NCBI GenBank assembly: GCA_039805545.1
Contig: JBDLUA010000024.1
Location: 1 to 56,803, forward strand
From: Candidatus Parcubacteria bacterium
GTDB lineage: Bacteria > Patescibacteriota > Minisyncoccia > Phycocordibacterales > JAACPR01
Direction: 5' to 3'
DNA length: 56,803 nt
Part shown: one piece after another, positions 1 through 56,803 of the stretch
Position numbering within the stretch: position 1 is the stretch's first letter
How the letters are laid out: each line of letters opens with the position of its first letter
Made by a program: the position numbers and the translations under genes
The notes under the pieces: model-generated
The model's database searches: none
The model's input: only the letters and a program-made list of their open reading frames with translations
Told to the model about the DNA's origin: nothing

Positions 1-172
1 GGCCCTTCGGGCCGGCCACCACTTAATTCGCCCTTAACATACAACTTCTCCGGTGGGTACGGTGTCTGACTTAGTCTATATATAAGATGTTCATCCTCAA
101 GAGGGGTGATATTTTCCTGCATTTACGGAGTATATAAAAATTGGTATGATGCTTTTATAAAGAAATAATAAT
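1..172 (+). promoter_or_regulatory. serS 5' leader, window-truncated. The first ~70 nt are GC-rich and structured, with a weak T-box-like motif
   Basis: Small GC hairpin at 1-13. GGTGGGTACGGTG at 52-64 loosely resembles the T-box core GGUGGUACCGCG. A weak hairpin plus short T-run at 92-115 precedes the serS ATG at 173. Confidence 0.25.
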
Positions 173-1444
173 ATGTTAGACATAAAATTCATTCGGGAAA
201 ACAAAGATATTATCAAGATGGGTGCGCGGAAGAAGCATTTAAATTTTGACGTAGAAAAATTACTTGAGGTAGATGATAAACGACGTGCTCTTCTTGTAAC
301 AGTAGAAGAAAAACGAGCAAAACAAAATGAAGTAGGACAAAAGATTGCCTCCGCTTCTCCCGAAGAAAAACAAAAACTCCTTTCAGAAATGACTCTTGTA
401 AAAGCAGAGTTACAAAAAGAAGAAAATGAATTGAAAGACATTATGACTGACTGGCGAAAGCTTATGCTCGAATGTCCAAACATTCCTGATATGTCTGTAC
501 CAGAAGGTAAAGATGATACGGAGAACGTTGAAGTGCGAACATGGGGTGATGTTCCAAAATTTGATTTTACACCAAAGAGTCATATTGAATTGATGGCAGA
601 TCTTGATCTTGCAGACTTTGAGCGTGGAACAAAGATAGCAGGATTTCGAGGGTACATTCTTAAGAATGAAGCAGCTCTTCTTCAACAAGCTGTTTTGCAA
701 TACACATTCCAGCATATTGTTTCAAAAGGATTTACTCCAATGATTGTTCCATCACTCGTTAGACGAGAGACACTTATGGGTACAGGATATCTTCCACAAG
801 GAGAAGAAGATTTGTATAAGACACAAGATGACGAGTTCTTGGCTGGGACAGGAGAAGTTTCAACAATGTCATATTATAGTGATGAAATTTTGGAGAAGGC
901 ACAACTTCCAATTAAATTTATTGCATTCTCAACATGTTTCAGACGAGAGGCGGGAAGTCACGGAAAACAAACAAAAGGTATCTATCGAGTACATGAATTT
1001 TATAAACTTGAACAAGTGGTACTTTGTGAAGCAAGTCATGAGACATCAGTAATACATCATGAAGAGCTTACAAATAATGCAGAAGAAGTTTTACAAGCGT
1101 TCAATCTTCCATATCGAGTTGTGGTGAACTGTGGAGGAGATCTTGGACTTGGGCAAGTAAAGAAGTACGATATCGAAGCATGGATTCCATCTGAGAATCG
1201 ATATGGTGAAACTCACTCGTCATCATATTTCCATGATTTCCAAACTCGAAGACTTAATATTCGATATAATGATGTAGATGGAAAAAAGAAACTCGCTCAC
1301 TCACTTAATAACACCGCGATTGCTGTACCACGAGTACTTATTCAAATTCTAGAAAACAATCAACAAGCAGATGGATCTATTGTAATTCCAGAAGTACTCA
1401 GGCCATACATGGGGGGAATTTCAAAAATAGAAAAGAAAAAATAA
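173..1444 (+). CDS. serS: seryl-tRNA synthetase
   Basis: 423-aa ORF with an N-terminal coiled-coil arm and a class II aaRS core (FRREAGSHG, GLGQVKKYDIEAW, TAIAVPR). Confidence 0.95.
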   Translation: MLDIKFIRENKDIIKMGARKKHLNFDVEKLLEVDDKRRALLVTVEEKRAKQNEVGQKIASASPEEKQKLLSEMTLVKAELQKEENELKDIMTDWRKLMLECPNIPDMSVPEGKDDTENVEVRTWGDVPKFDFTPKSHIELMADLDLADFERGTKIAGFRGYILKNEAALLQQAVLQYTFQHIVSKGFTPMIVPSLVRRETLMGTGYLPQGEEDLYKTQDDEFLAGTGEVSTMSYYSDEILEKAQLPIKFIAFSTCFRREAGSHGKQTKGIYRVHEFYKLEQVVLCEASHETSVIHHEELTNNAEEVLQAFNLPYRVVVNCGGDLGLGQVKKYDIEAWIPSENRYGETHSSSYFHDFQTRRLNIRYNDVDGKKKLAHSLNNTAIAVPRVLIQILENNQQADGSIVIPEVLRPYMGGISKIEKKK

Positions 1445-1445
1445 T

Positions 1446-2258
1446 ATGTCGAATCAGAGATATATATCAGATTCACTCAGAAAGAAAAAAAAGAAAGTTA
1501 AAAAAATAAAAATATATCTTTGGGCTATTTTCTCCTTTTTATGCATAGTCAGTTTTTTGTATGTACTTACTATTCCTGCTTTTCAAATACAAGAAGTGAA
1601 GGTGACAGGAACAATGTTTGTTGATAAAAGTGAAATAGAGCAAAAAACAAATACTTTATTGGATAGGAAGTTTCTGGGTTTTATCCCAAATAGAAATATA
1701 TTTTTATTTTCAAAACATGAACTCGAAGAATTGCTTAAACAAAACCCAGCAATTATTTCTGCAAAGATAAGAAAGGATTTTTTTCATATTCTTACGATAG
1801 ATGTTAAAGAACATGAAAAGGAAATGATTTATTGTACTACTCTAGAAAAAACAGAATGTTTTTATCTTAATAAAGATGGGTTTGTGTATGCACCTGTAAA
1901 AGGGTTTATTATTCCTGAACAAGAAATAATTATTTATAATGAAAAAGAAGTAAAGAAACTACAAGATACATTTATTCAAAAGGAAGTGTATGTTGATATT
2001 TCTCTTTTTGTAAAAAATCTTGCTCGACAAGAAATAAAAATAAAAGAAGTTTATATTAAAGCAGATTCAACTGTTGAGTTTGTATCTTGGGAGAATACTC
2101 GGTTTATAACTTCAATTTTTGACGAATACAAAAAAGACTTTGCGAATCTTATCGCATTGTTTGAAAAACAAGCAATTACGAAAGAGCAGCTTCAAAATAT
2201 CGAGTATATTGATCTGCGTTTTGGGAATAAAGTATTCTATAAAAATAAAACAAACTGA
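1446..2258 (+). CDS. ftsQ: FtsQ-like cell-division protein (TM anchor + POTRA)
   Basis: N-terminal K-rich tail and one TM, then the POTRA-like segment IQEVKVTGTMFVDKSEIEQ. Start lies 2 nt after the serS stop. Confidence 0.5.
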   Translation: MSNQRYISDSLRKKKKKVKKIKIYLWAIFSFLCIVSFLYVLTIPAFQIQEVKVTGTMFVDKSEIEQKTNTLLDRKFLGFIPNRNIFLFSKHELEELLKQNPAIISAKIRKDFFHILTIDVKEHEKEMIYCTTLEKTECFYLNKDGFVYAPVKGFIIPEQEIIIYNEKEVKKLQDTFIQKEVYVDISLFVKNLARQEIKIKEVYIKADSTVEFVSWENTRFITSIFDEYKKDFANLIALFEKQAITKEQLQNIEYIDLRFGNKVFYKNKTN

Positions 2259-2272
2259 TATACTAGGTATAT

Positions 2273-2674
2273 ATGAAGTTTTTTATGATTGGGCCATATT
2301 ATCTCAATTGGCATTATACTCAAGGGCTACTAGAGCTTATAAAAAATCTTTGGAACTTTATTGTCTTTGAATTTCATTTTTTTTCTGTAAAAGATCTTTT
2401 ACTCACTCTTCTATCTCCATTTCAAAGACTAAAAGAAGACTATGGAAATAATGCAATAGATTTTCAAAAGATACTTTCGGCACTTGTTGTAAATATCATT
2501 ATGAGAATAGTCGGTTTTTTTGTTCGGAGTTTTATTCTTATTTGTGCTCTTATTTCTATAGTCTTATCATTTTTATTATTTCCAATTATTATAATTGGCT
2601 GGATAATTTTACCTTTCATTATTGTAATATTGCTCACTGGATCTGTTTGGGCATATCTAAAATATCGAATATAA
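2273..2674 (+). CDS. small integral membrane protein, unknown function
   Basis: 133-aa ORF with hydrophobic C-terminal helices, tightly packed in the operon. Confidence 0.45.
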   Translation: MKFFMIGPYYLNWHYTQGLLELIKNLWNFIVFEFHFFSVKDLLLTLLSPFQRLKEDYGNNAIDFQKILSALVVNIIMRIVGFFVRSFILICALISIVLSFLLFPIIIIGWIILPFIIVILLTGSVWAYLKYRI

Positions 2675-2678
2675 ATAT

Positions 2679-5081
2679 ATGAATTATCACAAAATACAAG
2701 AATATAGATCAGATATATATCCTGCACTTGTGCTTGACCAAGTATTTCCAATAAAATTTAGAAAACTGTTTAGAAAATTTATTTTTGTGCTTACAGGTTT
2801 TATGCTTATTGCATTGTTACTTCCTGTTTATTTTTTTGAGCAACACACATACCTTCTGCGCTCAATTTTGGTTTTTGGAATATGTGTATATATAATCTTT
2901 GTTTTATTTGAAATAATGTATCGTTCGTATTATTTTGAAAAAAACAGAGTAGACATACGAGTGCTTCGAATATTAAATTCAAAAAATAAAAACGAAGATC
3001 TTACAGCTGTATTTTTGCAACATGAACTTGGGCAATATGTAATGTATCGATTAGGGTTTAGTCAAAAAGAGGTTATTGATTTTATAAAAACAAAAACAGA
3101 TATCGTTACAAAGAATGAATTTGAAATAATTGAAAATGATGACAAAGAAGTTTCTTTTGCTGAATTTGGATATTCGCTTGCACACTTTGATACAGATTTG
3201 TCTCAGTTATTTAGAAAAAATGGAATTACTGTTGCCGACTTTAAGCAAACACTTGAGTGGGTTGCAAGAATGGATCAATCTATTAAAGAGTCAGAAAGAT
3301 GGTGGACAAAAGATAACCTAATGAAAATACCAAGTATTGGAAAAAATCTTTCTTTTGGGCAAGTATTTCGATTAGAATCACTCGGGCATCTTATATATAG
3401 GGATACTTCATATATACAATTAGGAGACAAATGGAGAATCTATCAAAATGCAGTAAATAAGATGGAGGCAGTGTTATCAAAAAATGTTGGAGGAAATATA
3501 TTACTTACTGCACACGAATCGTACCTTACTGCAGATGCAATCGCTTCTCTTGCAAAAGAAATTCAACAAGGGACAGTTCTTTCTTCGATCGAAAATAAAA
3601 GAATTTATATTTTGGATGCAAATACACTTATTTCTACATATGATGAAAAAGCAGAATTTCAAGCGGCACTACAAGATGTGCTTAATGAAGCATCATATGC
3701 AGGAAACGTAATTTTAGTTTTACCTAATTTTGCTGATTTTGTAGAAAGCGCTCATTCGCTTGAGGTTGATGTAAAAGATGTAATTCAGGAGGCGCTCCAA
3801 TCATCAAAACTACAAATTATTGCAACATCAGCTGAAAGATCTTTCCATGAAGTTCTTGAAACCGACTTAGATTTTATGACTCAATTTGAAAAGATTCACC
3901 TTGATGAATTTGACGAATATCAAGCAATCTCAATTTTGCAACATGAAATTTTGTATGCAGAACATAAAGAGGGTGTATTCTTTACATTTCAAGCGGTAAA
4001 GAGAATTGTCGAAAGTGCAGATAGATATTTTGCAGATACTTCATTGCTCGATAAAAGTATTGATATTTTGTATGAAGTGATTCCTCTGGTAAAACAAGAA
4101 GGACTTTCGATTATTACACAAGATCACGTAGACAAACTTGTAACTTCAAAGACAGGTATTACTCTTGGAAAGATTTCAAAAGATGAATCAGATAAACTTT
4201 CTCATATTAAAGAGCAAATGAAACAAAGGGTAGTGGGGCAAGATAATGCAATAGATGCTGTGTGTGATGCAATGCTCAGAGCACGAGCGGGACTTGCAAA
4301 TCCAAAGCGTCCTCTCGCATCGTTCTTATTTGTAGGTCCAACTGGAGTTGGTAAGACAGAGACAGCAAAGGCACTTGCAACAATCTTTTTTATGGATGAG
4401 GACAATATGCTTCGAAGTGATATGTCTGAGTACTCAGATGAAGGTGCACTTACACGAATGATCGGAGATAGTGGTCATGTCGGAATCTTTGCTTCAAAAA
4501 TTAGAGAAAAGGGTCATGGGGTACTATTACTTGATGAGTTCGAGAAAGCATCTCGAGAGATACATGATCTTTTCTTGCAAATTATTGACGAAGGATTCTT
4601 TACAGACGGAAGAGGAGAAAAAGTTACGATGAGAAATTTTATTATCATTGCAACAAGTAATGCAGGAAGTGATTTGTTTGTTCAAAAGTTAGGAGAAGAA
4701 CTTACTCGCCAAGAGGTTGTAGATTTTATAATTTCAAAACACACACTCAGAACAGAATTAATAAACCGTTTTGATGATGTAATAGTGTACCAGCCGCTTT
4801 CAAAAGATACGCTCTCACATGTTGCACATATCGCAGTAAATAAACTTATTGATAGATTGGATAAGAGAGGTATTACCCTTAAAGAAAGCAGTGCTCTTAT
4901 AGAATATCTTATTAAAGTAGGGGCAAATCCAACCTTTGGAGCACGAGAAATTAATCGTGTAATTACAAAACAATTAGAGTCAAAGATTGCTCAAGCTCTT
5001 ATATTGGGAGATTTGTTTGAAGGTGATACAATTGCTTTTACTGTTTCGGGTGATGAACTTGAAATCCAAAAATACACATGA
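2679..5081 (+). CDS. membrane-anchored Clp/Hsp100-like AAA+ ATPase with degenerate first nucleotide-binding domain
   Basis: N-terminal TM helices. The NBD1-like region aligns to ClpA/B but lacks Walker A/B (TAHESYLTA, ILVLPN). NBD2 is intact (GPTGVGKTE, LLLDEFEKA, ClpB_D2-small tail). Confidence 0.8.
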   Translation: MNYHKIQEYRSDIYPALVLDQVFPIKFRKLFRKFIFVLTGFMLIALLLPVYFFEQHTYLLRSILVFGICVYIIFVLFEIMYRSYYFEKNRVDIRVLRILNSKNKNEDLTAVFLQHELGQYVMYRLGFSQKEVIDFIKTKTDIVTKNEFEIIENDDKEVSFAEFGYSLAHFDTDLSQLFRKNGITVADFKQTLEWVARMDQSIKESERWWTKDNLMKIPSIGKNLSFGQVFRLESLGHLIYRDTSYIQLGDKWRIYQNAVNKMEAVLSKNVGGNILLTAHESYLTADAIASLAKEIQQGTVLSSIENKRIYILDANTLISTYDEKAEFQAALQDVLNEASYAGNVILVLPNFADFVESAHSLEVDVKDVIQEALQSSKLQIIATSAERSFHEVLETDLDFMTQFEKIHLDEFDEYQAISILQHEILYAEHKEGVFFTFQAVKRIVESADRYFADTSLLDKSIDILYEVIPLVKQEGLSIITQDHVDKLVTSKTGITLGKISKDESDKLSHIKEQMKQRVVGQDNAIDAVCDAMLRARAGLANPKRPLASFLFVGPTGVGKTETAKALATIFFMDEDNMLRSDMSEYSDEGALTRMIGDSGHVGIFASKIREKGHGVLLLDEFEKASREIHDLFLQIIDEGFFTDGRGEKVTMRNFIIIATSNAGSDLFVQKLGEELTRQEVVDFIISKHTLRTELINRFDDVIVYQPLSKDTLSHVAHIAVNKLIDRLDKRGITLKESSALIEYLIKVGANPTFGAREINRVITKQLESKIAQALILGDLFEGDTIAFTVSGDELEIQKYT

Positions 5082-6061
5082 TTAGAAAGATAATCTCGGC
5101 TAGTATATTTATTCTTGCAATAGGCTGTGGAATTGCGACAGGGTACGGCGTTACGCTTGCTTCAAAGTACGCTTTTAAAAATGCATATGCATATGTTTCT
5201 GAACTTAGAACAAATCTTGTATTTGAAAAAAGAGAAGAAATAGCACAGGGGGGTCCAGAGGCGATAGTTGTTGAAAGTGATTTTAATGAAACTATAAGTC
5301 AGTACTCAAAAAATTTTGAGATAAAGAAGAACAAAAAAGCTCCTAGGATTTCTTCATTAAGTTATCTCGTTGCAGATCTTGACACTGGTAAGGTTTTTCT
5401 TTCGCAAAATATCAATCAACAATTACCAATCGCATCTGTTACAAAACTTATGACTGCTGTTGTCGCAGACGAAACGCTTGGACTTGATACTAAGACCACA
5501 ATAACAAGTAATGCAATTAATACATACGGAACTCAAGGAGAATTAAAGAAAGGAGAAACATATCTCGTGAAGGAATTATTTTATCCGCTCTTGCTTGAAT
5601 CAAGTAATGATGCAGCGGAGGCACTTGCAATGACTAAGAATAGAAGTACATTTATCTCTGATATGAATGGAAAAGCAAAATCAATTGGTCTTCTTAATAC
5701 TACATATGAAGATGCGAGTGGACTTTCTCCAAATAATAAATCAACCGTAACTGATTTATTTAGACTCACACAATATATTTCAAAATATCGAAACTATCTT
5801 TTTGAAATCTCAACAGAAAAAAAGATTGAGCTCGGTAAAAAAGTTTGGTTCAGTAATTCTCGATTTAGAAGTGATACAAGTTATGTAGGGGGGAAGAATG
5901 GATATACGGATGAGGCTCTTAAAACTCAAGTTGTGATGTTTGATGAAGACTTTAATGGAGAAAAAAGAACAATCGTATATATTGTGCTTCGAAGTACTGA
6001 TGTAGCATATGATATCAAGATGCTACGGGATTATGTACATAAGAATGTGGAATATAAGTGA
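5078..6061 (+). CDS. D-alanyl-D-alanine carboxypeptidase (peptidase S11)
   Basis: Signal/TM anchor plus the SxxK (SVTKLM), SxN (SSNDAA) and KTG-like (GKNGYT) motifs. Overlaps the upstream stop by 4 nt. Confidence 0.8.
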   Translation: MIRKIISASIFILAIGCGIATGYGVTLASKYAFKNAYAYVSELRTNLVFEKREEIAQGGPEAIVVESDFNETISQYSKNFEIKKNKKAPRISSLSYLVADLDTGKVFLSQNINQQLPIASVTKLMTAVVADETLGLDTKTTITSNAINTYGTQGELKKGETYLVKELFYPLLLESSNDAAEALAMTKNRSTFISDMNGKAKSIGLLNTTYEDASGLSPNNKSTVTDLFRLTQYISKYRNYLFEISTEKKIELGKKVWFSNSRFRSDTSYVGGKNGYTDEALKTQVVMFDEDFNGEKRTIVYIVLRSTDVAYDIKMLRDYVHKNVEYK

Positions 6062-6080
6062 TGAAATAAGGAGTTATTAG

Positions 6081-6224
6081 CACGTCATCCTCGCGAAGGC
6101 GAGGATCCAGAAGTAGGGACTTGAAATTGGAATATTCATAATGCAACGAAGAATAGTTATTGTTCTCTGAATATTTTTAAATAATGTATGTGATCTTGAA
6201 TCCTCGCCTTCGCGAGGATGACGT
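6081..6224. repeat. MITE-like unit: two inverted copies of a ~28-bp hairpin-forming palindromic element flanking ~86 bp
   Basis: cacgtcatcctcgcgaaggcgaggatccag at 6081-6110. Its reverse complement, with 1 mismatch, lies at 6197-6224. Each copy can fold as atcctcgc-gaag-gcgaggat. Confidence 0.7.
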
Positions 6225-6299
6225 AGTTGAGAGCGAGGATGACATGGTTGAGATTAGGGATGACATGCTAAGATTGTATGGTAACATGCTTAAAATATG
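6214..6299 (+). repeat. four progressively degenerating ~21-bp tandem repeats running into the dus start codon
   Basis: Units are gaggatgacgtagttgagagc, gaggatgacatggttgagatta, gggatgacatgctaagattgta and tggtaacatgcttaaaatatg. The first unit overlaps the palindromic element arm. Confidence 0.6.
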
Positions 6300-7355
6300 A
6301 ATTTTATAAAAAGACTATTTGTAAAAGAAAAAGTAAGTCTTGGGTTTTGGGCAAGGTTGCCTAAGCCTATTATTGTGCTTGCCCCAATGGCAGATGTGAC
6401 TGATGTTTCATTTAGACAAATGTTTGCAAAGTATGGTAAACCAGATGTGACATGGACAGAGTTTGTATCTGCTGATGGTCTTTGTCTTGCGCCTAAGACT
6501 AATGTTGATGAGAGTGGAATGTCGGGACATGACAAACTTTGGAGAGATTTGCTTTATTTTGAAAATGAAAGACCTATCGTCGCACAACTTTTTTCTGGAA
6601 ATCCAAAATATATGGAGGAAGCTGCATATCAAGTGACAAAAATTGGGTTTGATGGAATTGATATTAATATGGGTTGTCCTGATAAAGCGATTCAAAGACA
6701 AAAGGCTGGATCATTTTTAATAAAAGAACCTAAACGAGCGACTCTTATCATTGAAGCAGTGAAGAAGGGAATTAATCGAGCAAGTAAAGATATGAAAAAA
6801 GAACCAATTCCAGTATCAGTAAAGACACGACTTGGATTTAATACAGATGTAATGGAAGAATGGATAACACATATTCTTAAATCAAAACCCGCAGTGCTTA
6901 CGATTCATGCTCGAACACGAAAAGAAATGTCTAAAGTTCCTGCACGATGGAATCGAATTAAAGACGCAGTAGAACTTCGAAACAAATTAAAATCAGAAAC
7001 ACTTATTTTTGGAAATGGCGATGTGACAAGTCTTAGTGATGCAAAACAAAAAGCACAAGAAACTGGATGTGATGGGATTATGGTCGGCAGAGGAATATTC
7101 GGTAATCCTTGGTTTTTTGATGAAAAGAGTGAGGGAGGTGAAACAATTTCTCTTGAAGAAAAATTACGTGCACTTGTAGAGCATACCTATCTTTTTGAAA
7201 AGCATCTTTCATATAAAAACTTTGCACTTATGAAAAAACACTACAAGGCATACATTCATGGATTTGAACATGCAAAGGAATTACGAGCAGATTTAATGGA
7301 GGCTAACTCAGGCAGGGAAGTTGAGGGTATAATCGAGGCTTTTTTGGGGAAATAA
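6297..7355 (+). CDS. dus: tRNA-dihydrouridine synthase
   Basis: 352 aa with Dus family motifs (APMADVTDVSFRQ, GIDINMGCP, HARTR, GNGD). Confidence 0.9.
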   Translation: MNFIKRLFVKEKVSLGFWARLPKPIIVLAPMADVTDVSFRQMFAKYGKPDVTWTEFVSADGLCLAPKTNVDESGMSGHDKLWRDLLYFENERPIVAQLFSGNPKYMEEAAYQVTKIGFDGIDINMGCPDKAIQRQKAGSFLIKEPKRATLIIEAVKKGINRASKDMKKEPIPVSVKTRLGFNTDVMEEWITHILKSKPAVLTIHARTRKEMSKVPARWNRIKDAVELRNKLKSETLIFGNGDVTSLSDAKQKAQETGCDGIMVGRGIFGNPWFFDEKSEGGETISLEEKLRALVEHTYLFEKHLSYKNFALMKKHYKAYIHGFEHAKELRADLMEANSGREVEGIIEAFLGK

Positions 7356-7362
7356 AAAGTAC

Positions 7363-7391
7363 TTGACAATATTTTAATAGTATGCTATCTT
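7363..7391 (+). promoter_or_regulatory. sigma70-like promoter for candidate RNA A
   Basis: TTGACA (7363-7368), 17 nt spacer, TATCTT (7386-7391). Confidence 0.45.
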
Positions 7392-7394
7392 TAT

Positions 7395-7775
7395 ACAAGT
7401 AAAGATCTTCCAGCCAGACCTGAAGGTTTGTCGTAGGCCGTCCCGAAAAACCCATGCCTCCAAACCTTCAGGTCGAATTTCCCCCGGAAAAAGTGAGACG
7501 GGACACAGCTAGAAAGGCAAGTTCCCCCCCCTATGACCAGCCTTCCGCTGCGTCCCGTCTCCAACTTTCTTCCCCCGTTCCCCCCGGAACAAAAGGCGTT
7601 GAGTGCGACAGTTGTCAGGGTTAAGATTAAGAATCTTCCCGAAAAGCTGTTCACCACCATCCCCCCCGACTTATACTGCTTTTGCAGCTGTCGTGCTCCG
7701 CCAACCTTTCGACTACAGGGTGTAGTCAAAAATCCCCGTGAACTCGATTCTGAGCGAGTCCGGGGGTTTTCTTTT
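7395..7775 (+). ncRNA. candidate structured RNA A (unassigned, C-tract rich)
   Basis: GC-rich in an AT-rich genome, with no credible ORF. 14-bp helix 7417-7430/7461-7474 and 10-bp helix 7495-7504/7552-7561. Terminator hairpin 7734-7765 is followed by a T-run at 7767-7779. Six C-tracts. The strand call rests on the promoter and terminator; the C over G excess is atypical. Confidence 0.45.
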
Positions 7776-7777
7776 GT

Positions 7778-7806
7778 TTGACAAATATATGGTGTCGGGT
7801 TACTAT
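7778..7806 (+). promoter_or_regulatory. sigma70-like promoter for candidate RNA B
   Basis: TTGACA (7778-7783), 17 nt spacer, TACTAT (7801-7806). Confidence 0.5.
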
Positions 7807-7812
7807 ATGCTT

Positions 7813-8030
7813 TCAAGGGTCCTTAAGGGGGCACTTAGTGCCACACATGCAACCACTCGTCTGGCATCCTTTCAAGGGACGGGATACAGATCAAATTCGG
7901 AGAGTGGATCGGGCATGTGTGGCACGCTTTGTTCTTTCTGTTGCCACAAATAGTGATGCACGAGTGTGTGTCACAAAAACCGCGTCTGTCTCGCTAATTG
8001 AGTGTGTGAGCTGACGCGGTTTTCTTTTTT
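7813..8030 (+). ncRNA. candidate structured RNA B (unassigned)
   Basis: 13-bp helix 7838-7850/7913-7925 and nested 6-bp helix 7853-7858/7902-7907. UUUCAAGGG is repeated at 7811 and 7870. Terminator stem 7979-7986/8013-8020 is followed by a T-run to 8030. Confidence 0.45.
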
Positions 8031-8035
8031 ATATA

Positions 8036-8345
8036 AAAAACTTCGCCGCATTGCCGAGTGCACGGAGCAACTCAAACAATGGGCGAAGCTGAAAGAATGA
8101 TGGGATGACGCTCATCCCTCGGGCTTTGTTACGGAGGTCTGCACCTCCTTTCCACCATCGTTTTGCAACGAGGAGGTGGCGAGAGACTGGGTTTGTGAAT
8201 GACTGTAGACGGGTTCGAATTCATGGCTAGTCTTCTTTCCACCTTGTACCCATCAATTCCCTCATGGAAGAGTTGAGGACAAGTATGTACATTCAAAAAG
8301 AAAACACATACTTGTCCTCAAACAGTTCTGTATAAAGAACTTATA
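8036..8345. ncRNA. candidate structured RNA C (strand unresolved; local RNase P-like motifs on the + strand)
   Basis: Helices: 8041-8053/8077-8088, 8102-8118, 8133-8148, and a 14-bp perfect hairpin 8275-8288/8306-8319. Minus-strand reading: promoter TTGACA(8378-8373)-16-TACAAT(8356-8351), and the 8041-8088 stem followed by a U-run (complement of 8031-8040). Plus-strand reading: GGAGCAACTCAAACAATGGG (8064-8083), GTGAATGACTGT (8195-8206) and CGAATTCATGGCTAG (8216-8230) resemble RNase P conserved regions. Confidence 0.4.
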
Positions 8346-8389
8346 TTTTAATTGTAAAACTTTGAAAGGTGATGTCAATTTTATAAAAG

Positions 8390-8800
8390 GAAAAACCGCG
8401 CCCATGAAATTCCCAGAGGGAGAGTCGTGTGGGGCGCGGTTGTTGATTTGTGAGAACAGCCTGTGGCCAGGTTGCTGAAAATTTGAGTATCTGAGCAACC
8501 TGTAAACAGAAGTGTCCTTTGAGTGAAGTGCTGTCGGTGGTCGGGGTTTCTTTCTATTTTTGGCTTTTGTAAGTCTCCTTTTGCCTTGTTGGCGGCAGGT
8601 TCGTTACTTGGCGGTGGCGGCGTTCCGAATGGTGGCGGCGGCGAGGATGAGGGCGGCGTTGAGTTGGTGTCGGTGTTTCATGGTCGTGTCGATGCGGTGT
8701 TTGTGTCTGGATCTGCACCCGTGGAGCCATCAGTGGCGATGGGAGCAGATATATTGGAACAAACTTTGATCCGATATATCTGCTCTCATCAATACAAAGA
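8390..8800 (-). ncRNA. candidate GC-rich transcript D (unassigned); contains a 25-codon ORF
   Basis: Stem 8395-8403/8432-8440 with a U-run on the minus strand. 9-bp hairpin 8468-8476/8494-8502. 12-bp hairpin 8743-8754/8774-8785. Minus-strand mini-ORF 8604-8681 (MKHRHQLNAALILAAATIRNAATAK) has no SD. Confidence 0.3.
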
Positions 8801-8875
8801 ACTACTTTTAAATATTAGTACTCTTATATATTTTGTCAAACTTTATCCACAGTTTAAATCTGTTATACTAGGTTC

Positions 8876-9907
8876 ATGTCAGAGCACAAAACTCTTTATA
8901 CAAAATACCGACCACAAACTTTTAAGGATGTATTAGGACAAGATCATGTAACTTCTGTATTGAAAGAATCAATTTCACTTGGAAATACTGCGCACGCATA
9001 TTTATTTTTTGGTGGAAGAGGAACAGGGAAGACTTCTGTTGCTCGAATTCTTGCACGAGAGATTGGAACGAGTCCTGATGATTTATACGAAATCGATGCA
9101 GCATCAAATACAAGTGTAGATGATATTCGATCACTTAATGATGCGGTGCATGTATTACCTTTTCATTCAAAATACAAAGTGTATATTCTTGATGAAGTAC
9201 ACATGCTTTCAAAGTCGGCATTTAATGCATTACTCAAGACACTTGAAGAACCACCTGCTCATGTAATATTTATTCTGGCAACAACAGAGATGCACAAGGT
9301 TCCAGAGACGATAATTTCTCGATGTGAAGTCTATACTTTCAAAAAACCAACTCAATCACTTCTTACACAGATGGTTGCAAAGACTGCAAAGGCAGAGGGA
9401 GTAACACTTGAACCTTCGGCAGCAGGACTTATTGCACTTCTTGGAGATGGATCATTTCGAGATACACATGGAACTTTGCAAAAAGTAATTCATGCATCAA
9501 AGGACACAAAGATAACAGTTGAGGAAGTAGAGCGAGTGACAGGTGCACCTAAGGCAGAGCTTGTAAATCAAGTTATCGAATCTATTTCAAAAAAAGATAT
9601 TGAACAAGGTCTTTCTGCCATAACAATTGCGGTTGAACAAAACATTGATATGAGTGTGTTTGTTTCAATGATTCTTGCAAAAGTAAGAGCAATACTCCTT
9701 GTTCGATATTCGCCAGGTTTTGCAAAAACAATTGCAGAAACGGTAACTGAGGCAGATTTTTCTTTTATTCAAACTCTTGCACAATCCAAGGAATCTTATA
9801 TTTCATCACAAACTCTCAAAGTGTTACTCGATGCATATACTATGATAGGAAAATCGTATGCGCCGCATGTTCCTCTTGAGATTGCATTATTTGATTTAGT
9901 AGGATAA
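8876..9907 (+). CDS. dnaX: DNA polymerase III subunit gamma/tau (short form)
   Basis: 343 aa with GGRGTGKTS Walker A, ILDEVHML and the sensor/SRC region (ETIISRC). Confidence 0.9.
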   Translation: MSEHKTLYTKYRPQTFKDVLGQDHVTSVLKESISLGNTAHAYLFFGGRGTGKTSVARILAREIGTSPDDLYEIDAASNTSVDDIRSLNDAVHVLPFHSKYKVYILDEVHMLSKSAFNALLKTLEEPPAHVIFILATTEMHKVPETIISRCEVYTFKKPTQSLLTQMVAKTAKAEGVTLEPSAAGLIALLGDGSFRDTHGTLQKVIHASKDTKITVEEVERVTGAPKAELVNQVIESISKKDIEQGLSAITIAVEQNIDMSVFVSMILAKVRAILLVRYSPGFAKTIAETVTEADFSFIQTLAQSKESYISSQTLKVLLDAYTMIGKSYAPHVPLEIALFDLVG

Positions 9908-9919
9908 GTTAGTACCTTC

Positions 9920-11248
9920 GTGAAAAAATTTTTTATATCAGTAGTAGTAGGAATATTTGTTGGAGGAATTTTGGCTTGGGCTTTTTTGTTTGCAGTTCCT
10001 AAACTTCCGGATATTTTTGCAAATTTATTTTATTACCCACAAAGTAAAGCTGTGACAGTAATTCAAGATGTACAAAAAATTTTTAAACCAGATGCATCAC
10101 AATATTTTATTCAAAGTGTAGATGATAGTGTTGGAACTTCGACTAAGGTTGTGTATGCAGATCTTGGCGCAATGACTATTTCTTTATATGAAAATGGGCA
10201 AGTAGTACAAGAACTTCCGATTCAATCGGTAGGACGAGAGGGTACTGCATGGCAAACTCCACTTGGAACATTTGACATGAACTACAAAGAACAAAATCAT
10301 TTCTCTTCTCTTGGACATGTATGGATGCCATACTCGATGCAGTTTTTTGGAAATTATTTTATTCATGGATGGCCTTATTATAGCGACGGAACACCAGTAC
10401 CCAAGGGGTATTCTGGTGGATGTATTAGACTCAACACCCCAGATTCTGAAATTGTGTATAATTTTGTAGATAAAGATACTCGTCTAATTGTAACTACAAA
10501 CAAAAAGCCAGAAATACAAAAAGATTTTCAATATGTACTACAAGAACCTACACCAGATATTAGTAGTGCGTATCTTGTTGCTGATATTAATACTGGAGAA
10601 GTTATTTCTTCAAACAAAGCGAACATTGCACAACCAACTCGTTCGTTTGCAAAACTTATGACAGGACTTATTTCACTTGAAACATTGAATCAATATCAAG
10701 AGACTGTGCTTAATCAAGATATTGTAAAAGTATCAGATGTACTCTATGCACTCTTGCTTGCAGACAATGATGAAGCAGGAAGACTTCTCTATGAACACAA
10801 AAACAAAGCACAATATCTCAAGGATATGAATACTCGGGCTGATTCTCTTGCAATGAATCAAACACAATATGAAGATACAAATGGCTTGAATGATTCGACT
10901 GTATCATCACTTGAAGACATATTTAAACTTCTGCAATATATAAATTCCTATAAACCCTTTATGTTCAAAGTTCTCTCACTTGATTCATACAGCTTTGGTT
11001 CACTTACACAGACTTCACTTAATCCACTTCAAAAACAAGAGGGATATGTTGCAGGTTTTGCAGACAATAAAAAAACAGAAATGATTACGATCATGGCTAT
11101 TGATGTAAAAGGGGAGAGTACTCTTACACCCATTCAAAAAAAGTTCGCAATACTTGTTCAGTCAGATTCAGATGGTAATACTGAAGAAGAAACAAAAAAA
11201 ATATATGAGTGGATTATAAACTCAGTTCTCATTCGAGAGAATAAATAA
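9920..11248 (+). CDS. L,D-transpeptidase (YkuD) fused to a degenerate S11 DD-carboxypeptidase-like domain
   Basis: GTG start and TM anchor. YkuD motif HGWPYYSDGTPVPKGYSGGCIRL. The C-terminal domain keeps SxxK (SFAKLM), but SxN is replaced by DND. Confidence 0.8.
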   Translation: MKKFFISVVVGIFVGGILAWAFLFAVPKLPDIFANLFYYPQSKAVTVIQDVQKIFKPDASQYFIQSVDDSVGTSTKVVYADLGAMTISLYENGQVVQELPIQSVGREGTAWQTPLGTFDMNYKEQNHFSSLGHVWMPYSMQFFGNYFIHGWPYYSDGTPVPKGYSGGCIRLNTPDSEIVYNFVDKDTRLIVTTNKKPEIQKDFQYVLQEPTPDISSAYLVADINTGEVISSNKANIAQPTRSFAKLMTGLISLETLNQYQETVLNQDIVKVSDVLYALLLADNDEAGRLLYEHKNKAQYLKDMNTRADSLAMNQTQYEDTNGLNDSTVSSLEDIFKLLQYINSYKPFMFKVLSLDSYSFGSLTQTSLNPLQKQEGYVAGFADNKKTEMITIMAIDVKGESTLTPIQKKFAILVQSDSDGNTEEETKKIYEWIINSVLIRENK

Positions 11249-11256
11249 AAAAACAA

Positions 11257-11285
11257 ATCCCCGCACGCGTGTCGCGAGCGGGGAT
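11257..11285. terminator. bidirectional GC hairpin terminator
   Basis: atccccgc...gcggggat stem. A-run on the + side gives a long U-run for the minus-strand transcript. Confidence 0.6.
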
Positions 11286-11296
11286 TGTGGATGATT

Positions 11297-11677
11297 TCAG
11301 ACGACCCTTTTCCAGCCGTTTTCCAGAAGACGGTGTTCTCTATTTGGGTCGATTTTTTTGAGTGAAGCTTGAAGACGGAGAGTGAGAGTATCACCTTCTG
11401 AACTCAAAATCGCTTTCAAATTTCTCGTCCCAGGTTCGAGTTTGACCGAGAGGAATCCTTCTGGATTTCTCCAAGTAAAGACTTGGTTTCTGATGATTTG
11501 TACCAAAAGACGCTCTTGCGTTATTGGGATTCCTCCAGAAAGACGATGTCTTGACCTGAGGGGGTGGATTTCTCTTTCGAGAAGAGGTTGTCCGTTGAGC
11601 AGTATTACTGCAGCGATAATCATTGGTGTGTGGGGTGTGTGGTTTGGACTGGTTGTATCCGATATTGATAATAACAC
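11297..11677 (-). pseudogene. GC-rich fragment homologous to the C-terminal part of the PurO-like (IMP cyclohydrolase-like) protein at 31238-32011
   Basis: KAILSSEGDTLTLRLQASLKKIDPNREHRLLENGW aligns with VAILKQGNDYLVAVSFKKIDLKNGRSETRLWNRHG. Both share the DNA string ggtcgatttttttga. The conserved PurO N-terminal half is missing, and the start is GTG or an internal ATG. Confidence 0.35.
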
Positions 11678-11721
11678 ATTTTTTAATTTTGTCGATGTAT
11701 TATATTTGATAAAAATCCGAA

Positions 11722-11750
11722 AGGGTGGGTCGACGCAGTCGACCCACCCT
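11722..11750. terminator. 13-bp perfect GC hairpin with flanking A/T runs
   Basis: agggtgggtcgac-gca-gtcgacccaccct, followed by agattttta. Confidence 0.5.
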
Positions 11751-11825
11751 AGATTTTTATATATTGAAAATTCTTAAAAATCTGATATAAATAGAGGACT
11801 TACTTTTCTTGTGAAGAGTAAATAT

Positions 11826-11945
11826 TGCCCAATCGTCTAATGGTATGCAAAGCATGGCATCTGCGCTCGCTCGGCAATAGATATGCAGAAGCATATCTAT
11901 TGCACTCGCTCGCTTGATGCCAGGACTACGGTTTTGGTACCATGT
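11826..11945 (+). pseudogene. decayed duplicate of the tRNA-Gln 5' half with a 77-nt structured insertion in the D-loop
   Basis: 11820-11845 is identical to 11967-11992. Insert at 11846-11922. 11923-11941 matches the D-stem/anticodon arm with a 1-nt loop deletion and a stem mismatch. No T-arm or 3' acceptor strand. Confidence 0.7.
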
Positions 11946-11972
11946 GAACACTGGTAATTAAGTGAAAAATAT

Positions 11973-12043
11973 TGCCCAATCGTCTAATGGTAGGACTACG
12001 GTTTTTGGTACCGTCTATCGAGGTTCGAATCCTTGTTGGGCAG
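11973..12043 (+). tRNA. tRNA-Gln (anticodon UUG)
   Basis: Manual cloverleaf: acceptor tgcccaa/ttgggca, D-stem gtct/ggac, anticodon stem acggt/accgt with loop ttTTGgt, T-arm cgagg-ttcgaat-ccttg, discriminator G. CCA is not encoded. Confidence 0.9.
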
Positions 12044-12141
12044 CAGTCTAGTACAAAGTATCGGATGACCGAGGTGGATCATTGAAGAATAAGGATATTT
12101 TGGAAACTTTTTAAAAATAGTGAAAACAGTCCTAGACGGGT
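12041..12141 (+). repeat. direct repeat copy 1 (att-like), starting in the last 3 nt of tRNA-Gln
   Basis: 101 nt with 3 substitutions versus 14174-14274. Weaker similarity continues to about 12175. Confidence 0.8.
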
Positions 12142-12260
12142 CATATTTCATTTTCTATATTTTAAGCCATGGATTTGGTTCGAGACCTAGACACTTTTTT
12201 TGTCTGCCAAATTCGAGATTTTCTGTTTAAGATTATCGAGATATTTGTTACAATCTCTAT

Positions 12261-14033
12261 ATGGAAGAATTTAAAGAAAGTAATTTGAGAAATACTGAAC
12301 TATTGGAAAAAAGATTTAATTCATATATGAAAGATCTTCCGTTAACTCCAGAAGATCTACGTAACCCACTCTTGGATGTTGGAACTGGCAAAGGAGACTT
12401 TATAAAATATCTTCGTGAGGTGCTTGGAAATAAGTCTGCAATAGGGGTAGAACGTAGTGCTTCTAAAATAGATGAAAACTATGAGGGTCTAATTGTCGCA
12501 GATGGTATGGATCTCCCTTTTGATGATGAAAGTTTTGATACTGTTACTTCTCATAATTATTTACCAATGTTTGTCTCTGATCCTATAAAGATGCAAACTG
12601 CAATCGAAGAACAATTACGAGTAGTTAAAGAGGGTGGAAAGATAATGGGGGATATTCATACGCCCGAATCTGTAACTGCATGTGATGCTGAGTTGCGTCA
12701 AAATTTAGGATCTGATTACACTAAAAGAGACGAAGAAATTTCAAAAGAACAATATGAGGGAGCTGAAAAGTTGCAACAGTACTTAAAGAGTTTGAATCCT
12801 GAAGAGTATAAGGTTGAATTTGTGGGGTCTTCAGATAAAACTGTCGTGGTAATTACAAAACTGAAATATTTAAATATAAGCTATACGAAAGTTTTTTCTA
12901 AAGAAGAGATGGATAGAATAAAACAGGAAAACATGTCAGATAGTTTGGACATAATGGATGTGCAGAGTCTTGAAAAACAAATGGAAGAAAATCCAGAAGA
13001 TAGTACTGCTATTTTAAATAAAAGTATCGACAAATTTTTGGAGATTTTTGAAAATTTATACAAAGTAGACAGATACAAGTTAGCGGTTTTTATTACATTA
13101 ATACGTGAGAATAATTGGCTGTCAAATGCAATAGAATTAAAAGGAGAGAATACTTCACTAAGTGACTATTATGAAGGTTTGGTTCTGGTGTTAAAAAATA
13201 AAACAATAAATAAAGAGCAATGGCTTGCTTTTTTGAGGGGATATAAAAAATATTTAGAAAAACAAAATGAATGGTTGATTGAAAATCGAGAAGATCTTGT
13301 TACTAATTTTATTTCCCAATTTGATGAAAGAATAAACCCACTATTGACAAAGCCTGTTTCAATCGAAGAAATAGAAGAGATCTTAAGAAATAATGAAATA
13401 CGTCTATCGGACATCTTAAATTTTGAGCACGACGGTCTACACAATTTCTCGGGCATCATATATATCGGATTGGCTAATCTTGTTACACTCGATCATACTG
13501 AAGAGGAAGCAGAGTTAATTTTGAACCAAATTTTTAATCATGAGACTCTTCATGCGATTACTGGTGGGCAGGCAGTACAGAGAAATAGATTTGATGGAGA
13601 AGAGGAAGATGAGTATGGGGTTCGCACAGTATATTGGTCTGCAGAGGGAGATGAAGAATGGTCGGGTCTTCAGGTACACCAATTCAAGGGAAAAAAATTT
13701 ATATGGCTTAATGAGGCTATTACAGAAAGTTTGGCTACAGTTTCAACAGGAGGAGAACCGATAGCATATCCAGAAGAAATAAAATTATTTAATCTCATTT
13801 GTGAAAAAGGAAAGATTAACCCTCAAATATTTTATGATGCATATTTTGAAAAAAAAGGACGATTGAGAAATAAAAATTCGGATAGAAATTTTTGGAATGA
13901 ATTGATTAAAAAGCTTAATGAAGCATTTCCTATGAGAAATAAAAAGTTTTTGGTCTGCTTGGATGATATTATAAGAGAAGATGGGATAGAAAGAGGGTTA
14001 GAATTTGTTTTGAATGAAGAATGGAAAAAATAA
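12261..14033 (+). CDS. class I SAM-methyltransferase domain fused to an HExxH (zincin-like) C-terminal region
   Basis: LLDVGTGKGDF and DGMDLPFDDESFD MTase motifs at the N-terminus. HETLH plus a downstream NEAITE in the C-terminal third. Confidence 0.55.
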   Translation: MEEFKESNLRNTELLEKRFNSYMKDLPLTPEDLRNPLLDVGTGKGDFIKYLREVLGNKSAIGVERSASKIDENYEGLIVADGMDLPFDDESFDTVTSHNYLPMFVSDPIKMQTAIEEQLRVVKEGGKIMGDIHTPESVTACDAELRQNLGSDYTKRDEEISKEQYEGAEKLQQYLKSLNPEEYKVEFVGSSDKTVVVITKLKYLNISYTKVFSKEEMDRIKQENMSDSLDIMDVQSLEKQMEENPEDSTAILNKSIDKFLEIFENLYKVDRYKLAVFITLIRENNWLSNAIELKGENTSLSDYYEGLVLVLKNKTINKEQWLAFLRGYKKYLEKQNEWLIENREDLVTNFISQFDERINPLLTKPVSIEEIEEILRNNEIRLSDILNFEHDGLHNFSGIIYIGLANLVTLDHTEEEAELILNQIFNHETLHAITGGQAVQRNRFDGEEEDEYGVRTVYWSAEGDEEWSGLQVHQFKGKKFIWLNEAITESLATVSTGGEPIAYPEEIKLFNLICEKGKINPQIFYDAYFEKKGRLRNKNSDRNFWNELIKKLNEAFPMRNKKFLVCLDDIIREDGIERGLEFVLNEEWKK

Positions 14034-14173
14034 GACAAGGCATTACCTGTTGGGTATACTGAGTTATGTCTTGATTCTAATATAAAACCCATCCAAGACT
14101 CGAACTAAAAAATCAAAAATAAAAACTTATAATCTAAGCCATAAAAACTACGTTTGTGAGAGTCTCAAATTAA

Positions 14174-14274
14174 CAGCAGTCTAGTACAAAGTATCGGATG
14201 ACCGAGGTGGGTCATTGAAGAATAAGGATATTTTGAAAACTTTTTAAAAATAGTGAAAACCGTCCTAGACGGGT
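14174..14274 (+). repeat. direct repeat copy 2 (att-like)
   Basis: cagcagtctagtacaaagtatcggatgaccgaggtgg..., about 97 percent identical to copy 1 by manual alignment. Confidence 0.8.
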
Positions 14275-14361
14275 TAATTCTCAATTTCTATATCTAATAA
14301 AAAGCATGGACGAATGCATCTGTTATTGCAAAACATTACAATGTCTTTATAATTTAATCTT

Positions 14362-15968
14362 ATGAAGATCAAAACTATTGAGATTAAAAATTTTAAAGCC
14401 TTTGGTTCTAATAAGGTTACAATTGATTTGAGTGATAATATTGTTACGCTTATCGGAAGTAATAATTGTGGTAAAACCTCAGTTTTAGAGGCTTTGAATT
14501 ACTTTTTCTCAGGTGTAAAAACAATTCCTCAGGAATTTTTTCATAATAATCTTTTTGATCAAAATAATGCTATTGAGATATCAATTGTTTTTAACACCTT
14601 AACTACTGACGATAAAGCTCATCAGGCAGTTTTGCCCTATATTTCAAATGAAGGTCAATCAGAAGAGGAGTGGGTTCTTAAAAAACAATATTATTATGAG
14701 TCGGGTAAAGGTAAAGCTATTTATACGGCTATAAAAGATGGATCTGAGAATATTAATCCTTCAGGTTTAACTCCTAATGTAGATGATATTTTTACAGATG
14801 AGAAGATGCAGAAAATTTATTTAACTGCAGTGAAAGATGTTGCAGATGTAATTGATCCGAAGAAAAAAAGTCCTCTAACTCAAGTTTTTCAAATGCTTCT
14901 CTCTGCAGAATTAGAGGGCACAGATCAACATCGTGATTTAATGTTAGCTTTACAAAATTATGCAGCTATGTTCGATCCTTTATCTAAACATGCAAAAGTA
15001 AAAGAGATTGAAGATCTTATTTCAGAAAAAATAAGGAGAATAATTCCTGTTTCTGGTGTCATTGATGCGCAAATGCTCGATGATACAAGTATTTTACCTA
15101 CTCCAATTTTGCAAATTATTGATACTGCAAGTGTTGTAACAAAACCCGAGTTTCAGGGTCACGGAGTCCAAAGATCTATAATTTTTGCATTGCTTGAATT
15201 GTATGCTGAGACAATAAGTTCTCCAACAAAAACACTCGGTGTTACTAATATTCTTTTAATTGAGGAACCTGAAATGTATATGCATCCACATATGCAAGAT
15301 CGTGTTGCAGATGTCTTATATTCTCTTGCTAATTCGGGAGCTGTTCAAGTTGTTTGTACTACTCACTCACCAAAATTTATTAGAATGTTTGAGAAACAAA
15401 AATCTTTAGTACGATTAGTTAAAAAAGGCGATGAAAGTTCAGCTCAACAAATTACATCTGAATTATTTCCTGTTGGTTCAGAGGATCAAAAACGACTTAG
15501 AGCAGTAATGAACTTTGATTTAGGTGCGAGAGAATGTTTTTTTGCGGACAGGGTGGTTTTAGTTGAGGGAGAAACCGAAGCTATTTCAATACCTTTTGCG
15601 GCTGAACTCATGGGAGTTTTTGTGGGTCCTGGAAGATATGAAAAAAACGAGGTACAACTATTATTAATTGCAAAAGTCGGAATAGTATTCCTGCATTTCA
15701 AACTGTATTAAATCATTTTGATATTCCATATGTAGTAGTACATGATCTTGAGGGAGAAGGGAAAGCGGTGGGCAAAAATGAAGAAATACTTATTTTGTTA
15801 GGTAACGATGAAACCAGAAGATTAACCTGTGTAAATAAGTTTGAGAGTGATGTACTAAATATAGTTGGAAAATGGTATGCATCATATCAAGAAATTGAAA
15901 GATTATATTCTGTAGCCGGGCTATCAATTGTTATGCAGAAGTACGTAGATTTTGTTTATGATCTTTAA
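14362..15968 (+). pseudogene. OLD-family ATP-dependent nuclease (ABC-type ATPase + TOPRIM) interrupted by a frameshift at an A7 tract
   Basis: Walker A GSNNCGKTS, Walker B LLIEEPEMYMHP, TOPRIM VLVEGETE. Frame 1 stops at 15711. The continuation ...RGTTIINCKSRNSIPAFQTVLNHFDIPYVVVHDLEGE... reads in the other frame from the A-run at 15641-15647 and joins ORF 15768-15968. Confidence 0.75.
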
Positions 15969-16011
15969 GTGTTTGTTTCTTTGAGACTATGAAGTAATTA
16001 AACTTTTATAT

Positions 16012-17343
16012 TCATTCCAAAATTATTTTCTTATTAATCACAATCACCTTACTCTTAAAAGATTGCAATACTTCTCGCTTTTCTTGAAGTGTTCCTTCTT
16101 TGAGTAGATATTTCACATACGATTTCAAATCCGTTTTCTTTTGAGTTGTGATCTCTGTTTCAGTTGATCCTAATATCTTATTTCTAAACTCACTAAACCT
16201 ATTCATCTCTTGTTCAAGTTTTTGTTTTATGCCGATCATGTTTAAATCAATTTTATCTACGATATCTAGTAATTGTTTTATAAGTTCTTCTTCTCTTATG
16301 TATTGATTCTTACATTGTTTGTTATTAAATCTCGTGCATCCGTAGTAGATATATTTTGCTGTGCTTCCGTCTATTCGTGATTTGTATTTTTCTTCTGCAG
16401 TAATTCCTGAATTGCACATTCCACATTTCATTAATCTTGTGAAGGCGAATTCTTTATTTGTTTTGATAATATCTTTTGAAATGGTCATCTTCTCTCGAAC
16501 TTTTTTATATAGTTCCTGACTAATGATTGGTTCGTGTTTTCCTACGTACCACTTGCTACTTCCTCGAGGATATTCAATCAGCCCACAGTAGAATGCATTT
16601 TGAAGAATAGTATGAACATTGCTGAGTGTGAGAAACTTTCCATTCTTTGTTTTAAATTTTGCATCTTCCTTTAACCATTTAAACACTCTTCTCCCACTCA
16701 TTTTTTCATATGCTACTTTTTCAAACATCATCCGAATAATATGCGATCGTTGAGGATCTAAAATTACCTGACACTTCATATTTCTGTCTGGGTTGGTGAG
16801 ATATCCAGTAGGGGCGACAGAAGGCCATAATCCCATTTCAATTCTATTTCGTAGTCCTCGTTTTACGTTCACACTTTTATTATCATTTTCCAACTTTGCT
16901 TGAGAGCCAAGAATCATGAAGAGGAATTTTTCACTGGGATTGTTGGTGAATTTCTGTCCGTATGTTCGAACTTCTATAATCAACTTTTGATCCATCAAAT
17001 CTACGATTGCTCCCAAGTCACCTGCATTTCTACTCAGTCGGTCAGGATGCCATGCAAGGATCGCATTAAATCTTTGTTCTTTGATCTCTCTGATAAGCTC
17101 ATTAAATACAGGTCTTTGTCCTGTGTCTTTTGCTGAGTGGGATTCTCTTTTAATTTCGACCACATCAAGCCCTTCTCGTTGTGCCATTTGAAGCATCTCT
17201 TTAATTTGTGAATCTATCGAAAGGGCTTGTTTCTCGTCAGATTCACTTGATTTTCTGGTATACAGGCAGTATTTCAGCCTCTCTGGGACTTGTAATGGTT
17301 GTACCTCGTCAGTCGTCACTTGTAGCGGATTTTGCGTTTGCAT
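16012..17343 (-). CDS. large serine recombinase
   Basis: Resolvase catalytic domain (YTRKSSESDEKQALSIDSQ, DRLSRN), a recombinase domain and a Cys-rich zinc ribbon (CGMCNSG...YYGC). Confidence 0.9.
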   Translation of the reverse strand: MQTQNPLQVTTDEVQPLQVPERLKYCLYTRKSSESDEKQALSIDSQIKEMLQMAQREGLDVVEIKRESHSAKDTGQRPVFNELIREIKEQRFNAILAWHPDRLSRNAGDLGAIVDLMDQKLIIEVRTYGQKFTNNPSEKFLFMILGSQAKLENDNKSVNVKRGLRNRIEMGLWPSVAPTGYLTNPDRNMKCQVILDPQRSHIIRMMFEKVAYEKMSGRRVFKWLKEDAKFKTKNGKFLTLSNVHTILQNAFYCGLIEYPRGSSKWYVGKHEPIISQELYKKVREKMTISKDIIKTNKEFAFTRLMKCGMCNSGITAEEKYKSRIDGSTAKYIYYGCTRFNNKQCKNQYIREEELIKQLLDIVDKIDLNMIGIKQKLEQEMNRFSEFRNKILGSTETEITTQKKTDLKSYVKYLLKEGTLQEKREVLQSFKSKVIVINKKIILE

Positions 17344-17434
17344 ACCTATATTGATGACAGAATGAGTGGGGAAGTCTAGGCTTTTGGGAGTTGGTAAAAG
17401 GTTGGTAACTAAGCCTTTAAAATAGCTTAAAATA

Positions 17435-18913
17435 ATGTTAAAATCATTTCATTATATGTTCGAACAAGCATTTAAAAACATAGATGACATATTACATAAG
17501 GATGCTGGTGCATCGAGCGAACTTGATTATGTTGAACAAACTTCATGGATTTTATTTCTCAAGTATTTGGATGATTTAGAAATAGACCGTGATAAATCTG
17601 CACAATTAGCCGGTAAAAAGTATACATATATTTTGCCTGAAGAATATAAATGGAACACATGGGCATGCCCAAAGACTTCAGATAATAAATTAGATCATAA
17701 CAAAGCAATGATCGGAGATGATCTAAAAGATTTTGTTGATCGTGAATTATTCCCATTTCTCAAAAAGTTTAAGACAGAAGCAGAGAACGCTGATACTATT
17801 GAATATAAGATAGGTGAAATTTTCAGTGAAATAAAAAACAGAATTCAAAGTGGATACAATCTTCGAGAAATTTTAAATATTATAGATGGAATGCATTTTC
17901 GTTCACAAGAAGAAAAGCACGAACTCTCACATCTCTATGAAGGAAAGATCAAGAACATGGGTAATGCAGGACGAAATGGTGGTGAATATTATACTCCACG
18001 TCCTCTTATTAAGACGATTATTAAAGTTGTCGATCCAAAGATTGGAGATAAGATTTATGATGGTGCAGTAGGGTCTGCAGGATTCTTAGTAGAAGCATTT
18101 GAATATCTTAAAGAGAACAAAAATATCTCTACAAAAGAAATGGAAATTCTTCAAAAGAAAACATTCTATGGAAAAGAGAAAAAGTCACTTGCTTACATTA
18201 TCGGGATCATGAACATGATACTTCATGGTATTGATGCGCCTAATATTATTCACACCAACACACTTGCAGAAAATCTTTCTGATATCCAAGATAAAGATAG
18301 ATATGATATTGTTCTTGCTAATCCTCCTTTTGGAGGCAAAGAGCGTGTAGAAGTACAACAAAACTTTCCAATAAAAACAGGTGAAACAGCATTCTTGTTT
18401 CTCCAACATTTTATAAAAATTCTTAAAGCAGGAGGAAAGGCAGGTATTGTTATCAAGAATACATTTTTATCCAATACAGATAATGCATCTGTATCGCTCC
18501 GAAAGCTTTTATTGGAAAATTGTAATCTTCATACCATACTCGACTTGCCTGGTGGTACATTTACAGGAGCAGGAGTAAAGACTGTGATTCTATTTTTTGA
18601 AAAGGGGAACCCAACCAAGAAAGTTTGGTACTATCAATTGAACCTTCCTCGTAATCTCGGTAAGACCAATCCTCTAAACGAAAGGGATCTTGCTGATTTT
18701 ATTACACTTCAAAAAACAAAGAAAGATTCTAAATATTCTTGGTCTCTAGATATGAAAGATATTAATCAGAAGACTTGTGATTTGTCGGTAAAGAATCCGA
18801 ATAAAGGTGGCGAAGTGGTTCTGCGTGAACCGAAGGAGATTTTAAGGGAAATTTCTGAACTTGATAAAGAAAGTAAAGATATTTTTAAGGATATTAATGA
18901 CTTATTGGAATAA
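17435..18913 (+). CDS. hsdM: type I restriction-modification system methyltransferase subunit
   Basis: HsdM N-terminal domain, motif I (YDGAVGSAGF) and NPPFGG. Confidence 0.9.
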   Translation: MLKSFHYMFEQAFKNIDDILHKDAGASSELDYVEQTSWILFLKYLDDLEIDRDKSAQLAGKKYTYILPEEYKWNTWACPKTSDNKLDHNKAMIGDDLKDFVDRELFPFLKKFKTEAENADTIEYKIGEIFSEIKNRIQSGYNLREILNIIDGMHFRSQEEKHELSHLYEGKIKNMGNAGRNGGEYYTPRPLIKTIIKVVDPKIGDKIYDGAVGSAGFLVEAFEYLKENKNISTKEMEILQKKTFYGKEKKSLAYIIGIMNMILHGIDAPNIIHTNTLAENLSDIQDKDRYDIVLANPPFGGKERVEVQQNFPIKTGETAFLFLQHFIKILKAGGKAGIVIKNTFLSNTDNASVSLRKLLLENCNLHTILDLPGGTFTGAGVKTVILFFEKGNPTKKVWYYQLNLPRNLGKTNPLNERDLADFITLQKTKKDSKYSWSLDMKDINQKTCDLSVKNPNKGGEVVLREPKEILREISELDKESKDIFKDINDLLE

Positions 18914-18915
18914 TT

Positions 18916-19299
18916 ATGGATGAAGATCTTACAAAACTACATGAAGAAGAGCTACTTAAGATCATTCGTCTGAATGAGAATTCACACGTATCAACAAGTC
19001 GTTACAATAGAGCGGTAAAAGAATTACAGTTAAGAGATCGTGAAAAAAATGTCGACAAAAAAGCTGGATTAGGACTATTCTTGAGAGTTGGTGGAGATAT
19101 GCTTTTTAACGGTTCAATTCAGGGACCAGAAAACGGGATGGTAGATATTGCTGTTGCTGGTAACTACAGAAGTGAGAAAGGTAAGATTATTCAAGGAAAA
19201 GAAATAAGCAACAAATGGTGGGAAAAAAGTTGGTTTCAAATTCTAGCTTTACTGGGATCTTTAGCTGGATTGATTGGGTTAATTTATTTATTTAAATAA
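18916..19299 (+). CDS. unknown small protein with a C-terminal TM helix, embedded in the type I R-M operon
   Basis: 127 aa. Starts 3 nt after the hsdM stop. C-terminal WFQILALLGSLAGLIGLIYLF. Confidence 0.5.
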   Translation: MDEDLTKLHEEELLKIIRLNENSHVSTSRYNRAVKELQLRDREKNVDKKAGLGLFLRVGGDMLFNGSIQGPENGMVDIAVAGNYRSEKGKIIQGKEISNKWWEKSWFQILALLGSLAGLIGLIYLFK

Positions 19300-19300
19300 T

Positions 19301-20056
19301 ATGAATGATATTGTCGAACTAATATTTGAAATACAGGAATTTATCAAAAGAATTGATAAGGGGGTCATTAAAGCTCAGGAGGCTGAAGATTTTTTTGCAG
19401 ACAGCATCACGAAAGCTAAAAATATTTACATAATAAATACAGATGAATGGAGGTTGTTGGATAGATGGGAGAATGAAAATGGTTATCATTGGCATCAACA
19501 ATGTAAGTCAGGAACATATGCGGACACTTCAACAAAAAATAAAATCCAAAGTTTAGAATTTAAACTTTTAGAAATTAAAAATATTGATAGTACAAATGTT
19601 TCAAAAAAAGATACAAATATTCCACGTATTATATACCTTAAAGCACAGTACGGTGATGATTTTATTGATTACATAAAAGACGAAGTTGGTGTAGATAATT
19701 TTTTGAAAGATGTATTCACAAGGAAAGAAGAACAAAAGAGAGACTTTATTTTGAATGATAAAAAAGCTGAAACATTTTTTAAGAAATGGGCGAGCTTTGT
19801 TCATAAGTATAAGAATCTTTATGGGCAAGGAATAAGAGATTGTGATGCGATATCAAAATTACAACAAGCAGGAATACTGACGGATGACTCTTTGTATAAA
19901 TTCAGAAATATATTGTTCAAATCGGATTTCGAGCTAAATAAAGAATTTGTTGCGGAACTAGAGGATAATATTATAAAGCTGAATGAAGCTGATTCTAAAT
20001 TAGATCTTTCTATAAACGGGAGAGATAAAAAATTGATTGAGTCAAAGATATGGTAA
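19301..20056 (+). CDS. unknown protein embedded in the type I R-M operon
   Basis: 251 aa. Starts 2 nt after the previous stop and ends 8 nt before the hsdS ATG. I recognise no motif. Confidence 0.5.
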   Translation: MNDIVELIFEIQEFIKRIDKGVIKAQEAEDFFADSITKAKNIYIINTDEWRLLDRWENENGYHWHQQCKSGTYADTSTKNKIQSLEFKLLEIKNIDSTNVSKKDTNIPRIIYLKAQYGDDFIDYIKDEVGVDNFLKDVFTRKEEQKRDFILNDKKAETFFKKWASFVHKYKNLYGQGIRDCDAISKLQQAGILTDDSLYKFRNILFKSDFELNKEFVAELEDNIIKLNEADSKLDLSINGRDKKLIESKIW

Positions 20057-20063
20057 TTATTTT

Positions 20064-21173
20064 ATGAAAAAAATCTGGCAAACAAAAAATATTGAAGATT
20101 GTATAGAAAAGGTTATTTATACAAGCAAGATACAGAGAAAGGATTTTCTAGAATCTGGGGACTTTCCAATTGTTTCTCAAGAGCAAGAATTTATAAATGG
20201 TTACTGGAATAATAGGAAAGATATTCTTAGTGTTAAAAAGCCTCTTGTTGTTTTTGGTGACCACACCCAAATTTTAAAATTCATAGACTTTGATTTCGTT
20301 CTGGGTGCCGACGGAGTAAAGATATTGCAGCCAAAGGAGTTTCTGTATCCAAAATATTTCTATTATTTTTTACAAAATATAAACTTGAGAAGTTTAGGAT
20401 ATGCACGTCATTACCGTTTATTAAAAGAAAAAGATATTAGTTACCCAGAATCTATTGCTGAACAAAAACGAATTGTAAAAATTCTAGACTCAACTTTTGA
20501 AAAACTGGAAAATGCAAAACAAAATACAGAAAAGAATTTACAAAACTCAAAAGATGTTTTTGAATCGTATTTAAAGAGTATTTTTGTAAACACAAATAAA
20601 GATTGGGAAGAGAAAACACTGGGGGATATAGGGAAACCTTCAATGTGTAAAAGAATATTAAAACATCAAACGTCATCAGTTGGTGAAATTCCATTTTACA
20701 AAATTGGTACTTTCGGTAAAACACCAAATGCTTTTATCTCTAAAGAAATATATGATGAGTTTCGTTCAAAATATTCTTTTCCAAAGAAAGGAGATATTTT
20801 AATATCAGCATCTGGAACAATTGGGAGACGCGTGAGATATGACGGTGAACCTGCTTTTTTTCAGGATTCAAATATTGTTTGGATTAGTAATGATGAAAAG
20901 CAGGTTCTGAATGATTATTTATATGTTTTTTATGAATTTTGTGATTGGCAACCATCTAAAGGTGCTACTATTGCAAGACTTTACAATAGTGATCTTACAA
21001 GTATAAAAATATCTTTTCCAAAATCAATTCAAGAACAGAAATTTATCATTGAAAAACTCGACCAGCTCTCTTCACAAACAAAAAGACTGGAATCCCTATA
21101 CAAGAAAAAAATTCAATATATTGAAGAGCTAAAAAAATCTATATTACAAAAAGCTTTTAGTGGGGAATTGTAA
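20064..21173 (+). CDS. hsdS: type I R-M specificity subunit
   Basis: Two target-recognition halves separated by conserved helices (AEQKRIVKILD..., QEQKFIIEKLD...). ATG at 20064 is preferred over the track start at 20037. Confidence 0.85.
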   Translation: MKKIWQTKNIEDCIEKVIYTSKIQRKDFLESGDFPIVSQEQEFINGYWNNRKDILSVKKPLVVFGDHTQILKFIDFDFVLGADGVKILQPKEFLYPKYFYYFLQNINLRSLGYARHYRLLKEKDISYPESIAEQKRIVKILDSTFEKLENAKQNTEKNLQNSKDVFESYLKSIFVNTNKDWEEKTLGDIGKPSMCKRILKHQTSSVGEIPFYKIGTFGKTPNAFISKEIYDEFRSKYSFPKKGDILISASGTIGRRVRYDGEPAFFQDSNIVWISNDEKQVLNDYLYVFYEFCDWQPSKGATIARLYNSDLTSIKISFPKSIQEQKFIIEKLDQLSSQTKRLESLYKKKIQYIEELKKSILQKAFSGEL

Positions 21174-21269
21174 AAGTGAATTAAGTATTAAATTACTAGA
21201 TATTTGATAATATAATTATGGGTGCCCTTATACTATATTATTTACTTTGTGAATATATGAGGGTACTGT

Positions 21270-21353
21270 CGAGGTGTGGTGAAATTGGTATACACGAACA
21301 TTTACCAAATGTTTCCCTATATAGGGGTGCGGGTTCAAATCCCGTCACCTAAA
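21270..21353 (+). ncRNA. tRNA-Leu-like (type II, long variable arm) element with anticodon-position ACC and a defective acceptor stem
   Basis: D-arm ggtgaaattggtatacac and T-arm gcggg-ttcaaat-cccgt resemble tRNA-Leu. Anticodon stem aacat/atgtt with loop ttACCaa. Variable arm ccctatatagggg. Only 5 of 7 acceptor pairs form. The 3' strand can instead pair with 21376-21384. Confidence 0.5.
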
Positions 21354-21425
21354 GTTTGGAAAAACTTCTTATCTTTAGGTGGCGAATTTTATTGAGGATT
21401 GAGAACTAAATAAGAAATGACAGTT

Positions 21426-21474
21426 TGTATACATTGCTTGACTAATGTATACAAACCTATATACTTTGTATACA
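21426..21474 (+). promoter_or_regulatory. fic-hsdR promoter with three phased TGTATACA palindromes
   Basis: TGTATACA at 21426-21433, 21446-21453 and 21467-21474. TTGACT (21438-21443), 16 nt spacer, TATACT (21460-21465). Confidence 0.5.
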
Positions 21475-21498
21475 TTCTAAAAAAGATGTAAACAAACT

Positions 21499-22653
21499 AT
21501 GCAATCAATTCAAATAGGTATAAATAAAGATCAAAAAGAAGGCTTTAAAGCCTTTGTTCCTAACCCTTTTCCTCCAAAGGAAGATTTTGAATTTGACTCT
21601 AAAATAATTAAAAAGAGCAATGAAGCAACAAGACTTCTTGGAAAACTTGATGGAATTACTAAGCTCCTTCCCGACTCAGACTTCTTTCTTCTTATGTATC
21701 TTCGAAAGGATGCAGCTTCTTCAAGTCAGATTGAAGGAACCATGGCAACAATGGTTGATGCCATTGAAGCAGAAGTTCAAGTAAATACAAATATTCCTGA
21801 AGATGTTGATGATATTTTACACTATATTAAAGCTCTTAATTATGGAATCAAGAGAGTTACTGATGAAAATTTTCCAATTTCATTGCGGTTTATATGTGAA
21901 TTACATAAACAGCTTATGAGTAAGGCTCGATCAACACACCATGCATATCCTGGGGAATTCCGAAGAAGCCAGAACTGGATAGGCGGTACAAAACCATCAA
22001 ATGCTCGATTTGTTCCTCCTCCTGTAGAAGATATGCACAGATCACTTAATGACCTTGAAAAATTTATTCATTCAGAGGAACCTACTCTAGATATTATCAA
22101 GGCTGGATTAATACACGCACAATTTGAAACGATCCACCCATTTACTGATGGTAATGGTCGAACAGGAAGAATGCTCATAACTTTTTACTTATGGAAAGTT
22201 GGATTATTAGAGAAGCCTGTATTATTTTTGTCTTCATTTTTTAAAAAACATCAAAAAACATATTATGAAAAACTTTCTACATATCATAGTGTAGATGGAG
22301 ATATTTCAGAGTGGATAGATTTTTTCTTAGATGGAGTTATTGAAATTGCTAAGGAAGCAATAGAAATTGTTGAAAAAATAACAATTCTTAGAGAAAAGGA
22401 TATGTTAAAAATTCAAAAACTAGGAAAGCGTGCTTCAGAGAGTGCTGCTTTAGTGTTGCCAAAATTATATGCTCAACCAATTGTAAATGCACCTCTTGTT
22501 CAAAAATGGACAGGATTTACTCGTGCCGGTGCACAAGCTGTTATAGATCGGTTTATTGAATTAGATATTCTGTCAGTAAAAGACGAAGATAGAAAATATG
22601 GGCAGTCTTATATTTATAAGAAATATGTCGTATTATTTAGTAATGAAGATTAA
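21499..22653 (+). CDS. Fic family protein
   Basis: HPFTDGNGRTGR Fic motif. Long N-terminal and C-terminal winged-helix-like extensions. Confidence 0.9.
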   Translation: MQSIQIGINKDQKEGFKAFVPNPFPPKEDFEFDSKIIKKSNEATRLLGKLDGITKLLPDSDFFLLMYLRKDAASSSQIEGTMATMVDAIEAEVQVNTNIPEDVDDILHYIKALNYGIKRVTDENFPISLRFICELHKQLMSKARSTHHAYPGEFRRSQNWIGGTKPSNARFVPPPVEDMHRSLNDLEKFIHSEEPTLDIIKAGLIHAQFETIHPFTDGNGRTGRMLITFYLWKVGLLEKPVLFLSSFFKKHQKTYYEKLSTYHSVDGDISEWIDFFLDGVIEIAKEAIEIVEKITILREKDMLKIQKLGKRASESAALVLPKLYAQPIVNAPLVQKWTGFTRAGAQAVIDRFIELDILSVKDEDRKYGQSYIYKKYVVLFSNED

Positions 22654-22656
22654 TAT

Positions 22657-24984
22657 ATGAACGAATCAGAAACCCGAGCAGAACTCATAGACCCAAAACT
22701 TAGAGAAGCAGGATGGGGAATAATAGAAGACTCAAAAGTCCTTCGAGAATTTCGTATTACTGATGGAAGGATTCAAGGTGGTGGAAGAACAAAACCTGAA
22801 ATCGCAGACTATGTTTTAGTATACAAAAACAAGAAACTTGCTATCATAGAAGCTAAGAAAGAATCTCTATCTCCAACAGAAGGCGTTGCTCAAGCTAAGA
22901 CGTATGCAGAAAAACTTAGTATTGATTACACCTATTCAACAAATGGAACGGGAATTTATGAAATATCGATGAGGACAGGAGCCGAATTTCCTGTCTTAAA
23001 TTTTCCAACTCCTGATGAGCTGTGGGATAAGACATATGCAATTCATAATGTATGGAAAGAAATTTTCTCCTCAGTTCCTTTTGAAGATATGAATGGTTCA
23101 AAACCTGCTCGATATTATCAAGAAATTGCTGTTAATAAGACGCTTGAAGCTGTGGCTGAGGAAAAGAAAAGAATCCTTTTAACCCTTGCAACAGGAACAG
23201 GAAAAACATTTATTGCTTTTCAAATTGCATGGAAATTATTTCAATCACGATGGGATGGTACTTTTACAGGACAACGAAGACCACGGATTCTTTTTCTAGC
23301 AGATAGAAATATCTTAGCTGATCAAGCTTTTAATTCCTTCGGAGCTTTCCCAGAAGATGCACTTATTCGTATTACACCAAATGATATTCGAAAGAAGGGA
23401 AGTGTTCCAATGAATGGAAGTATTTTCTTTGCCATATTCCAAACATTTATGAGCGGTCCAAACGATACTCCCTATTACGGAGATTACCCTTCCGACTTTT
23501 TTGACTTTATTATTATAGATGAATGTCATAGAGGTGGTGCAAATGATGAATCTAATTGGAGAGGTATCCTCGAATATTTTTCTCCTGCTGTACAACTTGG
23601 ACTTACTGCAACACCTAAAAGAAAAGATAACACTGATACTTATAAATATTTTGGTGAACCTGTGTACACATATTCTCTTAAAGAAGGAATTAATGACGGT
23701 TTCCTTACTCCGTTTAAAGTAAAAAGAATAAAAACAACTCTTGATGAATATATTTATACTTCAGATGATAGTGTTATTGAAGGAGAGGTAGAGGAAGGAA
23801 AAGTATATACTGAAGAAGATTTTGCAAAAGGGAATATCGAGATTATTAAGAGAGAAGAAAATAGAGTTAAAATATTTTTGAATCAAATAAATCAAAACGA
23901 AAAAACAATCGTATTTTGTGCAACTCAGGGACATGCACTTCTTATTCGAGATTTAATAAATAAACACAAGAAAAGTACCGATCCAAATTATTGTCATCGT
24001 GTAACTGCGAATGACGGATTTCTCGGAGAGCAATATTTAAGAGAATTTCAAGATAATGAAAAATCAATTCCAACTATCCTTACTACTTCACAAAAACTTT
24101 CAACAGGTGTCGATGCTCGAAACATTAGAAATATAGTACTTATGCGACCTGTAAACTCAATGATTGAATTTAAGCAAATTGTAGGACGAGGGACACGACT
24201 ATTTGATGGAAAAGAGTATTTTACAATTATTGATTTTGTTGATGCGTACCATCATTTTCTTGACCCGGAATGGGATGGAGAGCCAATTGATAATACTACT
24301 CAAGAAGTCGAAGATGGTCCTATCGACAAACCAGATGAACCTAGAATTTGCAAAATATGTAACGAAAAGCCTTGTATTTGTGAAAAAACTCCACCTGATC
24401 CAAAACAAAAGCTCAAAATAAAACTTCGAGATGGAAAAGAAAGAGAAATTCAACATATGGTATCAACTTCTTTTTGGAGTGCTGACGGTAAACCAATTTC
24501 AGTTGAAGAATTTTTACAAAATATGTTTGGAGTATTACCGAGCTTTTTTAAAGATGAAAATGAACTAAGAATTATTTGGTCAAACCCTGTAACTAGAAAA
24601 GTATTTTTAGATAAAATTGCAGAACTTGGTTTTGGAAAAGAACAATTAGAATCAATTCAACAAATGATTGACGCAGAAAATAGTGATTTATTTGACGTAC
24701 TTGGATATATTGCTTTTGCACTGGAACCTATTTCACGAGCCGAAAGAATTCAAAAAACAAAATACGATATCTTAGAAGGATTAGATGAGAAGCATAGAGA
24801 ATTTATTGAATTTGTACTCGCAAAATATCAAGAGAGGGGAGTTGAAGAATTGGATGAAGAAAAATTGCCACAACTTATTAACCTGAAATATCACGCAATT
24901 TCTGATGCTGAGAAAGTTTTAGGTAGTGTTGAATCGATAAGATCAACTTTCTTTGATTTTCAAAGAAGTTTGTACAGTAAATAA
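22657..24984 (+). CDS. hsdR: type I restriction enzyme R subunit
   Basis: N-terminal nuclease domain (DYVL...IEAK), helicase motifs (TGTGKT, DECHRG, TATP) and an EcoEI-type C-terminal domain. Confidence 0.9.
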   Translation: MNESETRAELIDPKLREAGWGIIEDSKVLREFRITDGRIQGGGRTKPEIADYVLVYKNKKLAIIEAKKESLSPTEGVAQAKTYAEKLSIDYTYSTNGTGIYEISMRTGAEFPVLNFPTPDELWDKTYAIHNVWKEIFSSVPFEDMNGSKPARYYQEIAVNKTLEAVAEEKKRILLTLATGTGKTFIAFQIAWKLFQSRWDGTFTGQRRPRILFLADRNILADQAFNSFGAFPEDALIRITPNDIRKKGSVPMNGSIFFAIFQTFMSGPNDTPYYGDYPSDFFDFIIIDECHRGGANDESNWRGILEYFSPAVQLGLTATPKRKDNTDTYKYFGEPVYTYSLKEGINDGFLTPFKVKRIKTTLDEYIYTSDDSVIEGEVEEGKVYTEEDFAKGNIEIIKREENRVKIFLNQINQNEKTIVFCATQGHALLIRDLINKHKKSTDPNYCHRVTANDGFLGEQYLREFQDNEKSIPTILTTSQKLSTGVDARNIRNIVLMRPVNSMIEFKQIVGRGTRLFDGKEYFTIIDFVDAYHHFLDPEWDGEPIDNTTQEVEDGPIDKPDEPRICKICNEKPCICEKTPPDPKQKLKIKLRDGKEREIQHMVSTSFWSADGKPISVEEFLQNMFGVLPSFFKDENELRIIWSNPVTRKVFLDKIAELGFGKEQLESIQQMIDAENSDLFDVLGYIAFALEPISRAERIQKTKYDILEGLDEKHREFIEFVLAKYQERGVEELDEEKLPQLINLKYHAISDAEKVLGSVESIRSTFFDFQRSLYSK

Positions 24985-25009
24985 AAACACACCATCTCTG
25001 GTGTGTTTT
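24985..25009. terminator. bidirectional terminator between hsdR and the convergent minus-strand operon
   Basis: acacacc-atctct-ggtgtgt with a flanking A-run and T-run. Confidence 0.6.
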
Positions 25010-25014
25010 ATTAT

Positions 25015-25611
25015 TTATTCAATTATCTTCTTGTCCTTCAGTTTCGTCAGAAGTTTTCCGAGCTCGACCATTCTGTCGGGATCTTCCTCTTCTTTTTTCA
25101 CTCCTTTCCCAAAAAGTGTTTTATGGAGATTGTTCTCAATCTCTATGATTTCAGGATCGGTTGATTTAAGGAAGCTTTCTCGCAACTCTTTCTCACGAAG
25201 CAGAGTTCCATGATAACCCATATTCCGTAGTGCTGTTGCAAGAAGGAGATTCTCTTCTTTTGAAAGTTCTCGTTTGTCTTTCATTTCAATTATGATCTTA
25301 GGGTTAAAGTCTGGATCATGATGTTTGAGCCAGAAAATAATTGCTGTTAATGTTCCTTCGTTTATGTGCTTTACCAATTGTGACTTTGCAATATCATTCA
25401 TGGTTAACTTTCCTGTTATAAGAGCATCATTAGTTGCTTCTCTAAACTCATCGTCAGTATCACGCCACTTGTAGTATGTTGCTTTGGGAACTCCTGCTTT
25501 TTGGTACGCATAGGTTGCGATGGGGAGTTCCTTTAGGTTTTCAATGACACGTTTCTTTTGTGCTTTAGTTGCAACTGCTTCTCGTGGTGGAGCTTTTACC
25601 TTTTTCTTCAT
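25015..25611 (-). CDS. small HTH protein (phage terminase-small-subunit-like or regulator-like)
   Basis: 198 aa with the basic N-terminal HTH-like segment ATYAYQKAGVPKATYYKWR. Translationally coupled to the upstream ParB-MTase gene. Confidence 0.35.
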   Translation of the reverse strand: MKKKVKAPPREAVATKAQKKRVIENLKELPIATYAYQKAGVPKATYYKWRDTDDEFREATNDALITGKLTMNDIAKSQLVKHINEGTLTAIIFWLKHHDPDFNPKIIIEMKDKRELSKEENLLLATALRNMGYHGTLLREKELRESFLKSTDPEIIEIENNLHKTLFGKGVKKEEEDPDRMVELGKLLTKLKDKKIIE

Positions 25612-25612
25612 A

Positions 25613-26950
25613 CTAGTTTATTTTCTTAGCCTTCTTTCCTGTCGCTTTCTCCCATCTCTTAATAATCACTTCCGTATAGACTGGAGACTTTTCCATGATT
25701 CTACATTTCCTCCCAATCTTGATACAACTAACCAGAGTTGATCCTGAACCACCGAAGGGTTCCAATACAATATCGTCACGTTTGGTTAGAACTTTGATGT
25801 AGGGGATAAGAAGTTCAACAGGTTTGGTCCCAAAGATAATATCTTGTCCTGAAGATTTTTTATCTGATGCAACATGTGAGATAAAGTCAGTCGGACAAAT
25901 CTTTTTTCCTTTGGCGTATGACTCCCAATGAGGTTTTCCAGATGTTGCATAGATTGCATTCTCATACTCGTTCTGAAAAAGTTCTTCTTCTGGGTCAAGA
26001 TTAAGTGGAACATTTCCTTTTGAACCAACAAGTGCGATGTCTGTCTTGTTGAAGAATTTGTACTTAGAAGAAAACCCTTGCATTCGATTTGAAACATGCC
26101 ACGTGATCGTGTTCCGATACTTCCAGTGCTTCTCGAGTGCATTCCAAATGATTCGAAGGTTCTTTGGGTTTTCAAATATAATAATAGAGAAATCTGGTTT
26201 TTGGACTAATGCAACATTTGCCATCCATAAATCACTGAAGTCATCAGGAAGACTTTCTGTCTCTAAATATCTTCGATTTTTCTTTGCACCAAAACCAGTT
26301 GTGACTCCATCTTTTTGTTTTGTTTTTCCTTTCAAATAATCCAAAATGTAGGGTGGGTCTGTCATCACCATGTCCGCCTGTACTCCATCCATTAGTTTGA
26401 GCATGTCTGATTCGATTGTACTATCCCCACACATAAGGATAGAGCCATCAATCTCATACTTGTCTCCTTTTTGTACACTGATGTTTTTGATGTCCAATTT
26501 ATTGAGCTCCTTTTGAAGATCAAATTGCTCAGGAGTAGGGTCGGGAGCAAATATCTCATCTAACTCCTGTGAATCAAATCCAATCGAATTAAGAAGTGAT
26601 TCATCAAATTGAGCTAACAGTTCGAGATCAAACTCTCCTTGGTTCTTGTGTAAGCGTAGGTTGAGTTCCTGTTCGAGTTTAATGTCTGGGATGTTCACGA
26701 ATACGACAGGTACTGTTTCAAACCCAAGTTCTTTTGCGATTCTCAATCTGGCGTGTCCTCCAATCAATATCCCTTGTCTCTCTGGTGCTCCGTTAACAAC
26801 CAAACTATCTACGAAACCAAAAGTTTGAATACTCTGTTTGATTCCGTCGAGTGCTTCCTTTGAAAACTTTTTCGGATTGTATGTGTTTTCTTTGATGTCG
26901 GTAATAGGAACATATTGAACGGTAAGTTGTGAGTTGTGTTTTGTTGTCAT
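25613..26950 (-). CDS. ParB-like nuclease domain fused to a DNA methyltransferase
   Basis: ParB/Srx N-terminus (IGGHARLRIAKELG). DPPY motif (MTDPPYILDY). SAM-binding EPFGGSGST near the C-terminus. Confidence 0.85.
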   Translation of the reverse strand: MTTKHNSQLTVQYVPITDIKENTYNPKKFSKEALDGIKQSIQTFGFVDSLVVNGAPERQGILIGGHARLRIAKELGFETVPVVFVNIPDIKLEQELNLRLHKNQGEFDLELLAQFDESLLNSIGFDSQELDEIFAPDPTPEQFDLQKELNKLDIKNISVQKGDKYEIDGSILMCGDSTIESDMLKLMDGVQADMVMTDPPYILDYLKGKTKQKDGVTTGFGAKKNRRYLETESLPDDFSDLWMANVALVQKPDFSIIIFENPKNLRIIWNALEKHWKYRNTITWHVSNRMQGFSSKYKFFNKTDIALVGSKGNVPLNLDPEEELFQNEYENAIYATSGKPHWESYAKGKKICPTDFISHVASDKKSSGQDIIFGTKPVELLIPYIKVLTKRDDIVLEPFGGSGSTLVSCIKIGRKCRIMEKSPVYTEVIIKRWEKATGKKAKKIN

Positions 26951-27479
26951 GACTAATTTATTTATTTGCTAAATTAGTTCTCTCATAGGTGAGTACACTT
27001 TATATTAAAAAAGTACACTCAAAGAAACACCAGAACATTCTTTTTAAAATGCTCTGGTATGCCTTCAAATGTACTTTCTTGTTTCAAACTTTTTGCTATG
27101 GGTGGCACCATCTAAAACCGTTTAATATACATTTCATTCGATATCCGCTTATCTTGGTTTGCATTTGGTACGAGGACCTCCGAGAAAGGAATAACTACTT
27201 CTGGGGAAGTAAGGAAATCTTATTTATGGAAGAACTATTTTCTAGTATAAATACCTTATTAAAATATTCAAGCAAAAAAACATTTCATTTTGTAAATTGT
27301 TTATGAATAGTGTAAATAGGTTTTTTGAAGAATAAACAAATAAATGATTGTTGCTGTCAGTACTGTAAATTGAACAAAAAAGAGGGGTGTGGATATCTAA
27401 AACATAGACCACAGAGTATGTATTTAGTCCAGAGCAAAAGGACTTCGCAAGACCCTGAAGTTAAGCTATTATGTCAAAG

Positions 27480-27509
27480 ATGACATTTATCTGATATGAT
27501 AAATGTCAT
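27480..27509. repeat. perfect 12-bp inverted repeat with a 6-nt spacer
   Basis: atgacatttatc-tgatat-gataaatgtcat. Confidence 0.7.
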
Positions 27510-27526
27510 ACAACAAAGACCTAACC

Positions 27527-27727
27527 CCTAGAAAACCCTTAGTTCTCTAGGATATGGTCGGAATAAAACCGCTACAGCATAGAAGACTCCTCGTCAGAGT
27601 CGCTGTAGCGGTCATGTATTCGAAAGAGTATATGGGTAATCGAAAGATTATCGCGATGGCGGGGAGTCTTCTGTCCCGACTCACACTCTTCGCTGATTAT
27701 TATCAGTATTAAAAAACCGCTACAGTG
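27527..27727 (+). promoter_or_regulatory. structured leader RNA upstream of HNH/radical-SAM genes, with alternative pairings that include the start codon
   Basis: accgctacag at 27568-27577 and again at 27716-27725, the latter overlapping the GTG start at 27725. Its complement lies at 27602-27612. gaagactcc 27582-27590 pairs with ggagtcttc 27663-27671. Two GAAA-tetraloop hairpins (27617-27630, 27637-27650), one with a G-U pair that forms only on the + strand. Confidence 0.45.
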
Positions 27728-28162
27728 AAATTTGAATACCCTGAAGATCAGGAGTTTTTTGCTCATCTACTTACAGATGGAGATATAGAGAAACTAAATA
27801 AAGAATGTTCCGTTCTGTTTGATTTTAGACATCAAGGAATTAAACGTTGGGAGTTTAATAAGACTCGTAAAAAGCTTCTTGAAGAATTAGTTAAAAAACA
27901 TAATAGTATCTGCCAATTAAAAATCCATCCTGAATGTACTAATGACAATGGATTTGAGCCAGATCACATCATCCCAATTTCTTCCAATATTCTTAATAAA
28001 GAATTACGTAATCTAAAAGGGGGAAACGGATTAAAAACTCTCACTCAAGATTTTGGTTCAAACGATATTCGAAATCTAACATTAGCTTGCAAGAAGTGTA
28101 ATGCGAGAAAGAAGAATAAGATTTTGACAGGAGCTGTTTTGAGGAGGCTTTTGGGGTTGTAA
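27725..28162 (+). CDS. HNH endonuclease
   Basis: 145 aa with a GTG start. EPDHIIPIS ... NLTLACKKCNARK HNH/zinc motif. Confidence 0.75.
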   Translation: MKFEYPEDQEFFAHLLTDGDIEKLNKECSVLFDFRHQGIKRWEFNKTRKKLLEELVKKHNSICQLKIHPECTNDNGFEPDHIIPISSNILNKELRNLKGGNGLKTLTQDFGSNDIRNLTLACKKCNARKKNKILTGAVLRRLLGL

Positions 28163-28225
28163 TAGCGTTATTTAAAGATAATTTATACTTGAGAATAATA
28201 TGTTAAATTATGATACCATTATTTT

Positions 28226-29833
28226 ATGGAAAAATTTAAACCAGACCAGCAAGATATAAGCCCTGAATCATCTTTAGAAAAAGGTAGAGAAACAATGCTT
28301 TTTTGCCGTCCTGATGAATTGTCCGGTCGCTTAAGTGAATTTAGCGCACAATCTTCTCCTGAAGAATTTTTTAAAAAAGTATGTAGTGATGCTGACATGT
28401 TGGCACAGGTATCCTATTGGGAAAAATGGCTTACAAGAGAGCAAGCATCTTTACTAGAAAGAACTAGGCTAGAGCAGAGAAATGAAGTACGAAAGAAGGA
28501 ACTTCCTTTAGGTTTAGAAACTAGATTTGATGAAGAAGAACGTGAATTGATTTTTTCTAACGTCTCAGCCATTCAATTATCAGTTGGTTGCTCAATCGGA
28601 TGTCCTCATTGTGGTTTTGATGCAATAAAAGGTGTTAAAGAAGAAATACCTTATGAACAACTTAATAATATGTTTCAACGTTATGGAAAGATGATACAAA
28701 AAGGTGAACCGTTTTTGTACTGGGCTTCCGAACCTTCAGATTATTACTCAAAAGATAAGGATGGAAATGAAAAAAGATATAAAGATGTTCATGAACTTGC
28801 GGTTAATGAAGCAGGATATGTGCCTGCGGTAACAACACAAAATCATGACAAATCTTGGATCGATCAAATGAGAGAAATAAAACGTAAACAAGAGTTAATT
28901 TCTAGCTCAGAATTTAGAATTAGTACACACGGCCTTTCGGACGATGAATTATTGGAACTCGAGGAACAAAACGAAGAAGAAAATCTTCGCATCATTGATT
29001 CAAAAATGAATTCAGGAGTGAGAAAAAAAGTAATTGGAATGGGTATAACTCAAAAGAAACAAGAAAATTTAGACTCAGATATACCAAAATCAGGAATAGC
29101 TTGTGTGGATGGTATTTTAATTACACCAAGAGGCCTTTATGGCATGGTTGTTGTTCCTATATCAAAAGAATTTCCTCAAGGTCAAATCATTATGCCACTT
29201 CATGAAATATCTGATCGACCTATTAAAGTAGGAGATAACATGAAAGAAGTCTTAACTCGGGCAATTGCAGAAACAAAATATTCTCATCAGGGCGCAGGAC
29301 TTGATGAAGGTCAGCAATACCAAAAATTTAATAAATCCCATGTCCGACGACATGCTGACGTATTCACTGGTGAGAATACTCATTCAGTTTTTTTTGATGG
29401 AATGACGGGGGATGTTATTGACTCAATCCTTTTACTAAAAGAACCTGAACAATATTTACAGGAAAACGAGGACAGAATAATTTCTCTTGCAGGAAAAGAA
29501 AAAAGCATAGAAGTTTCATTAAAAGAAATAATCACCATTATTTTTAGTTTGCTACGAAAAATCAGAAAAGAAATCCCTTACTTTGATCATAAAGTAAATG
29601 ACGTTTATCGATCAAAAATAATTATAGATGAATTGTTTGAAGCTAGTAAAGAATCTGATATAGAAAAGGTCGTTGATTTAATTAAAAGAATTAAGAGGCA
29701 CGTACAAACTTCTTCAGTATTCGCAAAAATGGATAACCTGCAAGTTGAAAAAAGTGCTGAAGATTTTAAAAAAAACCTCGATATGATTTTGGAAGTAGTG
29801 TCAAAGGTAGAGGAAGTTTCAAAAGGGGAGTAA
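28226..29833 (+). CDS. radical SAM-like protein (CxxxCxxC) with a long unknown C-terminal region
   Basis: SVGCSIGCPHCGF at about residues 118-130. 535 aa. Lies 63 nt downstream of the HNH gene. Confidence 0.55.
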   Translation: MEKFKPDQQDISPESSLEKGRETMLFCRPDELSGRLSEFSAQSSPEEFFKKVCSDADMLAQVSYWEKWLTREQASLLERTRLEQRNEVRKKELPLGLETRFDEEERELIFSNVSAIQLSVGCSIGCPHCGFDAIKGVKEEIPYEQLNNMFQRYGKMIQKGEPFLYWASEPSDYYSKDKDGNEKRYKDVHELAVNEAGYVPAVTTQNHDKSWIDQMREIKRKQELISSSEFRISTHGLSDDELLELEEQNEEENLRIIDSKMNSGVRKKVIGMGITQKKQENLDSDIPKSGIACVDGILITPRGLYGMVVVPISKEFPQGQIIMPLHEISDRPIKVGDNMKEVLTRAIAETKYSHQGAGLDEGQQYQKFNKSHVRRHADVFTGENTHSVFFDGMTGDVIDSILLLKEPEQYLQENEDRIISLAGKEKSIEVSLKEIITIIFSLLRKIRKEIPYFDHKVNDVYRSKIIIDELFEASKESDIEKVVDLIKRIKRHVQTSSVFAKMDNLQVEKSAEDFKKNLDMILEVVSKVEEVSKGE

Positions 29834-29989
29834 AGACAGAAGTTGTGTGCTTTTAGGGAGTTTCCTCTCCTTTTTATACTGTCTACTTTGTCTACTAAAT
29901 ATCAACCGAGGTGCTCGAGTAGCGCATGCTTTTTGATGGCTGAAGTGGCTTGTGAGGTCTCACTAGACATACCACTGAACCGAGCTGTC

Positions 29990-30021
29990 CAGTAGCCTAG
30001 TATAAAGTATCGGGTGACCGA
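29990..30021 (+). repeat. direct repeat copy 3 (partial, att-like), proposed right border of the island
   Basis: cagtagcctagtataaagtatcgggtgaccga matches 28 of 32 nt at the start of copies 1 and 2. Confidence 0.55.
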
Positions 30022-30106
30022 TTTTATTTACACTATTTTTTCAAAAGAGAATTATCCTACTCCAGAATAACTCATTTTATTCTCAATATGCTACAATATC
30101 TTCAAC

Positions 30107-31177
30107 TTGAAACAAATTTTAGAACATAAGTATACACCCTTTGTTGCATTAGGACTTTTTGTTTTGTTTGTAATTCTTTCTCAAATTCCTGCAACTATTG
30201 AATATGCGGCCTCAATTCCTACTGCAGCTACCTCATTAGATATTCCAACAGATACTTCAAATGTTTTAGATGTACAAAAGTATAATGAAAAAATTTTGAG
30301 TCTTGCAAATCTTCCTGTTCGTACAGGAACTTCAACTGCAACAAGTACAATAAATTCTCTGTGGCCACCTAAGACACCCATGCCTCTTGCGGGAGCGATA
30401 TTACCTTTTAAGCGTGTGGTTGCATATTATGGAAACTTATATTCAAAAGGTATGGGTGTGCTCGGAGAATATCCAGAAGAACAAATGCTACAAATGCTCC
30501 AGGCTGAAGTAAAAAAATGGGAAGCTGCAGATCCTGAAACTCCTGTTCAGCCAGCTTTGCATTATATTGCTTCTACTGCCCAGGCAAGTCCAGGAAAAGA
30601 AGGTCTGTATACTTTGAGAATGCCAGACAGTGAAATAGACAAAGTTCTTAAAATGGCCAAAAAATCTAATGCAATTGTATTTCTTGATTTACAGATTGGG
30701 CTCAGTAACGTACCAAAAGAAATTCCTTATATTGAAAAATATTTAAAAATGCCAAATGTACACCTTGGGCTTGATCCAGAATTTTCTATGAAAACAGGGA
30801 AGGCACCCGGAACTGTAATCGGAACTATGGATGCAACTGATATAAATTATGCTGCTAATTATCTTGCAAAATTAGTGAAAGAAAATAATCTTCCACCAAA
30901 AATATTAGTGATTCATCGTTTTACTCAAGATATGGTTACGAATTATAAAAAAATAACACCACTACCTGAAGTACAAATTGTAATGGATATGGACGGATGG
31001 GGATTCAAAGCAAAAAAAATAAATACATACAATCAAGTAATTTATCCTGAACCTGTACAGTTCACCGGATTTAAATTGTTTTATAAAAATGATCTTAAAG
31101 GTGAAGAAGGTGGTCTTATGACTCCTCATGAAGTATTGCAACTTTCTCCACAACCAATTTATATTCAGTATCAGTAA
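30107..31177 (+). CDS. membrane-anchored/exported protein of unknown function
   Basis: 356 aa with a TTG start and an N-terminal hydrophobic helix. No motif I can name confidently. Confidence 0.5.
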   Translation: MKQILEHKYTPFVALGLFVLFVILSQIPATIEYAASIPTAATSLDIPTDTSNVLDVQKYNEKILSLANLPVRTGTSTATSTINSLWPPKTPMPLAGAILPFKRVVAYYGNLYSKGMGVLGEYPEEQMLQMLQAEVKKWEAADPETPVQPALHYIASTAQASPGKEGLYTLRMPDSEIDKVLKMAKKSNAIVFLDLQIGLSNVPKEIPYIEKYLKMPNVHLGLDPEFSMKTGKAPGTVIGTMDATDINYAANYLAKLVKENNLPPKILVIHRFTQDMVTNYKKITPLPEVQIVMDMDGWGFKAKKINTYNQVIYPEPVQFTGFKLFYKNDLKGEEGGLMTPHEVLQLSPQPIYIQYQ

Positions 31178-31187
31178 AAAGTATTTG

Positions 31188-31219
31188 AAAAATCCGCACC
31201 CCCGAGAGGGTGCGGATTT
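31188..31219. terminator. bidirectional terminator between convergent genes
   Basis: atccgcaccc-cgaga-gggtgcggat with flanking A and T runs. Confidence 0.65.
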
Positions 31220-31237
31220 GTGGATCCTGCCGATCAA

Positions 31238-32011
31238 TCAGATAGCAGGCTTGTCGCCATGGCGATTCCAGAGTCGTGTCTCGCTACGACCATTTTTCAG
31301 GTCGATTTTTTTGAACGAGACTGCGACCAGATAGTCGTTGCCTTGTTTCAAGATGGCGACCAGGTTCTCTAGGGAATTGATGGCTGAAGTCCACAGAATC
31401 CTTGGACCCCCTTCAAAACGAAGAGGAGTCTTGCTGCCGTCGCCGTCGTATGTTGCAAGGAACTTGGCGTAACCGGGTTTGATTTGCTCAGGGGTAGTCA
31501 GTGAGATCAGAGTTGATCCGTCCTCGTTCGGTGAGTGAGTTACGAATTCAAACATGGGGACAATCTGATCTTCCGGAACTTGGCCGCGAATCAGCTGGCA
31601 AGTTGCAGTGATTCTGTTTGTAAGGATAGGATCATCCGGCTCATGTTTGAATCCGGTAAGCACTCCGCCGAGCAGAGTAGAATCGAGGCGTGCTTCGAGA
31701 GCCATCGTGGTCTGGCTGCCGTTACTGATCGCGAATATACGATTGTGCCGCTCGGCTTGGGTGGGATAGAGGGTCAAGTCGGCGTCACCCACTCCTTGCG
31801 TAGTGTCAACTTGTTCGGTTCTGACAGTTGCGTCCGTTCCGAACACATAGCGACGATTTTGACTTCCTGGACTGCGACCGCTGATTGCGGTTGCAAGGTA
31901 TACGTGGTTGCCTGATTCAGAAACTGCAGCGAAAATGGCTCGCCCAAAGTAACTACAGGTAAGCAGACGGTCTAGGTTTTGTTCCGCAAGTGCGGCGAAG
32001 TTTTGACTCAT
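31238..32011 (-). CDS. IMP cyclohydrolase-like (PurO family) protein, GC-rich
   Basis: YFGRAIFAAVSESGNHVYLATAISGRSPGSQNR, IFAISNGSQT and EPDDPILTNRITA parallel the archaeal PurO motifs YLGR..YRVSSRSFPNR, VSNGSHT and ELNTPRIAA. Recalled from memory, not searched. Confidence 0.65.
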   Translation of the reverse strand: MSQNFAALAEQNLDRLLTCSYFGRAIFAAVSESGNHVYLATAISGRSPGSQNRRYVFGTDATVRTEQVDTTQGVGDADLTLYPTQAERHNRIFAISNGSQTTMALEARLDSTLLGGVLTGFKHEPDDPILTNRITATCQLIRGQVPEDQIVPMFEFVTHSPNEDGSTLISLTTPEQIKPGYAKFLATYDGDGSKTPLRFEGGPRILWTSAINSLENLVAILKQGNDYLVAVSFKKIDLKNGRSETRLWNRHGDKPAI

Positions 32012-32129
32012 GGATTATGTGATGTTCGTGGTTTTGGTGCATCCAAGACAAGTGCGCCGAGGATTTCAGGATAACTCTATAAAATATGATGTTTTTGTCA
32101 ATAAAAAATAATAGTATATAGTTATCGAT

Positions 32130-33158
32130 ATGGATGAATATAATCCTCTAAAAATAAAGCTCGCGTATGTCTCTGGTCTTCGAGATATTGTTTTTGATGA
32201 AGTTAAACAGACACCCGAATTTAAAATTATCAAAGAAGGGAAGGATTGTTTGTATGTAGAATATATGGATGATTTTGAAAAAATAAAAAAACTCCATACA
32301 GTATCGAGAGCATATATAACTACTGAGGATTCAAAATTTCATCCGATGCATATTTCAAAACACAAATCTATTTTGGGAGATTTGATCGGTATTGTTATTG
32401 AAAAAAATAATGCAGGAGATTTTAAAACGTTTAACATTAATTGCGCCGGATCTAATTCTGAGGAGGTAAAAGAAATAAAAAAATATATTTCTTCTGAATT
32501 TAAGCTTGCCGATGCTGATGATGCGGATCTTAAGATATATATCGCTAAGATAAAAGATACATGGGAACTCAGTATTCAAATAACTCCGCGGCCACTTTCT
32601 GTAAGAGAATATAAAGTAAAAAATATGAGCGGTGCGATGGATCCTACGATTGCATACGCACTTAATTTTTTGTGTAATCTTGATATGCGGAAGACATACC
32701 TCAATGTGTTTTCTGGAAGTGCAACTTTATTAATAGAAGCAGGTTTGCACTATGACAATCTTGAAAAATTAATTGGGTTTGATAATGATAAAGAACATCT
32801 TTCTTTGTCTATTCAAAATATCAAAAAAGCAGGATTAATTAGAAAGATAGAAGTGAAAGAGTTTGATATCTTTGAAAAACCAGAACTCGGAAGCTTTGAT
32901 GTGATTACCTCTGATTTACCTTTTGGAATGTCTATTTCAAAGGGAGAAGATTTAGAGAAATTGTATAAAGCGTTTATAGAATATTGTGAAAGTCATTTAA
33001 ATTCAGACGGGGTGCTCGGAGTATATACAAGTGAGTTTGAACTTTTTGAAAGGCTAATTTCTCAATCTAAATTTTCAATCAAAAAAGAAGTGAAAATTAA
33101 TTTAGTTACAAACGAAAAACAATATCTGCCCGTGAAGATTATAATGCTTGGTTTTTAG
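32130..33158 (+). CDS. THUMP-like domain + class I SAM methyltransferase (probable RNA m2G-type MTase)
   Basis: N-terminal ~150-aa THUMP-like region. FSGSATLLIEA motif I and SDLPFG motif IV. Confidence 0.65.
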   Translation: MDEYNPLKIKLAYVSGLRDIVFDEVKQTPEFKIIKEGKDCLYVEYMDDFEKIKKLHTVSRAYITTEDSKFHPMHISKHKSILGDLIGIVIEKNNAGDFKTFNINCAGSNSEEVKEIKKYISSEFKLADADDADLKIYIAKIKDTWELSIQITPRPLSVREYKVKNMSGAMDPTIAYALNFLCNLDMRKTYLNVFSGSATLLIEAGLHYDNLEKLIGFDNDKEHLSLSIQNIKKAGLIRKIEVKEFDIFEKPELGSFDVITSDLPFGMSISKGEDLEKLYKAFIEYCESHLNSDGVLGVYTSEFELFERLISQSKFSIKKEVKINLVTNEKQYLPVKIIMLGF

Positions 33159-33200
33159 TACCATATGTACTTCAAATAAAATTGAGTTATCATTATATAT

Positions 33201-33731
33201 ATGAAAAAACACATTCCATTAATCATAGGTCTTTCGCTACCTGTTTTATTTATTTTAATTATTTCAGCAGTTATTTATCTTCCTGTTCTTTCGATAAAAC
33301 CACAACACAATTTTTTGTATGTAATGCAAGATAAATATGCGCGTTACGATCAAGTGTCTATGTATAAGTACGATGTGGAGAATGGAAAAATTGTAACCAA
33401 ACCTAACACTAAAAAATTTCCGGAACAAGTTTTATTGAACGAACCGCCAAAACTTTATTTGTACGATATTAATACAAGTACTTCTCACGAGGTTTCTTTT
33501 GCTGATGCACAAAAATTTTCTGTAGATCCAGGACCTTCTTCACCAGATGGATATACTGTCGAATATAAATATGGACATGATGGAGTTTTTGAATTGTTCG
33601 GATCTAACAATGGTTCAAACGGATACTACATTTCAAAAGGTAATGGAAGTAAAAAATTAAAAGGGATTTCAAACTTTGATGGATATTGGGGATATGATGA
33701 AGAATTTCAAATTATTGGATGGATAAAATAA
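33201..33731 (+). CDS. membrane-anchored protein, unknown function
   Basis: 176 aa with a single N-terminal TM. Confidence 0.5.
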   Translation: MKKHIPLIIGLSLPVLFILIISAVIYLPVLSIKPQHNFLYVMQDKYARYDQVSMYKYDVENGKIVTKPNTKKFPEQVLLNEPPKLYLYDINTSTSHEVSFADAQKFSVDPGPSSPDGYTVEYKYGHDGVFELFGSNNGSNGYYISKGNGSKKLKGISNFDGYWGYDEEFQIIGWIK

Positions 33732-33735
33732 ATAT

Positions 33736-34740
33736 ATGGATAAACAACAGATAATTTCTTTTATACAAAGACAAGTTGAAGAAGGTAGAATTACACAAAA
33801 TGAGATTTATCAAATCTTTAATCCTGGAACAACTCAAGTACAAACCACACTTCAGGTAGGTGAGCATAAAGACGATCATACAAAAAACCTAATCAATATC
33901 TTCTATGGAATTGGTGCAATCATTGTATTAATAGGTATTGTTATTCTTATTGGACAAAATTGGGATGATATTGGCTTTGGTGGACGAGTAGGAGTAACAC
34001 TCGGTGTCTCTCTTATCGCTTATATTTTCGGATTCATATTAAGGAATAATGAACAAAAATTACTTTCACCACTTTCGTTTGTTGTATCAGGTGTACTTTT
34101 ACCACTTGGCTCATATATAGTGTGTGATGAGTTTTCAATTGAGTATTCTCTAACTACTCAGATTGCAATATCGGCTATTATTACTGTGTTATTTGCAAAT
34201 GCACTTCTTATCACAAAGAAAAATATTCTTATACTCTTAACAATAGGATACACTTCTTGGTTTTATATCGTTTCATTAATTAAAGTTCTTGATATGGGAT
34301 ATACCGATATTGGATGGATGAAATGGGCAATCATGCTTTTGGGTGTATCTTATATATTGATTAGTTATGCACTTAATCAATCTACTCAAGTGATAGATGA
34401 ACACGATAGAAAAGAAAAGAGGTCCATACAAAAAGTGTTATATGCTTTTGGTACACTTGGGATACTGGGTGCCGGTATTGCGGTAGGAGGATTCTTTGAT
34501 CTTGTATTCATTGCTATTATCTTTGCAATGTTTTATCTCAGTACATACATTAAGAGTAAAGAAATGCTGGGACTTTCATCAATATTTCTGATGGCACATA
34601 TCATAAAACTAACTTCTAAATATTTTGCAGATATGATTAGTTGGCCGATTGCACTTATCGGAGTTGGATTTATGATTATTTCTATTGGATATGCGACTTA
34701 CTATTTGAATAGAGAATTTATTGTAAAGAAGCATGTCTAG
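33736..34740 (+). CDS. polytopic membrane protein, unknown function
   Basis: 334 aa with a soluble N-terminus followed by about 8 hydrophobic helices. Confidence 0.55.
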   Translation: MDKQQIISFIQRQVEEGRITQNEIYQIFNPGTTQVQTTLQVGEHKDDHTKNLINIFYGIGAIIVLIGIVILIGQNWDDIGFGGRVGVTLGVSLIAYIFGFILRNNEQKLLSPLSFVVSGVLLPLGSYIVCDEFSIEYSLTTQIAISAIITVLFANALLITKKNILILLTIGYTSWFYIVSLIKVLDMGYTDIGWMKWAIMLLGVSYILISYALNQSTQVIDEHDRKEKRSIQKVLYAFGTLGILGAGIAVGGFFDLVFIAIIFAMFYLSTYIKSKEMLGLSSIFLMAHIIKLTSKYFADMISWPIALIGVGFMIISIGYATYYLNREFIVKKHV

Positions 34741-35647
34741 AATTTCCCCTAAAGCATTTTTTGAAGATAAAATTATTCCTATTGAAGAGGCAAACCTAAG
34801 TGTTGCGAGTTCGGCAGTATTGTACGGGCTGAGTGTATATACGGTTTTTCCTCTTGTGTATGTAGATGATTCTGTTTTTGCATTTAGACTTGAAGATCAC
34901 TTCAATAGACTTATTAATTCTGCAAAAATTATTGGGATAGATACATTTGAATCTAATTGGACTTTTGAAAAATTCAGAGAAGTTGTTTCTGAACTTGTAA
35001 GAGAAAATAAAATTACCAAGCATGTATTTGTTCGAGCAACAGTGCATGTTTCTGAATTAGTTGCAGGGACAAAGTCTCGAGGATTAAAAACCATTCTCAG
35101 TATTTTTATATATGATGCAAATCCAATTATCCCACAGGGGGGTGCAAGACTTAAGACGAGTGTATGGAGGAGGGTTCCCGATTACGCAATTCCATCCAGG
35201 GCAAAAGTAAATGGTGCATATGTAAACTCTGTACTAGGGAAGCAAGATGCTATTGATAGCGGGTATGATGATTGTTTGTTTCTTGATGCAGAAGGACATG
35301 TGTGTGAATTGAGTGCTGCAAATATTTTTATAGTTCGAAATGGGGTACTTGTCACTCCGCCGTCATCAAACGATATCCTTGAAGGAATTAATCGAAAAAC
35401 TATTCTTGAAATTGCAAAACAAAATAATATTGAAGTGCAAGAAAGAACAATTGATCTCACTGAACTCTATGTGGCTGATGAAGTATTCGCTTGTGGAACA
35501 TCTTCGTATGTTGCTCCTGTTGTTGAAATTGATGCACGAAAGATTGGAAGGGGAGAAAATACTGTGACTAAATTCTTAAAAGAAAAATACGAAGAATTGT
35601 TTGAGGGTGGTGGGAGATTTAAAGAATTGTTTATGAAGTTAGATTAG
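34733..35647 (+). CDS. class IV aminotransferase (branched-chain or D-amino-acid type)
   Basis: YGLSVYTVF, SRAKVNGAYVNSVL, ELSAANIFIV and ILEGINRKTI motifs. Confidence 0.85.
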   Translation: MSRISPKAFFEDKIIPIEEANLSVASSAVLYGLSVYTVFPLVYVDDSVFAFRLEDHFNRLINSAKIIGIDTFESNWTFEKFREVVSELVRENKITKHVFVRATVHVSELVAGTKSRGLKTILSIFIYDANPIIPQGGARLKTSVWRRVPDYAIPSRAKVNGAYVNSVLGKQDAIDSGYDDCLFLDAEGHVCELSAANIFIVRNGVLVTPPSSNDILEGINRKTILEIAKQNNIEVQERTIDLTELYVADEVFACGTSSYVAPVVEIDARKIGRGENTVTKFLKEKYEELFEGGGRFKELFMKLD

Positions 35648-35668
35648 TTCTGATATACTGTCTCAATC

Positions 35669-36076
35669 ATGCAAAACGATAAGATTGGAATATATAAATT
35701 GAAAGTAAAGCGAGCACACAAGGGGGCGGGATGTGGATTGTTTGCTGAACAAGATATCCCTAAAGGGAAATTTATTATTGAGTATTTTGGAAGAGAGATA
35801 AGTGAAGCAGAACAATATACAAGCAAGAGTAAATATTTATTTGAGATTACTTCCAAAAAAACAATCGACGGAACTATTAGAGAAAATACTGCAAGGTACA
35901 TAAATCACTCTTGTAGACCTAATTGCGAAGCTGAAATAAAAAAAGGACGAGTGTTTATTTTTTCGAAAAGAAACATCAAAGCAGGTGAAGAACTTTCATA
36001 TGATTACGGGAAAGAGTTTTGGAACGAACATATTAAACCTATTGGGTGTAAGTGTCTTAAGTGCCTCGCTAAATAA
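35669..36076 (+). CDS. SET-domain protein (lysine methyltransferase fold)
   Basis: RYINHSCRPNCEA and ELSYDYG motifs, plus the post-SET Cys cluster CKCLKC. Confidence 0.85.
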   Translation: MQNDKIGIYKLKVKRAHKGAGCGLFAEQDIPKGKFIIEYFGREISEAEQYTSKSKYLFEITSKKTIDGTIRENTARYINHSCRPNCEAEIKKGRVFIFSKRNIKAGEELSYDYGKEFWNEHIKPIGCKCLKCLAK

Positions 36077-36145
36077 TGGTGATAACTTTCACAAAATAGC
36101 ATAAAATAATTTATAATAGAGGTATTAGAAGTTAATTGCTTTAAT

Positions 36146-37306
36146 ATGAAGGTATTTTCATTTATTTTTTCTGTGTTATTCGGAGTAATGTTGTTTTCTT
36201 TTACTGTAGCAAATGCTGCAACAACAACATGTTCATTTACACGAGACCTTGAGCTTGGTTCAACAGGTGAAGATGTTCGATGTCTTCAAAAGTATCTCAA
36301 TGGAAATGGATTCAAGATTGCTTCAACTGGAGTCGGTGCTCCCGGAAGTGAAACAAATCTTCTGCGAGATTTGACCAAACAAGCAATTATAAAATGGCAA
36401 GTTGCAAATGGAATTTCTCCTGCAACTGGAACATTCGGTTCAAAATCTCGTGCAAAATATAGTGAGTTAATGAATAAAACAACACAAACCCCTTCATCAG
36501 TAGTTGCGAACACTCCTGCTTCTAGTGTTGCAAATATAAATTCTCCTGTAAGCTCTATTTCAACTACAAAACAAAAAGAAGCTGAAAATTTAATAAAAAA
36601 AGCAATTGATGCAGTAGAAGATGCGGATGATCAAATTGATGATGCTCGAGATGATGGAGTTGATATAGATGCTGCGGATGAGAGTTTGGATGATGCTCGT
36701 TCAGATTTGTTTGAAGCAGTAGACTCATATTTTTCTCGTAATTATGATAAGGCAATCGAACATGCAGATGACGCGTATGATAATGCGCAAGATGCATATG
36801 AAGATGCGGGTGGAGAGACTGATGAAGATGAAGCAGATAATGCAATTGATGAGGCTGATGACGCAATTGCGGATGCAGAAGATAAAATAGATGCAGCTGA
36901 TGATAAGGATAAAGATGTAGAGGAAGCAGAAGATATTCTCAAAGAAGCACAAGAAAAACTAGATGATGCAAATGATGCATATGATGACGAAGATTTTGAA
37001 GAAGCAATTAAATTAGCCGAAGATGCAGAAGATCTCGCTGATGATGCAGTGGATGCAATTGGAGAAAATAGTGATAAAGATGATGCACAAGAAGCTATGG
37101 ATGACGCAGAAGAAGCTATCGCAGACGCAGAGGATGAGATTGATGATGCAGATGGAAGTACTACAAACGCTAAAAAGTATTTGAAAAAAGCAGAAACAGC
37201 TCTTAATAATGCAGAGGATTCGTATGATGACAAGGAGTACGAAGATGCTAAGGAGTATGCAGAAGATGCAGAATCCTATGCACAAGACGCAGTTGATGCA
37301 TTATAA
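36146..37306 (+). CDS. secreted peptidoglycan-binding-domain protein with a long D/E/A-rich acidic repeat region
   Basis: Signal peptide. PG_binding_1-like GSTGEDVRCLQKYLNGNGF...IKWQ. About 250 aa of DDAxD-type low-complexity sequence. Confidence 0.7.
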   Translation: MKVFSFIFSVLFGVMLFSFTVANAATTTCSFTRDLELGSTGEDVRCLQKYLNGNGFKIASTGVGAPGSETNLLRDLTKQAIIKWQVANGISPATGTFGSKSRAKYSELMNKTTQTPSSVVANTPASSVANINSPVSSISTTKQKEAENLIKKAIDAVEDADDQIDDARDDGVDIDAADESLDDARSDLFEAVDSYFSRNYDKAIEHADDAYDNAQDAYEDAGGETDEDEADNAIDEADDAIADAEDKIDAADDKDKDVEEAEDILKEAQEKLDDANDAYDDEDFEEAIKLAEDAEDLADDAVDAIGENSDKDDAQEAMDDAEEAIADAEDEIDDADGSTTNAKKYLKKAETALNNAEDSYDDKEYEDAKEYAEDAESYAQDAVDAL

Positions 37307-37313
37307 AGAGTAA

Positions 37314-37350
37314 GTGGAAAAAGGTGGCCCAAAGGGCCACCTTTTTCCAC
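37314..37350. terminator. 17-bp perfect hairpin terminator
   Basis: gtggaaaaaggtggccc-aaa-gggccacctttttccac. Confidence 0.7.
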
Positions 37351-37398
37351 TTCGTTTAAGTGATTAGATAAGATTTTTGTGCTAAAATCTATATAGTT

Positions 37399-38208
37399 AT
37401 GGTAAAGAAAAAACTATCTAAATCACACTCTCTATTTCAAAAAGGCATACTTTCAAAACTTCACATAGAAGTTATTCGAACAAGTGTAATTGTTCTTGTC
37501 GTACTTGGTCTCACATGGGGTATTGCAAAAGCAACCGAAAATGAACTCGAATCCGCAACAAACAATTTCAGCGTTATTGGTACCGTTTCTTCTATTTCAG
37601 ATGAAACAATATCTCTTATGAATGCACGAGGTTCTGATACACAAACAGAAGAACTTTATAATTTGAGTATTAAATATCTTGATCGAATAGAAACAAAAGA
37701 CTACACACTCTTAATTATTTCAGATATTAATCCTGGAGACACTATCATTGCTCAGGGTCTCACAGATGGAAACAAATTCTTTATCAAACGAATCATTTCA
37801 TTTAACTCAACACCACTTCCTACACAAGATGAAACAGCAACCACTACCCCTGAATCAATTGCAACCTCAACACAAGACATCGCAACAACTACAGACCAAG
37901 TACAACCCGAAGATTCAGATAATACACAATCAGATACGGATAATTCATCAATACAAGATGAAACAGCAACCACTACCCCTGAATCAATTGCAACCTCAAC
38001 ACAAGACATCGCAACAACTACAGATGAAGAAATATCAACTTCAACAGAAGAGATTGCTTCAAGTACAACAGAAGTGATCATTGATACCATAACAGACATT
38101 ATTGAAGATGGTCTGGATACTGTTTCTGAAGTAGTGGACACGATTGTGGATACTGTTATATCTCAACAAGAGATTGAAGTTCCTGCAGAGTCACCACCAC
38201 AAGAATAA
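37399..38208 (+). CDS. membrane-anchored T/S/E-rich protein, unknown function
   Basis: 269 aa with an N-terminal TM. The C-terminal half is low complexity and contains a duplicated 24-aa block. Confidence 0.55.
   Translation: MVKKKLSKSHSLFQKGILSKLHIEVIRTSVIVLVVLGLTWGIAKATENELESATNNFSVIGTVSSISDETISLMNARGSDTQTEELYNLSIKYLDRIETKDYTLLIISDINPGDTIIAQGLTDGNKFFIKRIISFNSTPLPTQDETATTTPESIATSTQDIATTTDQVQPEDSDNTQSDTDNSSIQDETATTTPESIATSTQDIATTTDEEISTSTEEIASSTTEVIIDTITDIIEDGLDTVSEVVDTIVDTVISQQEIEVPAESPPQE
37824..38024 (+). repeat. two perfect 72-bp direct repeats (37824-37895 and 37953-38024) inside the CDS
   Basis: acaagatgaaacagcaaccactacccctgaatcaattgcaacctcaacacaagacatcgcaacaactacaga occurs twice. Confidence 0.85.
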
Positions 38209-38213
38209 ATCTT

Positions 38214-41200
38214 ATGCGCAACACTTATATTAAAAAAATAATATTCTCACTTGGAATATTTTTTGCTTTTTCTTTTGCACTAAAAGCCGACGCAGCAGTA
38301 CTTCTTCCTGGAAACATTTCTTCTTGTGGTGAACTCGCAGCCCCAGGTACATACACCCTCACACAAAACGTATCGGGCGGAACAGATACCTGCTTTACCA
38401 TTTCATCAGACAACGTAGTACTTAATGGAGGAGGATTCACAATATCAGGATCAGGAGCTGTTGCGATTGATGCTCGTGCTCGAACAGGTGGTCCATCAGG
38501 TTCTCTCGCAGAAGGTGCACATGCATATACAAACCTTGTTCTTAATGATCTAAACATTTCAGGATACACTACCGGATTAAACATTTCAGGAAACGCAGAC
38601 ACAACAGGAAGTGGTCAAAATAACGGAAACGGAGGAGATGCAGGAGATGTCGCAATCTTTTATTCATACATTGGTTCTATTATTGCAGATGGAGGACAAA
38701 CAACAGCAGAGTCTTATGGAGGAGTTGGAGGAAACATTGCCTTCACTGATACAAATCTAAATATTGCATCATCAACACTTTCTGCAAAAGGAGGAGTGGG
38801 AACATCAGGTAATAGAGGAAGTGATGGGGGACTTGATTTAAATTATTCAGGTACCCTTACAAGAACAAACCTAACTTTGTCTGCACTTGCGTATTTGAAT
38901 GATAATACAACAGAGTATACTTCATATGTTGGAGGAACATGGCCTATTACAAATACTTCACTTTCAACGTGTGGAACTCTCTATGCAACAACCACTACCA
39001 CCTTTACTCTTACACAAGATCTCACTTCATCAGGTACTTGTTTTTATATAAATGGAGATAACATAACAATAGACGGAGCAGGATATACCATCACTCACAC
39101 TTCATCCTCAACAGATTTTGCGGTACAGGCGACAGAAAATAATTACAGTACATTTACTGTCAAGGATCTTGATTTTGTAGAGTATGCTAATACTATAAAT
39201 TCTGATCCATCATTGGTATTGCGATTTAATAGTACTTTAGATCTTTCAGAAGAACACATCGAAGCAAGTACACTTATTGTAGAATCATTAGGATCTTTAA
39301 TATATACAGATGCCTCAGTCGCAATATCTACTGAGTTAACAATAAATAATTATGAGATTGGACCTTATACTGGAAATCTTAGTTTGTTATACAATACAGG
39401 GATATGGACCGAACAGACTGACTCAAGTACCGCACAATGGTCTTCAATCACCTCATCAGCCGATGGAACCAAACTTGCGGCAGTTTTGGCTGGCGGATAT
39501 ATCTATACTTCTACAGACTCTGGTATAACATGGACCCAACAGACAGGTGCAGGAATAGCAAATTGGAACTCAATCACCTCATCAGCAGATGGGACCAAAC
39601 TTGCGGCCACTAATGGCTCAGGTTATATATATACTTCAACTGATGGTGGTGTAACTTGGATTGAAAGAAAGTATATTGCTGGTGTAAATTGGACCACTAT
39701 TACATCATCAGCAGATGGGACCAAACTTGCGGCAGCGGCTCAATCTGGATACATCTACACTTCAACAGATGGAGGTTTAAATTGGGTAGCACAAACCAAT
39801 GCTGGTGGACAAAGTTGGACATCCATCACTTCATCAGCTGATGGAAATAAACTTGTAGTGGTTAGTTCAAGTGATTATACTCCTTTGGCTTCAACTGATG
39901 GTGGTGTGACGTGGACATCTTATCCTAATATAGGTGTTCAAGGAAATAATGTATCTATCACTTCATCAGCCGATGGGACCAAGCTTGCACTAGTTAGTGC
40001 TGGAGGATATATAAACATCTCAACAGATGGAGGTGCAAATTGGACAGAGCAGACGTCTGTAGGAGCAAAAAACTGGTCCTCCATCACCTCATCAGCAGAT
40101 GGAATGAAACTTGCAGCAGCTAATGGTTCAGGTTATATATATATCTCAACAGATGGAGGTACAACTTGGGCAGAGCAAACTTCTGCAGGGGCAAGAAGCT
40201 GGACTACCATCACTTCATCAGCCGATGGGACCAAGCTTGCTGCGTCTGGATTATACGAATACATCTATACTTTTTTCAGTTTACCACAACAAACAAATAT
40301 TATTCCAATATCCCCAATTGCATCCTCAACAGTAGCAACATGGAATCCTTTTGTTATTTGGTCAAATACAGCAGATTGCTATTATTCATATGACAATTGG
40401 GTATCAACAAGTACTGCAAACTGTGCACTTAAAGGTTCTGATATCTCTGCACCAATTTCAAACGGTGCTCAAACTCTCTATCTAAAAGCTTTTGGAAATG
40501 GAAATGTTACTGAAAAGATTTTAGAGTTTATCTCCTCTTATATACCTCAAGATACAGATATCGATATACAATCACCAGAATCAAATATCAGATACTTAAA
40601 TAGTAATTGGTCTCCCGTTGTCGACTATGACATTACTAACTTAAACACACTTACATATTGTGCATATTCATATGATAATTTCTCAACAGAGATAGAGGTT
40701 GATTGTTCTGAAGGTGGAACAGACATTCTTCCTCCAGAAACACAAGGAAATTCTACACTTTATATAAAAACTATTGATGATGACCTACAAGAAGATGTTA
40801 ATTCAATCTCTTTCATCTATGATTTTATTTGGGTTGTTCAAGAAAGCGGTAATTATTCAGGATATTGGAAAGCTATCACCTCATCAACCGATGGAATGAA
40901 TCTTGCAGCGTATAATGAGAATACTGGGTATATCTACACATCCACAGACGGAGGTGTGACATGGATCGAGCAAACTTCTGCAGGAGCAAGAAATTGGACC
41001 TCCATCACCTCGTCAGCCGATGGGACCAAGCTTGCGGCTGTGGCGCAATACGAATATGTATATACCTCGACAGACGGAGGTGTAACATGGACCGAACAAA
41101 CAAGTGCGGGTGCAAAAGAGTGGATGTCAATCATTTCATCAGCAGATGGAACCAAGCTTGCTGCAGCGGCTGCTGTTGACAAGATATACACCTCAGCAGA

Positions 41201-44200
41201 CGGAGGTGTAACGTGGACCGAACAAAATATTATTTCTTGTGGTTGGTCTTCTATCACCTCATCAGCCGATGGGACCAAGCTTGCTGCGGCATGTGATCAA
41301 GGTGGTGAAGGAATTATATATACCTCAACAGATAGTGGTGTGACATGGACAGAGCAGTCAAGTGCAGGTTTCAGAAGTTGGCGTGATATCACCTCATCCG
41401 CAGATGGAATGAAACTTGCCGCAGTTGATGGAAGTTATGGATATGTCTATACCTCGACAGACGGAGGCGTGACATGGACTGAACGTGGTAGTTCTGGTGC
41501 ACGAATTTGGACCTCCATCACCTCATCAGCAGATGGAATGAAACTTGCCGCAGTTGATGGTAATTATGGGTATGTCTACACCTCAGCAGACGGAGGTGTG
41601 ACATGGACAGAACAAACAAGTGCAGGAGCAAAATCCTGGAACTCGATTGCCTCATCAGCAGACGGAATGAATCTTGCAGTAACCTATAGTGATAGTGGGT
41701 ATGTGTATACACTTAGAAAATCTCAAGATGTAATTGATATATCTATTACTTCACCTATTGCTAATTTATTAATTGATGGAGGTTCTTGGGCTCCTGAAGT
41801 AAATTGGTCTCTTGCTACAAATTGTTATTATTCGTACGACAACTTTACATCAACAAGTACTGCAAACTGTGCACTTGATGGATCTGATATAGATCCTCCT
41901 AATACAGAAGGAGAACAAACATTATCAATACGAGCTATTTCATATAATGGAACAATAGGTAATGCAAGTGTTACTTTTACATATGGTAGTTGGACCGAGC
42001 AAATAGGAGCAGGAGAAGGAAATTGGACCTCCATCACCTCATCAGCCGATGGGACCAAGCTTGCTGCTACTAATAACGGAGGGTATATCTATACTTCAAC
42101 AGACGGAGGTGTGACATGGACAGAGCAGACTGGTGCATCTTCGAGAAGTTGGACATCTATCACCTCATCAGCCGATGGGACCAAGCTTGCTGCTACTGAA
42201 GTTGGAGGATTTATTTTTACCTCAATAGATAGCGGTGTGACATGGACAGAGCAAATGGGTAGTGGAGCAGGAAACTGGATCTCTATCACCTCATCCGCAG
42301 ATGGAACCAAGCTTGCTGCTGGTGTAATTGGTGATTATATCTACACCTCAACAGACGGAGGTGTAACATGGACAGGGCAGACCAGTATCGGACAAGGTGG
42401 TTGGAATTCAATTGATTCATCAGCCGATGGAATGAGCCTCATTACTACAAATTATTATTCTGGGTATATCTACACTTCAACAGATGGAGGTGTGACTTGG
42501 ACCGAACAGACAGATGCAGGCGCACGTGCTTGGACTTCTGTAACCTCGTCAGCCGATGGAACAAAATTTACTGCGGTTGCACAAGGTGAATATATCTATA
42601 CCTCAACAGACGGAGGTATAACCTGGATAGAAAGAACTTCTGCTGGAGCAAGAAATTGGACCTCCATCACCTCATCAGCCGATGGAACAAAGCTTACTGC
42701 TATTGCAAATGGAGATTATGTCTACACCTCAACAGATGGAGGTGTGACTTGGACCGAACAGACAAGCGCAGGTGCACGAGGTTGGACTTCTGTAACAACC
42801 TCTGCATATGGAGATAAAATTGCTGTAGTTGGAGAAATTACATACATATATACAAAATCAATAACAAATAGTTATTCTGTGTCTGTATATATGAATCAGT
42901 CCATTTCAACTTGGAATCCATATGTACTCTGGGATTCTTCTGAGACATGTTTTTATTCATATGATAATTTCTCAACTCAGACTGAGGTTGATTGTTCTCA
43001 ATATGGTTTTGATATTTTGTTGCCTAATCAAGCAGGAGAGTCAACACTCTATGTTAAAGGTATAGACTCACAAGATACTATTTCAATTGCATCATCAACT
43101 TTTTCAATACAAGGACAATATTTCTGCGGTACATCAGACAATGATTGGGCCAATCTTTCAAATTGGTATGATGATGACTCATGTACTATACAAAGTGCAT
43201 CTGTGCCAACATCTCAAACACCTATTGTTGAACTCAAAGGAACTGTATCACCAATCATAGAATCAGGTGATGCACTTCCAAGACTTATCAACTCTACTGG
43301 TCTCACGGGCCCTGCTTCAACTACCGGAATTATTTTCTCTGGATCTTCAATAAATACTTCAAAAATAGTTGGAAACGTAACTTTCCAAGATACTTCATAT
43401 AACACCGGAACTATTACGGGTAATGTAATATACGAAGAAGCAATAGGTGGCACATTTACACTTTCGAACTCTATGAAGTGGGGAGCAGGTACAATCGGAG
43501 GAACTATTACAGGAGGTGATTCAAATCCAATCACACATCTCATATTTAATGATTCAAGTTCAAACGAAGGAACATTCTCAGGTACAGCAACATTTAATGA
43601 ACTTTCTTCAAACAATGGTTCAATTACAGGAAATGTGACTTTCAATGGAACAACATTTAGATTAGGAACAGTAAATGGTACTGCAACATTAAACGGATTT
43701 GCACAAATAATTCAAGGGGTTAACAGTGTTGTGAACTTATTTAAGCAACTCACCACATCAAAAGATACGATCTATCTTCAAGCAGGAAGCACACTTAATG
43801 TGTCAGGACTCTTTACACTTCTTGGATATAATCAAAACAACCTCCTTACAGTGCGTTCAACAACACCTGGAACATATGCAAACATTGGAATCAATGGTAC
43901 GGCAGATATGAACTTCCTCCGACTACGAGATATTAGAAATACAGGAAGTGTATTAGATCTTTCTTCTCAAACTGTATTTAATGATGGACATAATTCAGGT
44001 TTCACATTCCCTTCAAATTCATCTTCAGGAAACCGTGGTGGTATTACAGGAAACTACACAGCACCAGCTCTACCGCCTTCACGAGGAGGTAGTACTGGCG
44101 GCAACACGGGTGGGGGCGATACAGGAGGAGGTGATACAGGTGGTGGAAATTCAGGAGGCGGTCTTCTTAGAAATATTGTACGAGGGTCTATTAAACCTCT

Positions 44201-44888
44201 TAATCTAACACCACTTCAAGATTTCAATCCTCTTAACCCAAATTTCAGTACAAAGAATATTGGAGCAACAATAATTCCGAATCCATTGCAAGGCCTCAAA
44301 GCACCAGGACTCATCAACCTAGTTCAATTACCAACACAATTCCTTACAAACATTTCAAAATTCCTATTTGCACCAATTCCAAAAACTATTGATGATGCTT
44401 TATCTTCAACGCCAAAGTTAGCTGCATATATAACATCAGCAGGTGTTTCGAGAGAGCAAGATCTTGCAATGCTTGCTACAAATCCAGTGCTTCTTAAAAA
44501 CCCATTGTCTGACGAATCAACACCACCAGGCCTCTTTATCATCTATTCAGGCGAGACACAATTAAACTCATATGCAACTTATGATAAATCTGCAGGTGGA
44601 CTTGCACAATTAGTTAAGGTTTCTCCAAATCAATCTCTAAGAATAAACCTTGTACCGCAATCAACAGGAGCAGTATCTGCAACCTATCTTGGGCAAAATA
44701 TACAATTCAATCAAGGACAATTATTTGCAACAACATACATCCAAACTCCTTCAACTGGAGGAAGATATATTCTTAAATCCCCATCTTCTCCTGTGCCACT
44801 TCTTGTTGAGGTGGTAGAACCAATGAAGGTTGAGGAGGTGAAGAAAGAAAATATCTTTATAAAATTCTGGAAGTGGTTAACAAGTTAA
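38214..44888 (+). CDS. giant (2224 aa) surface protein: beta-helix-like N-terminus, three arrays of Asp-box/BNR propeller repeats, Gly-rich linker and C-terminal domain
   Basis: Signal/TM anchor. About 30 copies of the ~40-aa unit W.SITSSADGTKLAA....YIYTSTDGGVTWTEQT (SxDxGxTW Asp-box). Spacer modules with YSYDNF..C motifs. GGDTGGGDTGGGNSGGG tract. Confidence 0.85.
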   Translation: MRNTYIKKIIFSLGIFFAFSFALKADAAVLLPGNISSCGELAAPGTYTLTQNVSGGTDTCFTISSDNVVLNGGGFTISGSGAVAIDARARTGGPSGSLAEGAHAYTNLVLNDLNISGYTTGLNISGNADTTGSGQNNGNGGDAGDVAIFYSYIGSIIADGGQTTAESYGGVGGNIAFTDTNLNIASSTLSAKGGVGTSGNRGSDGGLDLNYSGTLTRTNLTLSALAYLNDNTTEYTSYVGGTWPITNTSLSTCGTLYATTTTTFTLTQDLTSSGTCFYINGDNITIDGAGYTITHTSSSTDFAVQATENNYSTFTVKDLDFVEYANTINSDPSLVLRFNSTLDLSEEHIEASTLIVESLGSLIYTDASVAISTELTINNYEIGPYTGNLSLLYNTGIWTEQTDSSTAQWSSITSSADGTKLAAVLAGGYIYTSTDSGITWTQQTGAGIANWNSITSSADGTKLAATNGSGYIYTSTDGGVTWIERKYIAGVNWTTITSSADGTKLAAAAQSGYIYTSTDGGLNWVAQTNAGGQSWTSITSSADGNKLVVVSSSDYTPLASTDGGVTWTSYPNIGVQGNNVSITSSADGTKLALVSAGGYINISTDGGANWTEQTSVGAKNWSSITSSADGMKLAAANGSGYIYISTDGGTTWAEQTSAGARSWTTITSSADGTKLAASGLYEYIYTFFSLPQQTNIIPISPIASSTVATWNPFVIWSNTADCYYSYDNWVSTSTANCALKGSDISAPISNGAQTLYLKAFGNGNVTEKILEFISSYIPQDTDIDIQSPESNIRYLNSNWSPVVDYDITNLNTLTYCAYSYDNFSTEIEVDCSEGGTDILPPETQGNSTLYIKTIDDDLQEDVNSISFIYDFIWVVQESGNYSGYWKAITSSTDGMNLAAYNENTGYIYTSTDGGVTWIEQTSAGARNWTSITSSADGTKLAAVAQYEYVYTSTDGGVTWTEQTSAGAKEWMSIISSADGTKLAAAAAVDKIYTSADGGVTWTEQNIISCGWSSITSSADGTKLAAACDQGGEGIIYTSTDSGVTWTEQSSAGFRSWRDITSSADGMKLAAVDGSYGYVYTSTDGGVTWTERGSSGARIWTSITSSADGMKLAAVDGNYGYVYTSADGGVTWTEQTSAGAKSWNSIASSADGMNLAVTYSDSGYVYTLRKSQDVIDISITSPIANLLIDGGSWAPEVNWSLATNCYYSYDNFTSTSTANCALDGSDIDPPNTEGEQTLSIRAISYNGTIGNASVTFTYGSWTEQIGAGEGNWTSITSSADGTKLAATNNGGYIYTSTDGGVTWTEQTGASSRSWTSITSSADGTKLAATEVGGFIFTSIDSGVTWTEQMGSGAGNWISITSSADGTKLAAGVIGDYIYTSTDGGVTWTGQTSIGQGGWNSIDSSADGMSLITTNYYSGYIYTSTDGGVTWTEQTDAGARAWTSVTSSADGTKFTAVAQGEYIYTSTDGGITWIERTSAGARNWTSITSSADGTKLTAIANGDYVYTSTDGGVTWTEQTSAGARGWTSVTTSAYGDKIAVVGEITYIYTKSITNSYSVSVYMNQSISTWNPYVLWDSSETCFYSYDNFSTQTEVDCSQYGFDILLPNQAGESTLYVKGIDSQDTISIASSTFSIQGQYFCGTSDNDWANLSNWYDDDSCTIQSASVPTSQTPIVELKGTVSPIIESGDALPRLINSTGLTGPASTTGIIFSGSSINTSKIVGNVTFQDTSYNTGTITGNVIYEEAIGGTFTLSNSMKWGAGTIGGTITGGDSNPITHLIFNDSSSNEGTFSGTATFNELSSNNGSITGNVTFNGTTFRLGTVNGTATLNGFAQIIQGVNSVVNLFKQLTTSKDTIYLQAGSTLNVSGLFTLLGYNQNNLLTVRSTTPGTYANIGINGTADMNFLRLRDIRNTGSVLDLSSQTVFNDGHNSGFTFPSNSSSGNRGGITGNYTAPALPPSRGGSTGGNTGGGDTGGGDTGGGNSGGGLLRNIVRGSIKPLNLTPLQDFNPLNPNFSTKNIGATIIPNPLQGLKAPGLINLVQLPTQFLTNISKFLFAPIPKTIDDALSSTPKLAAYITSAGVSREQDLAMLATNPVLLKNPLSDESTPPGLFIIYSGETQLNSYATYDKSAGGLAQLVKVSPNQSLRINLVPQSTGAVSATYLGQNIQFNQGQLFATTYIQTPSTGGRYILKSPSSPVPLLVEVVEPMKVEEVKKENIFIKFWKWLTS

Positions 44889-44949
44889 CTTTCCATTATA
44901 TATAAACGATATATAATATATTTATAAACATTAATAATTTTTAAACATT

Positions 44950-45327
44950 ATGCAAACAGGGATTTTTGATAGAACACGTATCGTAGCCAATATACTTATG
45001 TTATTGCTTGTGGGACTTAATATTTTCTTCAGTATTCAATATACAGAAAATATAAAAACACAAAGTGCAAAAGAAGAAGAAGAACTCGCAAAAACAGAAG
45101 AACGATTAAAAACATCAAGATTTATGAAATTCTTTATTGATAAAGTTCTTGGAACAAGTGGAACAATATCATTTGAAGACAGAGTAAAGCTCGAGTCAGA
45201 TATTAGAGGGTTGGGAGATCAAACAATTATTGCACAATGGGAGACATTTGTTGCATCAAAGGATTCAGAAACCGCTCAAGAATCAGCTGTTAAGTTGATG
45301 AGTATGCTTGCGAGCAAGATGATTTAA
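44950..45327 (+). CDS. small membrane-anchored protein, unknown
   Basis: 125 aa with one N-terminal TM. Confidence 0.45.
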   Translation: MQTGIFDRTRIVANILMLLLVGLNIFFSIQYTENIKTQSAKEEEELAKTEERLKTSRFMKFFIDKVLGTSGTISFEDRVKLESDIRGLGDQTIIAQWETFVASKDSETAQESAVKLMSMLASKMI

Positions 45328-45346
45328 AAAAAATAATTTCAAATGT

Positions 45347-46249
45347 ATGCCGATAGAATCCTTTGGTGGAAGTATAGAGAGTCAGAAAGTTGAAAATATT
45401 CAAGATTATATTAAAAACACAAAAACCCTCGAAGAGCTCTATGGCATATTAAACTCAACAGAAGATATTCTCGGGACGCAAGGTTCTTATACTGGTACTG
45501 AACTTATTCAAATTATTGAAGCTATTAAATCAAAAGAACTACCACTTGAATCACTTACAAAAACATTTGGTCTTCGAGATAAAGTATATGAAATTCTTGG
45601 TGATACTGTGATTTCTTCTGAGCTTGAAGAAAGAAAAAAATTTAAGGATGCCGTGAACTCATCAAATTCTTTCGATGAGTTGATGGAAGTTTTAGGTGAT
45701 GCACAAGAATATAATATAACTAACGATGAATACTTTAATGCACAAGAAGCAATTAATTCTATTAGCCTAATTAAAAATAAGCAAGCTAACGTAGAAGTAA
45801 TTGTTCCTGCGTATGGTTTAAGAGATAAAGTTCAAGAGCTATTATTGAGAGAAGTTGCGAATGAAGAAGTGGAAGAAATTTCTGTAGAAAATCCCATCAA
45901 GATAGAACAGGTACCTTCTGAAAGTATAGAGAAATTAAAACCAGAAGAAAATAAATCTCTGACAGTGGAAGAAAAACAAAAAATAGAAGAACGTCTTGAA
46001 CAAATAGCTGCAAACTCTGAGATAATTAATATTCAAATTCAGAGAAAAGAAGCACAGATAGTTGAACTTTCAAAACCTAAAGGAAATAAATTTTTAAATA
46101 AAGTAAAAGGCCTGTTTGGTTTTAGAAAAGAAGATTCTATGAAAAATCCTGAAGTAGAATTACTTATTGAAGAGGAACGACAGCTTGCAAAACAGATGGA
46201 TGATCTAATGCGTGAGAATTCTGAGCTACTTAAAAAACTTCAAGAATAG
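45347..46249 (+). CDS. hypothetical protein with two internal similar segments (AYGLRDKV / TFGLRDKV) and a coiled-coil tail
   Basis: 300-aa ORF. No motif recognised. Confidence 0.45.
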   Translation: MPIESFGGSIESQKVENIQDYIKNTKTLEELYGILNSTEDILGTQGSYTGTELIQIIEAIKSKELPLESLTKTFGLRDKVYEILGDTVISSELEERKKFKDAVNSSNSFDELMEVLGDAQEYNITNDEYFNAQEAINSISLIKNKQANVEVIVPAYGLRDKVQELLLREVANEEVEEISVENPIKIEQVPSESIEKLKPEENKSLTVEEKQKIEERLEQIAANSEIINIQIQRKEAQIVELSKPKGNKFLNKVKGLFGFRKEDSMKNPEVELLIEEERQLAKQMDDLMRENSELLKKLQE

Positions 46250-46253
46250 ATAT

Positions 46254-46655
46254 ATGAAAAAAGGATATAAAGAAAATATTGAAAAATTTACAGTAGATAA
46301 TTCAAATTTTAGAAAAGTACTTTATACAGGCGCACATATACAACTTGTACTTATGTCGCTCAAGCCTGGTGAAGATATTGGATTAGAGGTTCATACGGAA
46401 AATGATCAATTTTTTAGATTTGAAAAAGGAGAAGGGAAGGTTATTGTAGGAGAAACAGAATATATTGTTGGAGATGGAGATGTAGTAATCGTACCTGCTG
46501 ACACTCAACATAATGTTATTAATACTTCTTCAGTTGAAGATCTCAAACTTTATACTATATATGCACCATCACATCACAAGGATGGAATTGTCCGATTTAC
46601 CAAACAAGAAGCAATCGAGAACGAGGAAGATTTTGATGGTGTTACAAGTGAGTAA
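46254..46655 (+). CDS. cupin-domain protein
   Basis: GEDIGLEVHTENDQFF and GDVVIVPADTQHNVIN cupin motifs. ATG at 46254 is preferred over the GTG at 46212, which overlaps the upstream gene. Confidence 0.75.
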   Translation: MKKGYKENIEKFTVDNSNFRKVLYTGAHIQLVLMSLKPGEDIGLEVHTENDQFFRFEKGEGKVIVGETEYIVGDGDVVIVPADTQHNVINTSSVEDLKLYTIYAPSHHKDGIVRFTKQEAIENEEDFDGVTSE

Positions 46656-46944
46656 GATTTTGGTTTAAAATATGTATTTAAAAAATTTGACCACATTTTT
46701 TATTTTTTTAAACATAAAAAAGATGCCAATAATACCCTTGAAAATAAGTACTTTTAAGGATAGTTAATTCCAATATGGGCGAAAAAATGTTCTAACTATA
46801 AAATATTAATAAAGTTGGGGATATCTCAAACTAAACATCTATAGACTTCGTATACTAAATACAGTAGTTGAAAAGCTATGAACGCCTTATCTGTTTTTAA
46901 ATGGATAGGGCTATAATTATCAGAGAATTTAGTAGTGAGTTTTT

Positions 46945-47487
46945 ATGCAAAAAATTACAGATTGGACAAAAATTATTCTTGGATTCGTACTTTGTCTTGC
47001 CTTCCGACTTGTCCCTGTGCGACTTCCAAATATCGAACCGCTTCTTTCAACACAAATGCCATTCTCAAAAGTATATGGAGCACATGTTGCTTTTATATTC
47101 GGATTCATGAGTATTGTGTTGTTTGATGTACTGACTGCAAAAGTAGGTATTTGGACAATTATTACAGGTATTATATATGGAGTACTTGGTATTTGGTCAG
47201 TATCTTTTTTCAAAAAAAGAGAAATGAAAAGAATCAATTATGTAAAATTTGCAATTCTCGCAACGCTATTCTTCGATGCAGCTACAGGTCTTACCATTGG
47301 ACCATTGTTCTTCCAACAGACATTCATGCAAGCACTTATTGGTCAGATTCCTTTTACGATTTTGCATTTGATCGGTAACGTAACTTTTGCACTCACACTT
47401 AGTCCATTAATTTATACATATATTAGTACCAACAAGAATGTTGAACGATATATGGGACGGCTGATTTTTAATAGTACAAAAATATAA
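46945..47487 (+). CDS. small polytopic membrane protein, possibly an ECF-type vitamin (B12?) S-component
   Basis: 180 aa with 5-6 TM helices. Lies immediately upstream of B12-dependent nrdJ. Assignment is by context only. Confidence 0.4.
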   Translation: MQKITDWTKIILGFVLCLAFRLVPVRLPNIEPLLSTQMPFSKVYGAHVAFIFGFMSIVLFDVLTAKVGIWTIITGIIYGVLGIWSVSFFKKREMKRINYVKFAILATLFFDAATGLTIGPLFFQQTFMQALIGQIPFTILHLIGNVTFALTLSPLIYTYISTNKNVERYMGRLIFNSTKI

Positions 47488-47491
47488 TCGT

Positions 47492-49783
47492 ATGGCAAAA
47501 ACAAAACCAAAAGCAAAAGTTAAAGTAAAATCTGCGTTGGATAAAATACAAAAAAGAAACGGAGAGGTAATGCCTTTTGATGAAAAAAGAATCACAAGAG
47601 CAATATTTCGAGCAATGCAACAAACAGGAGAGGGTGCTGATGCTGAAGCAGAAAAGGTAATGCAGTCTGTTGTAAAAGCTCTTGAAGAAATTTCAAAACA
47701 ATCAAAAGAAAAAAAGTTTGTTCCACATGTTGAGTTAATTCAAGATGTTGTAGAACGACAACTTCTTGCACTTAACTATTTTTCAACTGCAAAATCATAT
47801 ATTTTGTATAGACAAGAACGAGCAGAGGTTAGGACAAAAGTTGGTTTTGTGCCGGAAAAAGTAAAAGAACTTGTAAATGAAAGTAAGCAATACTTCAGGA
47901 ACTCTCTTGCAGAATTTGTATATTATCGAACATATGCAAAATGGATACACGAAGAAGGAAGACGAGAAACATGGATTGAAACAATCGATCGATATGTTGA
48001 TTTCATGAAGGATAATCTCAATGGTAAGTTAACAAAAGCTGAGTATGAAGAAATAAGACAATACATACTTTCTCAACAAGCACTCCCATCAATGCGGCTT
48101 ATGCAATTCTCTGGTAAAGCAGCACGAAAAACAAATGTGTGTGCATATAACTGTTCATTTATTGCACCAAGAACTATTCAAGATTTTGCAGAAATTATTT
48201 ATATCTCAATGTGTGGTACAGGAGTTGGATATACTGTAGAGAGTTCAAATATTCAGGCACTTCCACAAATTCAAAGACAGACAGGAAAAAAACTTCCTAC
48301 ACATGTTGTTGCCGACAGTAAGGAGGGGTGGGCTGATGCATTTGCACTTGGTATGAAGACTTGGTTTGAAGGAAACGATATTGATTTTGATTACTCGCTT
48401 CTTCGACCAGCTGGAGCACGGCTTAATACTATGGGAGGAAAGTCCTCTGGACCAGATCCGCTTAAGTCGCTCATTGCATTCACAAAAGAACGGGTACTTG
48501 CACGACAAGGACGAAGACTTACAAACCTTGATGCCCATGATATTATTTGTAAGATTGGAGAATGTGTAGTATCAGGAGGAGTTCGACGAAGTGCACTCAT
48601 CTCACTTTCAGATCTTGATGATGAAGCAATTCGAGACTCAAAGAAAGGACAATTTTATCTTACCGAAGGACAGCGAATGCTTGCAAATAACTCTGCTGTA
48701 TATTTACAAAAACCATCAGTTGAAGAATTTCTTGATGAGTGGACAGCACTTGTAAAGTCAGGATCAGGAGAACGAGGAATCTTTAATCGAGGTGGTCTTG
48801 CACAAACTCTTCCAAAGCGAAGACTAGATCAATTTGAAGATGGAATATATCCAAACTGGGGAACTAATCCTTGTGGAGAAATCATCCTTCAATCAAAACA
48901 ATTTTGTAACTTGAGTGAAGTTGTTGCTCGAGCAGAGGATACAGAAGAAACTTTGATAAAAAAGATAAGAATCGCAGCTATTCTTGGTACATACCAATCA
49001 ACACTTACATACTTCCCATATCTTTCAAAAGAATGGAAAAAGAATTGTGAAAAAGAAAGACTCCTCGGTGTTTCTATTACGGGTCAATGGGATTCAAAAG
49101 TTGCACGAGATCCTAAAGTACTTGAGAAATTAAAACAAGTTACAATTGAAACAAATAAAAAATACGCTAAGAAATTTGGAATTACACCTTCAACATGTAT
49201 TACATGTGTAAAACCTTCAGGGAATGCATCTCAAACAGTAGACTGTTCATCAGGAATGCACGCACGATATGCGCCGTACTATATTCGACGAGTTCGAATT
49301 TCTTCTACAGACGCACTCTTTAAGATGCTTCGAGACCAAGGAGTTCCATATCATCCTGAAGTTGGACAAACAATGGAAGATGCAAATACATTTGTAATTG
49401 AATTCCCTGTGAAGGCTCCAAAGGGTGCTATCTGTAAAGATGATCTTTCTGCGATTGATCAACTTGAACACTGGAAAGTTGTAAAAGTTCACTATACAGA
49501 ACATAATCCATCAGTAACTATTTCAGTCGGAGAAGATGAATGGATTGCGGTAGCTAACTGGGTGTACGAGAACTGGGATCTTGTTGGAGGACTTTCATTC
49601 CTTCCACGATCAAACCATGTATATCAACTTGCTCCATATGAAGCTATTACAAAAGAGAAGTATGAAGAAATGGCAAGACAGTTTGAGCACATTGATTTCT
49701 CTAAGATTGTGACATATGAAAAAGTTGATGAAACAGAAGTGAAGAAAGAACTTGCATGTGTTGGTGGACTTTGTGAAATCTAA
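47492..49783 (+). CDS. nrdJ: adenosylcobalamin-dependent (class II) ribonucleotide reductase
   Basis: 763 aa with an N-terminal ATP-cone (KRNGEVMPFDEKRITRAI), the NPCGEI active-site loop and class II architecture. Confidence 0.9.
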   Translation: MAKTKPKAKVKVKSALDKIQKRNGEVMPFDEKRITRAIFRAMQQTGEGADAEAEKVMQSVVKALEEISKQSKEKKFVPHVELIQDVVERQLLALNYFSTAKSYILYRQERAEVRTKVGFVPEKVKELVNESKQYFRNSLAEFVYYRTYAKWIHEEGRRETWIETIDRYVDFMKDNLNGKLTKAEYEEIRQYILSQQALPSMRLMQFSGKAARKTNVCAYNCSFIAPRTIQDFAEIIYISMCGTGVGYTVESSNIQALPQIQRQTGKKLPTHVVADSKEGWADAFALGMKTWFEGNDIDFDYSLLRPAGARLNTMGGKSSGPDPLKSLIAFTKERVLARQGRRLTNLDAHDIICKIGECVVSGGVRRSALISLSDLDDEAIRDSKKGQFYLTEGQRMLANNSAVYLQKPSVEEFLDEWTALVKSGSGERGIFNRGGLAQTLPKRRLDQFEDGIYPNWGTNPCGEIILQSKQFCNLSEVVARAEDTEETLIKKIRIAAILGTYQSTLTYFPYLSKEWKKNCEKERLLGVSITGQWDSKVARDPKVLEKLKQVTIETNKKYAKKFGITPSTCITCVKPSGNASQTVDCSSGMHARYAPYYIRRVRISSTDALFKMLRDQGVPYHPEVGQTMEDANTFVIEFPVKAPKGAICKDDLSAIDQLEHWKVVKVHYTEHNPSVTISVGEDEWIAVANWVYENWDLVGGLSFLPRSNHVYQLAPYEAITKEKYEEMARQFEHIDFSKIVTYEKVDETEVKKELACVGGLCEI

Positions 49784-49792
49784 TATAAAATT

Positions 49793-50371
49793 ATGCTGTA
49801 TACAAAAAAAGGTGATACCGGAACAACAAAACTCTTCGACTCTGCTTCAGGAGAGAGAGTTTCAAAAGATGATATTATCTTCGAAGCATTGGGAACTGTT
49901 GATGAACTGAATTCATCAATAGGGTATGCAAAGGCTTTGATAAATCTTGAACCAATTCCTTTTATGCTTACTATTGCGGATAAGGCTGTAGCACTTCAAG
50001 AATTATTAGAATCTCTTCAAAATAATTTATTCTCAATTCAAGCAGAGCTTGCTGGTTCAAAAAATATGCTTGATAAAAGTAGTGTCGAATATGAAGAACA
50101 AATTATCGCTGCAGTAGAAGAAGTTATTCCTTCGATAAATTCATTCCTTATTACTGGGGGAGATATTGTGTCAGCCTATCTTGATGTATGTAGAACTGTT
50201 GCACGGAGAGCTGAGAGATTGACCGTTAAGGCTTCTTTACAGTATCCAGATCGTGTATCACAACTCTTGTTACAGTATCTAAATCGATTGTCTAGTGTAT
50301 TATATGCATTAGCACGGTTTGTAAATCACACACAAAACTTACAAGAAAATCCTCCTACATATAATAAGTAG
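49793..50371 (+). CDS. PduO-type ATP:cob(I)alamin adenosyltransferase
   Basis: YTKKGDTGTTKLFD N-terminal signature and a four-helix-bundle-length protein (192 aa). Confidence 0.9.
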   Translation: MLYTKKGDTGTTKLFDSASGERVSKDDIIFEALGTVDELNSSIGYAKALINLEPIPFMLTIADKAVALQELLESLQNNLFSIQAELAGSKNMLDKSSVEYEEQIIAAVEEVIPSINSFLITGGDIVSAYLDVCRTVARRAERLTVKASLQYPDRVSQLLLQYLNRLSSVLYALARFVNHTQNLQENPPTYNK

Positions 50372-50377
50372 AAGGTC

Positions 50378-50431
50378 GGGCATCGCCCGCACGAGCGCGG
50401 TGAGCACACTACGCTGGTGCGGGCGATGCCC
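50378..50431. repeat. 15-bp perfect GC-rich hairpin with no U-run
   Basis: gggcatcgcccgcac ... gtgcgggcgatgccc with a 24-nt loop, directly after the adenosyltransferase stop. Confidence 0.6.
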
Positions 50432-50439
50432 AAATTAAC

Positions 50440-50601
50440 AATTCAATCATATATACAGGGAAGTGAGGTGAAATTCCTCCACAGTGCCGCTACGGTTAAA
50501 GTCCGATTACTATATATATGTTCATTAATCCCGAGCAGGAATTTCGATACAATGTATTGTCTCGTCGGCATATTCCTCTCATAAAGAGGTTTTTTATTTT
50601 T
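50440..50601 (+). promoter_or_regulatory. cobalamin riboswitch-like leader with a terminator expression platform
   Basis: acAGGGAAgtgAGGTGaAAttCCtccaCaGtgCCGCtACgGTtaaAGTCCG (50455-50505) resembles the B12 aptamer core. Hairpin cctct-cataa-agagg (50575-50589) plus T-run 50590-50601, just before the ATG at 50602. Confidence 0.5.
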
Positions 50602-51150
50602 ATGAGAAAAAAATACAACAAAAGAAAAGAAGGATTCGTACTTGTCCTTATTGCGTTAGGTTTGTTTGTTGGTGGTGCATATGTGTATTCAAGTAAAAAT
50701 CTAGAAGCACGTCATCCCCGTGTAGACGGGGATCAAGGAATAAAAACTTATTCTCAAGACCAAAATTCCTTAGTACGTCATCCTCGCGAAGGCGAGGATC
50801 CAGGAGTTGAACCGCTGGATTCCCGTTCTTTTACATCTAACAATGTTGAGAATAAAAAAGAAAATATTGAACACAGGGCCATATTAAAATTCTCAGATCA
50901 AACAGTAGAATTTTCTATTTCAAATAATACTACTGTATATGATGCAATGAATGCTCTTATGTCAGAAGGAAAAATAAGTTTTGAAGGAAGAGAGTATCCT
51001 GCGCTCGGATATTTTATGACTTCAATTGGGTCGCTTGAAAGTGGTGATGGAAAAAATTTAATGTATTACATAAATGGAAAAGAAGCTTCGCTTGGAGTTT
51101 CTTCATATGTTGTACAAGAGGGAGATATTATTGAATGGAAATTAAAATAA
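50602..51150 (+). CDS. membrane-anchored DUF4430 (transcobalamin-like B12-binding) protein
   Basis: Start re-set to ATG 50602, because the track start at 50518 lies inside the leader/terminator. TM anchor. C-terminal TVYDAMNALM...YPALGYFMTSIG...YYINGKEASLGVSSYVVQEGDIIEW. Confidence 0.7.
   Translation: MRKKYNKRKEGFVLVLIALGLFVGGAYVYSSKNLEARHPRVDGDQGIKTYSQDQNSLVRHPREGEDPGVEPLDSRSFTSNNVENKKENIEHRAILKFSDQTVEFSISNNTTVYDAMNALMSEGKISFEGREYPALGYFMTSIGSLESGDGKNLMYYINGKEASLGVSSYVVQEGDIIEWKLK
50708..50737 (+). repeat. palindromic element copy C (variant stem), in-frame inside the CDS
   Basis: cacgtcatccccgtgtagacggggatcaag with stem atccccg/cggggat. Translated as RHPRVDGDQ. Confidence 0.7.
50775..50803 (+). 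repeat. palindromic element copy D, in-frame inside the CDS
   Basis: acgtcatcctcgcgaaggcgaggatccag is identical to 6082-6110. Translated as RHPREGEDP. Confidence 0.8.
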
Positions 51151-51157
51151 AACAGAT

Positions 51158-53290
51158 ATGAAAAAGAATTTTTACATTATATTAGTTGCCGGAGTACTCT
51201 TTGCGTCACAAGTATTTGCGCAAGAGGTTCCAGAACAAACAGTTGAACAAACAGAACCTGTAGCACAAGAAGAAATTATTGGTACTCCAATTGAAAATAT
51301 TTCATATTCAGAAACAACTCCTGAGATTGAGTCTATTGTTTTAAAAACTGATGAAGAAATTAATGTTGATACAGTCAATGTTGTTGCAACTTCAACTACA
51401 ATCGCATCTTCAACTAGTTCAACTCCTACGACTGTAATTCTTGATGGTGGAGATGAAGTACTTAGGGATGATGTACATATTTTTATTCGAAACAGCGCGA
51501 CAGTAGTATTTGATGGAAATACCGAAGTGGATACTGAGAATGAAATAATCGAAGTTACAGATATGAATAATGTGACGCACGAAGTTTCTTCTCAAAGTGT
51601 GCTCGCGTATTTACTCAAAGCAGATAGTGAAAGCGATTCATTTGATATTACAAAGCTTCAATACTTTGATGCATATGGTTCTTTCTATTTAAAATGTATT
51701 TCTGTTTCAGGAACAGAGTATTGTGATAATTGGCAATATCTCGTAGATGGATTTAGTCCTTGGACTGGTATTGATCAAACATATGTAGAGAAAGGAAATA
51801 CAATTGGAGTATATTTTGGAAATCCATATCAAGTTGTATTCAGTACAAATGAGTTTTTTACAGGAATCCCTTTTGTTGCAACGGCCCAGCAGTATGAATA
51901 TCAAACAAACACATGGCTTCCTCGAACAGGTGTGACACTTGGAGTCACTGTTCCAGACCCAAATAATCCATGGTCTCCATTTGAATTAGTCACAACTCCT
52001 GTTGATATAAATGCAGAGGCTTCGTTTACAATTGCAACATCAGGCGAATATATGATTGGGGTACAGGATGATTATTATTATCCTTCTTATACTATTACTG
52101 TTGCTACTACAACTTCAACATCTACAGACTCAGGTAATTCATCAGGCGGTGGAAGTTCAAAGAATAAAGAATTTGATATTCCTGCAGCAATTAGTTTTAT
52201 CAAAAATCTACAAGGATCAAACGGTTCGTATGGTGGGAGTGAATTATATAGTGACTGGGTTGCAGTTGCCTTTGGTTCTGTTTCAGAAGAAGATTCAAAA
52301 CTGCAATCATATCTGAGTTCAAAATCAAAAATAAAAGATATGGCCACAGATAATGAGCGGAGAGCAATGGCTATTCTTGCATCAGGAAAAAATCCATACA
52401 AATTCAATGGGGTAAATTACATTCAATCAATTGTCGGTGATTTTGATGGAACACAAATCGGAGATAAGAGTTTGGTGAATGACGATATATTTGGAATTCT
52501 CGTTCTTGGTAAGTCAGGATATGAATCATCAGATTTAGAAGTTCAAAAAACAATTTCATTTATTCTTTCAAAACAACTTTCAAATGGTTCATGGGAGAAT
52601 AGTTATGATCTTACTGCAGCGGCAGTTCAATCATTGATTCAATTTGATTCTGTAGCAGGAGTTTCTTCTTCACTTTCAAAAGCAAAGAATTATCTAAAGG
52701 CAGGACAGCAGGCTGATGGTGGATGGGGAAATACATACACAACTGCATGGGTTGCTCAAGCAATGTATGATCTTGGAGAAAATTGGTCAAAGAATTCAAA
52801 GAGTGCGCAGGACTACTTTGCAAATGCACAAAAAACAGATGGTGGTGTATTAAATTCAAGTGATGAGGAAGAAAATAGAATTTGGGCAACAAGTTATGTA
52901 ATTCCTGCCGCGCTCGAATTATCTTGGAATGATATTCTGCAAGAAGTTTCAAAACCAAATACATGGGGTAATTCAAATTCTTCTGATACAAACTCAACAA
53001 CAACTGCAACATCGACGGTATCTCTTGTTATGGAAGAAAATATCGAGAATTCAACAACAACTGCAACTACTACAGAACAAGTTCCACTTTTGAAAAAAGA
53101 ATTTGTAGCACCACTCAGTACAGCACAAGTTGAACTTACAAACTCAACAACAAGCACTTCAACAATTCCTGTACAAGTGCAAAATGTTGAAGCAGAACAA
53201 ACACCTCGGTTTAAAGTGTGGTGGGTGTACGTGCTTGGAGGAGTTCTGTTTTTAGGGATTGGAATTAAATTAGTGTTAAAAAATAAATAG
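51158..53290 (+). CDS. surface protein with a DUF4430 domain plus a prenyltransferase/transcobalamin-alpha-like repeat domain and a C-terminal TM anchor
   Basis: Signal peptide. DUF4430-like VLAYLLKA...YGSFYLKCISVSG...WQYLVDG. Alpha/alpha-toroid repeats (SNGSWENSYDLTAAAVQSL, ADGGWGNTYTTAWVAQAM). C-terminal hydrophobic helix. Confidence 0.65.
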   Translation: MKKNFYIILVAGVLFASQVFAQEVPEQTVEQTEPVAQEEIIGTPIENISYSETTPEIESIVLKTDEEINVDTVNVVATSTTIASSTSSTPTTVILDGGDEVLRDDVHIFIRNSATVVFDGNTEVDTENEIIEVTDMNNVTHEVSSQSVLAYLLKADSESDSFDITKLQYFDAYGSFYLKCISVSGTEYCDNWQYLVDGFSPWTGIDQTYVEKGNTIGVYFGNPYQVVFSTNEFFTGIPFVATAQQYEYQTNTWLPRTGVTLGVTVPDPNNPWSPFELVTTPVDINAEASFTIATSGEYMIGVQDDYYYPSYTITVATTTSTSTDSGNSSGGGSSKNKEFDIPAAISFIKNLQGSNGSYGGSELYSDWVAVAFGSVSEEDSKLQSYLSSKSKIKDMATDNERRAMAILASGKNPYKFNGVNYIQSIVGDFDGTQIGDKSLVNDDIFGILVLGKSGYESSDLEVQKTISFILSKQLSNGSWENSYDLTAAAVQSLIQFDSVAGVSSSLSKAKNYLKAGQQADGGWGNTYTTAWVAQAMYDLGENWSKNSKSAQDYFANAQKTDGGVLNSSDEEENRIWATSYVIPAALELSWNDILQEVSKPNTWGNSNSSDTNSTTTATSTVSLVMEENIENSTTTATTTEQVPLLKKEFVAPLSTAQVELTNSTTSTSTIPVQVQNVEAEQTPRFKVWWVYVLGGVLFLGIGIKLVLKNK

Positions 53291-53323
53291 AAAGTAAAAG
53301 ATAGATGCTATAATAGGGAGTAT

Positions 53324-55588
53324 ATGATTAGAAAAATAAAGTGGATATTGTTTTGTTTGTGTGTATTTACTATTACCTATAATTATGCATTTGCTGCTTC
53401 ATACATTGGAAGTATTACAGGTTCTGGTTCATATGGCTCACCAATAACTTCAATAGATTCTATTTTATATATACCATATAATTCAGGTATAGATGTAGTT
53501 GATACTGATACAAATACTGTTGTTGATACTATAAATACAGGAACTGACTACGGTAGTTCAGGGGAATCTACCCAAGTTGGAAACTTTCTTTATTTTTCAT
53601 CTCACTCTTCTAATTTGGATATAATTGATATAATAGATAACACTCTTGAAACTACAATCCCAGCTACTTCTGGATATTATCATATAAGTCCAACTCTTTT
53701 AATTGGAGATCATCTATATGTTCCAGGTAATAATGTTGATGTAATTGATGTAACAAACAATACTATAATAGACACCATTATTACTAATGAGAACCATTAT
53801 TCCTATTCAACCCTAAAAGATGGATACTTGTATATACCAAATGCTATTAATGGTATTAGTGTAATTGATACTGGAACAAATACTGTCGTTGATAATATTT
53901 ATACTCCATATGGATATGACGCTATTAACGTCAATATAGGTGATTATATATATTTTCCTAATGATACGAACGGTATTACAGTAGTTGATACAACAGATAA
54001 TACTGTAGTTACAAATATTTTGACAGGACATAGTCATTACTCCTCAAACACATTAATCGGAGATTATTTATATGTCCCAAGTATTGCGAATGGGGTTGAT
54101 GTAATCGACACAACAAATAATACCGTCATTGCAAACATTGCATCAGAGCATGGGTATTATTCTCATCCAACTAGTGTGGGAAATTATTTATTCTTACCAA
54201 ACATATCTAATGGTATTGATATAATAGACACAACCAACAATACACTTGTTACAACAATAAATACAGGAAGAACATACTATACAACCCGGGGAGCACTAAT
54301 TGGTGATACTCTTTATGTTCCAAATCAAAGTGGTGAAATTGATATGTTTGATGTTGCAATGCCGCCGACTGCACCTCTTGAATATCCTGATTTGGTAAGT
54401 GGAAGTGATACTGGTTCAAGTACGACTGATAATATTACAAATGATGCAAGTCCAAGTTTTGAATTTACGTGCGATACTAATAATACTGTAACTTTGTATG
54501 TTGATGGAATAGAAGAAGATAGCGCTGTTTGTTCTAGTGGAACAGCAACTATCACAGTAAATCTCTCTTCAGGGTCTTATGCTATAACATATACTGAAAC
54601 AAACCTTACAGGAGAATCTGGAGAATCCCCTGAATTGAATGTTGTAATCGACACTACAATAAATACCCCTACAGTATCTTCTCCTACAGTTGGTTCTTTA
54701 AATGCTAGTCCTGTAAATATAAGTGGAACATGTGAGTCGTCTTCAACTGTATCAATATACAATTCACTTATTACTCCTAATCCAACAAACACTTTATGTA
54801 ATTCTGGGACTTACAGTACTTCAGTAACTTTTGGAACTGTGTCATATGATCCGCAAACACTTTCTGTTATTGCAACAGATTTGGCAGGAAATATTTCTGC
54901 TACAACAACCGTTTCTATTTTGACCAGCGTCGCAGAAGTCTCAAGCTCTTCAAGGACTAGAACTACTGGATATGCAAGAAGTAATAAGAAAGAGGTATTA
55001 AAAGATAATTTAGAAAATAAAATTCCAGTAGTAGATGAAGGGTTGTGTACTCCATATCTTACAAAATCAATTGTATACGGACAATCAAATAACACAGAAG
55101 AAGTTAAGAAGCTTCAAGAATTTCTTAATAGTTATGAAGGTGAAAAATTACAGCTTACAGGTACGTATGACAAGGTAACACAAGATGCTGTTATTAAATT
55201 TCAAAAAAAATATGCAAAGCATATTTTGTATCCATGGAACATAACTGAACCTACTGGTAATGTATATCAAACAACTCGTGCAAAGATAAATGCGCTTGTA
55301 TGTGCAAAGAAGAATGGATGTCCATACTTTAGTGGATACTACAAATTTGGAGAATCAAATCCTGAAATTAAACGAATAAAAAGTTTCTTAAACCTACTTA
55401 ATGATTTTGCAAAATTAGATACAAATTCTTCAGCCTATGATCTTTCTACAAAAAAAGAAATCACTGATTTTCAAACAAGATATAAAGATACGGTGCTTAA
55501 ACCTTGGGGAATTACACAAGCAACATCATATTGGTACAAGACCACAAAATCTTCTGCAGAAGAGATATTGGGTTGTCCTGCTTTGTAA
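53324..55588 (+). CDS. secreted YVTN-type beta-propeller repeat protein with Ig-like domains and two C-terminal peptidoglycan-binding domains
   Basis: About 8 repeats of G.YLYVPN...GIDVIDT.TNTVV. DNITND.SPSF Ig-like segment. Two PG_binding_1-like segments (EEVKKLQEFLN...VIKFQKKY and EIKRIKSFLN...DFQTRY). Confidence 0.75.
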   Translation: MIRKIKWILFCLCVFTITYNYAFAASYIGSITGSGSYGSPITSIDSILYIPYNSGIDVVDTDTNTVVDTINTGTDYGSSGESTQVGNFLYFSSHSSNLDIIDIIDNTLETTIPATSGYYHISPTLLIGDHLYVPGNNVDVIDVTNNTIIDTIITNENHYSYSTLKDGYLYIPNAINGISVIDTGTNTVVDNIYTPYGYDAINVNIGDYIYFPNDTNGITVVDTTDNTVVTNILTGHSHYSSNTLIGDYLYVPSIANGVDVIDTTNNTVIANIASEHGYYSHPTSVGNYLFLPNISNGIDIIDTTNNTLVTTINTGRTYYTTRGALIGDTLYVPNQSGEIDMFDVAMPPTAPLEYPDLVSGSDTGSSTTDNITNDASPSFEFTCDTNNTVTLYVDGIEEDSAVCSSGTATITVNLSSGSYAITYTETNLTGESGESPELNVVIDTTINTPTVSSPTVGSLNASPVNISGTCESSSTVSIYNSLITPNPTNTLCNSGTYSTSVTFGTVSYDPQTLSVIATDLAGNISATTTVSILTSVAEVSSSSRTRTTGYARSNKKEVLKDNLENKIPVVDEGLCTPYLTKSIVYGQSNNTEEVKKLQEFLNSYEGEKLQLTGTYDKVTQDAVIKFQKKYAKHILYPWNITEPTGNVYQTTRAKINALVCAKKNGCPYFSGYYKFGESNPEIKRIKSFLNLLNDFAKLDTNSSAYDLSTKKEITDFQTRYKDTVLKPWGITQATSYWYKTTKSSAEEILGCPAL

Positions 55589-55595
55589 TAAAAAG

Positions 55596-55631
55596 AAAAC
55601 ACCCTGCCCAAGAAAACCGGCGGGGTGTTTT
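55596..55631. terminator. bidirectional terminator
   Basis: aaaacaccctgcc ... ggcggggtgtttt with an A-run and a T-run. Confidence 0.65.
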
Positions 55632-55648
55632 CATGGGTGGGGTGTTGG

Positions 55649-55822
55649 TCACTCCTCAAGAAGGCGAACCGCATTAATCATGCGTCCGTATTCAATGATG
55701 AGTTTTCCAATCGCATTTTCTTTGCTTGTTCCAGAACAACAGTAACGTTCTTTCTCTCCGGCGAAGTAAGCGAAGAATCCACGTTGGTCTTGTCCAGTGA
55801 CGATAGTGAGGTACTTTTCCAT
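55649..55822 (-). CDS. HicB-like / UPF0150-like small protein (57 aa), not in the ORF track
   Basis: Manual translation gives MEKYLTIVTGQDQRGFFAYFAGEKERYCCSGTSKENAIGKLIIEYGRMINAVRLLEE. This fits the HicB N-terminal pattern (Y..i.....dG.y.AyfPdlpGC...G.t.eEA). Followed by the terminator. Confidence 0.4.
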   Translation of the reverse strand: MEKYLTIVTGQDQRGFFAYFAGEKERYCCSGTSKENAIGKLIIEYGRMINAVRLLEE

Positions 55823-55865
55823 ATAAAAAAATTATATATTATATATTTAATATCGTCAAGTGCTG

Positions 55866-56803
55866 CGTATACCTTCAATAGCTTGTGAACACTTTGGATT
55901 AAAAGTGTAATATCAAGCATTATGTATACAAATAACCCACACATGCCAAGAATACGCAGAGATGCAGTACTGTTTGCAGATACATATGGACTGAGGTGTG
56001 CTGCCAGACACTTTGGATTCTCTCCAGGGGCAATAACTCTGTGGAGAAAGAAAGCAAAAAAGATGGGTCTTCATCCAATACCAACAGAATCTTCAAGACC
56101 CCACCATCATCCCAAAGAATTAAAAGAAGAAGTGGTGAGGAAAATTATTAAAATAAGACTAGATACAAAACGAACAAGTGAAGTAGTTCATCAACACCTC
56201 AAGGATGAGGGTATGAAAATATCTTTAAGTTCGGTTCATCGAACTCTTGATAGAAGGGGGCTATTAAAAAAGAGATCTCCATGGAAGAGATATCATCCAT
56301 CAGTTGATCGTCCATATCCTGTTAAACCAGGCTCTTTAGTCCAATTAGATACCATTCATCTCATGACAGGACCAAAGACTCGCATCTATGTGATGACTCT
56401 CATAGATGTGTATTCAAGAACAACATATGCAAAAGCATATAATAAATTAAACTCGAGAACGAGTGTTCAATTTCTCATTGAGGCACAAAAGCACTTTTCT
56501 TTTAAATTTGAAATGATACAAACTGATCACGGACCCGAGTTTGGAAGTTGGTTTGTATCTCAAATCAAAAAGAACCATAGATACACTCGTATTGGAAAAC
56601 CAAACGACAACGCACATATTGAAAGATTTAATAGAACACTGCAAGAAGAGTGTTTAGACACTCTTCTTCGAGATGTGAAAGTTATAAATTGCGCACTTAA
56701 AAAATATCTGAAATACTATAACGAAGTGAGATTGCATCTAGGAATTAATTTAAAAACGCCAATGCAATTAGCTCAGTGTTCACAAGCTATTGGATAGAAT
56801 ACG
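55866..56803 (+). mobile_element. IS481-like insertion sequence (may run past the window end)
   Basis: Perfect 18-bp inverted repeats: caatagcttgtgaacact (55876-55893) and agtgttcacaagctattg (56775-56792). Imperfect extension outward. A single DDE transposase ORF. Confidence 0.8.
55922..56797 (+). CDS. DDE (rve) transposase, IS481-like
   Basis: N-terminal HTH, then LVQLDTIH, IQTDHGPEF and NDNAHIERFNRTLQEE catalytic-core motifs. Confidence 0.85.
   Translation: MYTNNPHMPRIRRDAVLFADTYGLRCAARHFGFSPGAITLWRKKAKKMGLHPIPTESSRPHHHPKELKEEVVRKIIKIRLDTKRTSEVVHQHLKDEGMKISLSSVHRTLDRRGLLKKRSPWKRYHPSVDRPYPVKPGSLVQLDTIHLMTGPKTRIYVMTLIDVYSRTTYAKAYNKLNSRTSVQFLIEAQKHFSFKFEMIQTDHGPEFGSWFVSQIKKNHRYTRIGKPNDNAHIERFNRTLQEECLDTLLRDVKVINCALKKYLKYYNEVRLHLGINLKTPMQLAQCSQAIG

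Follow-up and report, generated by a model that had tools for sequence, protein, structure and literature searches.

A structured non-coding RNA gene with unpaired C-runs downstream of dus in one genus of ultra-small CPR-like bacteria

RNA A is a predicted non-coding RNA of ~380 nt (7397-7775, + strand) encoded in a CPR-like bacterium whose genome of 682,907 bases (35.3% G+C) is rated 99.7% complete; the window analyzed here is the whole of contig C24 of this genome (G000), a stretch of 56,803 nt. Comparison of the locus with its counterparts in related genomes indicated that RNA A is a real, independently transcribed and structured RNA gene: it has a promoter and an intrinsic terminator of its own, no conserved open reading frame, and helices with compensatory changes, the features by which an independent sRNA gene is recognized. 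Its status as a new RNA family is solid; the evidence on its mechanism is suggestive only. What evolution appears to have kept in the family is a display rather than a sequence, i.e., unpaired runs of C carried upon covarying helices. The CPR/Patescibacteria have tiny genomes and, to our knowledge, almost no characterized RNA biology.

The block between dus (6297-7355) and dnaX (8876-9907) is 1.5 kb long, contains few ORFs, has ~50% G+C, and is made of four promoter-terminator units converging near 8035, so that the host spends 1.5 kb of 0.68 Mb on four strongly promoted, putatively non-coding RNA genes. RNA A is followed directly by RNA B on the same strand (7808-8032, or 7778-8032 with its promoter). 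RNA C (8345-8040) and RNA D (8806-8385) are read from the minus strand, each from a near-consensus promoter (TTGACA at 8378 and 8839, respectively) to a terminator. RNA D shows strong C/A richness with GCC repeats, and the 5' hairpin and tail of RNA C gave a weak match (17.5 bits) to a model of the RNA A P3 domain and tail.

The RNA A promoter (7363-7391, + strand) is of the sigma-70 type, with a -35 element TTGACA (7363-7368), a 17-nt spacer and an extended -10 element TGcTATCTT (7383-7391), scoring 10 of 12 matches plus the TG in a promoter scan; transcription would start at ~7397-7399. The predicted fold was well below that of shuffled sequences on the + strand (z = -8.96) and less so on the minus strand (z = -5.56). 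It begins with hairpin P1 (7417-7474), a 14-bp stem with an inner stem above it, which in the alignment is an insertion unique to the host genome and a gap in the other six homologues. The long hairpin P2 (7495-7561) pairs 7495-7509 with 7547-7561 and has inner stems up to 7523/7535; linker J2/3 (7562-7594) joins it to the P3 domain (7595-7702). Within the long outer helix of P3 (7595-7615 with 7684-7702) are two hairpins, P3a (7618-7640) and P3b (7642-7650 with 7675-7683, closing a 24-nt loop). A conserved word, GCUGUUCACC (7646-7655), runs along the 5' side of the P3b stem and into the start of the loop. The 3' tail (7703-7732) holds AACCUUUC, a 7-bp hairpin (7711-7727) and an A-run, and the terminator (7733-7775) closes the RNA with a stem and a U-run. 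The ORFs lying over RNA A had no Pfam match, and no ORF on either strand was conserved across the RNA A homologues.

The first-pass annotation had drawn attention to six runs of C lying between two perfect helices on a strand nearly free of G-runs, and had proposed that the RNA would show several single-stranded C-rich loops. All six runs were confirmed, and so were the helices, of 14 bp (7417-7430/7461-7474) and 10 bp (7495-7504/7552-7561), each with arms that are perfect reverse complements. The G5 run (7762-7766) is indeed in the terminator stem and is the sole + strand run of at least four G in RNA A. In line with the proposed display, five of the runs are predicted unpaired: C-tract 1 (7481-7485, C5; UUUCCCCCGG; P(unpaired) 0.94), C-tract 2 (7524-7531, C8; P2 apical loop; 0.99), C-tract 3 (7572-7576, C5; linker J2/3; 0.63), C-tract 4 (7580-7585, C6; in the CCCC loop of a 5-bp mini-hairpin at 7577-7590; 0.67) and C-tract 5 (7661-7667, C7; P3b loop; 0.99). 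C-tract 6 (7734-7737, C4; 0.00) pairs with the G5 run in the terminator, in agreement with where the first-pass annotation had placed that run. Most of the tracts have a U directly before them.

Such a collection of C-runs is unusual both for the composition of the RNA and for the genome. Five runs of at least C5 arose with p = 0.0004 in 20,000 composition-preserving shuffles; genome-wide, there are 104 C-runs and 122 G-runs of at least five, or ~0.13 expected per 381 nt. RNA A holds 3 of the 30 genomic C or G runs of at least six and 2 of the 8 of at least seven; nowhere else in the 0.68-Mb genome are C-runs clustered as densely. A small C-tract cluster was also seen at a gene end on another contig of the host (C8:19150-19245), where a C8 is followed by a C5 in a terminator stem with a G5; it may be another C-tract-bearing 3' element.

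Members of the RNA A family were found in 7 of the 8 species-level genomes of the genus, always directly downstream of dus. When RNA A was compared with 40 relatives by BLASTN, the promoter alone was matched, and homologues were therefore sought by synteny; the six further members were located by the dus-dnaX synteny (G002, G003, G004, G005, G007) and by the C-tract pattern (G006). BLASTN found no paralogue of RNA A within the host genome. A near-identical promoter (cTTGACAAt...TGcTATACT) precedes every homologue and each has its own terminator, a retention that supports the + strand as the one transcribed, as first proposed from the promoter and terminator in the host. The predicted transcripts range from 176 to 496 nt, are G+C-rich and carry several U-C(4-8) tracts. 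They share a common plan: a leader with UUCCCCC, the long hairpin P2 whose apical loop carries one to three C-tracts, a linker bearing a C-tract, P3 with two hairpins, a U/G-rich tail and the terminator. P3b in this plan has a GCUGUU stem and the conserved loop CACC...UCCCCCGA. The words GCUGUUCACC...UCCCCCGA and the U/G-rich tail (UUUCC...GUGUGUUGUUGG) were seen in each of the six further members, and the tail reads UUUCC...AUAGUGUGUUGUUGG in homologues other than RNA A. G002 is a minimal form without P3.

The tracts recur at four homologous places, namely the leader, the P2 loop, J2/3 and the P3b loop. C-tract 1 corresponds to the 5'-leader tract of G007, G005, G003 and G002, which is 11-20 nt away from the 5' end, and appears in the homologue alignment as a conserved unpaired UUCCCCC; the J2/3 tract is present also in G007, G005, G004 and G003. 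In all seven homologues the mean P(unpaired) of C4+ tracts outside the terminator was 0.76-0.92, whereas the remaining Cs had 0.25-0.36 and the Gs 0.12-0.18. The first-pass annotation had allowed that the tracts might fade in relatives or might pair with partners it had overlooked; they are kept, lying unpaired between helices that change in a compensatory manner, and no such partners are indicated, the tracts being predicted single-stranded in the seven homologues. The number of tracts per RNA runs from two to seven, and high valency is not universal, since G002 has only two and G003 three. The tracts are kept although the G+C content of the fetched loci differs widely between genomes (~35% to 56%), and their retention in the G003 and G006 loci, at 52-56%, argues against an artefact of composition.

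Both long helices are supported by paired substitutions, with statistics that are indicative only, as they come from four to seven related sequences of one genus. For P2, with four homologues aligned by plain MAFFT, there were 15 pairs, 96.7% paired, and 9 of them had two-sided changes; none of 500 shuffles was as good, and sliding the partner strand gave 37-53% paired. For P3, in a model-fitted alignment of four members, the values were 23 pairs, 93.4% paired and 13 with two-sided changes, again with 0 of 500 shuffles as good, and with 29-48% paired for the slid partner. A covariance model built from G004, G005 and G007 found RNA A at 24.4 bits (E = 8e-5).

Related-strain contigs, taken from four DNA sequencing runs, showed how the tracts vary over short distances: through indels the P2 loop has gained a UCCCC unit and two other tracts have become shorter, and P2 and P3 stay. 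Tracts are gained, lost or resized within loops, and the loop remains C-rich. In a related strain (run X3, a 5.3-kb contig) the flanks are kept and 7703-7933, 8039-8333 and 8441-8761 are occupied by unrelated sequence of similar length; the segments swapped are the 3' end of RNA A with the 5' end of RNA B, most of RNA C, and the core of RNA D.

The family is small and appears to be restricted to one genus of ultra-small CPR-like freshwater bacteria and to evolve fast, with the restriction only weakly supported by what was seen outside the genus. P3-domain models (R1 and R2) recovered G000, G004, G005 and G007; they gave no match in 150 genomes of the order and nothing significant in 25 genomes from other genera of the family, where one marginal match was seen (G018; 18.7 bits, E ~0.1). 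These absences are weak evidence because the models are insensitive, missing the visibly homologous G003 and G006. In a set of 80 metagenomic dus loci, no multi-C-tract region lay downstream of dus outside the genus, and one close relative (L060) had an RNA-B-like gene replacing RNA A. The dus-dnaX pair is kept across the family with a gap ranging from ~20 nt in G001, where dus and dnaX are adjacent and no RNA A match was found elsewhere in the genome, to 2.8 kb in G003. This gap is a variable hotspot (relatives L044-L055); the gaps of G005, G004 and G003 further contain a ~190-aa gene preceded by a promoter of the leaderless type. We saw no evidence for a widespread, analogous class of C-tract RNAs: a pattern of three UCCCCC words occurred in 28 of 401 genomes across the phylum, about equal to the reversed control, and 13 of the 14 matches inspected were inside open frames of at least 110 aa (the exception being L151).

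We compared RNA A with known families. No Rfam family matched the dus-dnaX RNA block, none reaching its gathering score within 7200-8700, and at E<=10 the RNA A locus matched neither 6C nor RsaE nor another bacterial C-rich-loop family; the weak matches were at chance level and were mostly to microRNA precursor models. At E<=0.01, the 12 syntenic loci of relatives likewise gave no family, housekeeping RNAs included. Because no Rfam family matched, RNA A is not taken to be 6C, RsaE, SRP, 6S or RNase P RNA, and no catalogued family explains the architecture described by the first-pass annotation. The Rfam models for RNase P RNA and tmRNA found their genes outside of the locus (C15:8231-8565 and C13:1148-1524, respectively). 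Zero matches were obtained genome-wide, RNA A locus included, for the 6S and the small and large SRP models; the SRP RNA and 6S RNA genes, and the 16S 3' end, may be divergent or unassembled. An SRP-RNA identity was considered since ffs often lies upstream of dnaX, and GCUGUUCACC resembles part of 4.5S RNA; it was rejected for want of an SRP model match and of the GGAA/AGCA domain IV motif.

The 6C RNAs of high-GC Gram-positive bacteria are short and have conserved C-rich hairpin loops. Like 6C, RNA A would be a stand-alone sRNA gene showing C-runs in loops, and it belongs to a host in which Hfq is likewise not detectable; the loops of 6C pair through G-C pairs with several mRNAs and do so without Hfq or ProQ. 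It differs in size and architecture, being in its several forms 176-496 nt, multi-domain, and furnished with two to seven tracts in loops, linkers and 5' leader, and in being confined to one genus of a 35%-GC, 0.68-Mb CPR-like lineage whereas 6C belongs to Actinobacteria, so that RNA A is not counted among the 6C RNAs, which the first-pass annotation had named as users of C-rich loops. For M. tuberculosis B11/6C, the C-rich loops bind G-rich sites in mRNAs free of a chaperone (PMC6486639). Unpaired UCCC motifs mark a class of regulatory RNAs in S. aureus (Geissmann et al. 2009), with RsaE/RoxS and RNAIII having unpaired U-C-rich motifs in their most conserved regions, often in several copies (PMC2790875). 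RNA A resembles this class in having an unpaired U-C-rich motif in conserved regions of a terminator-ended RNA. It departs from it in that those RNAs pair with the Shine-Dalgarno (SD) region and block initiation whereas the host shows no SD signal upstream of 600 ORFs; furthermore, it has no sequence or covariance-model similarity to them, its tracts are longer (C5-C8), and the RsaE of B. subtilis, at 114 nt, is only a third to a quarter of its size. RNA A thus lacks each testable defining feature of the 6C and RsaE/RoxS-type classes except the unpaired U-C-rich motif; by analogy, these RNAs would be its functionally closest relatives. RepG of Helicobacter pylori uses a single C/U-rich terminator loop upon one main target with a variable G-repeat. 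The likeness is in a C-rich loop set against a homopolymeric G-run that is not an SD site, and in a homopolymer length that varies among strains; the difference is in its one loop and one main target, and no homology with RNA A is known.

Translation signals in the host bear on what such loops could pair with. Upstream of the starts of 600 long ORFs, SD-like tetramers were found in 5%, compared with 8% in a control window, GGAGG in 0 of 600 and GGGG in 1%. TAnnnT hexamers peaked with their 3' end at -6 and -7 from the ATG (81 and 59 occurrences, against a background of ~15), and a -10 box ending 6-7 nt before the start is the pattern expected of leaderless mRNAs. This suggests that host mRNAs are mostly leaderless and SD-less. 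At dnaX itself, TATACT ends 6 nt before the ATG. RNA A therefore sits in an organism without the textbook target of C-rich-loop RNAs, the Shine-Dalgarno site.

The mechanism we favor, at somewhat less than even confidence and largely by analogy, is that RNA A is multivalent and, without the help of a chaperone, pairs with G-tracts or sponges them. The exposed C-runs would nucleate G-C-rich duplexes in trans with the G-runs of other transcripts; the target would not be an SD site, as the genome has essentially none, and candidate partners are the ~146 runs of G5+ in ORF sense strands and the 5' AAGGGGG of RNA B. The outcome would be regulation of the partner, or sponging, without a chaperone, as for 6C and RsaE-type RNAs. 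Sense strands of coding regions hold ~146 G5+ runs and 34 C5+ runs, as counted over crudely called long ORFs with the spurious ORF over RNA A removed; this 4.3-fold excess means that G-rich partners are plentiful and free C-runs rare. In favor of pairing, Hfq, CsrA and Rho were not found in the host genome, and 6C loops act chaperone-free (PMC6486639). Against it, no specific target emerged: the G-runs are not enriched near start codons, and a search with four of the C-rich loops for exact complements gave a longest match of 11 nt, about chance level.

RNA B was considered as a partner closer at hand. It has the 5' AAGGGGG tract in G000, G004 and G007 and a long hairpin that appears to covary, and is conserved in G004 and G007, with the RNA-B-like gene of L060 lying after dus; it is missing beside RNA A in G005 and G002. 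The two RNAs have a common 3' module (CUUUC, a hairpin with GAGUGUGU, an A-run and the terminator), which elsewhere in the host genome was found only in RNA B. Complementarity between RNA A and RNA B does not reach beyond the C5/G5 runs, and the duplex energy of the full-length pair, computed by a method ill-suited to the question, was no better than for shuffles in 2 of 3 genomes. RNA B may be paralogous to RNA A or may be its partner. That RNA A is a new kind of multivalent poly-C display RNA, which would leave ribosome-binding sites unmasked and instead capture coding-region G-runs or the G-tract of the adjoining RNA B, or titrate a protein that binds C-runs, is a rather improbable reading in our estimate; were it true, poly-C display would constitute a layer of post-transcriptional control specific to ultra-small episymbiotic bacteria. 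If partners are found, they would show the role of C-rich-loop RNAs where there is no SD to mask, and would offer a first way into the post-transcriptional regulation of an uncultured lineage in which Hfq, CsrA and Rho were not detected.

The main rival to pairing with G-tracts, although itself unlikely, is that the U-C(5-8) tracts bind a single-stranded RNA-binding protein, e.g., a KhpA-like KH protein or a lineage-specific one, which RNA A would titrate or assemble. Repetition of a short loop motif is the hallmark of sponge RNAs, GGA in CsrB/RsmZ and CA in CrcZ, and RNA A resembles these in repeating a motif in the loops of a structured, strongly promoted RNA, with a copy number that varies among relatives. 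A KhpA-type KH protein is encoded by the host (C26:5498-5710; 76.6 bits), and the failure of a specific RNA target to emerge also speaks for a protein ligand. The RNA A motif, however, is U-C(n) and so differs from both GGA and CA, neither of the cognate proteins CsrA and Hfq was found, and G002 has but two tracts. Nothing ties KhpA to RNA A, and C-specificity is not a known property of Khp proteins: the KhpB of T. thermophilus had a similar Kd for C10 and for a 10-mer lacking C, showing no C preference (PMC12408800). Rho, the classical binder of C-rich RNA, was not found in the host genome, and the idea of RNA A as a Rho sponge was dropped for the same reason.

Alternatively, the tracts could serve the architecture of the RNA itself, through tertiary contacts, pseudoknots with G-rich segments or pH-dependent C-C+ structures, and RNA A would then be a part of a ribonucleoprotein or a sensor rather than a base-pairing regulator; we consider this somewhat less probable than a protein ligand. 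In its favor, the RNA is multi-domain and, at ~180-500 nt in the family, larger than the 60-120 nt typical of C-loop sRNAs, the conserved non-C words (GCUGUUCACC and UUUCC...GUGUGUUGUUGG) suggest functions beyond the C-runs, and alternative pairings are possible around P3b. On the other side, RNA A is poor in G (82 G and 120 C), and each homologue has zero or one run of G4+, used in the terminator where present. Tract number, length and position also vary freely between species and strains, as would be expected of a display role more than of a fixed tertiary fold.

It is quite improbable that RNA A is accessory or selfish, a fast-evolving product of a variable intergenic hotspot that does nothing for the cell and whose C-tracts are slippage-prone homopolymers maintained by mutation bias. 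The size range of the gap, the loci of G001 and L060 without RNA A at the site, the fast turnover that leaves only the promoter within reach of BLAST, and the strain in which 7703-7933 is replaced by unrelated sequence would all agree with this. Set against them are the compensatory changes that keep two long helices, the conserved promoter and terminator, and the persistence of C-runs, which are rare in the genome and avoided in mRNAs, at loci from ~35% to 56% G+C.

The anti-Shine-Dalgarno action suggested by the first-pass annotation, by which C-rich loops would repress translation through pairing with the ribosome binding site of targets as in RsaE/RoxS and RNAIII, now seems very unlikely. 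RNAs of that class are recognized by unpaired UCCC-type motifs in their conserved regions (PMC2790875), and a U precedes most of the tracts; nevertheless, SD-like words are depleted before host genes, GGAGG is absent there and the -10 hexamers take the leaderless-type position, and a pure run of C would mismatch the A of GGAGG. The 16S 3' end, where the anti-SD sequence would be read, is absent from the assembly. Least credible is the suggestion that function lies with the minus strand, through a G-tract or G-quadruplex RNA or through a 141-codon ORF (7391-7816), since, although that frame is open and the minus-strand fold does beat shuffles, the frame is not conserved (G007 has no minus frame of at least 30 aa) and has no Pfam match, every homologue has its promoter and terminator on the + strand, and 15 G.U cells in the conserved P2/P3 helices, which become A.C mismatches if read on the minus strand, fix the + strand as the folding one.

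Elsewhere in the window, two further RNA elements scored above the Rfam gathering threshold, a LOOT RNA at 27518-27652 (64.7 bits) and an AdoCbl-II riboswitch at 50448-50520 (48.3 bits). An 86-nt tRNA-like gene at 21269-21354 is odd in length and anticodon, being called tRNA-Gly(ACC) by ARAGORN and matching the Rfam tRNA model with only 39 bits.

What the first reader, a model, noticed from the sequence alone, without database searches (positions are those of the whole stretch)
21262..21395. tRNA-Leu-like element with an ACC anticodon and a broken acceptor stem, inside the R-M/fic locus
The D-arm, long variable arm and T-arm closely follow bacterial tRNA-Leu. The 7-nt anticodon loop reads UUACCAA, with ACC at positions 34-36, which is a glycine-codon reader that bacteria do not normally encode. 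Positions 1-72 and 2-71 cannot pair. The 3' acceptor strand cacctaaag can instead pair with ctttaggtg at 21376-21384 to form a terminator-like hairpin. One possibility is an integration scar. Another is a tRNA mimic or decoy linked to the neighbouring Fic or R-M functions. A third is a mis-decoding tRNA: LeuRS does not read the anticodon, and A73 is present.
Basis: partly seen in the sequence, partly recalled or inferred. Interest (0 to 1): 0.6.

Follow-up and report, generated by a model that had tools for sequence, protein, structure and literature searches.

The report
Leucine-shaped tRNA look-alike, glycine anticodon
A small tRNA-shaped gene with a leucine-tRNA body, a glycine anticodon (ACC) and an unpaired acceptor tip sits as a 249-base insertion inside a restriction-modification operon of a tiny freshwater bacterium. 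It resembles look-alikes found on other mobile and viral DNA that mostly also have open acceptor ends, so it is more likely a non-translating tRNA mimic or a dying copy than a working mis-decoding tRNA.

Summary
ARAGORN and Rfam both call a tRNA at 21270-21353. It has a Leu-type D arm, a long variable arm, a T arm and the loop UUACCAA. Pairs 1-72 and 2-71 are unpaired, and the 3' acceptor strand is buried in a terminator-like hairpin.

It is not a scar of a resident tRNA-Leu, and it is not tied to fic:
- It lies in a 249-nt insertion (21174-21421) between the hsdS stop and a conserved fic promoter/operator.
- Homologous R-M loci lack this insertion, and so do 80 fic loci. The ACC motif was in none of 400 other Patescibacteria genomes, and 60 relatives have no homolog of the spacer.

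Pattern scans found Leu-body elements with Gly anticodons (ACC, GCC, UCC) on 14 metagenome contigs and several viral contigs, mostly next to defence, methylase or tmRNA genes. Their inner helices covary and stay 94-100% paired. In 14 of 17, one or both top acceptor pairs are open, against 2 of 106 canonical Leu and 0 of 58 Tyr/Ser tRNAs.

My reading, in order of likelihood:
- a non-chargeable tRNA mimic from a mobile class (about 0.45);
- a decaying copy of a hybrid-identity tRNA (about 0.3);
- a working Gly-to-Leu decoder (unlikely).

No RNA data exist. This scan has flagged Leu-body/Gly-anticodon tRNAs on other DNA before. I found no description of the bacterial class in the literature searched.

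The parts
20037..21173 (+). hsdS (type I R-M specificity subunit), the gene upstream of the insertion
   Evidence: Pfam Methylase_S, E 9e-34. In homologous loci its stop codon abuts the fic operator.
21174..21421 (+). Roughly 249-nt insertion carrying the tRNA look-alike. It is absent from the homologous hsdS|fic junctions.
   Evidence: Alignment A1 with L012, L014, L019, L062, L063 and L030. The gap from hsdS to fic is about 90 nt in the other R-M loci. No copy of the flanks occurs elsewhere in the genome or in relatives.
21204..21234 (+). Weak promoter-like hexamers, TTGATA (21204-21209) and TATACT (21229-21234), spaced 19 nt apart
   Evidence: Read from the sequence. The consensus scan did not call it, so an own promoter is not established.
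21270..21353 (+). tRNA look-alike (84 nt). Acceptor 5' strand 21270-21276; D arm 21279-21295; anticodon arm 21297-21313; variable arm 21315-21326; T arm 21329-21345; acceptor 3' strand 21346-21352; A73 at 21353.
   Evidence: ARAGORN; Rfam RF00005 at 39.1 bits; model R1 at 88.3 bits; pair table on alignment A2.
21302..21308 (+). 7-nt anticodon loop UUACCAA. The anticodon ACC is 21304-21306.
21343..21393 (+). Terminator-like hairpin (arms 21343-21361 and 21366-21384) followed by a U-rich tract. It uses the end of the T stem and the whole acceptor 3' strand.
   Evidence: the repeat finder I3; RNAfold minimum-energy and centroid structures; only 2% of trailer shuffles pair all 8 positions.
21422..21498 (+). 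Conserved fic promoter/operator (TTGACT-16-TATACT with TGTATACA palindromes). This is the start of the mobile fic cassette and the downstream border of the insertion.
   Evidence: Promoter scan; the same block is conserved upstream of fic in nearly all of the 80 loci from many phyla.
21499..22653 (+). fic (Fic_N + Fic, intact HPFTDGNGRTGR motif), the gene downstream
   Evidence: Pfam; translation; 71-86% identical homologs across phyla.

Best explanation
The element is a small RNA gene of foreign origin. It folds like the body of a leucine tRNA, displays a glycine anticodon (ACC), and lacks a usable acceptor end. It arrived as a roughly 249-nt insertion between hsdS and the mobile fic cassette of a type I restriction-modification island. 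It looks like a member of a patchy, mobile class of Leu-body, Gly-anticodon tRNA look-alikes found in defence and methylase neighbourhoods and on viral contigs. Most of that class also have open acceptor tips while all inner helices are kept by compensatory change.

Shown: the fold, the insertion, the class and its open-acceptor bias.

Inferred: the RNA is made; it cannot be processed and charged like a tRNA, because it has no 1-72 or 2-71 pairs, has G instead of C after A73, and has its 3' strand locked in a hairpin; it therefore acts as an uncharged tRNA mimic. Such a mimic could be a decoy or competitor for some factor that reads the L-shape and a glycine-type anticodon arm during phage-host conflict. 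In cis, its 3' hairpin also places a terminator between hsdMS and fic-hsdR.
For: Both tRNA finders call it. Twenty-three of its 25 cloverleaf pairs are intact, and the anticodon stem is entirely different from that of the nearest tRNA-Leu yet fully paired.

It is an insertion relative to six homologous loci. It is absent from 60 relatives and from 400 other genomes of the phylum. A second, independent aquatic sample holds the same hsdS / tRNA-like / fic joints (records 16 and 17).

Fourteen metagenome contigs and two viral contigs carry Leu-like elements with the same ACC loop, and further viral contigs carry GCC or UCC versions.

On 13 ACC elements the D, anticodon, variable and T helices are 94-100% paired with covariation, reached by 0 of 500 shuffles. 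Pair 1-72 holds in only 4 of 13 and pair 2-71 in 6 of 13.

In a sample not selected on the acceptor, 14 of 17 Gly-anticodon elements have an open top pair. The figures for controls are 2 of 106 Leu and 0 of 58 Tyr/Ser.

Group A (L092, L097, L100, L101, L104) keeps C1 x U72 while its stems change compensatorily.

Neighbours are PIN_8, AIPR, AAA_15 + AbiC, HNH, a Panacea antitoxin, tmRNA, and C5 and N6 DNA methylases.

In a maximum-likelihood tree with the anticodon masked, all 18 Gly-anticodon rows, the window included, fall on one side of one branch. None of 500 label shuffles was as clustered.
Against: There are no expression data at all. The window copy sits on a long branch. Support for the joint clade is weak (16/73), and the AU test rejects neither a place with the class (p 0.34) nor a place with Patescibacteria tRNA-Leu (p 0.26). 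It is as similar to local tRNA-Leu(UAA) (79%) as to the ACC elements (77%). Its G+C is lower than that of every real tRNA in the genome, which also fits decay. Its own promoter is weak and was not called. No partner protein or target is identified, and the neighbours differ from locus to locus, so the decoy mechanism is inference only. Counts across related sequences are not independent: about 8 open lineages against 4 closed ones.
Confidence: 0.45

Rival explanations
1. It is a decaying hitch-hiker. The class consists of real hybrid-identity tRNAs (Leu body, Gly anticodon) carried by mobile DNA. This copy has lost its acceptor end and is drifting towards A+T without any function. Only its hairpin matters, if anything does.
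For: Intact members with 7-bp acceptor stems exist (L091, L107, L109, and L111 with an encoded CCA). The window copy has the lowest tRNA score and the lowest G+C in the genome, and lacks C74. It sits on a long terminal branch. It was not found in any other genome of the phylum that was searched.
Against: Damage is confined to the two top acceptor pairs, while 23 of 25 pairs hold. The same localized defect recurs in about 8 independent lineages whose inner helices still covary. Group A keeps the 1-72 mismatch through later compensatory changes. Neutral decay should hit all helices.
Confidence: 0.3
2. It acts in cis only. The tRNA-shaped fold plus hairpin works as a transcript punctuation, terminator or stabiliser element that separates hsdM-hsdS from fic-hsdR. 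This would resemble the tRNA-like processing sites that RNase P or RNase Z cut within operon transcripts (recalled from general knowledge, not checked here). On this reading the anticodon is irrelevant.
For: The hairpin with its U-rich tail lies exactly between hsdS and the fic promoter, and its stability exceeds chance. No convincing own promoter is present, so read-through from hsdS is the likeliest source of the RNA. The other R-M loci have no terminator at this junction.
Against: Sixteen homologous operons work without it. A plain hairpin would suffice. This reading does not explain the recurrent Gly anticodon or the Leu-type body across unrelated contexts.
Confidence: 0.13
3. It is a working mis-decoding tRNA. 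It would be processed, given CCA by the genome's CCA-adding enzyme, charged by LeuRS through A73 and the class II body, and would then insert leucine at GGU codons.
For: A73, U8, A14, G18 G19, the T loop and the long variable arm are all present. A CCA-adding enzyme gene is present. Nematode nev-tRNA-Gly shows that Leu-type tRNAs with Gly anticodons can be leucylated and can decode (PMC3333845). Intact class members exist.
Against: The C1 x A72 and G2 x A71 mismatches leave a 5-bp acceptor helix. The 3' strand is sequestered in a more stable hairpin. G follows A73, whereas all 34 real tRNAs in the genome have C. Discriminator bases vary (A, G, U) among open-top relatives, so no single charging identity is kept.
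Confidence: 0.08
4. It is an integration scar: a displaced or duplicated piece of the resident tRNA-Leu left behind by an integrase.
For: Islands often sit next to tRNA genes. Normal tRNAs lie about 80-380 nt upstream of the fic start in six other loci. A serine recombinase gene lies at 16012-17343.
Against: The element is full length, not a 3' fragment. It is 75% identical to the resident tRNA-Leu(UAA), and only the D arm matches tRNA-Leu(GAG). No direct repeat of it occurs in the window or the genome. The anticodon differs from every Leu anticodon at all three positions.
Confidence: 0.04

Closest known systems
Bacillus cereus tRNA-Other, a pseudo-tRNA flanking a genomic island (Rogers et al. 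2012, PMC3399842; abstract read)
   Same: Both are tRNA-shaped genes at the edge of imported DNA. tRNA-Other does not work in translation and is thought to act as a tRNA-like module within a longer RNA. Here too the fold is embedded between a leader and a hairpin trailer.
   Different: tRNA-Other is not a class II Leu-type body with a Gly anticodon. It has experimental support (deletion phenotypes, RACE), and this element has none. I tested no sequence relationship between them.
Nematode nev-tRNA-Gly(CCC) and nev-tRNA-Ile(UAU) (Hamashima et al. 2012, PMC3333845; abstract read)
   Same: Both are class II, tRNA-Leu-derived bodies that carry a glycine anticodon.
   Different: The nev-tRNAs are eukaryotic, have intact acceptor stems, and are leucylated and decode in vitro. 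The window element is bacterial, sits on mobile DNA, carries ACC, and has an open acceptor end and no CCA.
Bacterial hybrid-identity tRNAs: tRNAProX with ProRSx (review PMC11415595) and allo-tRNAs (Mukai et al. 2017, PMC5389517, abstract)
   Same: In these tRNAs the anticodon does not match the body identity. tRNAProX has A34. Distribution is patchy in bacteria.
   Different: tRNAProX has a Pro body and a dedicated synthetase gene next to it; none is present here. Allo-tRNAs have 8/4 or 9/3 acceptor/T geometry; this element has a 5-bp T stem and a 5+2 acceptor. All of these are thought to be charged.
Canonical bacterial tRNA-Leu (class II, A73)
   Same: It shares the D arm, D-loop G18 G19, the long variable arm, the T loop and A73. 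It is 79% identical to Patescibacteria tRNA-Leu(UAA).
   Different: The anticodon is ACC. Pairs 1-72 and 2-71 are open. There is no C74. The Rfam score is 39 bits against 51.6-75.3 bits for the genome's other tRNAs, the four tRNA-Leu genes among them.

Membership tests
Functional elongator tRNA (Rfam RF00005 sense) | Cloverleaf recognised by tRNA covariance models above threshold | tested here: met
   It scores 39.1 bits against a gathering score of 29. ARAGORN also calls it.
Functional elongator tRNA (Rfam RF00005 sense) | Continuous 7-bp acceptor stem | tested here: not met
   C21270 x A21352 and G21271 x A21351 do not pair, so only 5 pairs remain.
Functional elongator tRNA (Rfam RF00005 sense) | 3' end compatible with the genome's tRNA genes (C at position 74, either as CCA or as the local N73-C-A form) | tested here: not met
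   All 34 other tRNAs have C after the discriminator; the element has G.
Functional elongator tRNA (Rfam RF00005 sense) | Expression, end processing and aminoacylation | not testable with these tools
   No RNA run holds the locus.
Bacterial tRNA-Leu | Class II body with a 3-bp D stem, a long variable arm and A73 | tested here: met
   The D arm matches the genome's own tRNA-Leu(GAG) at 23 of 24 bases.
Bacterial tRNA-Leu | A leucine anticodon (NAG or YAA) | tested here: not met
   The anticodon is ACC at 21304-21306.
Integration scar (att-site tRNA fragment) | A partial 3' copy nearly identical to a resident tRNA, with the matching repeat at the other end of the island | tested here: not met
   The element is full length and 75% identical to the resident tRNA-Leu(UAA). 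No repeat occurs in the genome.
Mobile Leu-body / Gly-anticodon tRNA look-alikes (seen in this scan; not found in the literature searched) | Leu-type class II body with an NCC anticodon in a 7-nt loop that has U33 and A37 | tested here: met
   It matches the pattern that retrieved L091-L104, L106 and L107. See also alignment A2.
Mobile Leu-body / Gly-anticodon tRNA look-alikes (seen in this scan; not found in the literature searched) | Location on imported, defence or viral DNA rather than in the core genome | tested here: met
   It is an insertion in an R-M island and is absent from relatives.
Mobile Leu-body / Gly-anticodon tRNA look-alikes (seen in this scan; not found in the literature searched) | Common descent with the other members | tested here: inconclusive
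   All 18 Gly-anticodon rows form one side of a branch, but support is 16/73. AU p is 0.34 for a place with the class and 0.26 for a place with Patescibacteria Leu.
Allo-tRNA | 8/4 or 9/3 acceptor/T-stem geometry | tested here: not met
   The T stem has 5 bp and the acceptor has 5 pairs plus 2 mismatches.
Type III toxin-antitoxin RNA (ToxI-like) for Fic | An RNA gene, usually as tandem repeats, conserved upstream of the toxin gene | tested here: not met
   There are no tandem repeats. None of 80 fic homolog loci has such an element.

The most novel reading that the evidence does not exclude
A horizontally mobile family of non-chargeable tRNA mimics exists in bacteria and their viruses. Each has a leucine-type L-shape with a glycine anticodon (ACC, GCC or UCC) and a deliberately open acceptor end. 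The family would be kept by selection as a decoy or competitor for some factor that reads tRNA-Gly-like anticodon arms during phage-host conflict. The copy in this restriction-modification operon would be a working member.
Probability: 0.3. Interest if true: 0.8.

Novelty: new variant of a known kind. Interest (0 to 1): 0.58.

Why it matters
If the class is functional, it adds a new kind of tRNA-shaped non-coding RNA to the set of known defence-island and phage components. It would also change how "tRNA-Gly(ACC)" and "pseudo-tRNA" calls in metagenomes are read. Most of them would be neither translation tRNAs nor junk. They would be mimics that are barred from charging by their open acceptor end.

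The result also tempers the attractive idea, raised repeatedly in this scan, that Leu-body tRNAs with Gly anticodons are mistranslating tRNAs. In an unselected sample most of them cannot have a normal acceptor stem.

For this genome, the practical result is an annotation point. The ARAGORN call tRNA-Gly(acc) should not be counted as a decoding tRNA.

Tried and rejected
- **Expression.** No RNA holder was listed for the locus.
- **Variant in a second sample.** Laying contigs from other samples showed the same joints in one further sample. The individual differences inside the element were not listed, so I could not test whether substitutions are compensatory.
- **Conservation next to fic.** ARAGORN and my own covariance model R1 found only ordinary tRNAs in 80 fic loci and no ACC-like element.
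- **Relatives.** A 325-nt query against 60 relatives hit only normal tRNA-Leu genes. The ACC pattern hit none of 400 other genomes of the phylum.
- **Reference collections.** There was no match in INPHARED phages or PLSDB plasmids.
- **Antisense partner or codon copy** (a lead from earlier scan notes). The TTTGGAAAA at 21355-21363 and the best complementary sites in 12 other elements are all at chance level.
- **Self-masking of the acceptor 3' strand as a class trait.** It is significant only in the window (2% of shuffles) and borderline in L096 (6%). Canonical tRNAs reach 8 of 8 paired positions in 8 of 194 cases.
- **MITE or repeat.** No terminal inverted repeats were found, and no other copy exists in the genome.
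- **Literature.** Six full-text searches found no description of bacterial Leu-body tRNAs with ACC or Gly anticodons, and none of tRNA-like genes in type I R-M operons.
I could not test formally whether Gly is enriched.
- **"ACCA as a 3'-end mimic".** I dropped this idea after finding GCC and UCC versions.

Full report
**What is there.** The window belongs to a 683-kb, 35% G+C, 99.7%-complete genome. Record titles of its gene relatives place it among the Patescibacteria.

ARAGORN reports two tRNAs in the window. One is tRNA-Gly(acc) at 21269-21354. Rfam's tRNA model matches 21270-21353 at 39.1 bits, which is above threshold but the lowest of 35 hits in the genome; the others score 51.6-75.3 bits.

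- U8;
- a 3-bp D stem with the G18 G19 loop;
- a 5-bp anticodon stem closing the loop UUACCAA (ACC at 21304-21306);
- a 5-bp variable arm;
- a T arm with the loop TTCAAAT;
- A73 at 21353;
- two marked non-pairs at 1-72 (C x A) and 2-71 (G x A).

The body is of the leucine type. The D arm matches the genome's own tRNA-Leu(GAG) at 23 of 24 bases. The best overall match is 79% to tRNA-Leu(UAA) of sister genera, against 75% to the resident tRNA-Leu(UAA).

The element is 44% G+C against 47-62% for the 34 real tRNAs. G follows A73, whereas all 34 real tRNAs have C at that position.

The 3' hairpin is real. The pairing extends to 21343-21361 with 21366-21384 and is followed by AATTTTATT. RNAfold keeps the anticodon, variable and T hairpins and this long 3' hairpin rather than the acceptor stem. 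Only 2% of trailer shuffles pair all eight acceptor-3' positions.

**Where it sits.** The surrounding genes are an OLD-type ATPase, a serine recombinase, hsdM, two unknown ORFs, hsdS (20037-21173), fic (21499-22653), hsdR and a ParB-methylase. Fic has an intact HPFTDGNGRTGR motif.

The Fic protein is 71-86% identical in 80 loci from many phyla. In nearly all of them it is preceded by the same block of about 85 nt, made of a promoter with TGTATACA-type palindromes.

About 17 of the 80 loci are hsdM-hsdS-fic-hsdR operons with 62-81% identical HsdM and HsdR. In those aligned, the hsdS stop lies 1-15 nt before the operator. In the window, 249 nt (21174-21421) are intercalated there, and the tRNA look-alike lies in their middle.

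Neither flank of the element has a copy elsewhere in the genome, in 60 relatives, or in the fetched loci. The ACC motif occurs in none of 400 other genomes of the phylum. Contigs of an independent aquatic sample cover 21076-21335 at 92% identity and 21336-21584 at 99% identity. The joints hsdS / element and element / fic therefore exist outside the source assembly.

**Not tied to fic, and not a scar.** ARAGORN and a covariance model built from the ACC elements (R1) find only ordinary tRNAs in the 80 fic loci. Six loci have a normal tRNA (Ile, Ala, Ser, His, Glu, Ala) about 80-380 nt upstream of the fic start. This shows that the cassette tends to land behind tRNA genes, not that it needs a tRNA-like partner.

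The element is full length and diverged from every resident tRNA-Leu. Its anticodon differs from all Leu anticodons at three positions, and it has no repeat that could mark an att site. The scar reading is therefore very unlikely.

**A recurring class.** I scanned for a pattern requiring a Leu-like D arm, the loop TTACCAA and a T loop. It hit 14 metagenome contigs. A relaxed version hit two viral contigs. Allowing any base at position 34 added Leu-like elements with GCC and UCC anticodons.

Rfam sees these only as weak tRNAs, at 34-47 bits.

On an alignment of 13 ACC elements (A2), the named cloverleaf gives 92% paired cells, and 21 of 25 pairs show changes on both sides. None of 500 shuffles reaches these values, and slid controls give 35-59%. 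By helix:
- D, anticodon, variable and T helices are 94-100% paired.
- The lower acceptor pairs 5-7 are 100% paired with covariation.
- Pair 2-71 holds in 6 of 13 elements.
- Pair 1-72 holds in 4 of 13 elements.

The search patterns did not constrain the acceptor, so I compared classes among all class II-like hits with intact inner helices:

| Anticodon class | Elements | Top acceptor pair open |
|---|---|---|
| Canonical Leu | 106 | 2 (pair 1-72) |
| Tyr/Ser | 58 | 0 (pair 1-72) |
| Gly (ACC, GCC, UCC) | 17 | 14 (at least one of the two top pairs) |

The 14 open Gly-anticodon elements come from about 8 independent lineages, and 4 lineages are closed (L091, L107, L109, L111).

Long-arm tRNAs with Asn or Gln anticodons in the same scans are intact. 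They carry their own identity marks (a paired 1-72, G73 and mostly an encoded CCA), so they are a different matter.

Group A (L092, L097, L100, L101, L104) keeps a C1 x U72 mismatch while its anticodon, variable and T stems differ by compensatory changes. This argues for long-term maintenance of the open-tip form.

**Contexts of the class.**
- L092, L100 and L101: a PIN_8 protein and an AIPR protein.
- L095: an AAA_15 ATPase plus an AbiC-like protein.
- L093 and L094: a DUF2971 protein and an HNH protein.
- L096 and L103: the element starts 6 nt after a tmRNA gene that follows smpB, and faces a Panacea-type antitoxin gene.
- L091: a tmRNA gene lies 690 nt away.
- L106, L112 and L115 (viral contigs): a C5 or N6 DNA methylase gene is the immediate neighbour.

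L095 and L100 share an identical element, but their cargo diverges 8 nt after it. The common theme is the boundary of variable, conflict-related DNA, not one partner gene.

**Is the window copy a member?** By traits, yes. By descent, only weakly.

In a maximum-likelihood tree of 47 sequences with the anticodon masked, all 18 Gly-anticodon rows, the window included, fall on one side of one branch. None of 500 label shuffles was as clustered. However:
- Support for that branch is 16/73.
- The window row has a long branch.
- AU tests reject neither a place with the class (p 0.34) nor a place with Patescibacteria tRNA-Leu (p 0.26).

Identity is 79% to local tRNA-Leu(UAA) and 77% to L095/L100.

**How it most likely works.**

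Shown:
- a tRNA-shaped fold with 23 of 25 pairs;
- an anticodon stem unlike that of its nearest tRNA-Leu yet fully paired;
- a defect limited to the acceptor tip;
- a 3' strand locked in a terminator-like hairpin;
- foreign origin as a small insertion;
- a recurring class with the same localized defect.

Inferred:
- The RNA is made, probably by read-through from hsdS. The only promoter-like hexamers have a 19-nt spacer and were not called.
- It cannot enter the normal pathway of processing and charging.
- It acts as an uncharged tRNA mimic that offers a glycine-type anticodon arm on a class II body.

I cannot name the partner. GCC and UCC versions exist, which points to glycine-type anticodon identity rather than to the ACCA string.

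In cis, the hairpin inserts a terminator-like structure between hsdMS and the separately promoted fic-hsdR. The other operons lack such a structure.

I put the mimic reading at 0.45, decay of a once-functional hybrid tRNA at 0.30, a purely cis-acting element at 0.13, an active Gly-to-Leu decoder at 0.08 and an integration scar at 0.04. The genome does encode a CCA-adding enzyme and a weak deaminase hit, so the decoder reading is not impossible.

**Comparison with what is known.**
- The nearest documented case of a pseudo-tRNA beside imported DNA that does not translate and acts as an RNA module is B. cereus tRNA-Other (PMC3399842).
- The nearest case of a Leu-derived body with a Gly anticodon is nematode nev-tRNA-Gly, which is intact, leucylated and decodes in vitro (PMC3333845).
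- tRNAProX and allo-tRNAs are bacterial hybrid-identity tRNAs with other bodies and geometries.
- A 2024 review of mistranslating tRNAs lists no bacterial Leu-body/Gly-anticodon family, and my searches found none.

**Relation to earlier notes of this scan.** Within this scan the theme is not new. Earlier notes list at least ten other windows with Leu-type tRNAs carrying ACC, GCC or UCC anticodons on mobile or viral DNA, mostly read as possible mistranslating tRNAs. One note describes an acceptor-less tRNA-like gene in an archaeal defence cassette (e1-967289).

I treated these notes as leads.
- I confirmed independently that such elements recur.
- I did not find the antisense partner or codon copy that some notes report.
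- I found self-masking of the acceptor strand in this window only.
- I add that, in an unselected sample, the majority of Gly-anticodon members lack a closed acceptor tip.

**Limits.**
- No RNA evidence is available.
- The metagenome and genome collection scans were capped at one each.
- Counts over related sequences are not independent.
- The tree rests on 81 columns.

Noticed in passing
G000:C13:21411-21498 (own genome, outside the window); also C13:6382-6455: The genome carries a well-formed tRNA-Ser with the A34 anticodon ACT (7-bp acceptor, G73, 54.5 bits) in addition to tRNA-Ser(GCT). It also has a tRNA-Ile(TAT) and no tRNA-Arg(ACG); its Arg anticodons are GCG, TCT, CCT and TCG. An A34 serine tRNA is unusual for bacteria.
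   Followed up: no
Own genome, all tRNA genes: Twenty-six of the 34 tRNA genes are followed by C-A after the discriminator (N73-C-A) rather than by CCA or an unrelated trailer. Only 5 encode a full CCA. This looks like a lineage-specific 3'-flank convention.
   Followed up: no
window 21422-22653 and L011-L090: The fic gene and its promoter/operator of about 85 nt, with three TGTATACA-type palindromes, form one cassette. It is 71-86% identical at protein level across Patescibacteria, Proteobacteria, Actinomycetota, Omnitrophota, Bacteroidota and others. It is inserted either between hsdS and hsdR or about 80-380 nt behind ordinary tRNA genes, with no integrase seen.
   Followed up: partly
window 21285-21294 versus 21424-21433 and 21465-21474: The D arm of the tRNA look-alike (TTGGTATACA) matches the fic operator half-site (TTTGTATACA) at 9 of 10 bases. 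The same GGTATACAC D arm is normal for tRNA-Leu in this lineage, so this may be coincidence.
   Followed up: no
window 27518-27652 and 50448-50520: There is a LOOT RNA (64.7 bits) just beyond the R-M island and an AdoCbl-II riboswitch aptamer (48.3 bits), both in a 683-kb reduced genome.
   Followed up: no
L096:4380-4859 and L103 (same sequence); L091:243-1132: In a 32% G+C metagenome contig the ACC element starts 6 nt after the 3' end of a tmRNA gene that follows smpB. In a 61% G+C contig an intact ACC tRNA lies 690 nt upstream of a tmRNA gene. That gives two unrelated lineages in which the element is near ssrA.
   Followed up: partly
L003:1207-1481: Three tandem units of 85 nt, spaced 95 nt apart, each give a weak hit (20 bits) to the class II tRNA model. 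They lie between tRNA-Lys and tRNA-Leu(UAA) in a relative's tRNA cluster.
   Followed up: no
Viral contigs, for example L227, L242, L250, L253, L260 (Asn GTT) and L296, L299, L307 (Gln TTG): These are intact tRNAs with Asn or Gln anticodons, a paired 1-72, G73 and mostly an encoded CCA, but with a long class II-like variable region. They recur in viral contigs: 13 GTT and 5 TTG in a truncated scan.
   Followed up: no
L108, L110, L115, L117 (GCC) versus L179 (AGG): Closely similar viral tRNA look-alikes share acceptor strands beginning GAGCGT and ending TACGA, but carry either a Gly (GCC) or a Pro-type (AGG) anticodon. The anticodon can therefore change within one scaffold family.
   Followed up: no

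Follow-up and report, generated by a model that had tools for sequence, protein, structure and literature searches.

The window analysed here is a stretch of 56,803 nucleotides, positions 1 to 56,803 (forward strand) of contig JBDLUA010000024.1 of a Candidatus Parcubacteria bacterium (NCBI GenBank assembly GCA_039805545.1). Its seryl-tRNA synthetase places the contig in the Patescibacteria (Paceibacter-like), and its source is a freshwater metagenome. The + strand encodes a 145-aa HNH endonuclease, whose homologs are 144-146 aa long; an AF2 model of the protein has a pLDDT of 91.6, and its PDB matches are weak and limited to generic HNH domains (E > 0.06). The initial annotation had placed the start of this gene at the GTG at 27725, and we agree, as the 145-aa ORF has no earlier start codon and an independent gene call in the 88%-identical relative L161 starts the HNH gene at the same GTG. 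On the opposite strand lie the genes for a ParB_N-N6/N4 DNA methyltransferase (PADLOC MTase_II match, E = 7e-45) and a 198-aa terminase-small-subunit-like helix-turn-helix (HTH) protein, a homolog of which matches Pfam Sf6_terminase/HTH_23. The surrounding region is a defence island with a retron-Eco8-like ATPase, a serine recombinase, type I restriction-modification genes, Fic and the ParB-methyltransferase. Outside the closest relative, the intergenic DNA from 26951 to 27442 shows no conservation, and it contains no conserved ORF. The HNH gene is preceded by a structured leader, the features of which are collected in Table 1.

The initial annotation had assigned this leader to no known class and had recommended a comparison with the covariance models of Rfam. 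This comparison was run, and positions 27518-27652 (+) were identified as a full-length match to LOOT RNA, RF03000 (64.7 bits, against a gathering score of 46.4 bits; model positions 1-121 of 121; E = 6e-10), the one LOOT copy in the window. The element is a new member of the known RNA family LOOT, and the claim that its class is not known fails as to family; LOOT is a known family with no known function, and the element matches no recognized riboswitch class. The Rfam entry describes a metagenome-based family of the type 'Gene; sRNA'. The motif was reported in a 2017 survey of 224 candidate RNAs (Weinberg et al., 2017, PMC5737381), and a literature search found no functional study of LOOT RNA. 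The present element shares with the LOOT motif the P3 stem, the main stem with its apical hairpin and the two tandem tetraloop hairpins. In contrast to the Rfam model, which stops at 27652, the conserved element reaches the start codon, with a 3' addition consisting of Y', Y2 and X2 and a 5' addition consisting of the hairpin at 27480-27509, possibly with a promoter before it. It also differs from the LOOT motif in its occurrence in freshwater Patescibacteria genomes and in having a second, mutually exclusive fold.

Table 1. Features of the LOOT leader and neighbouring genes in the window.
Feature	Position	Strand	Description
HTH protein gene	25015..25611	-	Terminase-small-subunit-like, 198 aa; co-transcribed and conserved with the methyltransferase gene
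DNA methyltransferase gene	25613..26950	-	ParB_N-N6/N4 methyltransferase, 445 aa; conserved partner of the LOOT-nuclease unit
5' block	27444..27472	+	T(T/A)C(G/A)CA-N17-TA(A/G)GGT, conserved (window TTCGCA ... TATTAT)
P2	27480..27509	+	12-bp hairpin, 5' of the Rfam LOOT model
P3	27518..27559	+	Stem; LOOT model positions 1-47 in the Rfam alignment
X1	27568..27578	+	ACCGCUACAGC; 5' strand of the main LOOT stem, 11 bp with 27602-27612
Y1	27579..27596	+	Pairs with y' (27585-89/27597-01) or, at long range, with Y' (18 bp)
y'	27597..27601	+	GAGUC; 3' strand of the apical mini-hairpin of the Rfam LOOT fold
X'	27601..27612	+	CGCUGUAGCGGU; shared 'anti-start' strand, partner X1 (state 1) or X2 (state 2)
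hp1	27613..27634	+	9-bp hairpin with GAAA loop; two G-U pairs make it + strand-specific
hp2	27635..27652	+	7-bp hairpin, GAAA loop in the window; Rfam LOOT alignment
Y'	27657..27674	+	UGGCGGGGAGUCUUCUGU; pairs with Y1 (18 bp) or locally with Y2; outside the Rfam model
Y2	27678..27682	+	GACUC, second copy of the Y1 core; local hairpin with Y' (27664-68)
Tail hairpin	27693..27706	+	CUGAUUAUUAUCAG; small, A/U-rich, clade-specific
X2	27716..27727	+	ACCGCUACAGUG; X1 copy ending in the GUG start codon (27725-27727), target of X'
HNH endonuclease gene	27725..28162	+	145 aa, Pfam HNH; gene led by LOOT in the window

All of the sequence strings named in the initial annotation were found in place when the window was re-examined, although some belong to larger units. 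The 10-nt repeat ACCGCTACAG does occur at 27568 and 27716, but its true length is 13 nt (AAAACCGCTACAG, at 27565 and 27713); its reverse complement was found once, at 27603, in keeping with the single complementary segment that had been claimed. Both GAAGACTCC (27582) and GGAGTCTTC (27663) are present, and the 9-bp pairing GAAGACUCC/GGAGUCUUC is real but represents only the centre of a continuous 18-bp helix, 27579-27596/27657-27674. The two cGAAAg hairpins were seen at 27617-30 and 27637-50 and the perfect 12-bp palindrome at 27480-27509, while the hairpin at 27527-51, though present, is the tip of P3 rather than a separate element. A G-U pairing specific to the + strand had been noted in one hairpin; hp1 contains two such pairs, and G-U pairs make the folded structure as a whole + strand-specific. 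The leader folds on the + strand with an energy z-score of -5.85 relative to shuffled sequence, which, together with the LOOT match and the covariation of every pairing in homologs, indicates more structure than expected by chance. Within P3, CCUAA and AUGG are invariant among the aligned loci. The 11-nt GAAA-tetraloop receptor is a CCUAAG...UAUGG motif, and the P3 internal loop CCUAAC/UAUGG appears to resemble it. The hp1 loop is GAAA in all aligned loci, and that of hp2 is GAAA, GCAA or GUAA in most of this set; docking of the hp1 GAAA into the receptor-like loop of P3 is possible and would favour the first of the two folds described below (state 1).

Related loci were collected by way of the HNH protein. 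An alignment of HNH homologs led to 160 genome and metagenome loci, and further loci were obtained through contigs encoding individual HNH homologs. A profile of the window leader detected the same RNA, on the same strand and upstream of an HNH homolog, in 18 of the first 160 loci, and the same RNA was present in all 7 distinct loci that were added next. In total, 27 related loci, mostly from Patescibacteria, carry LOOT RNA, and in each of them the element reaches the next start codon; LOOT (RF03000) was found in 17/17 homologous loci scored against Rfam, at 54.9-90.6 bits. Because every locus except the window's own came through HNH homologs, with the marine LOOT RNAs of the Rfam seed lying outside this set, the association between LOOT and nucleases is conditional on that route. 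LOOT was not found upstream of HNH homologs with approximately 40-53% identity when these were searched with our own covariance model (R1), and inspection by eye agreed; LOOT is accordingly restricted to one HNH sub-clade, plus the locus L180 described below. A search of viral contigs (IMG/VR) found no close HNH relative, so the module is not phage-borne there.

In the alignment of homologs, conservation starts about 75 nt ahead of the Rfam LOOT model and runs past its 3' end. The two halves of the 5' block are separated by exactly 17 nt in 24/24 loci, the sequence of this spacer being variable, and the block was listed by a promoter scan with 9/12 matches. RNAalifold predicted no covarying structure in the 5'-most 75 nt from either of two alignments. 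Because of the fixed 17-nt spacer, we suspect that the block may be a promoter (-35/-10), or else the 5' end of the RNA, and transcription may start near 27480. Among the RNA sequencing runs searched, none contains the window, and one run guessed to be RNA yielded a 167-nt contig of a LOOT relative that was too weak to use. The P2 hairpin was found in all loci with a sequence that differs between them, including a compensatory T-A to A-T change in L161, and the consensus helices of LOOT (P3, the main stem with the apical hairpin, and the two tandem hairpins) are likewise kept by compensatory changes. The A/U-rich tail hairpin, which is missing from short-tailed loci, is common to the window and L161, with a similar one in L167.

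The leader can be drawn in two alternative folds. In state 1, X1 pairs with X' (27568-78/27602-12), Y1 forms the mini-hairpin with y', hp1, hp2 and the local Y':Y2 hairpin are formed, and the start region is free. In state 2, Y1 and Y' form the 18-bp helix (27579-96/27657-74) and X' pairs with X2 (27601-12/27716-27), so that the GUG is buried. Three segments each have two covarying partners: X' (X1 or X2), Y1 (y' or Y') and Y' (Y2 or Y1). The mutually exclusive pairings proposed in the initial annotation proved to be real, with the strand CUGUAGCGGU having two partners and all three segments covarying across approximately 11 variants in the 27 loci. The potential to sequester the start codon is supported too, since the X':X2 pairing overlies the GUG with all three bases included in its 12 bp. 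Because X1 is separated from Y1 by 1 nt and Y1 from X' by 6 nt, the full Y1:Y' helix should not be able to coexist with X1:X', and on this geometry the two are predicted to be mutually exclusive; a constitutive pseudoknot might nevertheless arise if only part of the Y1:Y' helix formed alongside X1:X'. In the window, X' forms a duplex of -20.9 kcal/mol with X1 and one of -20.4 kcal/mol with X2. State 1 was estimated at -93.4 kcal/mol and state 2 at -89.0 plus -20.4 kcal/mol with no penalty yet applied for the pseudoknot; state 2 is a pseudoknot, and its feasibility and energy are estimates rather than rigorous computations. A similar balance between the two states was obtained in 23 other loci (24 in all).

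The initial annotation had named covariation in homologous upstream regions as the evidence to be sought, with its absence to count against the model, and the pairings do covary. The columns of a MAFFT alignment were unusable for X1:X', as register shifts break the pairs, and two other alignments were used instead: one fitted to our own covariance model (A6) and one built from ungapped blocks (A7). In A6, 94.7% of the cells of the state 1 helices are paired and 33/37 pairs have changed on both sides, a result reached by 0/500 shuffles and compared with 33-42% in slid controls. Individually, the 11-bp X1:X' helix has changes on both sides in 10/11 pairs with 96% of cells paired, hp1 is 98% paired (8/9 pairs compensatory), the Y':Y2 hairpin 90% (4/5) and the Y1:y' mini-hairpin 88% (4/5), all in A6. 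The Y2 segment itself covaries between loci, occurring as GACUC, AAGACUC, CUUCCC and ACCCG. The long Y1:Y' helix was predicted by RNAalifold from the plain, sequence-only MAFFT alignment; it is 95% paired, with compensatory changes in 14/17 pairs, 0/500 shuffles as high and slid controls at 42-53%. Close relatives show single compensatory events in P2, hp2 and Y1:Y', and in L161 the change of G27662 to A converts a G.U pair of Y1:Y' into A-U.

The X segments are the most striking. Approximately 11 variants were distinguished (CCGCUACAG, CCGCUAAAG, CCCGCUAGAG, CCGUCCAAAG, CCGUCCAAGG, CCGUGCAAGG, CCUUCCCAG, CGCGAUCAAC, CGCACGACAC, CCCACCACAG and CCUACGCAAA), and in every locus X1, X' and X2 vary in concert. 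In A7, which was anchored by hand on the X1/X2 repeat and leans towards the two-state model for that reason, the core pairs of X':X2 are 100% paired and 12/14 pairs are compensatory. An alignment-free comparison of the 25 nt around the start codon with the whole RNA gave X' as the site of the longest duplex in 25/26 of the first loci, the exception being L012, in which a chance duplex ties with the X' duplex, and also in all 3 hold-out loci. Cognate duplexes between the start region and X' average 11.4 bp, compared to 7.2-7.3 bp for non-cognate and shuffled start regions. The X':X2 helix often exceeds X1:X' in length (13 vs 10 bp), and the extra pairs covary independently, wobbles included: the extension is A:U in L092, L164, L004 and L167, G:C in L087 and L083, and G.U in L005, the window and L161. 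Independent covariation of this extension, with wobbles, favours RNA pairing of X':X2 over a mere duplication of X1. Covariation is evidence of selection on both partners; toggling of a single molecule between them goes beyond it and is presumed.

In 27/27 LOOT loci, X2 terminates somewhere between 3 nt inside the first downstream ORF's start codon and 7 nt ahead of it, and it lies directly at that codon in all 24 full-length and 2 truncated loci. An extra ORF, encoding either a 119-aa Pmp3/Zn-ribbon (membrane) protein or a product of 187 or 201 aa, separates the RNA from the HNH gene in seven loci of the first set and in several later loci, among them L163, L168 and L170; in every one of these, X2 lies at the start of the inserted ORF and the HNH start is without X2. 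The rule that X2 lies at the start was then stated beforehand for three hold-out loci and was true in 3/3. L179 has an already known X variant, and L178 has a new variant together with a changed Y pair. In L180, LOOT is located downstream of the HNH gene and before a 373-aa PD-(D/E)xK nuclease (PF14281, 30.8 bits), with X2 at its ATG. This pattern suggests that LOOT is a portable leader for the first ORF after it, which is usually a nuclease. Most loci lack a Shine-Dalgarno sequence and have an A-rich start region, from which it follows that burying the start region should block initiation. A terminator scan of the window leader found no terminator-like site between 27440 and 27725, and the only + strand site of this kind, at 27740-27752, falls inside the HNH ORF; transcription attenuation was rejected because the leader has no terminator-like site. 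A leader peptide was also considered and rejected, as the ORF from the invariant ATGG ranges from 2 to 169 aa and is not conserved, and no other conserved upstream ORF is present.

The gene neighbourhood is conserved in part. A methyltransferase gene lies beside the LOOT-nuclease unit, on the opposite strand, in nearly all sufficiently long loci, and is followed by the gene for an HTH protein of about 200 aa; the pair is oriented either divergently from the RNA or convergently with the nuclease gene. Methyltransferase and endonuclease are adjacent and co-inherited, as is required of a Type II restriction-modification system, and gene neighbourhood, taken by itself, suggests that the nuclease, the ParB-methyltransferase and the HTH protein form a restriction-modification-like module. 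The proposal in the initial annotation that the leader controls an HNH-radical SAM operon was not upheld: the radical SAM gene and the 356-aa ORF of the window were rejected as parts of the unit, as no other locus in the set gathered up to that point contained either of them. The possibility that X is a recognition site of the methyltransferase or nuclease was rejected as well, since loci with one and the same X have methyltransferases with 77% and 30-34% identity to that of the window.

The reading that we consider probable, on the strength of the sequence comparisons, is that LOOT is the 5' leader of the HNH mRNA and acts in cis as a bistable switch on translation initiation. In state 1, the A-rich, Shine-Dalgarno-less X2 and the GUG would be single-stranded, and ribosomes could load (presumed ON). 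Since X1:X' is transcribed first, new transcripts probably begin in this state and would then relax, or be driven, to state 2, in which Y' would invade Y1 as an 18-bp helix incompatible with X1:X', and the freed X' would pair with X2 over 12 bp, including all three GUG bases (presumed OFF). Switching of this kind would restrict how much of a potentially toxic nuclease is made, or set when it is made, within a restriction-modification-like module located in Patescibacteria defence islands. In this scheme the interconversion of the two folds, the assignment of ON and OFF, the promoter and the role in restriction-modification are all presumptive. The initial annotation had spoken of a riboswitch or RNA-sensor ON/OFF switch; an ON/OFF leader is indeed the best reading of the covarying exclusive pairings, but the riboswitch part is unproven and has no class match.

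What might drive such a switch can be considered in terms of a protein or a small molecule. Binding of LOOT by the nuclease, the ParB-methyltransferase or the HTH protein could shift the equilibrium, resulting in autoregulation or in a 'methylase first, nuclease later' order. Restriction-modification systems need delayed nuclease expression, which favours this explanation, as does the tight co-occurrence of the RNA with the methyltransferase and HTH genes in either orientation. However, methyltransferases with only 30-34% identity to that of the window go with an unchanged X variant and RNA clade (L003 and L012 vs L001), the L180 nuclease belongs to a different superfamily, and no RNA-binding domain was detected, so that we regard a protein-responsive leader as rather unlikely. 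A true small-molecule riboswitch, in which the LOOT fold, with the receptor-like P3, the main stem and both tetraloop hairpins, would be an aptamer and a ligand would lock state 1 or state 2 and so set nuclease translation, appears unlikely, and slightly more so. The leader has the layout of a classic translational expression platform with exclusive pairings across the translation start, conservation is strong at the junction nucleotides, and the two states are close in energy; against these points, no known riboswitch class in Rfam matches, no binding pocket is evident, and the downstream ORFs (HNH, 119-aa Pmp3/Zn-ribbon, 187/201-aa and PD-(D/E)xK) do not belong to one pathway and indicate no ligand. 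A broader version, on which we place no more than tentative weight, comparable to that given to a protein-responsive leader, is that LOOT may be a new class of RNA sensor, either a riboswitch or a switch responding to a protein or to infection, that licenses translation of restriction or defence nucleases in Patescibacteria solely on a cellular signal (such as completed self-methylation, SAM/SAH status or phage attack), with the X 'address' preventing cross-talk between co-resident copies.

Two further explanations dispense with the switch. LOOT could be a stable trans-acting sRNA, as the Rfam type 'Gene; sRNA' would imply, with Y1:Y' serving as a constitutive pseudoknot or a processing stem (an 18-bp helix could provide a processing site) and X2 as a target on the neighbouring mRNA. 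This is improbable, given that the RNA always lies on the same strand immediately 5' of its target ORF with no terminator-like site between them, and that the complementary 'address' changes locus by locus with its own start region, as expected in cis. Least credible of all, and in our estimate very improbable, is the proposal that the repeats act as DNA (target-site duplications or recombination sites of a small mobile element) or that LOOT is a guide RNA of the HNH protein like the omega RNA of IscB. The 13-nt direct repeats lie 148 bp apart, and the HNH motif weakly matches the IscB model, at 21 bits vs a cut-off of 175. Repeats acting as DNA would not account for a third, inverted copy (X') that covaries with both, for G.U wobbles and X'-specific extensions that fit only RNA pairing on the + strand, or for an X2 that always abuts the start codon; as for a guide, RuvC and bridge domains are missing from the 145-aa protein, the variable segment would, by its match to the locus that encodes it, be self-targeting, and Rfam gave no HEARO match, even at E up to 1.

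Returning to the bistable leader, its arrangement can be compared with several known systems. As in translational riboswitch platforms (thiM TPP, anti-SD/anti-anti-SD), one strand has two exclusive partners, one of which hides the ribosome loading site; unlike in those platforms, no known ligand or aptamer class is present, the start codon region itself rather than a Shine-Dalgarno sequence is sequestered, the OFF state would be a long-range pseudoknot, and the regulated genes are nucleases. The hok mRNA of the hok/sok toxin-antitoxin system, which long-range fold-back pairing keeps from being translated, also encodes a potentially toxic protein and has alternative long-range pairings, early hairpins that differ from the final fold and refolding-dependent translation, whereas LOOT shows neither an antisense RNA nor a signal for 3' processing and is not homologous to hok in sequence or structure, and toxicity of the HNH protein is assumed. 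The HEARO/omega RNA of IscB is likewise a large structured RNA directly 5' of an HNH-domain gene, but IscB has RuvC, bridge helix and HNH regions in about 400-500 aa, compared with 145 aa and HNH only here, and the variable segment of LOOT pairs with its own mRNA start instead of acting as a guide. The apparent purpose matches that of the C proteins and antisense RNAs of restriction-modification systems: a nuclease that comes with a methyltransferase on a mobile defence module would be held in check or made later. Known restriction-modification controls are transcriptional or act via antisense RNA; to our knowledge, a structured bistable leader on the translation start has not been described for these systems.

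The window and its relatives place LOOT in Patescibacteria, extend its boundaries, link it to nuclease genes of defence islands and reveal a two-state platform at the start codon. An orphan structured RNA, one of many of its kind, that since 2017 had been solely metagenomic gains a specific, mutation-testable cis-regulatory hypothesis, which apparently has not been described before. If correct, LOOT would be one of few cis-regulatory RNAs documented in the candidate phyla radiation and a new way to restrain a restriction-type nuclease. Apart from this, the way in which X1, X' and X2 covary as a three-part 'address' is itself unusual in evolutionary terms.

The DNA upstream of the LOOT RNA (Rfam RF03000) in the window contains a short element that is kept in loci with a divergently transcribed ParB-methyltransferase gene, the conserved partner of the LOOT-nuclease unit, and judged from this conservation it may be a shared operator or promoter. 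A DnaA-box-like 9-mer lies within the element, and some relatives carry a perfect TGTGGATAA or TTATCCACA. The 490-nt gap separating the methyltransferase gene from the LOOT RNA includes a minus-strand hairpin; conservation across this gap is 69%, with the closest relative only, and no conserved ORF was found in it.

Downstream of the HNH gene, the radical SAM gene and the 356-aa ORF look like cargo specific to the window, since neither was found beside LOOT in the other loci fetched. Almost all homologs of the radical SAM protein come from Patescibacteria.

Features of the window and of one related locus (L001)
Feature	Location	Strand	Remarks
A/U-rich hairpin (15 bp), then T-run	27027-27060	minus
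TGTAAATTGAAC ... TGTGGATAT	27364-27396		upstream of LOOT RNA
Radical SAM protein, 535 aa	28226-29833		3' of HNH gene; weak PoyD-like match
ORF, 356 aa	30107-31177		3' of HNH gene, after radical SAM gene
tRNA-Gln	11973-12044		at defence island
Serine recombinase	16012-17343	minus	within defence island
"tRNA-Gly, anticodon ACC" call	21269-21354		within defence island; unusually long (86 nt)
Single ORF, 2224 aa	38214-44888
AdoCbl-II (cobalamin) riboswitch aptamer	50448-50520		48.3 bits
Conserved protein, 119 aa; Pmp3-like membrane segment, Zn-ribbon cysteines	L001:3652-4011		between LOOT and HNH gene

Among the loci gathered through HNH homologs, the 119-aa insert of L001 is also present in L003, L024, L002, L081, L163, L170, L178 and L179. 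Its ORF runs 11 nt past the HNH start, and this overlap suggests that the two genes are translationally coupled. At L180 (1283-3118) no LOOT is present upstream of the HNH gene; the RNA (1728-1954) lies 3' of that gene and is instead the leader of a gene for a PD-(D/E)xK nuclease. At L010, the LOOT RNA is absent despite an X2-like AAAAACCCACTAAAG, resembling the repeat strand at the start codon after LOOT RNAs, before the ATG of the HNH homolog. Directly 5' of this homolog is a tRNA gene (L010:3660-4003), apparently split by a long structured insert that resembles a group I intron.

Elsewhere in the window, the odd-looking 86-nt tRNA call may be mis-typed. The AdoCbl-II aptamer follows a B12-dependent ribonucleotide reductase-like gene (47492-49783) and lies just 5' of an ORF at 50518-51150.
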